Origin: Sphyrna mokarran
Taxonomy: Eukaryota
Direction of reading: 5' to 3'
DNA length: 64,000 nt
NCBI GenBank assembly: GCA_024679065.1
Contig: JAGIQG010000009.1
Location: 59,644,001-59,708,000, forward strand
Under the pieces are notes generated by a model. It saw only the letters and a list, made by a program, of their open reading frames with translations. It was not told the DNA's origin and searched no databases. Positions 1-64,000 of the stretch are shown piece by piece (positions within the stretch are counted from its first letter, which is position 1; each line of letters begins with the position of its first letter). A program made the translations under genes and the position numbers.

Positions 1-335
1 CCTCTCGAGCTTACCCCGCCATTCAATAAGATCATGGCTGATCTGTAGTGGTTCAGTATCACTCTCCCGTAACCCTCAATTCCCTTGTCAATCAAAAACC
101 TATTCACTCTTGACTTGAACATATTCAGCAAGGAAGCCTCCACCACCTCATCAGGCAGAGAATTCCAAAGATTCAGCATCCTTTACATGAAGAAACTCCT
201 CCACAATTCTGAACTGAACTGTGCCCACCCCCCAATCTTGAGGCTGTGCCCTCTAGTCCTGTTATCTTTGCTAAGTGGGAAGAATTTCTCAACCTCTACT
301 CTATCCATCCCCTTCATTATCTTATACGTCTCGCA
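1..335 (-). mobile_element. CR1 LINE 3' end fragment (ORF2 C-terminus + 3' UTR)
   Basis: Reverse complement has the CR1 3' UTR motif GATCAGCCATGATCTTATTGAATGGCGGGG and resembles the CR1 copies at 2718-3189 and 24300-24670. Confidence 0.85.
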
Positions 336-744
336 AGATACTTCCACAGAGCTGAAAACAAAAGTTAGTTTTAGTTTAATTACATGAGTTTTGATTTTGA
401 AAAATTTTGAATTTTGTTTTTAAAACAGCAGACTTGGAGGGTCTTTGCAGCACACTAGTACGCAGTGGCAAACTGATTGGTAATCACTGTCCTAAGGGGA
501 TCTTTAACTAACTGTTGATTAAACTTTGCACATTACACATCATCAGATCCAAAAATAGCTTTTCCCTGTGGATCCTATGTTGGATCCACAACATAGTATA
601 TTCCGGACAGTTTCTCAGGACAATGTGAATTCTTCCTCATAACTACTTCTACCAACTTGATTTTCTTCTCAAGAAGTCAGGGAGTCAGAGAAGATGAGCA
701 GGTATCCCAACCTGGATGGGTCAAAATCCCAACTGATTATGACC

Positions 745-798
745 CATCCACTCCAGCTGCCTCAGTATTCAATGCTGATAACTGCCAGTTTCCAGATG
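745..798 (+). mobile_element. Penelope-like element RT remnant (left part of the ERV target element)
   Basis: Encodes AASVFNADNCQFPD, matching AAIVSVLNADNCQFPDA in the PLE RT of ORF 46209..46520. Confidence 0.75.
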
Positions 799-902
799 TA
801 TGTCCTGACAGCACCTCCATCGACGTAAAAGAAAATAAAGCTGTACCATTGTTAAACTTGACAATGAATCTGTAGTGGTCATTTCACCCACTTACGCTAA
901 CA
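797..902 (+). repeat. 5' LTR remnant (R/U5 only)
   Basis: 106-nt ungapped match to 8845-8950 with 12 mismatches; AATAAA at 834-839; ends ...GCTAACA. Confidence 0.9.
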
Positions 903-904
903 AC

Positions 905-922
905 TGGGGATTCGTCCTGGAT
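905..922 (+). promoter_or_regulatory. Primer-binding site, tRNA-Pro type
   Basis: TGGGGATTCGTCCTGGAT, 2 nt after the LTR's terminal CA; 15/18 match to the canonical Pro PBS TGGGGGCTCGTCCGGGAT. Confidence 0.85.
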
Positions 923-2717
923 CACAACCATCGTTGGAACGACGTCTCCTGGCAGTGGGTGAATATCTTTACTCATTTCATCAAATCCACGGAATACTAG
1001 TGTCCCAATGTTACAGCAGTATTTCACGGCTGCTGCAATCTGACCTTGTGAACAGGGTCCATTCAATAGCTGTTCAGCAGTAACGTGGGTTTAAGTTTCT
1101 TTTTGGGCAGGCGACTGAAATTGTGAACTGTAATTCATTGTGTTATTTTTACATTCTGCTGACTCCCGACAAGCCCGACCACAGATTCATCGCCCACTAG
1201 GGGGCCCGACAGAACAGGTGTTAACAAGTACAGGGCAGGGACACTGCCCTGGGATTCAAGGTTAAGGTATAAGGCAGGGACAGCACCGTGGGAATTAAGG
1301 TTAATGAGGACGTCCAAGGTTTCAGGGCCAATGAGATTGGGCTCTTGAAGTTCGGCACAAGTCCAGGTGCTGCAAGTCGGTAAGGACCTCTGCAGGCGCA
1401 AACGATCAGGCCACTGGGGGGCAAAATTTGTGAGAAGTTTACTACATACCTAGGCGCTACTAAGTCTGGAGCCTCTGAGTGCCTCGACCACTACAAGCAG
1501 GAGACCTCTGGTAGTGCAATAAAACAACTACACATCGGGGGACTCTGACTCGCGGTCGATTACATGCCAGTCCGCACCCAGGTCCACATAACTCCCAAGG
1601 GAATGGGAAATGGCTGCCTTCTGAGAGTCGATTTAGCGATAGGAGTTTGGGGAGGAGCTAGTGTCCCCAGTCACTGTAGTCGGTAGTCTTTCCATACACT
1701 GCCGCCCCTGTGGAGGCTGTACAGAGCTCACTTGCCTCTGAGAGCGACGATCTCCCCGCTACTTGCAGGCCGGGCCCTGCAAGTTGCCACTGAAGGTACA
1801 AATGTATTAACAGTGGGAACATGAGACCATAACCCAATCAGAGATACAAACAAGTATCTGTGAAAGCATTAGAGCTAGGGTTGGTACACTATTGACCCTA
1901 GGAAGGGAAGCTAACATGGATAGCAACTTTTGAATGGGGACCAGAAGGATCCCTCACCCTCTGTCTAGCAGACAAAAACAAGAATCTAATTAAAAGCATG
2001 ATGAAGGCAGGGTGGAAGCCTCACTGAAACACAGTGGGAGTATGGGCAAAGGAGAAAAGGAGCAAGGATGACAAGGCGTGGATCTTAATATTAAAGGCTC
2101 ATGTCATCCTTGCAGGATGAGTTCATAAGTATGTACAAGGCAAGCAGGAGCAAACTGCACAGCGACAACATGCTGCTATGATGGCCGCTAACCCTGTGCT
2201 GCCAGTACTGTCTGACTTTTCACGCGAACCTCCGGGTGAGGGGTGTCCCGACTAGCAACGTTTAGTAGATAAACAGGTCCACTATGCCCGACAGGGGGAG
2301 CATTCCATCTACCACCGACCTCTCATCCCAGAGCGTTATGACAGCCCCTGTTAAAATTGAGTGTGTCCCCCGGGGGGAAAGCGGAAGACAGGTGAGGGCA
2401 ATCTGCCCAGGCTTGGATAAAGATGACCTATGTATCCCTTACTCCGGGGGACACAATGAAACTGCTGGACAAACTCCCAACCCTCCAGCCCAGACACAGT
2501 AAAGCGATCTTCTGGTAAAAACTTAAGCAGATGCAACTATGTCACAACCTACACAATCGGGATATAGCAGAGCTGATAAGAGCCAAAACGCTGGAAAATT
2601 ATTGGACCTGGCTTCAGATAGAACACCGGAACAGGACCTGGGGCATGAACCTGAACGAGAGTTGCCAAGAGCAAGATCAAGCTCTGGCAGATTTTAATGA
2701 TGATATTACCCAAACCA

Positions 2718-3189
2718 TAGGTTCACTAGGCTGATAGCGGAGATGAGGGCGTTGGATTATGAGGAGAGACTAAATAGGCTAGGTTTGTACTCTTCGGAGT
2801 TTAGAAGGCTGAGAGGGGTTCTTGTAGAGATGTATAAGATAATGAAGGGGATGGATAGGGTAGAGGTTGAGACACTCTTCCCGCTTAACAATGATAGCAG
2901 AACTAGAGGGCACAGCCTCAAGATTAGGGTGGGGGGGGGGGTTCAGATCAGAGTTGAGGAGGAACTTCTTCACGCAAAGAGTGGTGAATCTTTGATGGCT
3001 TCTTCACTGAATATATTCAAGTCAAGAGTGGGATAGGTTTGATTGACAAGGGAATTAAGGGTTACGGGGAGAAAGCAGGAAAGTGGTACTGAACCACTGC
3101 AGATCAGCCAATGATCTTATTGAATAACAGGGCAGGCTCGGAGGTGTTGGATGGCCTACCTGTGCTCCTATTTCTTATGTTCTTATGTT
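2718..3189 (+). mobile_element. 5'-truncated CR1 LINE inserted into gag
   Basis: ORF 2743..3036 (LDYEERLNRLGLYSSEFRRLRG) is the CR1 ORF2 C-terminus; (TTCTTATG)n-type tail; flanked by CAAACCA at 2711-2717 and 3190-3196 (TSD). Confidence 0.92.
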
Positions 3190-3807
3190 CAAACCAGGAG
3201 GTGAGCACCCGTGAACTAGAACGCAATCGTAGAGGTAGTGCAGGGGAAGAAGGAAGGAGCCCAGGAATACGGGTGATGGAAATCTGATGCCTTTTTGGCC
3301 CATGGGGGAATGCCCGATGCCGATAGACAGAACCCCGCATTCCTCCAGCTACATAAGGACAGGCTGAGCCCAACGCACCAAGCAATCCTAAAAACCGGGT
3401 TGGTAAACTTCAATACCTTTGACGAATTAGAGAACTGGGCTATTACCTTTGACAACCAACAGAGAAAGATCCAAAAATGCCAGGGCAGGGGTATCTTCCC
3501 TAGGAACTGATGGAGTGGGCTTCTACAGATGTGGGAAACCTGATCATTATAAAAAGGACTGCTGAGTCCAAGCACTCCAACCTCCCAAATATGCCGCAAT
3601 TACAGCAAGATTGGACACAATGAGTCAGTTTGCCATAGCAAGAAGTTCCCAAGGGGAGAGAAAGAGAGAAAGAGAGAGAGAGCCCCCCGACACGACCAAA
3701 CCCTGGCAAGCCCCTGACTTAAAGGGGAACGAAGTCATCTCCGATACTGCACACCTCAGCCACCAGAATCTGCTAGATATTATACAGACTCTGACAACAC
3801 AAAAGAC

Positions 3808-4220
3808 GTGATATAGAGATGCCGGCATTGGACTTGGCTAAACACAATAAGAAGTCTGACAACACCAGGTTTAAATCCAACCGATTTATTTGATAGTAAA
3901 CTCACAAGCTTTCGACCCTCTGACTTTGTTCAGGTGAATGAGGTGTTCTAGTCTCAAACAGCACACATAACAGCATAGACTGTTTACAGATTACTGATTA
4001 GAATGCTAATCTTTACACCTAACCTTACTTGTATAGCAGGTTAGGTGTAAAGATTCGCATTCTAATCAGTAATCTGTAAACAGTCTGTGCTGTTATGTGT
4101 GCTGTTTGAGACCAGAACACCTCATTTACCTGACGAAGACTAGAGGGTCAAAAGCTTGTGAGTTTACAATCAAATAAATCAGTTGAATTTAAATCTGGTG
4201 TTGTCAGACTTCTTACTGTG
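3808..4220. mobile_element. Penelope-derived fold-back mini-element (inverted pseudo-LTR pair + tail)
   Basis: Inverted arms at about 3843-4025 and 4038-4220; PLE tail at 3808-3842; TSD CACAAAAGAC at 3798-3807 and 4223-4232; arms homologous to PLE ends at 11740-11910. Confidence 0.9.
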
Positions 4221-4235
4221 AGCACAAAAGACCAC

Positions 4236-6160
4236 ATGAATTGCGTCGACCCCCACTTGGGAGCCGACCCCCGCATCTGGGTTAACGCATCATTAGGGGG
4301 CCAGCGATGCAAAATATTAATAGATACGGGGGCTGCAATAGCTCTCACCAAACATGGCACTTCCTACAAGTTGCATCGTAGTAGTGGGGATAGGGGGAAA
4401 TAGAACTACAGCTTATCACAGTGAGGCAGTCCTACTTGAGATCGAGGACATTTTACTCCCAGTACACTTCTGGATATGCCCGAACCAGGAGGGAACGATT
4501 TTGGGGATGGACCTCCTGTGAACTGCGAGGAAGGAACACAAAAGTGGGATTCAGGGATACTGGGTCCCCAATAAAAATGTGGCTGCAGTTCGGGCAGGAG
4601 ACCACACATATACAGCCCGAGATTGGAAAAGGGAGAGAACAGTAGGGCTTCTATGCCAGTCGTTACCCTGAGTCTGGGCAGCAGGGAAACAAGACTGTGG
4701 CCTCATAAGAATCTCTCCCCTATACATACATGGGCCGATCCACACCCCCCACAAACAATACCCTATAAAGCCCGAAGCACTGCAAGCCACTGAGAAAATC
4801 GTTCAGGCTTTGGTCGCCCAGAGTATCTTCAGATCCACAGTGTCCAACACCAACTCCCTGATAAGACCAGTCCATAAGCCAGATGGAAGTTACCAAATGA
4901 CCATAGATTACACTGCCCTAAACAAAATAACACCAAAAGAACACCCCATAGTTGTGAGTCCATCCACTATTTTCAACGGATTCTGACCTGAACATTGTAC
5001 TTTCTTCATGTTAGACATAGCAAACAGATTCTGGTCCATCCCACTTCACAAGGACTCCCAGGAAAGGTTTGCTTATACCTGTGGAGGGAAACAATACACA
5101 TGGACACGCCTCCCCCAAGTGTTCCACAACAGCTGCAACATTTTCCACCCAGTTATGAGTGAGGCCCTTGAGGACTGCAATCTGTCCCCATATGGAAGTA
5201 TCTTCCTTCAATATGCGGACGACATCTTTACCGCCTCCACTAACCTCACGGGACAAATAGGAGCCCTGTCCACAATCCTATGTGCTTTGCAGGCTGTGGG
5301 GTTTAAAATCAACCCAACTAAGGCACAGATTGCACAACCTGAAGTCCGGAATTTAGGACACAACATAAGCCAAGGAAAGAAAGCCCTCCCCTCTGATTGG
5401 AAGATCTCGATTGCAAATACGCCCTGTCCAAACACAGTCAAAGAGGTGCATAGAGTTATGGGACTCTTAAACTACTACCAGAATTTCATTGACCAGCTCG
5501 CATCTCTGGCCAAACCAATTCAGCTGCCGGTCAAAGGGGGAAAGCCAGGAGCAGAAACGATCGAGTGAGGACCCGAACAAAAGGCAGCACACACCCATCT
5601 TAAATCAGAATTATTAGCAGCCCCAGCCCTACGCATGCCTAACATAACTAAACCTTTCCACCTCTTCTATCACTCAGAAGAGGGATTTTATAGCTCCGTG
5701 GCAACCCGAAAATACAGGGGCATATTATTCTACCCGACAGTCACCGGTAGCTAAGGACTGCACAAATGTGGATGCTTCTAGATTGCGTTGCCTGAGCAGT
5801 CAGGGTATGCGAACCAATCACTATGTCAGGACAAATCATTTTACATGCACGTCGAGCTCCTGAATGCAGGTCGGCTCCGGACTGTTTTGGACATCTGAAG
5901 GGCCAACTGGGAAGCGGTACTCCTCCTCCAAGACTGGATAGTCCAGATACTGCGGGACACTGGAAGAACCCGACAGATTTTTATCAGAGGGAAGTCCGTA
6001 CACTGCTGCCCGATTAACCCAGACACTGAAGTGGAGGAAGGGATTAATGACCAACCCCTAGATAACCCTGACCTCACACTATATGTAGACGGGTCCTGAA
6101 GACAAGTAGAGGGACAATACCGTACAGGCTGGGCAGTGGTAGACCATGAGGGGACATACC
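4236..6160 (+). pseudogene. pol: ERV pro-pol: aspartic protease, RT, tether and start of RNase H; integrase absent
   Basis: Protease KILIDTGAA (about 4310-4340). RT motifs KPDGSYQMTIDYTALN, LDIANRFWSIPL, YTWTRLPQ and QYADDI (ORF 5008..5568). Tether APALRMPNITKPFHL. RNase H LYVDGS*...GWAVV (6061-6159), then an abrupt jump to env-like sequence. Confidence 0.9.
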
Positions 6161-6164
6161 ACTC

Positions 6165-8166
6165 ACCAACAATCCCATGGGATAATATTCAATACATCTG
6201 AGGCGTTGTGCATGCCAGCCGCAGCATACCGCGAGAATAATAGAATGTATTCAAATGCATGGCTACAAGTCCACCCGGGTATCAACGTGATTTGCTTCAC
6301 TTGCATATTGGATAAGCTTTGAACATGCATCCAATGGTCAGACTTGCTGAGTGACTCTGGCTGTACCTTCGGAACTATGTGCACCCTTCCCAAAAATCCG
6401 CAAACACCACCACAAAGAGACATTTTGAAATCGGACATTGACATTTGTGGATATTACGGACTAGTTGAGGCTCCTGCAGTCTCACCATACGTATGTTTTG
6501 CACTTCCTGCAACGTGTGCCCCCATGACCAAGACACCCAAAATCTTACCCTGCCCCTTGCTGAGTGTGGGCCGGAAGGAGGAGTGGTGCTGTGGAATAAG
6601 GGAGAAACTGTATACGACCACATGAAATACGAAATCGTCCTGTTCTGATCGATATCTCAGGGATCCAGGTGCCAGGATACTGTTCAGAACAGACACAAAG
6701 TATGTAGCAAACACTAGGCAGAGAAACTGTAAAGTGGGCTATCGATGCGATGGGAGCAACACACTATAGAGGCAACACATACACACACAGAAGCAAAAGG
6801 AGTATAGTCAATGACATCGTCACAGGAATAAACACCGGATCCAGCATGGTTAACTCGATTGACATCCAGGCCTCAATAATAAGATAGAACAGTTAAAGGG
6901 TGTAATGAAAGAATCCTACAACAGTCACTAGGTCAACAAGCTGAGCAGGCTCTTTAGGGGACAGGGGCACTCATACCCAACTAGATGGAATCACAATATT
7001 AGAAACACATGCCCGTACCACTAACTGCCTCAAAGACAGAGAGAGAGAGAAAACACTGCCCAGTACAACAGGGACAGCTGTGCCATGCGTATGGTCAATG
7101 GATGATAGGCCAATTGAGACATTATTTGGACCAGGTACACAGTGGGGAGATGCCCAATTGGATTGACAGCACCCAGTTAGCACAACACGCACATCAGAAT
7201 AACCGGACCTTGAAGGGATGATGTGGGTGTATCCAGTGATCCCCAACTGCGAGGTTAGTGAGAACATGGGGATAGGGATGGTCCTATTAATCCCGATAGT
7301 GACACCAGACTCGGGACCATTCCCTATTTTCCAACTTGAGAACAGTGTTGTTAGAGGCAATACCTCCCTCTGCTACCACCTAACTGAAGTCACAGTCATC
7401 TCAAGACATGGCGTGATGTTCAGTACCTCCCTCTCGGGATGCAAAGGGGAGAAATAACCATTTGCCCTCACCCACTAAGACAAGGAGAGGCAGCTGAATG
7501 TGGGTTTGATCAAACACAGGACTGTACCCTAGAAATTACAGCTACAGACCCACACTTCTCCCGGGCAGGATATGGAGGACGAGGCAGGTATTGTGTAGCC
7601 ACAACAGAAACATCCTTTGTATACAACGGGCTGACATGCCCGATCCCCAGCCCAAACTTCTGCTTCACCCTTGGCAGACCGGTCACTATTGGTCAAGTCC
7701 ACATCATCAACATCTGAAGTAGGCAGGCCCTGACACTTAATGCCACCGAGCCATAAAAAGATGACCTTAAATATTACCAAGAGCCAGAACAGGTTCCCAT
7801 CCCACAGCCAGCAGAAGTACTGAGAGAGCTCCTTCTCAAGGTGGGACACTCTGTTCAGTTATACCACCAGTTACTAACCCATGTTAAAACCCTGGAGCAT
7901 GATACAGAATCAGCCTTACAGAGCCAGACATGGGTACAGAAGGTATGGGACTGGGGCCTAATTGTAGACATCACCCCTGGATCCGGATAATCTCTCACAT
8001 ATTGGTTGCTATCCAACTGAAACTGGCAATATCCTGGGGAGTAATAACTTGCCATACCTACCACCAATGCAAGAAAACTAAAACTAGGAGGCAACTAATT
8101 AGAATGATTGGCAACATGGGACAATTAACAAATCAGGAAGACTTCTCCCGCGTACGCCTAATTTGA
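6165..8166 (+). pseudogene. env: ERV env of F-protein type (paramyxovirus F / foamy TM-like class I fusogen)
   Basis: Furin site RSKR at 6789-6800, then SIVNDIVTGINTGSSMVNSIDIQA and a heptad repeat. Cys block LSGCKG..ITICPHP..ECGF..DCTLEI..GRYCVA..TCPIP. Second helix, Trp-rich TWVQKVWDW, TM HPWIRIISHILVAIQL, stop at 8164-8166. About 455 codons follow the cleavage site. Confidence 0.75.
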
Positions 8167-8295
8167 CAAACCCGGGGCTCCCCTAATCTATATGACTGCA
8201 GCGTGCAAATGCAGGATGCACCGGACATAAAATCTGCTAAAGAAATCGGTCTGAAGGAGACGGAACAAGTCTGCTCCCAGCCAACAGGCGGGTAC

Positions 8296-8950
8296 TGTTA
8301 TCGGACAACAAATTTTATGAAATTGGACACATAATATGGAAGCAGACTAAAATCACACTCAGAGCCTTCCACTAAAAATCACCAAGAAACAGACACAGGC
8401 TAGCAGGCAACAGCATGCTTTTAGAATGCAAATGAGGGCTAATATACAGTGGAAGCTGGTCAGGATGCCACCTCCAAGAGTGAAATTAAAAAACACATCC
8501 CCACCCCACCAAATCAGCACTTCTAAATCAGTCAAACAACCTATGGAGACACCTAAAGATTAGCTTACCTAAGGAAGCATCCTTGGCCTCTCAAACTTCC
8601 TGAGAATAGTTGCACACCTATTGTTAAAGCCCTGGAGATTCCACACCATTAATAACCAATCAGACAAAATGATTAACATATACTTAAAACAATCGTCCCA
8701 ATACTTGAAAACATCGAGACAGAATGGCTAAAGTCGAATACTGTAAATAAAGCATTAGCATTTGAATTGCATACTACACTGAAGTTCAGGTATAATTGTA
8801 GCCCGTTGTGGCAGGTCTTTAGAGTGCTTTCGGGACAGTCCGATTGTATGTCCTGACTGCACCTCCATCGACATAAAAGAAAATAAAGTTGTACCATTGT
8901 TGAACTTGACCCCGAGTCCGTAGTGGTCGTTTCGCCCACTTGCGCTAACA
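8296..8950 (+). repeat. 3' LTR (655 bp)
   Basis: Starts TGTTATCG after a degenerate purine tract and ends CGCTAACA (7/8 terminal inverted repeat). TATAA near 8792, AATAAA at 8882-8887. Its last 106 nt match the 5' LTR remnant. Confidence 0.85.
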
Positions 8951-10078
8951 ATATGTTAAAGAAGCCATCCCCTATGGACAAGCCCTCTGTATACATAGGA
9001 TCACAACACCCACCTCCAGACATTGAACGATGCCCTTATAAGAACAGAATACAGCACTCGAACTATCAATAGTTCGAACTCGCCACAGCAAAAAACAGCA
9101 TCGACTTCCAAAGACAAACACTTGACACGATGGACAGAGTACCCTTTGTCATCCAGTACTTCCCTGGAATCAAGAAGCTACAACATCTTCTCCAGAATAT
9201 TCAAAATGTCATTGATGAAGACGAACATCTCGCCATGGCCATCCCTACACCCCTACTTCTTGCCTTCAAACAACCTCACAATCTCAAATAGACCATAGTC
9301 CGCAGCAAACTACCCAGCCTTCAGGAGAACAGTGACCGCAACACCACACAACCCCGCCACAGCAACCTCTGCAAGACATGCCAGATCATCAATATGGATG
9401 CCATCCTCTCACGTAAGAACATCATCCACCAGTTACATGGCATATGCTCTTGCGTATGTTGTCTACCTAATACACTGCAGAAAAGGATGCTCCAAATCAT
9501 GGTACAGTGGGGAGACCATGCAATTGTTATGACAATGGATGAATGAACACCACTCGACAATCACCAGGCAAGACTGTTCCCTATCTGTTGATGAACACTT
9601 TGGTGGTCATGTGCATTCGGCCTCTGATCTTCGGTAAACGTTCTCCAAGACAGCCTTGATGACAAACAACAGCACAGAGTCGCTGAGCAGAAACTGATAG
9701 CCAAGTTCCGCACACGAGGATAGCCTCAACTGGGATCTTGGGTTCATGTCACACTATCTGTAACCTCCATGACTTGCCTGAACTTGCAACATCTCACTTA
9801 CTGTCCTACATGGAGACAATACACATCTCCTTAACCCATGCTTAATGCTACCTGCACTCACATTGTCGGCACCTTTAAGATCTGAATAGCAGATTATCTG
9901 TAAAGACTCGCATTCTGATCAGTATTCTGTAAACTGCGTGCACCTTTATATGCCCTGTTTCTGATCAGAACTCTCCACTCACCTGACGAAGGAACAACTT
10001 TCCAAAAGCTTGTGACATTTACTATCATATAACTGTTGGACTTTAACCGGGTGTTGTGAGACTTCTTACTGTGTTCAA
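8951..10078 (+). mobile_element. Penelope-like element 3' half (RT thumb, GIY-YIG endonuclease, pseudo-LTR with hammerhead motif)
   Basis: VKEAIPYGQAL, VVYLIHCRKGC and WYSGET (GIY-YIG-type); degenerate CTGACGA..CAAAAGCTTGTG near 9983-10014; homologous to 44710-47080. Confidence 0.88.
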
Positions 10079-10769
10079 ATTTAACACCAGCAGTTCAACG
10101 GACTGACAATCAGTTTGGGAATCCATCCACCATCCTCTCCAAACTCTGCTGTTCTTGAAAGGGTAAAAGTGTGGGTATGGGTATGCTAAAAAGAAATTGC
10201 AAAGGTTAATATCCTCCCATTTGGTGACAGTTTACCTTTGAGAGAACCTCCTGTATTTTCTATACCCTGAAGTTAGCCAAGTGTTTACCTATCTTTTCTG
10301 CTCATGACAGACCACTGTGTGACAGTAATCTTGAAGGATCAGTTCCTCGCCTCCATGTCAGTGCTAAAGGGCAAGATCTGAATGGGAGAATGAATTGCGC
10401 CAACCATGCCCTCATCTCACTGGCCACTATACTTTTGCATTAATGTGGTGGCAATGGCATTAAGTTAGTTGATGTATCAGACTTGGTGTCAACTTTAACT
10501 TCCTTGAGCAAGCACGCAAGATGCACCACTGGCCTTCATGGAGATCATGGCTGAATGATTCAGAACACTGAATCTGTGCTCAATGTGACTGCCTGGAATC
10601 CCTTGCAATGCAGCGGCATAAGGAACAAGAATGAATGTGATCGTCCTCCATTGCCTTCACTTCATTCCTCCTGGAATCCGCTAGTAATTAAAGTAGTACA
10701 GGCACATCTTTTCCATGTCATACTTCCTTGATTTATCATTCCATGGAAGCTGACCCTCACATTCCTCTT

Positions 10770-10975
10770 CAGATTCCTGATCCTCCTACTCCCTCTAGCA
10801 AGGGATCAGCTCTTTACATTGCCACTTTATGAAACACAGTGATGTGAGACACCTTATCTGGAGTATACTCAGAGCTTCAAAGTGGTCTAAACATTGGAAG
10901 CACATCTTCAGTGTGTCAATGCTGTGTTTGATTACGGATTATATGAAGCCGTGAACTGTATTGTACCTCTCCTCC
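10770..10975 (-). mobile_element. PIF/Harbinger transposase C-terminal fragment (degenerate)
   Basis: Reverse strand with frameshifts reads RYNTVH..VIKHSIDTLKMCFQCLD..YTPDKVSHI, resembling the HARBI1-type motif YN.AH...VERTFG.LK.RFRCL..Y.P.KV..I. Confidence 0.55.
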
Positions 10976-11029
10976 AAGGGGAAAGTAGAAGTGTCAAGAA
11001 CCATTGTTTGAGTGAGTACTTGGCATCTT

Positions 11030-11910
11030 CTCCGGAGTCTTCAACATAATCATTGATGAAGATGAACATCTTGCCAGGGCCATCCTCACACCCCCACTTC
11101 TTGCCTTCAGACAAGCGTGCAACCGCAAACAGACCATTGTTCACAGCAAACTACCCAGCCTTTGGGAGAACAGTAACCACAATACTACACAACTCTGCCA
11201 CAGCAACTTCTGCAAGACATGCCAGATCATTGACATGGACGACATCATCACACGTGAGAATACCATCCACCAGATACACAGCACATTCTCTTGCAACTCG
11301 GCCAACATTATCTACCTAATACGTTGCAAGAAAGGATGTCCTGAAGCATGGTACATTGGGGAGACCGTGCAGACGCTACGACAATAGATGAATGAACATC
11401 GCTCGACAATCACCAGGTAAGACTGTTCCCTTCCTGTTGGCGAACACTTTAGCAGTCACGGGCATTTGGCCTCCGACCTTTGGGTAAACGTTCTTCAAGG
11501 TGGCCTTCACAACACACGACAGCACAGAGTCGCTGAGCAGAGACTGATAGCCAAGTTCCGCACACGAGGACGGTGTTAACAGGGATCTTGGCTTCATGTC
11601 ACACCATCTGTAACCCCCATGACTTGCCTGGATTAGCAAAAAACTTTACTTACTGTGCTGTCTGGAGACAATACACATTCTTTAACCTGTGCTTAGTGCT
11701 CTGTCCACTCACATTGTTACCCACTTTAAGACTTGAACAACAGGTTAGGTGTAAAGATTCTCATTCTAATCAGTAATCTGTAAACAGTCTGTGCTGTTAC
11801 ATGCGCTGTGAGACCAAAACACCTCATTCACCTGACGAAGAGCAGAGCCTCGAAAGCTTGTGAGTTTATTATCAAATAAATCGGATGGATTTAAACCTGG
11901 TGGTGTCACA
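11030..11910 (+). mobile_element. Penelope-like element 3' fragment (GIY-YIG + pseudo-LTR)
   Basis: NIIYLIRCKKGCPEAWYIGET region; highly similar to 9200-10078; ends in the same pLTR family as the 3843-4220 arms. Confidence 0.88.
11827..11864 (+). ncRNA. Minimal type-I hammerhead ribozyme motif in PLE pseudo-LTR
   Basis: TCAC-CTGACGA(11832-11838)-stem II GAG..CTC-GAAA(11852-11855)-GC-TT-GTGA. The core is intact and the palindromic AAGCTT fits a dimeric stem III. Minimal hammerheads are an established PLE feature. Confidence 0.7.
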
Positions 11911-11914
11911 CAGA

Positions 11915-12376
11915 CATCAAGAAATCCACTGGGTATTAGAACTCCCTCTTGGAACCTCATTGGCTAGAAGCCAGAGAAGTTTCTGGAAAGGCAAGCAGGC
12001 AGGGGGATAAAGAGACACATTTCCCGACACCAGCAGCAAAGACTCGATGAAGGAGGCAACACATGACCATCCGGAAGACTGACCAGAGAAGGAAGGAAGA
12101 AGCTGCCGTCGAGATTCACCTTTGTGATGGCTGATCGGAGGGACCCAAGAGAATTGAGCCTGCAGTTTTATCCAAACCATCTTTGCAGGTAGTATACTTG
12201 AGTCTGGAGTATTCTTTTGTTTTTTGTGGATAATTTAAGGGATAACACTGTTATTATAAGTAAACTTGTTGAAACTTTACTTGTGTTTGTCCATCTTGCA
12301 AATAAGGGCATTGGGGTAAAACCTTGGAGTAAGCAAACTGGTTGTAAGTATCTGAGAATTAGCAAGTACAACAACA
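11915..12376 (+). mobile_element. Possible solo/partial LTR-like repeat
   Basis: Non-coding block between a PLE and a CR1, purine-rich then T-rich, ending in ...ACAACA. No second copy in the window. Confidence 0.3.
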
Positions 12377-12404
12377 TACTGCTTTCCATATCTTGATCCT
12401 TTCA

Positions 12405-15240
12405 TTGTTGGCAGTTCCGGGATATAGATGTTTCAGTAAGAATAGGGAAGGCAGTAAAAGAGGTGGAGTAGCAGCATTGTTAATCAAGAATAGTTTAACG
12501 GCTGCGGAAAGGCATTAAGGTGATTTGCCTACTGAGGTAATATGGGCTGAAGTGAGGAATAGGAAAGGATCGGTCACGTTGTTAGGAGTTTTCTATTAGC
12601 CCCCAAATAATAATAGGAGATGTGGAGAAAGAAACGGCAAAGTAGATTATGGATAATTGTGGAGGTCACAGGAAGTTATCATGGGTGACTTTAATTTCCA
12701 AACATTGATTGGAACCTTTATAGGTTGAATAGTTCAGATGGGACACTTTTTGTACAGTGTGTGCAGGAGGCTTCCTGACACAATATGTGAATAAGTCAAC
12801 AACAGACGGGGCCATATTGGACTTGGTACTGGCTAATGAACGAGACCAAGTATTAGATTTGTTTATGGGAGGGCAATTTGGAGATATGATCACAATTCAG
12901 TGTCCTTCATTATTGCAATGGAAAGGGATAGGGTCACATGGCAGGTCAAGGTTTATAATTGGGGTAGGGGTAATTATGATGTGATAAGGCAAGAATTAGG
13001 AAGCATAAGATGGGAACAAAAACGATCAGGTATGGACACAAACGAAAAGTGGAGCTTTTCTTAAAGAACAAATATTGCATAGGTATGTCCCTGTCAGGCA
13101 GGGAGGAAATGGCCAAGTGAGGGAACCATGGTTCACAAAGGAGGTTGAATGTCTTGTTAAGAGGAAAAAGGAAGCATATATAAAGATGAAAAAAAAAACA
13201 AGCTTCAGTTGGGTCGCTTGAGAGTTACAAGGTAGCTAAGAATGAGTTAAAGGAGGGGCTTAGGAGAACTAGGAGGGGGCATGAGAAGTTCTTGGCGAGT
13301 CGGATAACAGAAAATCCCAAGGCTTTATTACTTTTATGGTGAGAAATAAAAGAATGACCAAAGTGAGGTTAGGGCCAGTCAAGGATAGAAGTGGGAATTT
13401 GTGCATGGAATCAGAAGAGGTAGGTGAAGCATTGAATGAATACTTCTCTTCAGTGTTCACTGTGGAGAGGCACCATGTTTTTGAGGATGAGTGCGTGATA
13501 TAGGCTGATAGAATGGAGGAAGCAGATGTTCTAAGGGAAGATGTATTAGCAATTTTGAAAAACCTGAGGGTCGTTAAGTCCCCTGGGCCAAATGCAATAC
13601 ATCCTACGATACTGATGGTGGAAGGGATAAGACTGCTTTGATCTATGGGTCCTCACTGTTCACGGGGATTGTCTCAGTAAAGTTTTACAACACCAATTTT
13701 AAATCCAACCAATTTATTTGGTAATAAATTGGTTGGATTTAAAATTGGTGTTGTAAAACTTTACTGAGTTTACCCCAGTCCAACGCCGGCATCTCTACAT
13801 CACGGGGATTGTGCCAGAGGATTGGAGAGTGACAAATGTTGTTCCCCTCTTCAAGAAAGGAAATAATTACCCTGGTAATTAAAGACCAGTTAGTCTCACA
13901 TCAGTGGTTGGTAAGTGAATAGAAAGGGTTCTGAGGGATAGGATTTAATGACCATTTGGAAAGATGCAGTTTAATCCGGGATAGTCAGCAGCGTTTCGTG
14001 AGGGGTAAGGCCTGCCTCTCAAATTTGACTGAATTCTTTGAGGAGATAACTAGGTAGGAGTGTAGATGAAGGCAGAGGAGTTGATGTTGTGTACATGGAT
14101 TTCAATAAGCATTTGATATGGTTCCTCATGATAGGCTCATGAAGACGATAAGGAGGTGTGGGATAGAAGAAAACTTGGCCAATTGGATAAGTAACTGGCT
14201 CTCTCATAAAAGACACAGGGTGGTGGTGGAGGGAAAATTTTCAGGAGGCCAGTTACCAGTGGTGTACCACAGGGATCAGAGCTGGGTCCTCTGGTATTTG
14301 TGATTTTTATCAATGATTTGGAAGAGGGAGGGGCTAAGGGGTGAGTTAGTAAATTTGCTGATGACATCAAGATTGGTGAAGTAGTGGATGAGGTGGAGGA
14401 ATCTTGCAGGCTGCAAAGAGACATTGATAGGATGCAGAGCTGGGCCAAAAAGTGGCGGATGGAATTTAACTCTAATAATGTGAGGTGATTAATTTTGGTA
14501 GGACAAATTTGAATGCGAATTACCAGGTCAACGGCAGGGTTTTGAGGAATGTGGAGGAACAGAGATCTTGGGGTTTATATCCACAGATCTCTGAAGGTTG
14601 CCACTCAAGTGACTAGAGCTGTGAAGAAGGCTTATAATGTGTTAGCTTTTATTAACAGGGGGTTTGAGTTTAAGAGCTATGGGGTTATGCTGCAATTGTA
14701 CCGGACCTTGGTGAGACCATATTTGGAATATTGTGTGCAGTTCTGGTCACCTCACTATAAAAAGGATGTGGGAGCATTGGAGAAAGCGCAAAGGAGATTT
14801 ACTAGGATGCTGCCTGGTTTGGAGGGTAGGTCTTATGAGGAAAAGTTGAGGGAGCTGTGATTTTCCTCTTTAGAACAGAGGAGGATGAGGGGCAACTTAA
14901 TAGCAGTTTACAAGATGGTGAGGGGGATAGATAGGGACATTCAGAGACTATTTCCTTGGGTGGATGTAGCTGTTACTAGGAGGCATAACTATAAGTTCAT
15001 GTGGGAGATATAGGAGGAATGTCCGAGATAGATTCTTCACTCAGTGGTTGGGATGTGAAATACACTGCCTGCTGTGATAGTGGAGTCAGGTACTTTAGGA
15101 CTTTTAAGCGGTTATTGGATAGGCACATGGAACACACCAGAATAATAGAGTGGGATAGCTTGATCTTGGGTTTGGGCATAGCTCAGCATAACATTGAGGG
15201 TCAAAGGGCCTGTACTGAGCTGTACTGTTCTATGTTCCCA
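12405..15240 (+). mobile_element. CR1 LINE ORF2 (APE endonuclease + RT) and 3' UTR, degraded
   Basis: Motifs MGDFNF, GAILDLVL, FADD and LVRPYLEYCVQFWSPHYKKD (ORF 14549..14860); tail GTTCTATGTTC. Confidence 0.93.
13673..13800. mobile_element. Penelope-derived perfect hairpin mini-insertion inside CR1
   Basis: 46-bp perfect arms at 13673-13718 and 13723-13768 with loop TGGT; PLE tail at 13769-13800; TSD TCACGGGGATTGT at 13660-13672 and 13800-13812. Confidence 0.92.
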
Positions 15241-15914
15241 TGCTTCCATCCCCCTTTCATTACTCTTCTTCACAAATTTCCACACATTCATTTCTAAATG
15301 CTTTGAAATCAGTATCATCCTCTAGTTTTCAGATTACTCCATGGTCTTGCTCACATTAGCTCTGCAATCTCCCCCAGCCAGTGTACTGTACAACCCTCTG
15401 TTTTCCATTACCAGCTTTCTATGATGATCTCTTTCCCCAATGGCTATGAAAAGTTGAAGCTTTTTTCAATAAAACTCTTCCAAAATCATTCTACTCAATT
15501 ACCTCCCTCTTTAATTTCAGAAGACTCAGGAGGTCTCAGGTTTTCAGCCATATTCTTCAAGACTTCCTCTTCTGCTCTGTGTCATTTTTTCCTCAAAAAA
15601 GAACCATGAGATTTCAAAGGCACCAAATTCGTACGGGTATTTGTTATAGTTAGGATTGGAAGGGAGCTCAAGGAAAGGGAAATAAAGCAAATTCTCTAAA
15701 ATACAAGCGTTGTAAATTTAGAATGCAAACAATTTTTCCAGCTGAAGTACATTTAACTGACAAAACATCTAACCTGAAATCACAATCAGACATTGAAATG
15801 GGGAGAATAAAACCATTTTTAGTACAAACACTAAGTGCACAAATTATACTGCCTTTAATTCTTCAATAATCTTTTCACACGTCATAACTGCAATGACACA
15901 TACTCTATTTATAC

Positions 15915-16020
15915 CACGTGTGTTGCTTAAACTAGCACGTGATACATACTTGCTACCTCACGTGGGTGGGAAACAAATTCATTCCTTAGATTGCCAGCTG
16001 CTCCAGAGAGCTTTACATAA
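15915..16020. promoter_or_regulatory. Candidate enhancer: three CACGTG E-boxes and a D-box
   Basis: CACGTG at 15915, 15936 and 15959; TTACATAA (reverse complement TTATGTAA) at 16013-16020. Confidence 0.35.
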
Positions 16021-16194
16021 AGAAGACTTTAAGTCACATTCGCGCTAACAAATCTGTTACAGTAAAAATAGCATTAAAACTGAATATATTAGAAATTGTA
16101 CACTGCATGCACATCTTGCTAGCTTCACACTTTTTATTAAATTTCAATACACAGTGTTGATTCACAACGTTACAGGGGATCTAAGATAAAGGCA

Positions 16195-16390
16195 AAATGC
16201 TAATGCTGGAATCTGAAACAAAAACAGAAAATGCTAAAAAATCTCAGCAGGTCTGACAGCATCTGTGGAGACAACAGACAAAAAGGTCTGATGAAGGGTT
16301 TCCAGACTTGAAATGTTGGCTTTATGATCTCTTCACAGATGTTGTCAGAACTGCTGAGATTTTCCAGCATTTTGTTTTTGTTTCATTTTG
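16195..16390 (+). repeat. Fold-back repeat with hammerhead-like core in the loop
   Basis: Imperfect arms at about 16214-16272 and 16330-16385; CTGATGA at 16288-16294 and GAAA at 16310-16313. Related degenerate copies at about 16985-17085, 43720-43950 and 57985-58150. Confidence 0.65.
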
Positions 16391-16562
16391 TTTTTGTCAT
16401 AGGAGGTCTATTTGTCAAATGAAATTTTGAAATAATTCATAATAAAACTTTAAAACTACTTTTGCTATCTTCAGTTCTTCTGTCTCTCCAGAAAATATAT
16501 ATTTTTAGCATTGCATTTCTCACAATATTTAGTATAAGCTTTATTTATTTTTAATAACTTAC

Positions 16563-16605
16563 CTGGTTTTCTAGATTCCTTCTCTCTCTACCATTCATTG
16601 CAAAT
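16563..16605 (-). CDS. Candidate 43-bp CDC14 micro-exon (FAMNGRERRNLENQ)
   Basis: T-rich tract with CTAAT and TAG acceptor; CAG|GTAAGT donor; open only in the phase-2-in/phase-0-out frame. No homology support. Confidence 0.35.
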
Positions 16606-16659
16606 CTATAATCCAGTAAAATAAACCAATCTCTAATTAGCTTTCCTTAAAGAAAAAAT

Positions 16660-18470
16660 GATAAATAGGAACAGAAGACCATCTGGCCCCTCGAGCTTGA
16701 TGCACCCAACATTCAAACAGATCAGGGCTAATCTCATCATGGCCTTCCCTGCTTGCTACCCATAACCCTCAACTCCCTCATAGATCATAAATCTGTCCCG
16801 CTGAATCTTGAATATATTCAAGACCAAGGTCCACTGCTGACCTCAGATGTAGAAAATTCCAAAAATCCTGTGGGAAGAAATTCCTCCTCTTCAACCTTAT
16901 TGGAAGACTCCTTATTTCGAAACGGTGCTGCCTAGATCAAAATTCCCCACAAGGGGAAACATCCTCAGCACCTATCCTGTCAATCTTATGAAAGGTCATC
17001 AACCTGAAATGTTAACTTTACTTCTCTCCCCTTAATTGCTGAGTAATTCCAGCAGTTTGTTTTTATTTCAGATTCAGCAGTATTGTGCATTTCCCCCAAG
17101 CATCTAACATGTTTCAATAAAATGACACCTCATTCTTTAAACTTCAGCAGTATCAGCCCAAACTTTCTTAGGGACAACTGTCAACCTTTCTCTGACTCTA
17201 ATACAAGAATATTGCTCTTTAAATAGGAAAGCCAAAACTGTATGCAGTACAGTAGATGTGATCCCTCCAATGCCCTCTACAGCTCTAATAAGAAGATTTC
17301 CCTATTTTTGTACTTCACTGCTCTTGCAATAAAGATGAACATTCCATTTACCTTCTTAATTACTTGTTATACCTGTACACTAACTTTTTACAATTCATGA
17401 ACAAGGGCACCCAGATCCTTCTATATCACAGCATTTCTCCATTTAACACTGGGAGGGAGAATAGTGAAAAAGCGGACAAACTCATTTTTCCACATTACTT
17501 TCCATCTGTCGGGTTTTTGCTCAATCGCAAACCTATCTATACCAGTTTGCAGACACACAGTGCCTTCATAAATTGCTTTCCTACATATTTTTACATCATT
17601 ACTTATCTATGCACCTTGAATCAGCAGCAAATTTTGCTACAGTTCACTGTCCCTTTCCAAGTTATTGGCACAAGTTGAGGCCCCAGCAGAGATCCTTATG
17701 GCAACTAGTTAGTTATATCCTGACTTCCTGTTTCCTGACAGCTAGCCAATCCTAATCTTCTATCCATGCTAATTTATTACCCTCAACACCACGAGCTCTT
17801 ATGTTGCGCAACAATATTTAATGTAACATCTTATTGAATGCTTTGGAAATTTGAATACCCAATCTAATGTTTCCTCTTTATCCATCTTGTTTATTAGATC
17901 CTCAAAGAACCCAATAAATTTGTCAAACATGATTTTCCTTCCCAAAAAACATGTTGATTCAGATAGAATTTATTATTTTCTAAATGATTAACTACTACTT
18001 TCTTAATATTGGATTCAAGTATTTTGCAATGATATTATTAGACTAACTCTTTCATTCATGCACAAGTTATTTTTACTGTTCACTAATTTGCTGTGACCGT
18101 TCCAGAATTGGGGGAATTTTACAAGACTCTAATCAGTGCATCAAATGTGTGTGTAGTCGCTCCTTTTACGATTCTGCAAGCCAAAAAGTCCAGGGGATTT
18201 AGTTGCGTTAGCTTTTTTGGTATATTTTTGTCAAATGATATTCTGCCCTCCCTTTTGCCCCGTGCTTTCTGCTATTCTTGGGATGCTTTTAGTGTCTTCA
18301 ATATGACGACAGATACAAAATACTCGTTCAAAGATTCTGCCATCTCCTCCCTTTCCATTTTAATTCCCCAGTCCAATCAGTTAAGGGAGCAGTGTTTGAT
18401 TAATTATTCTTCCTTTTTATACTTCTAGAAGTTATGTCTGCTTTTATATTTCTTGCTACTCTCATTCAAG
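16660..18470 (-). mobile_element. Old degraded CR1 LINE
   Basis: Reverse-strand CR1 3' UTR at 16665-16800, followed by RT-like remnants through about 18400. Confidence 0.75.
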
Positions 18471-18530
18471 TTGCTCCCTTTTTTTTGTTAGATTTTGGAA
18501 ATGCCTTATCAAGAAGGCAGCTTATCTCAC

Positions 18531-18563
18531 TTTGTCAGGACGACCAGAGATGCTCTCATCATA
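18531..18563 (-). CDS. Candidate 33-bp CDC14 micro-exon
   Basis: Acceptor tgctttttcttcattag, donor AAA|GTGAGA; frame-preserving (YDESISGRPDK in phase 0 or MMRASLVVLT in phase 2). No homology support. Confidence 0.25.
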
Positions 18564-18609
18564 CTAATGAAGAAAAAGCAATAATTTTTCCAAATGTTTA
18601 GACTCCTTG

Positions 18610-19125
18610 GGGGCAATTCTCCAAAGCGTTGGATTAGCATAAAAACTGGAGTAAATCACACTGGCTTTTTTCAGCAGAGTTGCAAAGTGAATCTCCTGCA
18701 CTCCATGTACTGCAGAGTGCCTCAGCATAAATCTGTCCAAAAATCAGTGGAACGCATGCACACACGCACCCGCATACACACACCACCACCCATCAGACCG
18801 ACTCTTCCTCCCCGATTGATGGCCAGCCCCAGTTGCCAGCCTACCTCTCTCTGCACTCAGCCCAAATGCAGAGTAGCAACGAGATCCTCCACCCTCACCA
18901 AGGGTGAGGAGGCCTAGGGGGATTTCAATCCCAGGCCTGGCTAATTTACAATACATGCAAATTTAGAACTTCCATACATTATGCAGCTCTGCGCCAATTT
19001 CCAGTGTAGAGCTGACAGCGCTGGAAATTTTTACTAAAGATGTACGGAGGCCATGACCACCAGTGGGGAGCCTACAAAACAGCTTCCACTCAAGTCTTCT
19101 GTGCTCGCTGTGCTGGAATTGCCCC
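18610..19125. mobile_element. MITE with GGGGCAATTC terminal inverted repeats (Harbinger-like)
   Basis: GGGGCAATTC at 18610-18619 and GAATTGCCCC at 19116-19125 around a GC-richer non-coding core; TSD not clear. Confidence 0.6.
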
Positions 19126-19199
19126 ATCATCTCTGCCTTGTTCTTAGCTGTCAACCAAAGTACAGAACCACTTTTCTGACCAATATATCCTCAGCTCTT

Positions 19200-20420
19200 A
19201 GCAAATGACTTTTCATTCTTCATTATTCCAAAGTTTATCTCAAATCATCATGCTATCATGCTCTCTCCTGAGTTCACTCCTTTTCTATTCTCTCCAAATT
19301 GCTCCATATAAACTTTCCTATTCAGAACCATCCCTACTATCTTAACTGTCCTTGTCACCTCTACTGTGTCACTGATGAGGCCACTTCTGATTTCTTCCTT
19401 GTGTCTCTCTCCACTCATAAGCCCCTTCCAACTTCACATTCTTATCCATTGCTGGAAAACTAATTCACTCAGGACACTTCCAAAATTCAAAACAATCCAG
19501 TTTTTTGCCTTCCATGCACCATAATATTTCTTCAGCTACCAATCTGCTCAATCACTACCTCACTTTTGATGCTTTTCTCCCCATTACTCTCCTACACACC
19601 CACGAGGCAAGTTCCTGAACAATTGCAAAGTCTGGCTAGATCTCTATCATCACGGCTTATTAAACCAGGAATACAAATATGCAGCACAACTTCACTACAA
19701 AAGTATTCTCCCTCGTCCCTCCAACTTCATCTCAAGTGCAAGCACTTTGTACTAAGATGGAGAATATTTGTCCAGCTGTCATTGCTGCTTATCTTCCCTT
19801 CCCCTAACTCAGTAGAATTTTCCCTAAAGCTACCAAACTGTCTAACCCTCCACCTACACCTTTCTCTACCTGCTCTTGTAGCTCATTTTCACCACAAGCC
19901 CAAACTCCTGCTCGCTTGACCTATTTTCACTTAGCTGTTTAAGAACTCAACTTCTTTCTAGAACCCATCTTAGCCAATATTTACAGATCCCTCTCATCAG
20001 ATACTGACTGTCTTTCCTTGAAGTATGTTAAAATCTCCCAACACCACAAAATCTGTCCTTAATAATACAGGATCTGTCCTTACTAATGACCACCTCCTCT
20101 CCAGCTCTCCTTTCCTCTCAAGTGCTGAAATATGTTGCTTTCTTCCGATATATGTCATCTTTCCCTCAACTCCATGTCTGAATCCTCTCAGATTTCCACA
20201 CATAAACAGCCATAATCAAATCCATAAATTTCAGCTTTTATGACTGGTAAGCTATCCTGCCTTACCCTTGCCTGGTCTGCAGTTTTTTTTTTTTACATAA
20301 CTGACAGTACCGTACTCCTTCAATGCCTGTCCTCTATTATGCAGTTGGATGGGTTGCCCTGTGTTGGTTCCATTCCTATTCATCTAGCTGTAGTCAGAGA
20401 ATCACTTGCAATAAACGTTA
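19200..20420 (+). mobile_element. Highly degraded L2-type LINE ORF2 fragment
   Basis: C/T-rich strand bias; 20250-20400 resembles the L2 RT segment LDLSAAF..D...LL..L....L.G..L.WF.SYL. Confidence 0.5.
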
Positions 20421-23400
20421 CTGCCTACTAATTATAATGATTGAGGCATGCAGTTTCGTGCTGAACGTGTAGTTTGGTGGCTATATATCTCAGTAGAAGG
20501 CTGAAGTTTTTGTAAAGTTAGCACCATTTAAAACTAACCTGCTTAAAGACAAGGTGCATTCTGGCTAAAACAGGGACTAAAGTTGTGAGAAAGCAGTCAA
20601 ATTCTGGAAGCAATTTGAGAAATTGAATAGAACATGTCCCACAGTTCTCTAATGCAGAAGTAATGCAGGAAAGAGAGAAGTCTTCTTCTCTCAGGAGCTG
20701 TATGGTCCCTCCAATTTCTGAAAAGGTAAAAAGCCATCTTTTTTTTCTTTATTCTTTTATGGGAATTGGGTATCACTGGCAAGTATTGTTGCCCATCCCC
20801 AAATTAACTGAGTGGCCCATTTCAGAGGACAGTTCACAAATCAATGACATTGTTTTGGATTTGGAGTCTCATGTAAACTGGACCAGGTAAAGATGGCAGA
20901 TTTCCTACAGGAAATTAGAGAATTAAGTATTAATGACAATTAACAGTGGCTTCACAGTCATTGAATTTGAATTTCAAATTTGTTTTTTTTAGTGAATTCA
21001 AATATCACTACTATGCGCAGCTGGTGCACACCAGTACACATGCATACAAAGCACCTTTACTGTTCAGCTCTCTGGCTTACTGGTCTCTTTTGACTAGTCA
21101 CATGACTTCTGTATCTTAACCTCCTTTCTATTGGTGCTGTTGCCAAGCCACATTAGCCAATATTTATTATCCAAAAAAATTGCAATTGATCCCTTTTCAG
21201 TTGAGGCAAACTCTTAAAAATTCTTTGCAACCCTTCTTAAAAACAACATAGATTCCAGAGATGTTCTAAAAAAACTACTTTTAAAAAAATAATCCTTACT
21301 TTACTGCTTCTGAATCAAATTCTACACATAGGGATGAGACTTTAACTGAGAGATTCTTTTCAATATGTACTCTCAGCAGAAATATAATAATTTCATTCTA
21401 GGAGATGACCACTGAGCATATGATCAATTGAAAGCAGCAAAAAGTGGGAACAGCAAGTACAATTGCTGATAATTTCAACATACATTTAACTAAACTTAAC
21501 TAGTTTCATGCACAAAATAAGGAACAGTAAAAATCAGAGACTCCAACTCTTGTTCCAAATTATTTTGCTATTAGCCACCAGCTGTATCTATTTTGATAAA
21601 GCAGCTGTTTGCACTCACAATCAACAAGAACAAGCTGAAACCATGGCAACTTCCTCACCATTGCTGCTAATTATTACAGTGTCTACACACAAAAAAATAA
21701 TTTGTCAATGCTAGTTACAGAAATCAAAAGTTTTCATCCAGCTTGTTCATTAGGTATTTCCACAAAGGTTAAGTCCTAACAAACAGGTACATACACAAGC
21801 CCATTTCATTACTATACCCTTTTAATAACTAAATCCTCATTTCTTTGTACTAATAACCAATACATACATCATTACTGTATCCACTTTTGAAAAACTAATG
21901 TGCATACATTCCATTGCTGAATCCTGCATAACTAACTAGCAACCAATGTCAGTCACGTTGCATAGCACTCCTCCAGTCAACAAAATTAAATGCACAGTGC
22001 AAAAATCAAATGTTGCATGTGCATTTCTAGGGCAACAATTTGGCACAAAGTTTATTTTTTGAATTTCAACGAAAATGTTATGTACAAGTCATATACATGG
22101 AATACTGCATTCCACTTTGTAAAACGCAGCTTTCTTTCACAAGTGAAAGAGACAAATAAAAATTACTCAAATCTATTTTGTGCAAGTTACACTGCCTTCA
22201 AATTGCTTATAAATATTAAGACTCAACACTGTACATGGAATACTTTTAGTTTGTTGCCCTTACGTGCAGAAACTCAGGTGAAAGATGCATTTATACACAC
22301 CATTATAATACAAGCAACCAATAGTGAAGATAAAAGTGTACAGAATTAAAAGAAAAGTAAACACATGTATAGAAATGGTTTGAGGAGTGAAAACAAAAGG
22401 CAAGGCTCCTGGACTGAGAAAATGTGCTGAGTAGTATAAAATAGAGGTTTATGTTGAAGCATCTCTTAATTATTACATGGGAACATGAGTTCACCATTCA
22501 GTTCTGCAAACCTGCCTATTTTATTATACTACGACTACCCACTCACTTTTCTCCAAGATTATAAGTATATGGAAGAGAAGGGAATGGTTTAGTTTGGAGG
22601 GGCATTGCTTTTTATTTTGGTCGGCACAACATCGAAGGCCAAAGGGCCTGTTCTGTGCTGTAATGTTCTATGTTCTATGTTCTATTTCCAGTTTTGAAAA
22701 TTTCAACTGAACCAGCATATATACCCTTTCTAGAAAGTGTCATGTTTCCACTATCTTGTGAAAGTGTGGTTCTTGATTTCACTCCTAAATCATCCAGCTC
22801 TAACTTTTAAGCTTTCCTTTCTTTTCATGGAACACCATACCTGAGAAATTAGTTTCTTTGTGCCCACCCTTTTGAATTTTGTCAACATTTTAAATACTTT
22901 GATTACAAAGCAAGTTTATTCAACCTAGTCTGTTGAAGTTCAACTGTTGAAGTTCGAATATCAGTAGCCTTTTCACAATCAAAATATTTTTGAGATTTAA
23001 TGCCCAAAACTAAAGACTGTACACACCAGAAGTGAACTGACAACTTCTGTATTACAATTCTTTTCTGGTAAAAGATCAGCATTCCAATGGCTTTTTGATT
23101 AGTACTTATGCAATAGTTTAAATAATTGTGTACATTATGTACAAATTCCCTTGCTCTGCCATTATGTTTAATTTAAAAATGCATTCCAATTTTCCTTTCT
23201 CAGGGTCAACATTTAATTCCATCTGCCAAAGTTAACTTCAGCCTTTGTAATTCCAGTTCCCATTTATGCATCTTACTTGCCTCCCAGTTTAGTATAATGT
23301 AATCTACAAACTTGGAAAAGAAATTCTTTATTCTTTCATCCAAGTCATTTAATTATATGGTGTAAAACCAAGATTCCAGGTACATTGCAACATCATTTAT

Positions 23401-23649
23401 TAAATCCCATCTGAAAATCTTCACCAATCATCTGGGTGAGGAAATAATATTGAAATTTGGGAAATTGTGTCAAGAATCACAGAAGACCATAGCAGGATGA
23501 ACATTAATAAATAGTCCAGAAAGACCAGTTGTCCAGAATAACTCAATGGGCCCCACAACTGTCAAACTCACTATTTGCAGCACTGTAATGAATTGTGAAA
23601 TGGGGGAGCCACACAAGGTCAATGAACAGAAAAAGAACCAATTAATTAG

Positions 23650-24670
23650 ACTTTTCTGGTCGGCAGTTGGTGACTAGTGGCGTGCCGCAGGGACCGGTGC
23701 TGAAGCTTCAAATGTTTACCACATACATGAACAATCTGGCAGAGGGAACCAAGTGCAGGGTAACAAAGTTTGCTGATGACACAAAGATGAGTGGGAAAGC
23801 GAATTGCGTAGACGACGTGGAAAGTCTGCAGAGAGATTTGGATAGGCTGAGTGAGTGGGTAAGGATGTGGCAGATGGAGTATAACGTTGGCAAGTGAGAG
23901 GTTATCTATTTTGGAAGGAATAATAGTAAAATGGACTGTTATTTAAATGGTGATAAGTTACAACATGCTGCTATGCAGATGAACCTGGGGGTCCTTGTGC
24001 ACGAATTGCAAAAAGTCAGTTTGCAGGTGCAGCAGGTGATCAAGAAGGCGAATGGAATATTGGCCTTTATCGCTAGCAGGATGGAATATAAAAACAGGGA
24101 GGTCTTGCTGCAATTGTACAGGTTACGGGTAAGGCTGCAACTGGAGTACTGTGTGCAATTTTGGTCCCCTTATTTGCGAAAGGATATATTGGCCTTAGAG
24201 GGGGTGCAGAGAAGGTTCACCAGGTTGATACCGGAGATGAAGGAGTTAGCTTATGGAGAGAGATTAAGCAGATTGGGCCAGTACTCGCTAGAGTTTAGAA
24301 GGCTGAGGGGTGATGTTATAGAGACACATAAGATAACGAAGGGACTAGATGGAGTGGAGGCACTTAGAAAGGAAACAAAAATTAGAGGATACTGTCAAAT
24401 TAAGGGGGAGTCAGTTTAGAGAGTTGAGGAGGAACAACTTCTCTCAGAGCGTAGTGAATCTCTGCAATTCTCTGTCCATTGAAGCAGCTATTTCACTGAA
24501 TATGTTTAAGTCACAGTTAGATAGATTTCTGACCAATAGGGGAATTAAGAGCAATGGGGAGCAAGTGCGTAAGTGGAACTGAACCACCACAAGATCAGCC
24601 ATGATATTACTGAATGGCAGGGCAGGCTCACGGGGCTAGGTGGCCTACTCCTGCTTCTATTTCTTATGTT
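23650..24670 (+). mobile_element. CR1 LINE 3' portion
   Basis: SGVPQG and KFADDTK (ORF 23667..23897); QLEYCVQFWSPYLRKD (ORF 23931..24419); CR1 tail. Confidence 0.93.
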
Positions 24671-24674
24671 GTTA

Positions 24675-25560
24675 TTGTACAACTTCGACAAGACGTTCCA
24701 ACTCCTGTATTCAATGTTCTGACCAATGAAACCAAGCATGCCAAATACCCTCTTTACCACTCTGTCCACCTATGATTCCATCTTCGAGGAGCTCTGAACC
24801 TATACCCCTAGGTCTCTTTGCTCTATAACTCTCCCCAACACCCTACCATTAACTGAGTAAGTCCTGCCCTGGTTCGATCAGCTAAAATACATCACCTCAC
24901 TTTTATCTAAATTGAACTCCACTTGCCATCTGTCAACCCAATTGATCAAGATCGCATTGCAATCCGAGATAATCTCATTCACTATCTACTATACCGTCAA
25001 TCTTGGTGTTTATCTGCAGACTAACCATGCCTACAAAATTCTCATCCAAATTATTAGTAATAAATAACAGTGGACCCAGCACTAATCCCTGAGGCACACC
25101 ACTGGTCACAAGCCTCTGGTTTGAAAAACAACCCTCTACATCCAAGCTCTGTCATCAAGCCAATTGTGTATCCATTTGGCTATTCCACCCTAGATCCTGC
25201 AAAATTTAATCTTATGCAACAACCTACCATGTGGTACTTTGTCAAAGGACTTGCTCAAGTCCACATAGACAACATCAACTGCACTACCCTCATTTATCTT
25301 CTTGGTTACCTCTCCACAAAATTCAAATTTGAGAGACACGATTTTCTACTCAAAGCCATGCTGACTGTCCCCTATCAGTCCTTACATCTCTAAACATCTG
25401 TAGATCTCGTCTCTCAAAAAACCTTATAAAACAACTTACCCACTATGGATACGAGGCTCACTGACCTGTAGTTCCCAGGCCTTTCCCTGCAGCCTTTTTA
25501 AACAAAGGCACAATATTTATCATCTCCCAATCTTCAAGCATCTCACCTGTGACTAGCGAT
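24675..25560 (-). mobile_element. CR1 LINE RT fragment, opposite orientation
   Basis: ORF 24545..24769 begins RVVKRVFGMLGFIGQNIEYRSW; reverse-strand SGVPQG-like sequence near 25080-25105. Confidence 0.85.
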
Positions 25561-25569
25561 GATGTCATA

Positions 25570-27490
25570 GTTGAGGTGCCTGTATATAGATGTAGGTTAA
25601 CTGAACTAATCAAATTTGCAAGAATAGTCTCAAGGTAGTGTATTAGATTATTATTTGGGGCAATATGTTTTGGAACCAGCCAGGGAGCAGGCTATTCTGG
25701 ATTTGAGATTGGATGGTGATGAGGGATTAATGAATGATCTACAGTTAACAATCCTCCAGGAAAGGGTCTAAGGACAATAAGACTGAGTCCCATATTAGTG
25801 TTCTACTGTTAAACCAAGGTAATTAAAAAGACACGAGAATAGATTTGGGCCAAGTGGACTTGGCAAAAAGATTAAAAAAATAGAACAGTTGACAGTGGTG
25901 GATTTTTAAGGAAATACTCAATTCCTCCCAACTAAGATATATTTCAGAGGGGAAGATAGATTGTAAGAGGGAAAAAACACATCTGTGGCTAATCAAACAG
26001 GTTGAAGATAAAAAAGGCAAAATCTAAGGTCAGTGGCAGGCTGCACGATTTGGGAACTTTTACAGATCAATGAAGGGTTACTTAAAGAAAATAAAGCAAA
26101 AAAAAAAAAATTGGATAGCGAGTTTCTGTAAGTAAATAAAAGGAAGAGAATAGCTAAAATGAATGTTGTCCCTTGGAGGATAACATTGGGGAGTAATAGC
26201 GAGGAGGAACAGAAATGATGGAGACACTAAAAGAGTATTTTGCCTTTGTTTTCACAGTGGAGCTCACTAATACCATTCCAATAGTAACAGGTAATGCAGA
26301 AGAACTTTGAACAATCACCACTACATGGGAAAAAGTACTGGACAAACTTTTGGGATTGAAGGCAGACAAGTCCTCAGGGCCTAATGACTTACATACCAAC
26401 GTCTTAAGGAAGTTAATCCAGAGATAGAATGTTCAATGGTTATAATTGAAAAATTCCTTGGGTGCAGGAAAGTTCCAGCGGATTAGAAAGTTGCTCAGAT
26501 GATGCACTTATTCAAAAAGGGAGGGAGGCACTAAGTAGGAAACCATAGACTAGCAGATTTAACATCTATCTTTGGGAAATAATTAGAATCCATTAATAAC
26601 AAAGTACAGGATATTTGCAAAGTCAAAACTCAGTCAATTTGAGTCAGCATGGTTTTATAAAAGGTAAACTGCATTTGACTAATTTGCTAGAGTTCTTTGA
26701 AGATGTAAAAAGCAAAATGGATAACAGAATCTTGTAGATGTAGTATATCCAGACTTTCAGAAGGCATTTGATAAGGTGTCACATGCGAGATTAATACAAG
26801 GTTAAGATCACATGGGGTTGGAGATAATTTATTAGCTTGAATAGGGTACTGGCTTTACCTCAGTCCAACGCTGGCATCTCCACATCATAACCAACAGAAA
26901 GCAGAGTCAGGGGGTAAATGGGTCTTTTTCTGGTTGGCAAGATAATTAGTGGTGTGCCACAGGAGTTGGTCCTTGGAACCCAACTATTAATAATCTATAT
27001 TGACTTGGACGCAGGGATAGAAGGGAGTTGAGAGACTTGACTTATGAGGAGAAACTGAGTATACTGGGGCCAAATTCATTGGAATTCAGAAGAATGAGGG
27101 GAGATCTTAAAGAAACATACAAGATAAGGGAATAGATAAGATAGAAGCAGGGAAGTTGTTTCCACTGGCAGATCAAACTAAAACTTGGGGGCATGGCCTC
27201 AAAATAAGGGGAAAACAGATTTAGGGCTTAGTTGAGGAGGAACTTCTTCACATAAAGAGTTGTGAATTTGTGGAATTCCTTACCCAGTGAGGAAGTTCAG
27301 TCTACCTCATTGAATGTTTTTAAGGCAAGGATAGATAAGTTTTTGAACAGTAAAAGAAGTAAAGTTTAGGATGAGAGGGCAAGCAAGTGGAACTGAGTCC
27401 ACGAAAAGAATCAACCATGATCTTATTGAATGGCAGAGCAAGTTCGAGGGGTCAGATGGCCTACTCCTCCTCCTGGTTCTCATGTTCTTA
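25570..27490 (+). mobile_element. CR1 LINE ORF2 remnant with internal deletion and 3' tail
   Basis: EN/RT remnants (AILDL, QHGF, DFQKAFDKV), a jump to the C-terminus near 27020, and a CR1 tail ending about 27490. Confidence 0.85.
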
Positions 27491-28590
27491 TCAAGGCCAC
27501 ATTTGACAGAGTTTTGATATCAAAGCGCCCTAGCAAAACTGGAGTCAATAGGAATTGTGGAAAACTCTCCACTGGTTGGAATCATACCAAGCAGAAAGGA
27601 AGATGGTTGTGGTTGTTGAAAGACAGTCATTAAGTTCCAGGCCACCATCTCAGGAATTCCTCAGGGTAGTGTCCCACGACCAACCATCTTCAGCTGCTTC
27701 ATCAAAGACCTTTCTATCATCATAAGGTCAGAAGTAGGGATGTTCACTGACAACTTTGCAACATTTAACCCTTTTCGTGAATCCTCAGATACCAAAATGC
27801 AACAAGACCTAAACAATATACAGACTGACATATTGGACTGATAGGTGGCAAGTAACATTCGAGTCTAAAGTAGAATGGCACTGATATTTGAATCATATCA
27901 GTGCCAAGCCATGATCATCTCCAACAAGAGAGAATCTAACCATTGTCCCTGGACATTCAATGGTATTACCATGCCTGAACTCCCATCAGCAACATCCTGG
28001 GGATTACCATTGACTAGAAGCTTAACTGGAGTAGCATATAAATACAGTGGCCATACAGACTAGCAGTCATGTAATGAGTAACTCATTTCCTGACTCCCTA
28101 AGCCTGTCCATCATCTACAAGGCATAAGTCAGGAGTGTGATGTAATACTCTCCCCTTACCTGGTTGAGTGCAGCTCAAACAAGATTGAAGCAGCAGCGCA
28201 GGATAAAGCAACCTGCTTGATTGGCAGCTTTCCACAAACAAACATTCATTCCCTCTACCACGAATGCACCATAACAACAATGCATACTATCTACAAGATG
28301 CATTTCAGAAACTCACCAAGGCTCCTCAGACAACACCTTTCAAACCCAGCTAGAACCAAAAGGGTAACAGATACACAAGAACACCATCACCTGGAGATTT
28401 CCTCTCAAGCCATTCATCAGCTTGACTTAGAAATATACTGCCATTCCCTCACTGTTGCTGGCTCATGATCCTGGAATTCCTTCCCCAACAGTACTCCCCT
28501 CCAATGACTGCAACAGTTTAAGAAAGGAACTCACTATCAATTTCTCAAGGCCAATTAGGAATAGGCTGTAAACGCTGGCCTAGCCACAAA
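27490..28590 (+). mobile_element. CR1/L2-superfamily LINE RT and 3' UTR remnant (different family)
   Basis: GIPQGSV..PTIFSCFI and IYKA.VRSV motifs; a similar 3' UTR fragment recurs at 60220-60500. Confidence 0.7.
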
Positions 28591-29712
28591 TAATAAAAAA
28601 ATAGAATTTATAACACAGAATTGTTTGAAAGGGGATTCAGATAGTTGCTTGAAAAAGCAGACAGGAGAGCAGATCTAGACTCGATGACTCTTGTAGAGAA
28701 AACACTCGAGTAAAAAAGTTTGTGTAATACTGATGTAACATTCTATGAATTTTCTTAAGAGTACAGAGGATACAAGGATGAATACACAGCAAAGGAGTTA
28801 AAACTCTTCAATTATGTTTGTAAACAAATCTGATTTTTGTTAAATATCAGAGTCCCAAAATCTACCTTTTTTGTTTTCTTTTCACCATGTTACATGGGGG
28901 TCACAAAGTTAATGGTTCACCTTTATATCAACCACTACTTTTGGATTTGGCAGGTTGCTTTACAGCCAAATGCCCTTCCGGTTGTTTGCATTTATCACTC
29001 ATCTGGACTGGTGGGGGATAGTGTGGATACAGGTTAGCTTACCTGCAACAGTGGCTGGACAGTTCTGTAGCCTACTACTTTGGCAATGGGACCCAACATT
29101 TTGACTTGGAGACAGAGACACAAGACATCCTAAAGTTCAGAATTTACTGCTGACCTATATTTGTAGATTCATTACTATGCTTTTCTAGATCCAATAATTG
29201 TGCAGAATTACAAAAAATACACAAAATAATCATTTGGTCCAACCAGTCATTGCTGGAGTTAATGCTCCACTTGGGCCTCCTCCCAACCTTCCTCATCAAA
29301 CTCTTATCAGCATAACCTGCTACTCCCTTCTCCCTTATATTTATCTAGCCCTGCCTTAAATTATTTAATTAATTATTCCCTGTGGTAATACTTCCACATT
29401 CCCAGATGAAGGTTTTGGTGAATTCATGTTTGATCTCATAGTAACGAGCCTCTTGGTTTAATCTTCCCCTCAAAAGAAAACATTCTTCATATCTATTCTA
29501 TCAAAACTGTTCACAACTTTGAAGACCACTAATTAAGTCACCTCCAAGCTTTCTCCATTCAAGAGAAAAGAGACCGAGCATGTTCATCCTCTCCTATCTT
29601 TTGCATTCTCTTTGCCCCAATGTCTCTCAAAATAATATGGTGACCAAAATGCACAGTTTCATGATTTAGTACGGGTTAAGCACAACTTTTCAATTTCATC
29701 CCTCTAGAAATG

Positions 29713-30045
29713 GAGAGCACGGTGGGGCAGTACAGAGGTACAGTCGTTAGCACTGCTGCCTCACAGTACTAGGATTCGATTCCTGGCCGCAGGGCACTGT
29801 CTGCGTAGAGTTTGCACATTTTCCCCACGTCTACATGGGTTTCCTCTGGGTGCTCTGGTTTCCTCCCACAGTCCAAAAGATGTGTGGGTTAGGTGAATTG
29901 GCTATGCTAAATTGTCCCTTAGTATCAGGGAGACTAGCAAGGGTAAATGCCTGGGGTTATGGGACAGGGATTGGGTGGGATTGTGGTTGGTGCAGACTCT
30001 GATGGGCCAAATGGCCTCCTTCTACATTTGTAGAATTCTATGAAA
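29713..30045 (+). mobile_element. HE1-like V-SINE
   Basis: tRNA-derived head (GTTAGCACTGCTGCCTCACAG..TTCGATTCC), V domain GAGTTTGCACATT..GGTTTCCTCCCACAGTCCAAA, CR1-type tail. Confidence 0.88.
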
Positions 30046-30249
30046 CCTTAATGCTTGTTTTTCTCCACTTCCCCCCACCAAAATGTCTTTTTTAACCTGT
30101 ATTGCTACTTCTAATGATTTGTCTATTTGCACTTTCTTGTTCCTCTTCCCACTTTCTACCTGAATAGTTACCCTTTAACGCTTCCTTTTTATCTCGAAGC
30201 AAGTTGGCAACTCATATTATACTTATTCCCCAATTCCATATGTTCTAAC

Positions 30250-30290
30250 CTTATTAATCTATCATATGGCATCTTATCATAGTATTCAAA
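30250..30290 (-). CDS. Candidate 41-bp CDC14 exon after the 31131-31293 exon (FEYYDKMPYDRLI)
   Basis: Very strong acceptor (tttccttctatttattttctttgtttcttcacag), in frame with the phase-0 end of the previous exon; donor AAG|GTTAGA. No homology support. Confidence 0.45.
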
Positions 30291-30374
30291 CTGTGAAGAA
30301 ACAAAGAAAATAAATAGAAGGAAACCCATCACTCCTGCAGAGTATGGTTTACTTACAACTCCCAACTGATTCTT

Positions 30375-30820
30375 TGGGTAGAATTTAATGACAGTAAAGA
30401 GGCTCTTGCTAACTGAGAAAACCTCTCATCATTTTTTTAGGGGAACGTCTTAACTAGATGGTGGTGGAACCCAAGGGCCGAAGTCCAGCCCAGCAAGAGC
30501 TGTCTGGAAGCTAGCACTGCTACTAGGGAGATGGAGATAGCTGCTAGTATGACAACCAGCCAAGACCAAGAATCAACACTGATCCCAGGCCACGGATATG
30601 TGATGACAGGGAGACTGGAAACAAGGACAGAAGGTTGGACTAATTGACACTTGAAGGCCTCAATTGGCAGCAGGGTGGAAAGGTCATTCAGAGGCTCCCA
30701 CACCATGGAGTTAACTGGGGTGGAGGCAGGAAGATGGCAAAGTTCCCACTCACTATCCTCCTGTATAATTAAATGCTCTCTCCACCAAACTTACCAGTGA
30801 AGGGCAATAAATTCCACCTA
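30375..30820. mobile_element. Degenerate Harbinger-like MITE
   Basis: Ends GGGTAGAATTTA and TAAATTCCACC form an imperfect TIR around a GC-richer core. Confidence 0.4.
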
Positions 30821-31130
30821 ATGCCAAGCAAACCAGTCACTTGGAAAAAAATTGTGCCATCAAGATGCCAGTCCACTGACACATTGAGAAACTAGAGATA
30901 GATGATTTAGGCCTTGTCAGCAATATCACATCTTAAAGCAAAAAAAAGGATGCTGCAGTTGAAGTGACCCATTACGCAAGAGCTGCATGTTCTTAGCAGA
31001 AATTCTGTATACATATTTTGGCAAACTATAGGTTTTCTTTAAAAACAACACTGCTGAGAGTCATCTTCAAGCATGCGATATTGCAGACAGTAGGAATGAC
31101 AAGATGTGATTATGATATGACTATCCTTAC

Positions 31131-31293
31131 CTCTATTGTCTTGTCTATGGAATGCACTTTCATGTTCCCACCAAGGGAGAGACTGTCAATGCCAGAAATG
31201 ATCCGGGATAATCCAGTGCACTCTTTGTCAGTACTCTGCCGTTTTTTCAAGGACCTATAAATATCACCTTCGAGCCACATGTGCCCTTGCTTC
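31131..31293 (-). CDS. CDC14A: CDC14A-like phosphatase exon (end of catalytic domain and start of C-terminal tail)
   Basis: AG/GT-bounded 163 bp encoding (E)KQGHMWLEGDIYRSLKKRQSTDKECTGLSRIISGIDSLSLGGNMKVHSIDKTIE; phase-compatible with the previous exon. Confidence 0.9.
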
Positions 31294-32669
31294 CTGGAGA
31301 CAAATTAAAGGGGTCAAAACAGGTTTCATTATTATTCAGACCGTTGTATTTAAAATGGTCAAATTAAAACTGCATGATCTTATAGGGATTAAAGAGACAT
31401 TGGCAAAAGCCAACACAAACTGTCAATTTTTAATCATTACGTTTTCAGGCAGCACATGTTGGTGAGATGGTGCTTTCAAATACTTGCAGTGATTCCTCCT
31501 GGAATTAGTTAATGTTTAATACATAACTTATTTGAACACTACATGCTGCACAACCAGCATCTGAAAGTAACTTTGGCTCATTTTAATAATTTTGTTCATA
31601 CTATTTCATTCGGCTTGCAGAGATTCTTCAGTACAAGCAGTGTCTTTGAAACCCCATACTTCCAAAAAGGTGTGCGCACTGTTGTATAGCTCTTCAAGTT
31701 CAGTAACTTTGCTGACAATTCGAAGTGCCCAAATCACGAATAAGCCTATTACTGGCCTCCATCTTTTAAAAAAACTGGTGCAGAAAAGATCAAAATGCTG
31801 CTGAAAGTCACATTAGCAATTTGGTTCAACTATTTTCAGACTCCACTCAAAGCCATATAAGCATCATATGCAATGCAGAAATAGGAAAGATTGTTGCTCT
31901 AAAACAAAAGTTCACAGTTTTGGATCAAAGATATTTAAACACAGTTTTCAAGATGCAAATAAAATTGGACAAAGCAGAAATGTGCATTAATAACTGGAGA
32001 AATCTGCTCAAAGTTCAGTATATTCAAAACAATTAGCAATGCTATTGGAAACTGATTTTTTTAAGCTTTGTTATTAACTCATTCAGGGTCCTTTAGGCAG
32101 AAAGTTGAGCAGATGACCCTCAAAAAATGCTACTTCAATGGCAATACTGCTCCGTGGTCTACTACACAAGTACATTTACTTAAATGCCAGGTGCTATGTG
32201 AAATTTGCAATTTCTAAACAGTAGTCTTTTTCCCTCCCTAAAATACAGTTTTTCAGCAAAGGAGCCTTTAAATGAATAAAAGATTTTAAAAGTATTCTCT
32301 TTTATAGCTCATCAAATAAGTTTGGAAATCTGGAAACTACTGAAAGGTACTCCTGCATCTTGTGTGAAAGTAATGTAGAATCTGAATTTAGTAAAGTTTG
32401 AACCCAGATTGTTCAGAAGAGTAAAAGTCTTCAAAGTAAAACAATTCATGAAACATTTAAAAGATTAAGACAATAATTTGGCAGCTATCTTTAATCTCGT
32501 GAAATATGCAATTTTATTTGTTTACACTTTTTAGTTTATAGAAAAGTTGTTTTCAGAAAGCGCTCGTGAAAAATATAGGAATACTCTGCATGGCAGTTAA
32601 CATAATGAGGGGTTGGGTGTTTTGTTTTAGAAAATGTGCAACACCTCTTAACACAATGGAAGTTCCAAC

Positions 32670-32935
32670 ATAGTTTATTTGTCAGGGTAGGCTTACATTA
32701 ACTACAATAAAATTCCTCTAGTCACCACACTATGGTGCCTGTTAGGATACACTGAGGGGGAATTCAGCATGGCCAATCCACCTATAATGTGCACATTTTT
32801 GGACAGTTGGAGGAAACCGCAGGAAACCCAGGCAAAGACAAAGAGAATGGATGGACTCCGCACAGAAAGTGACCCGAGCTGGGAATCAAATCTGGGTCAC
32901 TGGTGCTCTGAGGCAACAATGCCACCATACCGCTC
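32670..32935 (-). mobile_element. V-SINE (HE1-like head and V domain, alternative tail)
   Basis: Reverse-strand V domain and tRNA head; tail shared with 44340-44490. Confidence 0.75.
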
Positions 32936-35900
32936 TGGGGTTCTTTCTGCAATGGATATTTCTCTTTCAGTGATACCAGATTTAGATAGGTAGGTGAATT
33001 AAGATATTTTAAAAACTTACAAATTGAATTATGAAAGTTCCACATTACCTTTACTTTTCAAGTTTAAAAAGACAATAACTGCTTTATAGCTTCCATTTAA
33101 AATATTGTCAATCTTCTATTATTCATCTGCATGGCTATGTACGTATTTAGTGGTAATACTATTATCCCAATCTATTAAAATTTCTGTGGAATAATTTATC
33201 AACTCAGAACCAACATATGATCAGATGCAAGGGACTAAACATCGAGGTGAGTATAAACTAAACGATCAAGTTGCAGTGGAGGCAAATTTTAAAATGGGAT
33301 AGATATCAAGATTTACAGTGAACACTACATCCCTGTGCCAGCTAACATAAAATTGCAAACCAGCACCAGAGTTCAAATTGTGCTCTCACAGCCTACCTTG
33401 AATAAACATTTACTGAAAATTTTATTTGGTTATCTCACAATATACTGCACTAGAATTTTAAAGAAAAGCAACCTCCTCTATCTGAAATATACAGCAGTGA
33501 AAATTTGATAGCAATTCATTACCTAATTACAATAATATTTTGGGATACACAAGTAATGGAAGGCATACACATAGCAAGAGTAGCGTTGCAAGTGATAAGA
33601 TAATTTTAGACCCATGGTTCCCAAATGTTTCCACCATTTAGGGTTTCCTTCCCTCATGTCTGGGTCATTGCAGACAAATAAAAGATTGGCACACAGATTA
33701 GATAACCATACCTGTATTTGTAGAAAGTATTTTGCACACACTTGAGTTGGGGAATAGCTGGACCATTTCTGTGCAACTACATAACTGGAAAGAATGTGTT
33801 ACATTGCAATGTGCATGCTATACTGTCCAAGCAGGCATGCTCAACATTAAATGAAAGAGGTATTATTATCCAAGGAATTAACAGACGGCGCATAATATCC
33901 TTTCAAGAAGTATTGTACCAGCACTAAAACAAGATCAAAGTCTAGTCTTTTGCAAACTACAAGTAATAAATAACACAAATATTACCATAGAGAATTTAAC
34001 CTTCAAATAATTTTTAGTGACAACACTAGCACTTTTCAGCATATCCACAGCACTACAGCAGAATTGAGATTGTGAACTTGGATTTGCTTAATCTTTATTT
34101 CTACTGATTTAACTACATTCCTTGCAGCATTCAGGAGACTCAGATTGGTTATATAATTTGCCTGTGGAAACTGCAGTCAGCAAGCCTCAAGCTTAGGAAT
34201 GTTGTACTCTTCATGTTCTGGAACTGGCATTTCTCAGATCCTTGTTGCGATCTTCCACTGGGGTGGTTATGTGCCAAACTGGTAGAGTCTGTTGGAAGAG
34301 AACTTGGAAATAAGTTACCTTTAGACCTGTTATATGTTTTTTATGGATGTTAATGGTTTTGCAGTATTGCTCTTTTCTTGAACAAAAAATTTTTGCTTAG
34401 ATGAATTTCAATATTGTTTTTGTTTTCATTTCCTGTGGTAATGATGACTCAAAATACTCCATTTTCTCAAGGGATATTGTTTTGATATCTAATTGCACAT
34501 CTCTTATCTAGAGTATGCTTGTGATGGTAAAACAGCAAGTAATGTAATGCTGTTTCTTTGTTTCATCCATGCTATTGTTTCAAATAGCCATCCTAATGTT
34601 CTTGATACACAACTGTGTATTTGGTAACTCAGGATATAATGTTATTTAATTGCTAGGTTAACTCCTACAACTCTGCCTTTAATTTCCTTTTCTGGAATTT
34701 TGTGAATGCTGAGTTATTTAAATGAATAGCAAGAAATGTTTTTAAATAGCCCATATTTTAAATGTGTTTCTTTGGGAGTGGGAAGGGGCAAGTACCCAAA
34801 CTTTGAGTTAATTATTTTTAAAAAACCAAATCATGTTTCACACCTGTAAATCAATGGAAGAAATAGACCGCCATCTTCATCTACCACTAATTTGTGAATT
34901 TAGTTGTGTTGGATATGATTGACTAAAAAGGGTCCTGACAATAAATTCAATCAATACCTTTTCTACATTAAACACTTTTATACAGAAAGTATTCCTTGGA
35001 ATGCTGAGCTGACATATCCAACGTGCAAAAGGTTTGCTCTGTGAAAAATAGAATTAGTCAGTCAAATGAGGAGATGAAATCACTAACCACAAGCATAGGT
35101 GCTTCAATTTGGTGTCAAATGGCAGATTCCTTTCTTCTCAGAATATACAAAATTTGCCTTTTTCAAGAAGCAACTTCTTCTATTTCCCAATTCCCCTACT
35201 ATTATTTTCTCACATCTTTTTCTATGCGTGTATTCATATATTCTCTGGTCTTTGGGTAAAGAAAAACTAGATAGGATGTATAGCAAACAAGGTTAAGCAC
35301 TGCTGAAGGGGAAGCACAATTTATAAAAACTCAGGAGGACTGTAGGAGAAATTAAACAGACAACACTCCACCTCCCCCACCCCAACCTTTTCTCTGCATG
35401 GACATGGATAAACACGCACGCAGTAGAAGCAGCAAAAAGGAGAAAATATAAAAATATTTAAATAGTTGAAAAGCTCTCTATTTTTAAGATAGAAAGAGAA
35501 TCAGCAGTCTGGATATTCCCAACAGTTCTAAAATGTATAAGGCTAGAATCAAGCATAGCTACCATATAGGACAAATGAACAGCGATTAGGACAATTTCTC
35601 AGACAGGCTGGCTATCTTCTCTCATCTCTCCCATCACTCTGTGCAGAATACGCACCAATTTTCTTGATTTGACAGAGTTACATTAAAATAGATTATCTAC
35701 AACATATAAAAGGAGCTCTACATGGAGACAATTCTTGCACTAATAATTATTAATTATAGGGGTGATGGAGTAGTTTCAGAACCCGGGGAAAATTCACTCA
35801 ACCATCTGATTACTTCACAGTACCAGAGCAAGACAAGGCATATTATCAGGGTAACCAAGTTAATTTAAAGGAGATGGCTATGGGAGAATACTTTAGATGC

Positions 35901-38339
35901 AAATAGAACAGATGAACAGAATCTGAAGCATATGACCAAAATCAGACTGTAATGGAACAAACAGGAGATTAATATATAGCCAAAATTATATGACACATAT
36001 AATGGATTAAATTTATTTTAAAATGGTTCTATTCACAGTGCAGCCACAGGTTGTTTCTCAGAGTTGATCTTCTTTGAATTAGAGGGGAAAATTTAATGTG
36101 TACTCATCTGTAATATTCAAACTATGCTATGTTGAAAAAATTAGAAAATTTATTAGCGCAACGTAAGAAACAGTAAGGTGCCTAATGAAATTAATGTGAT
36201 AATACTTCAGACCACATTCTCTTGGGTAAATAACTTGCAGCAGTGGCAACATTTTGTGATAAACATGCCATATCACTGAACAAACTCAAAGCAACGTTAA
36301 GGAAAGCAGTCTCCAGCAGCAAAATATAGTTCAGCTCTAAATACAGTGTCTGGAAACACAGCCAACTTTAACTCATCCATATTTGTATTTTGTGACTATT
36401 ACAAACAAGGTATAACTTTTAAATAAGTCCAATATGATTTTCGATATAAGAAAGGGTTGAAACTTTAGCTACCTTTATGTTAAAAAGGCAACTGTACATT
36501 GGATTTTGGTCACTTTAAACTATGCTTGTGCTATTATTAAAGGATTCATGATGTGAAAACAAACTAGATTTAAAGAAAGACTAGGCTGTTGCTTAGCAAC
36601 CAGGCACCTTCACTGGAAGAGGATTAGCAGTTGTGGTTCAGTTGGAACCAGGTACCTAAGACGAAAGCAGCTCTGATGGACAGGTAAAAAAGGGATGGAA
36701 GACAAGTCCCAGAAGCTACGGAACAGGTAGTTTTAGAAACCAGGGAATGAAAAGAGAAGTCCAAGGAAAATTGAAGTCAAAGAGACAATCTGAACAATAT
36801 GCTGTTCGCTGAAGAAAGAGGTCCCTGAAAAATGCAGAACTGGTGATGTCAGCTAACAAGAAGCCATACATCTGAAGTAACACCAAGGCTAGTGGCATCT
36901 TAAAACAGTCTGCAGTGATGTTCCATTGGCATAGCTGGGTAAGATTGTGTGGAAACTTGACTGCATGTAGTAATCAGGAGCAGAGGAATAGCAGAGATTG
37001 AAATACAGAGTGGATCCATGGTGCACGCACTTAAAAGCGTTGTGGGGAAGAAGATTTCAAAATATGTTCTTAAAGGATGAAGTTTGAAAACAGCATGAAA
37101 GTCAGAGTTCCAATGAGGCCAGCTGGCTCACAGTATGACAAGCACTTTGGGGAGATAGGGAGGATAGAGGGGCATTTGGTGAGAAATCCACAGAAGTTCT
37201 ATTGGATGGCATCTGCTACTTGTTTTCAGAATGTGGTGTGGTTGACTACAGTTAGTTTACATAGATTGTGTACTTACTGAGAACATCATTGTACAAGATA
37301 CGTTTTGTAATTTTGTTATCCCTAAAAATCTGTGTGCATTTGTTAAAATATAGGTGGGGTGAAAGAATATCTTGTTATAGACAATCTTTTTCAGATGAAA
37401 AAAATGTTATATTATTTGGTTAAATGTTAGTTGGCAGTCCTTGACACCATTCATCCACATCTCCAAACAAAAAAGTAAAAGTTATGCTCTATTGAGCTAG
37501 GGTTCGATTCTGACTGTTCAGTAATAATCAGCTGGGATTTTACCAACCCATGCGAAGAAAACGTGTCAAAACTCTGCATCCACATTCTTTGCACATTGTA
37601 CTTAGGGTGAGAGAGTGATTGCATTTGCCTTCTAAGACACATAGTAGCAGAATGACAGTAAAGAGATTTAAAAAAGGACATTTTACAGGGCACATTACAG
37701 TATTCTGAATTTTTGACAAAGCAGAAATCAATAAATGGCATTAAACAAAAATAAAGTCAGATATAAATATTTCCAAGTTCTTTCCAACCAAATTTACCAC
37801 TAATATTATGGTCACATTCAGGGCAATGTATGAAAAATTACAGATTGAGAATATGTTATCATAAAACACAGGCTAACTACCAGGTTTCCAATCTTAAAGA
37901 TGTAAAGTCCACAACAAAGTACACAACAAAGAAATCAGCTTGCTGACTGCAATTTTCATAGCCTTAAGAAGCTTCCCAACTGTACTGCAAATAGAATGGT
38001 TAGGGTACTAGCAATGATATATTTCAAATCTCAGTTCTGGCATTATGGAAAATTATTGAAAATAACAGTAATTCAGACAGTTAATAATAAAAACAATGTA
38101 CAATTTACTTTAATGTTTAATCATTACACGCAATATTTAAATGTAAAGATTAAAAACGAGAGCATTTAAAGTTGAACCAAATGATAAAGAAATGTTAAAG
38201 CCAAAATAAGTGATTTGTAGCATCTCATTAACACAAGACAGAAAGCAGAGCGTACAAACTTAAAAAGTGGTCATAGGATATCACTTCTTTAAAAATTCCA
38301 CAGATCTTTGACAACTTTCCTCATTTTAGTGCAGTTACC

Positions 38340-38620
38340 ATAGAATCTCTATCGTGGAGAAAGAAGCTATCCTGCCCATCGAGTCTGTACCAACTCTCCA
38401 AAACAGTAACACAGGCCCTCCCCCCAACCCTATCCCCAAAAACCTCATGCATTTAACATGGCCAATCCACCTAGACCACTAATCTTTGGACTAGGGGAGG
38501 AAACCAGAGCACCTAGAGGAAACCCATGTAGACACAGGGACAGTGTGCAAACTCCACAAAGTCACCAACGCCTGAACAAGGGTCCCTGACACTGAGCAGC
38601 AGTGCTAACTACTGTCACCC
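38340..38620 (-). mobile_element. HE1-like V-SINE
   Basis: GGAAACCAGAGCACC..GAAACCCATGTAGACAC..TGCAAACTCC and GCAGCAGTGCTAAC. Confidence 0.82.
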
Positions 38621-41600
38621 TGTTATATAGCCCAAAAGGAGAAGACACTGCAAGGAATCAGGCCAAATAATGTGATTAAACACCCAGCTGGAAAATTAAT
38701 CTGAAAGGATTCTATCGTAAGCCAATTTCAATATCATATTTTTCTTTCCTCCTCTGCCCCTAATGTATGCTGCAATGTAATAAATATCCATAAGCAGTTT
38801 CACAAAAAATACCTAAAGTACGTTTCACATTAATCTATATTGCAAACTGAACAAATTGTTACTGTGGTTTTCTATTTTTCATATTTGCCTGAAAATTTTG
38901 CATTCCACAGAATATTTGATACCAGCGTTATGTGGCAATATTAATGTAGTCAATATACAAAATTAAAACAAAGATATGTCTGCAATGATACAGTCATTGC
39001 ATTAACGTAAAATAAATATAACGGTTTAGTGCCAAAGAAGGATCTTTCAAATACACTTACTGAAGTGCCAGAGTACTGTGTATGGAATTAATGCTTTCAT
39101 GAACACCATAATTCTGTTTTGGTAGCAAACATCTGTGTTTCCAACCATATAGAACACAGCAAACTTAAGCATGTCTTAACTATGTGGCTGAACCTCTCTG
39201 CAAGTCTAGGAAACATCAGGCAAGCTTAATGCTATGACAGAAGTACCTGAGTTCAATGCACTTGGAAGCAAACAGCAGTATCACGTCAGGTGAACAATTC
39301 AGAGATGGACTGGATTTCTTAGGGAATTGGGATGAAGTCCTCGAGACTTCAACTGTTTCTATTTTATATTTACAACTTGAATTCAGAAACAATTCAAACT
39401 ACGAGGAAACCAAACTTGGAAAAGATACTGAATTTGAGGCACTGACAGAGACCTATGAAATGAGTTAGATAAAATAGCCTGTGGGCAGAAGAGCATGTAT
39501 AATTTAACATGAAAAATAACATTTGTTCCGTGCATGATGTTAAAATAGCCAAGGGTGGAGCTGAGCAAGATTGAGGTTATGAATAAGCTCTGCTCTTAAG
39601 ATGTGCAATCATTGTTGAACAGGAGAAGTAATTAGAATGCTGAACCAAAATAGAAAACCACAAGTTATTTGTTTACCAAGTTTAGGATTCAGGTCCACAA
39701 CAGTCATGTATACACTAAACTGCCAATATATTTCAACAATAACAGAAATTCACAGGTTCACAGGCAACAATTCAGGCTGTAATTTCTGTTGCAAAGAATC
39801 ACACAAAGCAACTTGTTTCGAACTCTACACCTCCATGTTAATAAATCTTCCATAGGCCGTTCAGCCTTCTGAGTGTGCACCACCATTCAGCAAGATTATG
39901 GCTTATTTGTGTATTCCACATTCCAGATTTACCTTTCATAATCTTTGATTCTCTTGCCCAACAAGAATTTACCTCCACCTTAAAATATTGCCTTGCTGAA
40001 TTCAGTCACTGATTTCACAGAGTTCAGGTGATCAAAGCAGATATGATTGATTTTGGGTATTAAATCTCCCATATTTTGAGTAATTTTTGTCTAAGTGGTA
40101 AGTGTATTTTAAACGCAATCCATTTGGCTGGATCCATTTTAGAAGTAACTGAAGAAGAATGTACTGGATTTAGATAATTCAGCTCACTCCCAACTGACCA
40201 GTTATGCAGCATTACTAACTTAAACTGGAAGAATGCTACTCAGATGTTTAGACAATTTTTATTTTTAAAGCACAAACATTTTCAGAGTGCTTTAGCCAGA
40301 AATGAATCTATTGTTCCTCTTTTAAGATCAAACCAGCCAATTGTTCTGTAATAGAAAAGTGGAAACTAGGTTCAAATCAACACATCCCAGTTGATTTGCT
40401 AACACTTAATAAAGTAAACTTCATAAACACTTGCATATATAAATGATAAAAATCTCAAATACTTTGAAAATTTCAGGCTTTCTGCACTAGTATACCTACA
40501 AGCAGGCAAAAACATAAATGACCAGTTCTCAGATATTTATTTTCGTGATGTTGATCAAGGGAATAATTTTAGGTAGGACTGCATAGTCAAATTGTGGCAT
40601 CTTCAAAGTCCAACTGGTCATTGAAACAGGAAGTCTGATTTCAGTTCATTACAATGGCTTCCAGAATGCAAGATTTTCAGTACAGTGCTAACAAGAACTG
40701 CATGCTGCCCAAAAAGTGACCAGAAACACCCATTCCTAGTCAAGGTCAATCTTTTGACTTGTCTGTCACCTGTCTCCCTAAAATATAGGCCAACAACTCA
40801 CTGATTAGGTATATTGGCATAATAGTTCATCCACAACCAGTAACATCTAAAAAAAACCTGAAAAACTGAAAATACAATGCCGATATCCTTCCAACAGCTT
40901 CACTCAATCTACTAAAATGGAACAGTCCAAGAAACATTAATGCCTTTAACATTAAAATTTCAGGATACATACAACAAAACCCACAAATAAAAGTGATAGA
41001 ATTTTCAGAAATGATCATTTCATGCTCGCAGAATAATTAGGCTTTATTTCCCTCACTCAATAATGACAGGATTGGCTTTCTCTCAATTTCTCTGTGAAAA
41101 TCACATCAGATGACTACTGGATTTCAGACTCCAACATTTGCAAAAGGAAAGAATTCCATGGCTATCGAAGGAAAGGTGTGGACCAATACATTGAAAAATC
41201 TGGGAAAGCTCAATTGCAATCTTAAACATACTTTAACATTTGCACAAGCAGTTTTTATCCAGTCATGGCCCCTTTGAAGTTCCTGCTTTAGAGCAAGCAG
41301 TACAGTACAATGTCAGCCTTCTCAACACCATTATATATTTATGGATTTGGAATAAGTCTGCACAAGGGTGAACTGATGCAACTAATTCCAACAATCCAAA
41401 ATATCTTTCAAATTAAAAACTTTTAATGTAACATTCTGCTTCAGAAATTATATTTTTGTGTCTTTGAGTTTGTTACAACCCAGGTTTTAAAAATGAAATT
41501 TTTGCTTTTATTGCAAAATTCAGTTGTTTCTTGAGCTGATTGCTGCCTTCAGAGCAAAAAGTGCTCTCAATCTATACAATGATACTTTCTGCATTGCTAC

Positions 41601-41636
41601 ATAATGTTTTCATTTACAAGATAAACTCGTCACTTA

Positions 41637-41804
<168 letters not shown>

Positions 41805-43609
41805 TTACAAATTTGAGAAGCAAGTTATTTTACAATTGCTAAACTAGGATTATATGAAATTTGATTTTGAATTAATGCAGCTTATTGTGAAACTCAAATC
41901 TAAAGAGTTAATACCACCACAAAGCATTTGTCATGGCAACTCCTCTAATATGTCACAAACAGCATAATACGAATAGCACGTTTTGCAATACATCCCAAAA
42001 ACATGGGGACGTAATGTTTTTACAATCAAGGTGGGGAGTAATTTACTAAACAACTACTTAGATCCGAGGATTTTTGAAGTTTTGGTAAGGCATTGTTTCA
42101 AACTGATCATACAACCCCTGATCAATAGGAAATGCATTTTCAACAACTTGACCATATATAGTACATCGCAAGCAATCCTTCCTTTTATTTCGCGTCCACG
42201 GCCTGCACATTGGACAACATGGTCCTTTCACATTGCTGCACCACCATGCATCTTAAGGGAAATACTCATCGTGTGGCGACTGTTGTTCGCTGAATAGTTC
42301 AATCCTGAATGCTATGCAGTACAACATTAAAATAAGACACAATATTTAAGTATTCATTATTCAATTGAAGTCATCATTGTTCATATAAAACTTCAGTCCA
42401 ACAATATATAAACTTCTATCAAAGCTACTATTTACATTCCAAGTTTAGCACTTGTTCATTGTAGTTTTGAGAAGCTGAACAAATGCTTGTAATCTCCACA
42501 GGTTTTGCCTGCTCGAACATTGCAGAAACACTCCTCATTATATCATTTCTGCCAAAGTTAGAGCAGGCAACTATAGAAGCACTGTGAAAATTCCTCTCTT
42601 GATAAATACAAATCTAGTATTCAGCCACAAAATGCTGAAGTATACATTTAGGTAACATTTGAAGTGCAAATGTACAAAAAATACAGGATCTCTACAAAAA
42701 TGGTGTGTTATAAAACCAATAGATTATCTCAAGATTTCAAAGTCATTGTTTGTATGGATTCAATGAAAATTTCCATACGTTCAACATAAACAGTACAATT
42801 CAATGAAAACATAAAAATTGCCAGGCAGGAAACGACTAGCTGGTTTATCAAATCAACGCCTCAGGTATGATGGCTACAGCATCATGACTACACGCTATTA
42901 CACTCATTCACTCCACCATCCAGCATAATGAAGGGCAAAAACAAGATTTAAATTCTTTCTGACCCCCCCGCCTATCAAAATCATCCAGCAATCATAAGTC
43001 ATTTCAATATTTTGAGTAATAGGAAATATAGCAAATATATTTTGCAATCTTTAATGGATTCTAAGCAAAAATAAAGCAAAATATTTTTTAAAAAATAGTT
43101 TTGAATAATATGTATTCCACAAAACGTCTGTATCACTTCTCACAATTAAGAACAACGAAACCTACTCCCCAGATGCTAGCTTTAATGACAGATTTGCACA
43201 ATAAGTCAAAAATGTGACCAGCTGCAAAGAATTATCAAGATACTTCAGTCTGACTTAAATATTTCCTGAATGTCGACATCTTCAGGAATTCCAATTTGGG
43301 ATAAAAGTGAACAGAATTAACAAATACACACATGCACAGTTGGTAATGCTTTGATCTTGGGTTAATGACTATACCTGTTAATGCTGAAGAAATTACTTTG
43401 CTAATTATAATATACTTTAAGCATAACTGGTTTTACAAATTTTGTACATGCAATTTTATGTCTCTGGTCATAGTATCTTTTTGGGAGCTAATCCAATCAT
43501 TGGTTGACAGACAGAGCTCTAGGACAATGCTGATAATGTTAACTTAAGAAAGGTTTTCCTTAACTGCAAGTCCTTTCATGATTAAAAAATTTTGCAAACA
43601 ATGAACATT

Positions 43610-44200
43610 TTGTTTGAGGAAGTGTATTCATTGTTGTAATTCAGGGAAAAAACAAGCATCAACATCTACACAGCAAGATATTACAAATAGAAATTAGGTA
43701 ACAATCAGATATCTTGTTGGATTAAAAATAAAAATTGCTGGAAACATCTGGTAGACCTGACAATATTAATGTTTGGTTTCTCTGGCTGAGAAACTATGTT
43801 AAAGTTCCAGTTCTGTCATCTTTCATCATAATCTGATCAAAAGGTCAAAGACCTGAAATGTTAACTCTGTCTCTCACTCCACAGATACTGCCAGACCTAC
43901 TGAGTGTTTCCACTGTTCTCTATTTTAATTTAATTTCCAGCATTTTGCAATATTGGGAGATAAATATTTGGAACAGAGGTAAAACTCTCTTTCTCTTTGA
44001 ATAGTGCAACTAAATCTTTATGTCCAATTAATAGGGCAGATGGGTCTTCATTTTAAATATCAAAAAGACAATGAGACAATGCAGTACTTCCTCAGCAACC
44101 ACCTACATCATGAGTCTCTGATGGGAAGAAATCTGCAATCTTTTAATTCGGTAAGAGCAAAGTCTGTCTGTGGACAAACTCAGGTGGAAATTTGTTTGGT
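43610..44200 (-). mobile_element. SacSINE1/Deu-SINE-like ancient SINE interrupted by a fold-back repeat
   Basis: Degenerate Deu-domain and tail-like segments either side of the 43720-43950 repeat; a similar piece at about 40510-40700. Confidence 0.45.
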
Positions 44201-44709
44201 TTGATTCTTATAACAATATGTTTACTTTAATTTTCAGTTTGGAGGAACATCAATTCTAAGATGAAGCACTGTGAGTACAACAAGCCCAACAGAGAAAATA
44301 TGGTGCATGCATGCATGCATGCATCCTGGGTAGGGGAGAAAGGAGAAAGAACATGCTTGTTCGGTGGATTGGCAGCGCTAAATTCGGCCTCAGTGCACCT
44401 GAGCAGGTGCTGAAGTATGGTGACTTGGGGATTTTCACAGTAACTTCATTGCAGTGTTAATGTAAGCCCACTTGTGACATGAAAACTAAACTTACATATG
44501 CATATCCCAAAACAAGAGCAAAAGAGGTGGCGTGCGGAAAGTGACATTTCACATAACTTACTTATTGCACTTAATGCTAGCTGTCTCACACTAACTAGGT
44601 AAAGATTTTCATTGCTATATTACCCACCAAATTTATTTTACTGCAGAAAAAATAATTTATCTATTCCTGATTCCAACAGGATAAACTTCAGCTCTAGCCC
44701 TTCAAAATT

Positions 44710-47425
44710 TGATGTGGAGATGCCAGCATTGGACTGGGGTAAACACAGTAAGAAGTCTTACAACACCAGATTAAAGTCCAACAAGTTTATTTGGTAGCAA
44801 AAGTTTTGGAGCACTTGCTGCGCCTTTGTCAGGTGAGTGGGAGTTCTATTCACAAACAGGGCATTTAAAAACAAACTCAATTTATAAAATAATAGTTGGA
44901 ATGCTATTCTTTACAGGTAATCAAGTCTCAAAAAGGTACAGACAATGCGAGTGCAGAGAGCATTAAGCATAGGTTAAAGAGATGTGTATTGTCTCCAGAC
45001 AGGACAGTTAATGAGATTTTGCAAGCCCAGGCAAGTCTTGGGGGTTACTGATAGTGTGACATGAACCCAAGATCCTGGTGGAGGCCATCCTCACATGTGC
45101 AGAACTTGGCTATCCATCTCTGCTCAGTAACTCTATGCTGTCATGTGTCAAAGGCCATCTTGGAGAATGCTTACCTGAAGATCAGAGGCCAAATGCCCGT
45201 GACCGCTGAAGTGTTCCCCAACAGGAAGAGAACACACTTGCCTGGTAATTGTCGAGCAGTGTTCATTCATCTGCATTTTCTCCCCAGTGTACCATGCCTC
45301 GGGACATCCTTTCCTGCAGCCTATCAGGTTGGCCAAGTTGTACCTGGTAGATAGTGTTCTCGCATGAGATGATGGCATACGTGTCAATGATCTGGCACTT
45401 CTTGCAGAGGTTGCTGCGGCAGGGTTATGTGATGTTGTGATATCTGTCCTCCTGCAGGCTGGGTAGTTTGCTATGGACAATGGTCTATTTGAAGTTGTGC
45501 AGTTGTTTGAAGACAGGAAGGGGAGGTGTGGAGATGGCCTTGGCGAGATGTTCATCTTCATCAATCACACATGGAAGGCTCCGAAGATGTTGTAACTTCT
45601 CCACTCTGCGAAAGTACCGAGCAACGAAGGATACTCTGTCTGCCATATCCCGTGTTTGTCTTCTGAGGACAGTGATGCGGTTTTTCGCTATGGTGCATTG
45701 AACTGTCGATTGATGAGTCGAGCATCATATCCTGTTCTTATGAGGGCATCTTTCAGTGACTGGAGGTGGGTCTTGTGATCCTCCTTATCTGAGCAGATCT
45801 TGTGTATACAGAAGGCTTGTCCGTAGGGGATGGCTTCTTTAACGCATTTAGGGTGGAAGCTGGAGAAGCGGGGCATCGTAAGGATATCTGTGGGCTTGTG
45901 GTACAGTGAAGAACTGAGGTGACCGTCCTTGATGGAAATACGTGTATCCAAGAATGTAACCAATTCCGGAGATAGTCCACGGGGGAGTCTAATGGTGGGA
46001 TGGAATTTGTTGACGTCATCATATAGTTGCTTCAACGATTGTTCACCATGAGTCCAAAGAAAGAAAGTGTCATCGATGTATCTAGTGTATAGCATCAGTT
46101 GAAGATCCTGTGTGATGAAGAAGTCTTATTCGAACACGTGCATGAAGATGTTGGCATATTGAGATGCGAATTGGTCCCTGTGGCTGTTCCATGTATCTGG
46201 ATGAAGAACTAGTTGAAGGTGAAGACACTGCGGTCCAGGATGAAGCAGATGAGTTGTAAAATTGCATCTGGAAACTGGCAGTTGTCGGCGTTGAGTACTG
46301 AGACAATTGCAGCAATGCCATCATCGTAGGGGATGCTGGTGTAGAGTGCCAAGACATCCATTATGACGAGGAGTGCTCCTGGTTCAACTACTCCATGTGT
46401 GCTGAGTTTCTGTAGGGATTTCGTGGTGTCACGACAAAAGCTGGGGGTTTTTTGTACAAAGGGTTTCAGGATGCCCTCGACATAGCCGGAGAGGTTCTTG
46501 CACAGAGTTCCGTTACCCAATACGATGGGCCCGTTGCATGTGCTTGCCTTGTGTATCTTTGGAAAACAATAGAGATCTCCAATGCAGGGAGCATGTGGGA
46601 TAAGGGCACGGAGGGTGCTCTTAAGGTCCAGATCAAAGTCTTGATTAGTCTGTTGAGTTGACGGGTGCGTTCTTTGGTCGGATCTGTGGGCAGCTGTCTG
46701 TGGTGTTCATTTTCAGTCGCTGGTACACTTCTTTGCAGTAATCCGTTCTATTCAGTATAACGATGGCCCCTCCTTTGTCTGCTGGTTTGACAACAATGTT
46801 GCATTTGGTCAAGAGCGCGGATGGCGTTGCGGTGCGCTTGGGTGATGTTCGGGGCTATCCTGTAAGTGTGGTTGATGAATCTGGTGTTGACGCACTTGGC
46901 AGCTTGGGCATACAAGTCAAATCGAGGGCAGAGGCCTTCCAGAGGAGGCCAATTCAATTCTTTCCTCTTCGGTTGCTGTACTGCGGATCTCTCTGTCAGG
47001 TGTTCCGGTTCATCTATCTCTGTGTTCGCTGTTGGCCTCTGGGGTTTGTGGAAGAACTCTCGCAGCCTCATTCGCCTGATAGTGACAACACAGAGTCACT
47101 GAGCAGAGACTGATAGCCAAGTTCCACATATAAGGACGGTCTCAACCAGGATCTTGGATTCATGTCACACTATCTGTAACTCCCATGACTTGCTTGGGCT
47201 TGTAATATCTCACTAACTGTCCTGGCTGGAGACAATACACACCTCTTTAACCTGTGCTTGGCCTTCTCCCCACTCACATTGTCTGTACCTTTAAGACTTG
47301 ATTACCTGTAAAGACTCACATTCCAACCATTATTTTGTAAATTGAGTTTGTGTCTTTATATGAACTGTTTGTGAACAGAACTCATGAAGGAGGAGTAAGC
47401 GCTCCGAAAGCTAGTGGTTTTGCCC
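44710..47425 (-). mobile_element. Penelope-like element (RT + GIY-YIG) with 3' pLTR/tail and inverted 5' pLTR
   Basis: RT motifs MDVLALYTSIP and YTRYIDDTFF (ORFs 46209..46520, 45688..46095); GIY-YIG (ORF 45148..45564); tail GATGTGGAGATGCCAGCATTGGACTGGGG at 44711; 47085-47420 is an inverted copy of about 44800-45145. Confidence 0.93.
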
Positions 47426-48019
47426 TCAATCTTTGCCATAATTATCAACACCTTTTAAATATTTATTATAACCTTGGTCACACTGTTTATATTGCTTAAT
47501 AAGTCATCATTATTTTTACCAAAATCATACTATGTTATTCACCAAACGTGGCTGTTTCCCCCTTAGCCTGAAGGAGCTGGAAGATACAGAGGCACGATTA
47601 ACTATAGTAAGCCTCCTTCTTAAAAATTAGCACAGGAATTTATAATGAAAAAACATAAAAAGCCTTGATAATAGATGTAAGGCTTTATAGAAAGAAATAC
47701 GATATGCAAGTTTTTTAAATATGTGCATTATATATTAATTTATAGATACACCATGAAAGAAATCTCACTTGTTCGTGAATAAACTAATCATTCAAAACTA
47801 AAGAGCAACATAGTTAAATCTGTAAATTACTGACACATCAAGAACAGGAATCGTTGCCCCCTCTTTTTTGAAAATTAGGAACCGGCTAAAAAGGATAACT
47901 AAAAATTTCCCAACTGGCTGAGATTATAGTCAGTTACAATATTGTTAAGAATGCCCCTCCTTGCTAGCATTCACAGTTATATTCATTTAACAGTTTTGAA
48001 CTGCAAACAAGAGATCAAC

Positions 48020-49050
48020 ATGTAAAATTAAAACATATGGAATCGGGTTTAGTGTATTGAGATAGATAGGAAACAGAATAAATGGATACTTTTCCAAATG
48101 ACAAGCACTGACTAGTAGGCTGCCACAGGGATCAGTGCTGGGACACCAGTTGTTCAGGCATATGATTTATATGTGAACTGTAATACTCAGATTTGCAGAT
48201 GACAAAAAGCTGGGTGGCAGTGTGTACTGTGAGAAGAGATGCAGAGAGGCTTCATTGTGATTTGGACAAGTTGAGCGAGTGAGCAAATGAATGGCAGATG
48301 CAGTATAACATGAAATCCACTTCAGCAGCACAAAAGGAAATTACTATCTGAATGGCCATAAGTTAGGAGAGGGTAATGTGCAATATGACTTAGGGTGTCT
48401 TTGTACACCAGTCAGTGAAGGTAAGCAGGCATAAAGACTGGCAAATGGTATGTTGGCCTTCATATTAATAGCATTCGAGTACAGGATCAGGATCAGTGAG
48501 GTCTTGTAGCAACTATACAACACCTTACTAAGGCCATATCCGGAATATTGTGTGCAGTTTTGGTCTCTATCAAGGATGCTCTTGTTCCAGAGGGTCTGCA
48601 GAGAAGGGTTACCAGACTGATTCCTGGGATGACAGGACTGGTGTACAAGAATCTGAGGTTGAGTCAGGATTGCATTCACTGGAGTTCTGAAGAATGCAGA
48701 AGGACCTCAGAAATCCCAAAGTTCTAACAAGACTAGTCAGAGTAAATGCAAGAAAGATGTTCCTAATGGTGGGAGTGTTCAAACCAGGGACCATTGTCTG
48801 AGAATAAAGGGTAGACAGTTTAGAATAGAAAGGAGAGAAATGTTCTTCACCCAGAGAGAGTGGTCAGCCCGTGTAGTTCGCTACCACAGGAAGTGGTTGT
48901 ATGTTTTTAAGAAGTAGGGAGATCTAACACGTGGGGGATGAGAGAAGGGGATCAAAAGATTGGTAGGGAATATGGGATCAGGCTATTGCCATGATCATGA
49001 ATGACCAACCAAGCTTGAAGCTCCTTCTGCTCCCTTTTTCTTTGTTTCTA
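48020..49050 (+). mobile_element. Degraded CR1 LINE 3' portion
   Basis: LPQGSVLG, FADD and EYCVQFWS remnants, CR1-like tail. Confidence 0.85.
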
Positions 49051-49892
49051 TATAACTGTTACTCTTGGAACAGAATGTAACTTCAGTAATGATCAATGCT
49101 TCTCAGTTCCATCTATCAACATTACAAGGGCAAGATGAACAAAAAAGGGAGTTTGGTACTTTGGAAGATTGTACTTGGTTTGCAATTTGCAACCATCCCC
49201 GGTTTCAGAGTGTTATTTATAGATTTTTAACATGCAAATTACTTAGGATTCTTATTAAACGTATATGTTTACGTAGGTTTTATTTTATTTCCCAATCAGT
49301 AAACAGTCTTGAGCACCTCAAAACAGTTCTCAGCACTTTCAGAGTGAAAACAGGGATTTTGCTACTTTTAAATTATGATATTAGATCATTTCAATTTCTG
49401 ACAAGATTACCATTCATAACTATATAAATTTCACTAAGTCACTTCAATAGTATAGGGATGATTTCAGTAGATTTTACTGAGTGCAAGTAACAGAGCAAGT
49501 TAGCACATAGTATTAAGTACTTCTGGCAAATCTTCCTATTTATATTGAAATAATACTTTTATTCCCATAACTCCATTGTCAGTTTGATTAGGCTTTCCCT
49601 GCCATATAATGGTTAGTGCTCCCAAATGAAAACACCAAAACTGAATCACTGATTATTACCTGCACCTATAGGACTAGTATTCTACAATTATTCTGTATAT
49701 TTGAATAAGATCCATTCTACACAATGGAACAAGCAGCATTGCCTTATATTGTTTTACTGGACAGTATTGTAATGACCTTGGAAGAAACCTGCAGACTTAC
49801 CATATCGTTATAACCAAAGACACAGACAGTCAGAGAAATAATTAACCTAACTATTGTTTACAAAAAAATGGAATCACTTCAACAAGATATAC

Positions 49893-50123
49893 CTTTGCAA
49901 TGTACAGCGATAGCTCCTTCTTCATTTTCACATATCGTTAAAAATCTTTTCACGATGGAGTCACTTGGTGTGCTCCCATCAACGAAGAAAAGGTCATAGT
50001 GTTCAAACCCAGCATCCGTGAAACGTTTAGCATCATAAATTTTCTTGTTAAGTCTTATGATTGTGGTAACACCATGTTTCCTGAAGTATGGAAAATATGC
50101 TTCTGGTGCATGGAGAGGATAAC
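49893..50123 (-). CDS. CDC14A: CDC14A-like exon (general-acid loop and catalytic Cys)
   Basis: 231 bp, AG/GT-bounded: (G)[76 protein letters not shown]. Confidence 0.97.
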
Positions 50124-50789
50124 CTGATGAGTTATTTAAAAAGAACCCAAATTAATGCAAATGCAAAAAAGTTGATCAAAACCTTATATAACAATACTGT
50201 ACAGGATTAATAATATCCTTCCATGTCCTGAAAAAGCACCCTGCCTTCCTTCCATTGAATTGATCTTTAGTGGAGTTGGCCAGTGTTAAAAGATGAATGT
50301 TTTTTCCAATTAGCAGATTAAAATGAGTACAAAAAATCCAGAAGGAGATGTTCACAGGAGTATACTATATGCGCAATGGCCAGCATCCCTTAACATTAAA
50401 GATATTTATTTTGATAACATCTTTCTGTACATCAGAAACAGTTGCAATGCCCAGAGAATATTACCAACATAAAACTTAAATGGCAATATTCACCCATATT
50501 AAACACGTTACGTACAACAGTGCAGAGGTTATTATACTGAATCTGCATATCATTGTAGCAAACTGAAAAACTGAGTTCAATAAACCTTAATTCGTACATA
50601 TTAAAGCTAGCACCAAACAAATAGTTGAGTCGCTGCTTCATAAAAGCCCAAACTGTTCTCAGATGCCCTTCGTAAAAAGAAATTTCCCATCCTTCACCCA
50701 TCAAGCTGTTCTATTTCCGTGCCTTGTGATTGGCTCAATACCCTGTGAAGTAGCAAGCTACTCATTTCACTCATTTATAAAAATAAAAT

Positions 50790-51106
50790 CGGTGGCATTG
50801 GTTTGCACAGCTGCCTCACAACACCAGTGATCTGTGTTCAATTCAGGCCTCAAGTAACTATTAATGTAGAGTTTGTACATTCTCCCCATGCCAGCATGTT
50901 TTTCTTCCAATAGACCAAAGATATGCGGTTAGGTGGATTGGCCACACTAAACGGCCCCTCCATGTCCCAAGACACGTAGGTTAGGGTAATTAACGCAGTA
51001 AATAAGTGGGGTTACAGAAAAGGGCCTAGGTGAAATGCTCTGTTGGAGAGTCAGTGCTGACTCGGTGGGCTGAATGGTCTCCTTTTGCACTTTAGAGATT
51101 CTATGA
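50790..51106 (+). mobile_element. HE1-like V-SINE
   Basis: tRNA head, V domain GAGTTTGTACATTCTCCCC, tail TGGGCTGAATGGTCTCC..GATTCTATGA. Confidence 0.8.
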
Positions 51107-52057
51107 TAACCACTCAAGAAACTGGTCCACTATGTTATTGGCCAATACCATAGACTTGCCAACATCAGCCATCTACCAAGAATAAATGAATGAATGAATA
51201 AATAAATATTCAAATTTAAAATGAATTTTTACCATAAGTTTCAAAATATTTTTGCACCCAACTAGTGGCTAAATTCCACACAACTGTACTTTCAAATTAA
51301 CATAAAATGGACAATCTTTGCCCTAATGTGCCAAAACATACTTAAACACAAGAAAGTACAATTTCCTCAAATGTCAAGTCTCCTTATATACATTTTCTTA
51401 CATACACACTTTAAAAGACAATAAGTTTAAGCCAACCTTAGCATTATATTAATAGAAACCAGTTCTTTTGGAATACTGAAGTCTGTTACCTATTCAACAG
51501 TGCCACCTGGTGCCAGAAAACTAAAACTAAACTCAAAATTGACATTTGTACCAAACCACTTGAGGCATAAAACCTTCAGAAAACCTTTATTTTTAAATGA
51601 TAACAAAAATAGCAATAAAAAAATTTCCCAGCATCATTTTCCCAGCATCATAATCCCAACATCTAGTTCATTTTAAACTGTACATAGATTTTGAATTTAA
51701 TTATCATAGTATAAATAGAAAGCATACCTAAACCCAAATCCCATCAAACCAGACTAACTTCACTTAATCACAACTTTTCCACCTTAAGCGATCAAATCAT
51801 TACCTACTGCAGCAGAGTTAACATAAAATCTAGCCTTTTAAATAGTTCCATATCCCCTCACACATTTGTGACCTGCATTTATTACACAGCCTTACAAACA
51901 TAGAAAGCTGAACAATATGAAAAATGTTTTGAACAATTAATTCAAATTTGAGTAGTTTGCAAAATATTAATATTTACAGTTTGTGCATTGATTATTGCAA
52001 CAACAAAAAATGGCTCAAACAACCTTCAAGACTGTTTTTAAAAAATAATTTCCTTAC

Positions 52058-52145
52058 CATTTTCAACTTTGCTTTTTGGATGGGGTCCACTAAAAGCCAG
52101 AAACTTGCCATTGATGATCCAGTTAATATCACCATTTTCTACACG
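52058..52145 (-). CDS. CDC14A: CDC14A-like exon
   Basis: 88 bp, AG/GT-bounded: [29 protein letters not shown](G). Confidence 0.97.
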
Positions 52146-52623
52146 CTGCAGAAAAAAATTCTCATCACAACCAAGGCTTAGGTGATGTCGTTTAGAGATT
52201 TAAAGTTCTCTGTGTTGCATATGAGAAACACAAATCCAATGGAAGGTATACATATGTGTATTTCGACATTCAGCAGCCAGAATGATTAGCTATACCAGTT
52301 ATGATTTCCACAGAATTTCTGACTGATGATATATTGTTCAGAGGATAGGCATTACAGGAGGTTAAATGGAAACATGAGGTTGAAAACACATTAGTACATA
52401 GTCAAGACAGGCCACAACCAAAGACGTTCTGTACAGGCTCCAAGAATCGATTGGGAACCCATCCAGAGAGAAAATGAATCAGTCTCTATTATACCAGTCC
52501 CCTTTAATAAATTACATCCACCATTAATTCAACATTTTCCTTCAAACAAATAAAACATGAATTAATTTTCTACAGAAATAAAAACAACAATTAATCAAGT
52601 ACACCAAATGGGGGAGAACTTGC

Positions 52624-52686
52624 CTCATAGTGTTCATATTCATCCACATCAAATTTTTCAAAATTAAGAAAGCCATGTTGGATGGC
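52624..52686 (-). CDS. CDC14A: CDC14A-like exon with GC donor
   Basis: 63 bp: AIQHGFLNFEKFDVDEYEHYE; acceptor tttttcag, donor GAG|GCAAGT. Confidence 0.95.
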
Positions 52687-52789
52687 CTGAAAAATAGTTA
52701 ACAATTGTTTTACATCTTTCAAATGTTAATCAAGTCAAAAAATAAGATAGCTACAAAAATGTAAAAGCATAGCATGCTGGGTAAACTAC

Positions 52790-55700
52790 ATAGAACTTTA
52801 GAAAGCAGAAGGAGGAGTGGATCATTTGGTCCTTCAAAACTGCTCTGCTATTCATGACAACTGCTGCAGCAGCAGCAGCACCGACCTCCCGCGCATTCTC
52901 CTCTGATCCCTTTGGCTCCCAGAACCAGATTTAAATTCCCTCTTGAAAACAAACAATGCTTTAGCCATAACCACTTCCATGTGGTGAAGAATTCCACAGA
53001 TTCACCACCCTCTAGGTAAATAAATTTCCCCTCAGTCCTAAACCCCATTTTCTCAGACTGTGACCTCTGGTTCTGGACTCCCCCACCAATGGAGGATCTC
53101 ATTGTTAGAATTTTATAGGTTTGTATGAGATCCCCCTTCATTCTTCTAAACTCTAGGGAATATAACGCTAACCAACTCAATCATTTTTCCTACATCAGTC
53201 GCATCAGCCCAGGAATCAGTCTGGTAAATCTTCACTGCATTCCCCCCATTGAAAAAACATCCTTCCTCAGATAATGTGATTAAAACTGCATGCAGCAATC
53301 CTAAAATTACCTGGATCCACATCTTAACTGCTGTAAGGTACAGGGCTAAGGGCTGGGTATAGAAAGGTGAGATTAGAAAGGATACCTGCTGTCCTAGGGC
53401 TAGCACATACAAGATGGGCTGAATGGCCTCCCATCTGTAACTTATGTGTGGTCTCACCAAGGCCCTATAACAAAATACAGCAAAACATTGCTGCTCCTGT
53501 ACACAAATCTTCTCGCTATGAAGGCTAACACACAATTTGGCTTCTTCTGCACCTGTATGCTTACTTGCGGCAATTGATGTACAAAGTCACGTAAGTCTCA
53601 CCTGTAAACTGTATATTCTTCTCTCAATCTAAAGCCGGTTAATAGTCGGTCTTCCTGTTTTATAGTGGATAACCTCATATTTATCTGCATTACGCCATGC
53701 ATTTGTCTGCTACCTCAGCTTATCCAAATCACACAGAAGCATGTCTGCATTCTCCTCTCAGCTCAACATCCCACTCAACTTTGTCTCGTTTGCAAATTTG
53801 GAGATATTGCATTTAGTTCCCTCACCTAAATCATTTATATTTACTAAATAGCTGGGATCCCCCAGCACTAATTCCTGTGGAATTCCACTCCCCCCACATC
53901 ACTGTTTGCAATTTGGAAAAAATACGATTTATTTCTGCTCTTACCTGAATACCTCTTTCCATCTCAATACACTGCTCCCTATCCCATTGCTTTAATTTTG
54001 TATGCTAATCTCTTCCGTGACCTTGCCTAAAGTCTTCTGAAAATCCAAATGAACCATATCCAATGACTCCCCCTCATCAACTCTACTAGTTACGACAAAA
54101 GAATTTCAATATATTTGTCAAGCATCATTTTCCTTTTGTTAAGTCCATGCTGATTCCGTTGATCCTACCACCATTTTCCAAGTGCTATTAAATCTTTTAT
54201 AATCAACTCTAGCATTTTCCCTATTAGCTACATTAGGTTGACTTGTCTATAACTCTGTTTCCTCTCTACCTCCCTTTTTAAGTTGCATGGTTACATTAGC
54301 TTTCTTCCAATCCACAGGAACTGTTCCGAGACTATAGAACTTTTGAAGATGACCACCAATGCATCCACTATTTGTAGGGTTACTTCTTTAAGTACTCTAG
54401 GATATAGATGACCAGGCCCCTGGGAATTTATTGAACTTCAATCCCACCAATTTTCCTACTAATGTTGATTTCCTTCAAGTCCTCCCTCCCACTAAGTCCA
54501 GCATTTCCCAACATCACTGGTATATTGATTCTGTCTTCACAAACACAAATAATGTATTTAGTTGGCCACCCATTTCTTTGTTCCTTAATCTTTATCTTTT
54601 CACATATTTCTAGAAATTTCTATAATCAGTTTTTATCTCCCACACAAGCTTACTCTCATACTCATTTCTTCTTCTTAATTAGACCCTTTGTCTCCTTTTT
54701 TGCTTCTTCCAATCCTCAGGTTTGCTATTATTTCTGGCCAATTTATATGCTTCTTCCTTGGACCTAATAGAATCTCTAATTTCTCTTGGAAGCCATTTTT
54801 GGCCACTTTTCACATTTAATTTCTGCACTAGACAAAAACAAACAATTGTTGCAGTTCACCCATGCATTATTTGTTAATGCTTGTCCATCATTCTTTTAAA
54901 CAACATTCTCCAATCCATCATAGCCAACTTGTACCTCTTACTAACATAGTTTCCTTTATTTAGAATCAGAGTCCTAGTCTTGATGAAAAATACTATCACG
55001 TAATGGTTGCTAATCCCCAAGGGACCTCGCACAACTAGAGTGCCAATCATCCCTTCCTCAATACACAATGCGCAGTCTGGGATGGTCTTGTTCTGTAGTT
55101 AATTCCTCAACATACTGGTCCACAAAACCACATTGTTTAGCTTTGTTGGTTGGACAGCTGGTTAGTGATGCAACAATGTGGATTCAATTCCTGTACTGGC
55201 TAAGTTGTTCCACTTCTCAACCTTGGCCCTTGCCTGAGATCTGGTGATCCTCGGGTTAAATTACCACTTATCAGCTCTCCTTTTCAAAAGGAGAGAGCAG
55301 CTTATGGTCATCTGGGATTATGGTGGCTTTACATACTCCAGGAATTCCTCCTCTCTGGCATTGTTACTAATTTGATTAGCTCGATCTATCTATATGCCAA
55401 TTAACGTCATCACATAGTTACAGAAGTTCTTTTATCACATGCATCTCTAGTTTCTTGTTTAACACCACTTCCAGCATCACCAGTACAGTTTGGGAGTCTA
55501 TATACAACCTCCACTAATGTTTTTTTGCCTCTGTGTTTCTCAGCTGTACCCATTCTGATTCCATATCATTGGAAGCAAATATCCTTCATCAGTGTTGCAT
55601 TAATTTCCTTTTTAACCAACAGTGCAATCCCAACATCCTGCTAAATACTGCTGAATGTTCAGTTCCTGTCCCTGGTCACCCTAAAACCATGTCTCCTTAA

Positions 55701-56750
55701 TCCCAACTATATCATTCTACTGTACACCTATTTTCACAATTAAGTTATCCACTTTATTGCTAATGTGCCACACATTAAAACAGAGCTTGAATGCTTACCT
55801 TTTTAACATTCTTTGTCCCACTCCGATTACTTTTCACAGTGGCCCTGTTTGTTTCCGGCCCATCACTTTTCTTGCTCCCTTTTCCTTACTTTCCCCTCCT
55901 CGGACTCCTTGCATAGGTTCCTATTCCCCTGCTATTTTAGTTCAAACCCTCCCCAATCATTCAAGCAAATACTCCCTCCTCCAAGACATCAGTCCCGGTC
56001 CTGCCCAAGTGCAACTTGTCCAGTTTGTACTGGTCCCAAAATCCTGAGAATCTGAAATCCTCCCCCTTGCATTTATCTTAAGCCATTTCTGATCTGACCA
56101 GCACATGGCACTGGTAATAATCCTGAGGTTAATACCTTTTGATGTCCTACTTATCAATTTGCTTAACTCCCAATATTCTGTTTATAGGACTTTTTTTTAA
56201 AGCCCATGATGTTCGTATCAATGTGATCATGACCACTGTTCGACCTTTGCCTCCAGAATGTCCTGTAGTCAGACACTAGGCAAGGAGCATTGCATCCTGG
56301 AGTCTCATTTATGGCCACAGAAGACACCCTTGCAATTGAATCCCCTGTAACTATTACATTCCCGTGCTTTTTTCTCCTTTCCAATGTAGCACAGCCAATA
56401 GTAGTGTAACTTGCTGCTTTCTGAAGAGGCTAATCCCCCAATAATATCCAAAACAATATATCCCCAGAAGATTCCTGCATTGCCTACCCCACTTGCTCTA
56501 CCTGGTGGTCACTCATTTTCTTCCTGTCTCTTAAGTTTGCAAGGTGACCACTTCTTTATATGTGCTATCCACAATACTCTCTGCCTTGCAGATGCTCCAG
56601 TGCCACCAGCTGCTATTCCAGCTCCAAAACTTGACTTCCAGGAGCTGCAGCTGGAGACATGTCCTGCACACATGCTGTCATCAGGCACTGGAAATGTTCC
56701 CACATATAACAGGAGGGGCACTCCATAGCTCTGTGTTCTCCTGCTCATCA
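52790..56750 (-). mobile_element. Near full-length degraded CR1 LINE (ORF1 Zn-finger/esterase + ORF2)
   Basis: ORF1 remnants CSSW (56509..56751) and VIVTGDSIAR (56163..56384); ORF2 remnants PLGISNH and LYSLEFRRMKGDLI; internal SINE/tail insertions. Confidence 0.85.
55135..55332 (+). mobile_element. Short tRNA-derived SINE inserted in CR1
   Basis: B-box-like GGATTCAATTCC and a distinct non-CR1 body interrupting the CR1 sequence. Confidence 0.5.
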
Positions 56751-57314
56751 ACTCAAACTTATTTTAAAAAGCATCCAGTTAGCTTTTTTTGAATAACGTG
56801 CATCTTTCACACACAAATGGGAGAACATCACAGTCAGTTTGAAGACGAAACAACACGCTAATCTCAAATTTACAGATATACAATTGTACGTTGTGGAAGT
56901 AGGAAGACAAAGCTTTAGACTTTAAACCAATTAATAATTTTAGGTCTGTTAATACCACTTAGTGGAGGATATCCAGCTGCAAGGTTTTATTTGAATTTAG
57001 AAAATGGCATTCAGTTTCCTATTGGGGTTGGATATCATGGTCCTAAAGAAAGTTTGGAAGAGAAACATTGAAATTACACATGACTGAGCGCCCCAGGACT
57101 ATGAGGATAAGATCAGAAAACTGGGACTTCAGTATTGAAAGTTCCATGTTTGGAGAAAACAGAGCACTCTGTTTTCAGCTTACTTCTACCACTGGGGTGT
57201 TCACAAAATGCTTATTTTTGATCCCCTCTTTCTGAGCCCAAGTCAATTATCTGATGCAATTGATGAGAAACAAAAAAAAAAGACTGCCCATGCCTGAAAT
57301 GATGGGCCACTAAC

Positions 57315-57381
57315 CTGATTGATTGCATGTAAACAATCGAGAATGGTTAAGTGATAGGTAGAATTTCCAAAGGAGGCATCC
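57315..57381 (-). CDS. CDC14A: CDC14A-like exon (N-terminal DSP domain); upstream exons probably lie beyond the window
   Basis: 67 bp, AG/GT-bounded: (R)DASFGNSTYHLTILDCLHAINQ; phase-compatible with the next exon. Confidence 0.95.
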
Positions 57382-58584
57382 CTACAAAATAAAAGAAAAA
57401 TTAAGCAACGTTCTTATAACGACGTCATCAATTTACTTCAGAAATAGCGGTACTTCAAAATAGTTTTAAATAGCTCACATAGAATCAAAAAAGGTAGGCA
57501 TTAGGGTCCAACATTCCATTAGCTTATTCATTGTCGGTCATAAAATTCAGAAGTTAACAGCTCATTGAATTCTGTGTTGACTTGATGACTCAATAAGCAA
57601 ATGCAACATAGATTCGGCACTAATTTAACAGACCACAAATGTCTCAGGTTCAAAACAATTCCATTTAATTAGCTGATCATGGAGGGTACTGTCTGGATAT
57701 GACAATAATCAGTTGCGTTTCCCGTTCACTATCCAATAAACCCTGCTGGATAATGGGCATGTGTCAGTCTAGGGTGATTATAGGATCAGACTTGAGCGAC
57801 AATGTTTTCCGCAAATGTCTCTTCAACTACCAATGTCCAGACTCATGTGAAGAATGACCAAGTATCAGAAGACTTCCAGTTCTCATGATACTCTAAGACT
57901 CAAATTTCAGGAAAGTAGAGGACAGAAGGAAGAAAAATGAAAATGGAATTTAGTGCAAAATTGAAATGGAATTATAGCCACAAAATAAAAAGACTACAGA
58001 TGTTAGAAATCTAAAATAAAAAGTGGTAAAAATATTTAGCACCATCTGTGGAGAGAGCTGAAAATGACATCTGATTCAAAATGTTAACTGTTCCTCTCTC
58101 TACCGACGATCCCAATCCTGATTACTTCCATCACTGTTTTTATTTTCTGTTGCACCATATTTCATTACAAATGCAAAATAACTATCAAAAAATGAAATCA
58201 GTCCAATTTGGCACCTGCAATTATCTAGATAAGCACAGGTCAGACTATCAACTAAAATCAAAACTGTGTTCTAGATTGATCTAGATCCAAGACTACATGA
58301 ACAACCTAATGAGAAATCAAGTAGTTTTTATCTTATAGAAATAGTTTATGCCTTGGCTAATTTTCACACAAGTTAAATTAAGAAAACATTTTGCCTTATA
58401 TCAGAGTAATCAATGCCAGAACTAAAAACAAGAGCAATTCATTAATATTAAATTTTCAATGGTTGGAAAACTAGTAAAAAGGTATTTTCCAGAGAAATCT
58501 TACTAAAATATGAATTTGCATTTTTACATTCTTAGCTTAGCACATTTCTAGTCTTTTTCTCAAAGTAGGATTCTTAATTATTCC

Positions 58585-58910
58585 AAGGTAATAGAACCCT
58601 GCAGTGCAGAAAGAGGCCCTTTGGCCCATCGAATTTTGCATCGACCACAAAGCCAAACAGGCCCTATTCCCACTAATCCCTCTAACCTCCACATCCCAGA
58701 ACACGAAGGAGCAATTTTTAGCATGGACAATCAACCTAACTCACACATCTTTGGACTGTGGGAAGAAAGCGGAGCACCCGGAGGAAATCCACGCAGACAC
58801 GACGAGAATGTGCAAACTCTACACAGACAGTGACCCGAGCCAGGAATCAAACCCAGGTCCCTGGGGCTGTGAAGCAGCAGTGCTAACCACTGTGCTACTA
58901 TGCCACCCAT
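58585..58910 (-). mobile_element. HE1-like V-SINE
   Basis: ORF 58731..58913 (IVAQWLALLLHSPRDLGLIPGSGHCLCRVCTFSSCLRGFPPGAP) is the usual pseudo-translation of a V-SINE head and V domain. Confidence 0.88.
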
Positions 58911-59225
58911 CATTCAGCCGCATCTTAGGCAATGAATTTACTAAAGAGCAGGAAGTCCACCTGTCACCCAATTCTACCTCAGCCAAAAGAAAGACTGAAC
59001 CTAGTATTGTTGCCATTATTCTGAACCACACACTATCCATCCAGTCAACTGAGCTAACCAACGCTCAGGGTTCTCATGCTAACTCAAGCCAATATTACAG
59101 AACAATATTGTTGCTGATTTCTTCAAACTGAACAATCTTGTTCTCTCTAACATTAGAGATCAACTAAGGAACTATAAAGAGCCTCCATGAATTCAGGTTC
59201 CCAACATTTTATTTCAAAACTTCAC

Positions 59226-60191
59226 TTTTTTTTTTAAGCAACACAGCACGGGAAACAGGCCCTTCGGCCCAACGAGCCCGCGCCGCCGTCATACTATATA
59301 GTAGCAAATCCATTATCCTATTTTAATATTCCTGTATAATAATATATATATTATTCCTAATATGGAAAATTCTCACCATAGGGACAATTTGTTTCCCAAT
59401 CAGCCTAAGAGCGAATTTTTGGGTTGTGGGAGGAAACCGGAGTGCCCGGAGAAAACCCACGCAACCACGGGGAGAACGCGCAAACTCCCGCAGACACCGG
59501 CCCAATTCCAAGTGTCTGCACAGCCACATCGATAGTCTCTGAGCTGTCATGGTGCCCTTCAGATGGTCCACATAAAGCACTCATTTACGACATGAGGTAC
59601 CAGGCAACCCATGAATCAACATCCAAGAGCCGTACCCGCACCACCTGCCGAATGCATGCTCAATGTTGGTCAAGTATGGACCGAATTACCTGTGGAAAAA
59701 AGCCGTAGTTAAACAGTCCTAACATATCCCTCTATCTGCATACCGCTCATGTGGCTGTCCAAGAGACCCTTAAACAGCCCCAGCGTGCCTGCTCCCACCA
59801 CCTTACTCAGCAGTGCATTCCACACCTCCACTACCCTTTGTGTGAAAAACTGCCCTCTAATATTCGTCCTATACATAGCCCCCCGCACCCTATGGCCATG
59901 ACCCCTCGTCCTATCCATTTCTAAAGGTGGAAAAAGTTTACCTCCATTTACTCTATCTATACCCCTTATAATCTTATACACCTCTATGAGATCCCCTCTA
60001 AGCCGACATCTTTCAAGGGAAAACAACCCCAGTCTATCTAATCGTTCCTCATAAGACCGTCCTTCCATACCAGGCAGCATCCTGGTAAACCTCCTCTGCA
60101 CTCTCTCCAAGGACTCCACATCCTTCCGATAGTACGGCGACCAGAACTGGGCACAGTATTCCAAGTGAGGCCTAACCAAAGTTCTATACAA
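59226..60191 (-). mobile_element. Young 5'-truncated CR1 LINE with long 3' UTR containing a V-SINE domain
   Basis: Uninterrupted 160-aa ORF2 C-terminus (59709..60191), CpG-rich, poly(A) at 59226-59235, V domain at about 59385-59495. Confidence 0.9.
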
Positions 60192-60532
60192 CTTCCTCTA
60201 CTATTGACACTCAAACAAAATATACAAGAAGCACCCCAGCAACTTGCCATGGCTCTTCAACAGTATCTCAAAACTCAATCTCTAACAGAGAACAAGGGCA
60301 GAAGACACATTGGAAACACCACTGCCCATAGACTTTCCTCCAATTACACTGCATTCTGTCTTCAGAGTATAACTACTGTCCCTTCACTATCGCAGGATAA
60401 AAATTATAGAAATCTCTTCCTAATGGCACTTTTCGGATAACTAGATCAAATGGAGTACAACAGTTCATCACCATCTTCTCACAATCAATCAGGGACTGGC
60501 AGTATGAAAACAAAAAAAAAATGCAGGTCTGG

Positions 60533-60668
60533 CAGCAGGTTAAAGTCCAGCAGGTTTATTTGGTAGCACAAGCTTTTGGTGCGCTGCTCCTTCATTAGGT
60601 AAGGGCAAGTTGGGTTCATAAACATGGAATATATAAACACAAACTCAATTACAAGATAATGGTTGGAG
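60533..60668 (-). mobile_element. PLE pseudo-LTR fragment with degenerate hammerhead
   Basis: Reverse complement CTTACCTAATGAAGGAGCAGCGCACCAAAAGCTTGTG; homologous to 44760-44900. Confidence 0.75.
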
Positions 60669-61164
60669 ATCATCAGGAATTGAATATACTCGTCCGATTA
60701 GATCTGTACAAAAGACAGCTCATGCAATTAGATCTGTACAGACTTGAATATGCTCGTATGAACCATGTAAAAGACTACTATAACAGGCCAACTTTGAGCA
60801 GGTCCTTCTGGTCACTCCCATTGGTCATTGTAAGTGCAAAATAAAGTAATAGTATGTGGATTTAACACAAGATAGATTGTTCTTTAAACATTTTCTTTAA
60901 CAAGAATTTGATACGGAAGTTTGGGCGCTGTTGTCATGTCTAGGTGATTGTAGGCATTATATCTTCAGGAGGAATCAAGATGGACTTTCCACAGAACACT
61001 TTTAGCTGAAAACGGTTGCAGAAGTTGTCTTTTGCATTGATGTTGGGTTTCCCCATCATTGAGGTGGGGATATTTGTGGAAACTTCTCCTCCAATTAGTT
61101 ATTTAATTGTCCACCACCATTCATGGACTAGATGTGGCATCACCGCAGGGTTTTGATAGAAACA

Positions 61165-61465
61165 AAAACATGCAAGAGTAAACTATATGGCCCTTTGAGC
61201 CTGTTTTGCCATTCATTTTGATCATGGCTGAACATCAAATTCAATATTCTTTCCTCCCATATTTCTGTAGCCCCAAGAGCCGTATCTAATTTTTTCTTGA
61301 AATCACAGTGTTTTGGCCTCAACTACATTCTGTGGTAGTGAATTCCACAAATAGTCAGCCTCTGGGTGAAGAAGTTTCTCCTCACCTCAGTTCCAAAAGG
61401 TTTATCCTTCATTCTCAAACCATGAGCCCTAGCTCTGGACTCCCCCAGCACTGAGAACATTGTTT
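61165..61465 (-). mobile_element. CR1 3' end fragment
   Basis: Reverse-strand NFFTQR..LWNSLPQ-type ORF2 end and CR1 3' UTR. Confidence 0.7.
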
Positions 61466-63139
61466 GTAGGTTTGCTCAATTCTTTATCACATGCTGCTTC
61501 TGCTATTTGGCATGAAAGTTGCCCTGTGCTGTTTGTAGATTCATCAGGGTGACATCTCATTTTTAGACATTCTTAATGCTACTCCTGATACATTTTCTTA
61601 CAGTGTTATTAATTGGAGTTTGGTTTTATAGTGATGGTAGAGTCAGCAACACACTCAGGGGATCACAAATTGGAGTTGAATGCAATTCTATTGCTGATGA
61701 CCCACTGTGCTTTATAAATGTCCAATTGTGAGCTTCTAAATTTTTCTGAATCTATCCCATTTAGCACAGTTGTACTGCTTCACAATGAAGGTTATCCTGT
61801 TTGAAGATGGAACATAAACTTCAAAGACTTGCAATAGTCACTTACAATACTGTCTTCAATAGAGGTACCTGGACTAGTAACCTGCAGGTGCAGGTTTTTT
61901 CCTCATATTGGCTCTCACATCATCTACTGCAGCCCAGTCGGACAGAACCGTCCAAGCACTTGTGATGAGAGCCATCACACATTGGATTTAACAGTATCTC
62001 AGAATCTATTATACACTAAGGTCAAACAAGTGTATGTTGACTTCATGTTTGATCTGACGTCCTGAGGTTTCAGGAGGTCCAGAGATAATATTGAGCAAAT
62101 TGCTCTTACCTATATACCACTGCATCGCAACCAAGGTAGATGGAAATGTGGAATTTAAAACACAAACAGGTCAACCGTGATTTTATTGGTGGAGCAGGCT
62201 TGAGGGGCTTAATTTGTTCTGTTCCCGTTTCACGTGTTCATCTGTGCTGGATCTGTCCTGTTAGTGACTGGCACATTGGCTGTATGTTACAATTCTAAAA
62301 CAGTGACCATGTCAGGCTGTCACTTGACAAATCTTTGGATCAACTCTCCTAATTTTATCAGAAGCCCCAAAATATTAACAAGGAAGATTTTAGAGCATCC
62401 TGGTTTAATGCCAGGTTGCCTGTTGAGTTATATTCCTTTTTGACTTAAAAGGGAAAAGACATTAGTGAGGCAGTTGAGTTTCAATTCCAGATTTTTGACT
62501 GTCATGGGATTCAAACCCAGCGTCCCTAGGATATTAAGCCTTGGATTCTGGATTATATGTCTAGTAACATTATCATTCTCTTCCCTTAGCAAAGTCAGTC
62601 TTGCAGGATGAGTTCCTAGCATGAATTCAGGACGATTTCCTAGAAAACTACATGTGGAATAAGCCAAGGAGTAGATTACTTGAGACAAAACAGAGCAGAA
62701 AGAGGCAGATTAAAGAGCTCATAGGAAAAGGATCCTTTAGGAAAGGCTGATCGTAACATGCTAGAATTTCAAATCAGCCGGAGGGGGAGAAATTTATGGC
62801 ACTAGTTTCAGCTTCAATAATAGGCAATTACAAAGGTATGACAATAAAAATAGGTTAAAAGACTAAAATGGCAGAAAAGAAGTGGCAGATTTTTCGTAAA
62901 TAGTAAACATATTCAACTGAAAAAGAAAGATGGAGATGATCACACTCTAAGGGTATGAAATTAAAAGGCATACAATGCTGTGAAGACCTGAAGAACAGGA
63001 AAATTTTAGAAACCAGTAAAAGGATAAAAGAAAAATTGAGTAAACTGGTAATATGTATGACAACAGGCAGCAAGAGCTTCCACAAGCATGTAGAAAAGAT
63101 TGAAGAACCAGAAGTAAATATTGATCCCTTAGGGTATGT

Positions 63140-64000
63140 TGATTTTTAATTTGATTTATTGTCACATGTATTACTGTACGCAGTGAAGTTTCTTGCGCGC
63201 TATATAGACAAAGCACACCATACAGAGAAGAAAAGGAGAGAGTGCAGAATGTAGTGTTACAATCATAACTAAGGTGCAGACAAAGATCAACTTAACATGA
63301 AGAAAGTCCATTCAAACATCTGATAGCAGCACTGAGGAAGTTGCTTTTGAGTCGGTTGACACGCGTCCTCAGACTTCTGTATCTTTTTCACGATGGAAGG
63401 TGGAAGAAAACATTCAGAGTGAATGGGATCTTTGATTATGCTGACTACTTTTTCAAGGTAGTGGGAAGTGTAGACAAAGTCACTTGATGGGAAACTGGTT
63501 TGTGTGATGTACTGGGCTTCATTCACAAGCCTTTGTAGTTTTTTTTTTGCAATTTTGGATAGAGCAGGAGCCATACCTAACTGTGATACAACCAGAAAGA
63601 GTACTTTCTACAGTGCATCTGTAAAAGTCGGAGAAAGTCATTGTAGGCATGGCAAATTTCCTTGGCCTCCTGAGGAAGTAGAGGCATTGGTGGGCTTTAA
63701 CTATAGTGTTGGCGTGGAGACCAGGTTGCTGATGATCTGGACGCTCAAAAACTCGAAGCTCTCAACCATTTCCATTTTGCCTTTATTGATGTAAATGGGG
63801 CATTTCCTTAATTTGATGACTATCTCCTTTTTGTTTTGTTGCTATTGAGGGAGAGATCATCATTCCAGTTCATGATATTCACGTTTTTCTGTCTTCCGTC
63901 CTGTCATTGTTTGAGAGGGTTAATGTCATCAGCAAATTTGAAAAGAGGTTCAGGACACAGCTTTGTGGAACACTGGTGTTCTGCATAATTGTAGAGAAGG
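63140..64000 (-). mobile_element. Rex1/Babar-type LINE 3' end
   Basis: ORF 63287..63574 KKLQRLVNEAQYITQTSFPS..IIKDPIH is typical of Rex1 RT C-termini; reverse-strand KFADD near 63925-63940; AATAAA-containing tail near 63150. Confidence 0.75.

Follow-up and report, generated by a model that had tools for sequence, protein, structure and literature searches.

A decayed Sphyrna mokarran provirus with a predicted F-type envelope protein homologous to those of lokiretroviruses, foamy viruses, snakehead retrovirus and a walleye retrovirus

The provirus and its envelope gene

The window, by which we mean the whole stretch of 64,000 nucleotides that was analysed (G000:C1548:59644001-59708000), lies within the 2.77-Gb assembly of Sphyrna mokarran, and a decayed provirus was found near its beginning. 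The following features were recognised.

797..8950, + strand: decayed provirus with the layout LTR-gag-pro-pol-env-LTR
797..903, + strand: 5' LTR remnant (3' end only, 107 nt), 88.8% identical to 8845-8951
905..922, + strand: primer-binding site of tRNA-Pro type, 3 mismatches
1890..3810, + strand: decayed gag, start approximate (zf-CCHC E 0.0015)
3808..4220, no strand: host repeat with inverted arms, inserted between gag and pro and not in sister copies
4233..4515, + strand: protease remnant, DTG at 4323 (RVP E 0.086)
4750..5570, + strand: reverse transcriptase, LPQV at 5110 and YADD at 5212 (Pfam RVT_1 E 5.6e-24; 74% identity to P0001)
5570..6152, + strand: tether/connection domain and start of RNase H, YVDGS at 6082
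6152..6156, no strand: deletion junction; the window copy lacks the remainder of RNase H as well as the integrase and the env signal peptide
6156..6800, + strand: env surface part, about 215 codons, frameshifted; Cys-rich N-terminal segment, F2-like strand at about 6571-6640, furin site RSKR at 6789-6800
6801..8166, + strand: env fusion subunit, predicted F-type, interrupted by 7 or more frame changes and by several stops
8296..8950, + strand: 3' LTR (TG...CA), about 655 nt, 80-89% identical to the 5' LTRs of sister copies L027, L033, L156 and L157

Neither the upstream part of the window nor the 10 kb adjoining it yielded a further match to the 5' LTR, and LTR dating was rejected, given a 5' LTR of only 107 nt and an unreadable target-site duplication. 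Beside the remnant, positions 330-796 are a unique stretch, unmatched both in the remainder of the window and in the fetched loci, and a 92-codon open frame runs from 597 to 875. The gag region is broken by a repeat insertion at about 2720-3190, and the repeat inserted at 3808..4220 has seven other matches within the window. Downstream of the provirus (9000-64000) neither strand has an open frame that reaches 200 codons, and the part of this region examined for repeats holds LINE-like remnants.

The original prediction, made from the window sequence, had listed two CCHC knuckles, a DTG protease, a Pro primer site and about 130 nt between env and LTR. The protease motif and the primer site are present and the gap measures 129 nt from the env stop to the 3' LTR. 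Two zinc knuckles are indeed present, at about 3521 and 3592, but each is short of one ligand in the window copy; the first is perfect in all three distinct sister copies with a match, and of the second one sister copy has a complete version and others a degenerate one. The primer site, which we take to be that of tRNA-Pro, is matched with at most 3 mismatches by a site in 16 of 40 reference records, all 16 of them gamma/delta-sized (8.1-9.0 kb), and the foamy, snakehead retrovirus (SnRV), walleye epsilonretrovirus (WDSV) and lokiretrovirus (Loki) records contain no match. At the deletion site, sister copies L031, L032 and L037 have 1.3-2.9 kb that include sequence of RNase H and integrase, and sister copies also keep the env signal peptide.

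In env, the distance from the RSKR site to the TGA at 8164-8166 is 1366 nt (455 codons, nominal), and the CX6CC motif, present in 7 of 7 gamma/delta controls, is absent from every forward frame of the window env; cleavage site, length to the stop and lack of CX6CC had all been read correctly. The order of segments that had been proposed holds for its elements, since the fusion peptide, the GMVLLIPIV..FQLEN segment, the Cys block, the Trp-rich stretch, the TM and an upstream strand (GGVVLWNKGE..YEIV) are all there, but not for a single reading frame: the gene consists of 11 collinear pieces on a frame-open sister copy, with 7 frame changes after the furin site plus in-frame stops. The length is borne out by frame-open relatives, in which the fusion subunit has about 457-464 residues. 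What had been described as a short F2-like piece before the cleavage is actually a part of about 215 residues, in which a Cys-rich segment of about 135 residues precedes the F2-like strand, and this strand aligns with the Loki, WDSV and SnRV Envs. The locus is a dead provirus, predicted to yield no virus and no Env.

Placement of the reverse transcriptase

The window RT was compared with SnRV (L105), foamy, gamma, delta and WDSV records and with three lokiretroviruses (L149-L151); the L105 RT is identical to the SnRV RT printed in the supplement of PMC7947760. A careful IQ-TREE analysis was made with 46 of 63 rows, 17 having been dropped as redundant or short, and without ERV-L, fish foamy-like references or a Gypsy/Odin outgroup. 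The window grouped with P0001, P0003 (whose cluster includes a Mustelus asterias protein) and a Heterodontus protein at 100/98, and then with cyprinid ERVs at 95/88; the nearest named relatives, for both RT and Env, come from Mustelus, Heterodontus and Chiloscyllium, which makes a shark host likely. A probe with a Scyliorhinus ERV RT reached 57% at best. Lokiretroviruses and foamy viruses formed separate clades, each at 100/100, and SnRV stood near the window element with an unsupported join.

The original prediction had seen in this element a chondrichthyan lokiretrovirus that could extend the range of that group. According to PMC7947760, three chondrichthyan genomes were screened and no lokiretrovirus was found, so there is a gap to be filled, and lokiretroviruses resemble the window element in an F-type Env with RXKR, a dual RNase H and a simple genome. 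The Loki Env is also the best-scoring reference for the shark Env profile described below, and the element has the tether and RNase H and no accessory genes. A tether and a second RNase H, which we found in the window (its start) and in sister copies, are common to all retroviruses and are therefore not diagnostic of Loki. The RT motifs, however, are not of Loki type. The window carries HPIVVSPS and TRLPQVFHNS (the retroviral LPQ type), whereas the Loki RTs printed in the PMC7947760 supplement carry PLS[RH]W and PFG..NSP, and the fetched L149-L151 carry these Loki motifs too. In the RT tree Loki sits on a long stem with full support, and forcing the window's clade together with Loki was rejected by the AU test (p=0.013). 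A 33-nt Loki RT pattern had no exact match in the genome, a weak result given that it covers exact matches only, and it had no match in viral contigs. The fetched Loki Gag is without CCHC, the Loki Envs stand apart and are cut at about 113-115 against about 230-290 in the window's Env class (SU about 115 versus about 235), and no smc-like region of the lokiretrovirus kind was seen in the window. We therefore give membership in this group hardly any credence: because the Loki RT motifs are absent, the RT and Env trees are separate and the AU test rejects the grouping, the element is not a lokiretrovirus, and the extension of the Loki range falls with it.

A basal foamy-like (clade Tu) shark ERV, in which the accessory genes were lost or never present, would agree with the AU test, which allowed the window clade as sister to the foamy viruses (p=0.43), with the best PDB sequence hits of the RT, which are foamy Pol (E 1.5e-36, vs 1e-33 for MLV), and with the foamy TM as top Foldseek hit of the Env models. 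It is nevertheless quite unlikely, as the Gag here has CCHC and the foamy Gag checked has none, the primer site is of Pro type and env lies 129 nt from the LTR where foamy viruses have a Lys/Asn primer and accessory ORFs, and the SU is short. The foamy viruses moreover form their own 100/100 clade, and the fish foamy-like RTs in the PMC7947760 supplement are, by eye, without the HPIVASP segment. That the element is not a foamy virus proper, as had been argued from its layout, is thus supported.

The element is instead likely to belong to clade Huo, a class III, snakehead-retrovirus-related group. The turtle elements ch_my_ERV12 and ch_pi_ERV20 and the whale shark element rh_ty_ERV4 are among the clade Huo ERVs of Xu et al. 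2018 (PMC6001957). By a hand count in the supplement of that paper, 51 of 72 RT residues of ch_my_ERV12 are alike in P0001, and rh_ty_ERV4 has the same RT motifs as the window; both stand in a tip block labelled clade Huo, an assignment taken from the tip order in a PDF-extracted figure. Because such closely similar turtle and whale shark RTs are listed there, the Pol lineage is, as judged from its RT sequence, already catalogued, also from a shark, and is not new. The possibility raised at the outset, that the family is already known in sharks, thus applies to the RT lineage (whale shark and turtles) but not to the family of copies, which differs; the supplement rows of PMC6001957 list Pol proteins only and assign no Env class. 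Close known systems are SnRV and the elephant-shark CmiERV lineage I (PMC4422223). SnRV shares with the window element a CCHC Gag, an RT with 40% identity to P0001 and a homologous fusion subunit, but has a much longer SU, with an open frame of about 620 residues ahead of the final furin site, and differs also by a 3' ORF and by its primer site.

Homology and relatives of the envelope protein

A 109-residue piece of the window env found at least 132 matches among 150 scored candidates in the genome, a count into which related families and split hits also enter; among the other matches, the best 20 have 71-86% identity. Two related env families were recognised, B with many copies and one open frame and C with a single intact gene, and the window family, B and C have in common a fusion subunit of 457-464 residues without CX6CC. 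The open family B env (L021:1505-3622, - strand; G000:C557:55778004-55780121) has a frame of 706 codons with about 31% identity to the window's family and adjoins a broken pol from another RT clade. A word-index homolog search with this intact Env gave 0 of 7592 candidates. Among the sister copies, L027, L033 and L039 keep both LTRs, the leader and env and are without most of gag-pol, possibly as a non-autonomous env-carrying subfamily.

A scan of 1.84 billion representatives with a query profile of 45 rows, including 2 Loki and 1 WDSV, found 152 proteins; among the 150 listed, 82 were nearest to Loki, 66 to the shark families and 2 to WDSV. From these a deep profile of 53 rows was assembled (3 genome copies and 50 shark-type database hits) that holds no Loki, WDSV, SnRV or foamy rows, with the mild circularity that its members were gathered using a profile containing 2 Loki rows and 1 WDSV row. 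In hhalign this profile matched the Loki Env at E 1.4e-14 over 385 columns, the WDSV Env at 5.5e-11 over 339, the SnRV Env at 1.8e-10 over 280 and the foamy TM at 3.4e-6 over 220. The foamy alignment is collinear across the beta-rich and Cys regions, and the SnRV alignment covers the pre-furin strand. Gamma and delta Envs reached 0.018 and 0.012 over short TM stretches only, and reversed targets 0.05 or worse; the match to gamma-type TM that would have told against the prediction of an F-type, non-gamma Env is accordingly confined to such a stretch. A profile from the genome copies alone scored the Loki Env at 18 bits, with the highest-scoring shuffled or reversed control at 5.6, and in hhalign gave 1.1e-6 for Loki and 1.7e-5 for SnRV. 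With a profile of the window's own family alone nothing was significant against any reference (Loki E 0.075), and the link to the other Envs therefore runs through the related families. These comparisons give good support to a window Env of F-type, homologous at the level of sequence profiles to the lokiretrovirus, foamy, snakehead and walleye Envs.

The connection to the F proteins themselves is made by way of the Loki Envs used, which match Pfam F0 (PF00523) at E 1.2e-5 and 2.2e-3. The bridging between foamy Env and paramyxovirus F that had been proposed is upheld in this sense, that one Env profile detects both the Loki Env and the foamy TM. Pfam and PDB sequence searches with the Env fragments, the intact relatives and the profiles gave no significant F or foamy hit and no direct PF00523 hit; one of the 45 profile members matched Baculo_F at E 0.0011, and an HMM match to Langya virus F was collinear and non-significant (E 0.26). 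The Loki, foamy, SnRV and WDSV Envs did not match one another in pairwise tests, which used shallow profiles. The WDSV (L148:5962-9648) and SnRV (L105:6131-9532) Envs belong to no Pfam family, yet are collinear with the shark Env profile. Because of this collinear match both are likely, by sequence, to be F-type as well; for WDSV, which unlike the window has a class I RT, the homology takes in the pre-furin strand, the Cys block and what lies between.

Two AlphaFold models came out with low confidence (mean pLDDT 41.7 and 53.3), and their input alignments contained SnRV rows in one and Loki and WDSV rows in the other. The top 9 and top 10 Foldseek ranks of the two models were all foamy TM or pneumo/paramyxovirus F, with a best E of 0.0064, none at 0.001 and TM-scores of at most 0.2, and VIA-align returned helical matches only. 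The models suggest, and do not prove, an F-type fold for the window's Env class.

In a quick Env tree on the profile alignment, which gave long-branch warnings, all 10 of 10 Loki-type Envs fell into one clade (SH-aLRT 100) with the cut at about 113-115, and the window's family grouped with Mustelus, Chiloscyllium and Heterodontus proteins. Other named relatives come from a sawshark, frogs, the coelacanth and cyprinids, and the ESM Atlas added a single chordate cluster (0.82), which is no more than a lead. Several relatives are annotated as uncharacterised (P0150, P0184, P0207, P0078, P0097, P0135 and P0173, from Mantella, Bombina, Pelodytes, Xenopus, coelacanth and cyprinids). One cyprinid cluster has 444 members, and the 16 near-identical members from Mantella suggest a recent expansion there.

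Env swaps between retroviral classes are well known, and a class III retrovirus with a recently captured lokiretrovirus env would explain why the Loki Env has the top score. The window Env, however, is not nested inside the Loki Envs, and the same Env class occurs beside a pol from another clade (at L021), in SnRV and WDSV, and in frogs, coelacanth and cyprinids. Because the class is found beside different pols and across taxa, an old shared origin of this Env fits better than one recent capture, and we regard the recombinant as unlikely.

The single-copy env C (L022:5397-7769, + strand; G000:C2:82839896-82842268) is intact over 790 codons from stop to stop, and a search of about 12-15 kb to each side of it turned up neither a pol nor an LTR pair. 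It is present in sequencing runs of at least six organisms; no RNA run is among those listed, which has no bearing on its expression. In four runs, from four other organisms, the indels among those listed fall outside the ORF. In one run, over 1050 nt, the 40 changes listed out of 42 comprise 36 synonymous and 4 non-synonymous ones (pN/pS about 0.03-0.05; binomial p 2e-19). Chiloscyllium punctatum has a full-length counterpart with 86% identity, annotated as hypothetical. Because env C is intact and under purifying selection, it is likely, on this sequence evidence, a co-opted F-type env of sharks, and is a candidate domesticated fusogen or restriction factor. A domesticated env of this broad class may already have been described, since a co-opted foamy ERV is known from geckos (PMC6669660).

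Proposed entry mechanism and origin of the F-type envelope

Taking these results together, we are fairly confident that what remains at this locus is the dead provirus of a retrovirus related to snakehead retrovirus (likely Huo, class III), with a predicted F-type class I Env homologous to those of lokiretroviruses, foamy viruses, snakehead retrovirus and the walleye virus. In the ancestral virus the signal peptide would have directed Env into the secretory pathway, and furin would have cut it at RSKR. The strand before the cut may have stayed in the fusion core, like F2 in paramyxovirus F and the SU strand in foamy Env. The Cys-rich N-terminal segment, judged by its position only, was likely the receptor binder, because the genome is without a separate attachment gene. 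HR1 and HR2 would then have refolded into a six-helix bundle and driven membrane fusion. Reverse transcription was likely primed by tRNA-Pro, and after germ-line integration the copy would have decayed. Furin maturation, the core strand and HR1/HR2 refolding are modelled here on F and foamy Env, and the layout, cleavage motif, domain order and homology come from the present analysis.

Foamy Env and paramyxo/pneumovirus F (PMC11468914) would share this predicted fusion core with the window Env. As regards its envelope, the element would function in the manner of lokiretroviruses and foamy viruses. Foamy Env differs in its long leader, its large receptor-binding domain and its cut at about 570, and paramyxoviruses differ in having a separate attachment protein. 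The pre-furin length is about 115 residues in Loki, about 235-290 in the window's Env class and about 470-620 in WDSV, foamy viruses and SnRV, and this gradient suggests how receptor-binding domains came to be added to an F core.

Three earlier works deal with Envs of these groups. Wang & Han (PMC7947760) report no overall similarity of the Loki Env to other retroviral Envs and leave four scenarios for its origin; PMC11468914 places orthoretrovirus Env in a fusogen subclass separate from F; and a 2023 review (PMC9967133) treats the WDSV-type Env as a distinct, more recent development and makes no link to F. In full-text searches of the literature we found no report of an F-type Env in clade Huo, SnRV or WDSV, and none of a co-opted F-type env in sharks.

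The shark Envs provide a sequence bridge across the Loki, foamy, SnRV and WDSV Envs. A broader reading, to which we would give even chances, is that Huo ERVs, SnRV and walleye epsilonretroviruses share a so far unrecognised, vertebrate-wide F-type Env family, that the F-type, together with Loki and foamy Env, represents the ancestral retroviral Env with the gamma and beta types as later replacements, and that one member was domesticated in sharks. The bridge favours those scenarios in which an F-type Env was already present in the retrovirus-Loki ancestor and makes them testable by trees and structures. Because these relatives tie together four Env types, the question of the ancestral retroviral Env becomes directly testable. 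The bridge would also account for the epsilonretrovirus Env, which has had no classification until now, and, if true, would mean that the F-type fusion machine is older and more widespread in retroviruses than has been assumed.
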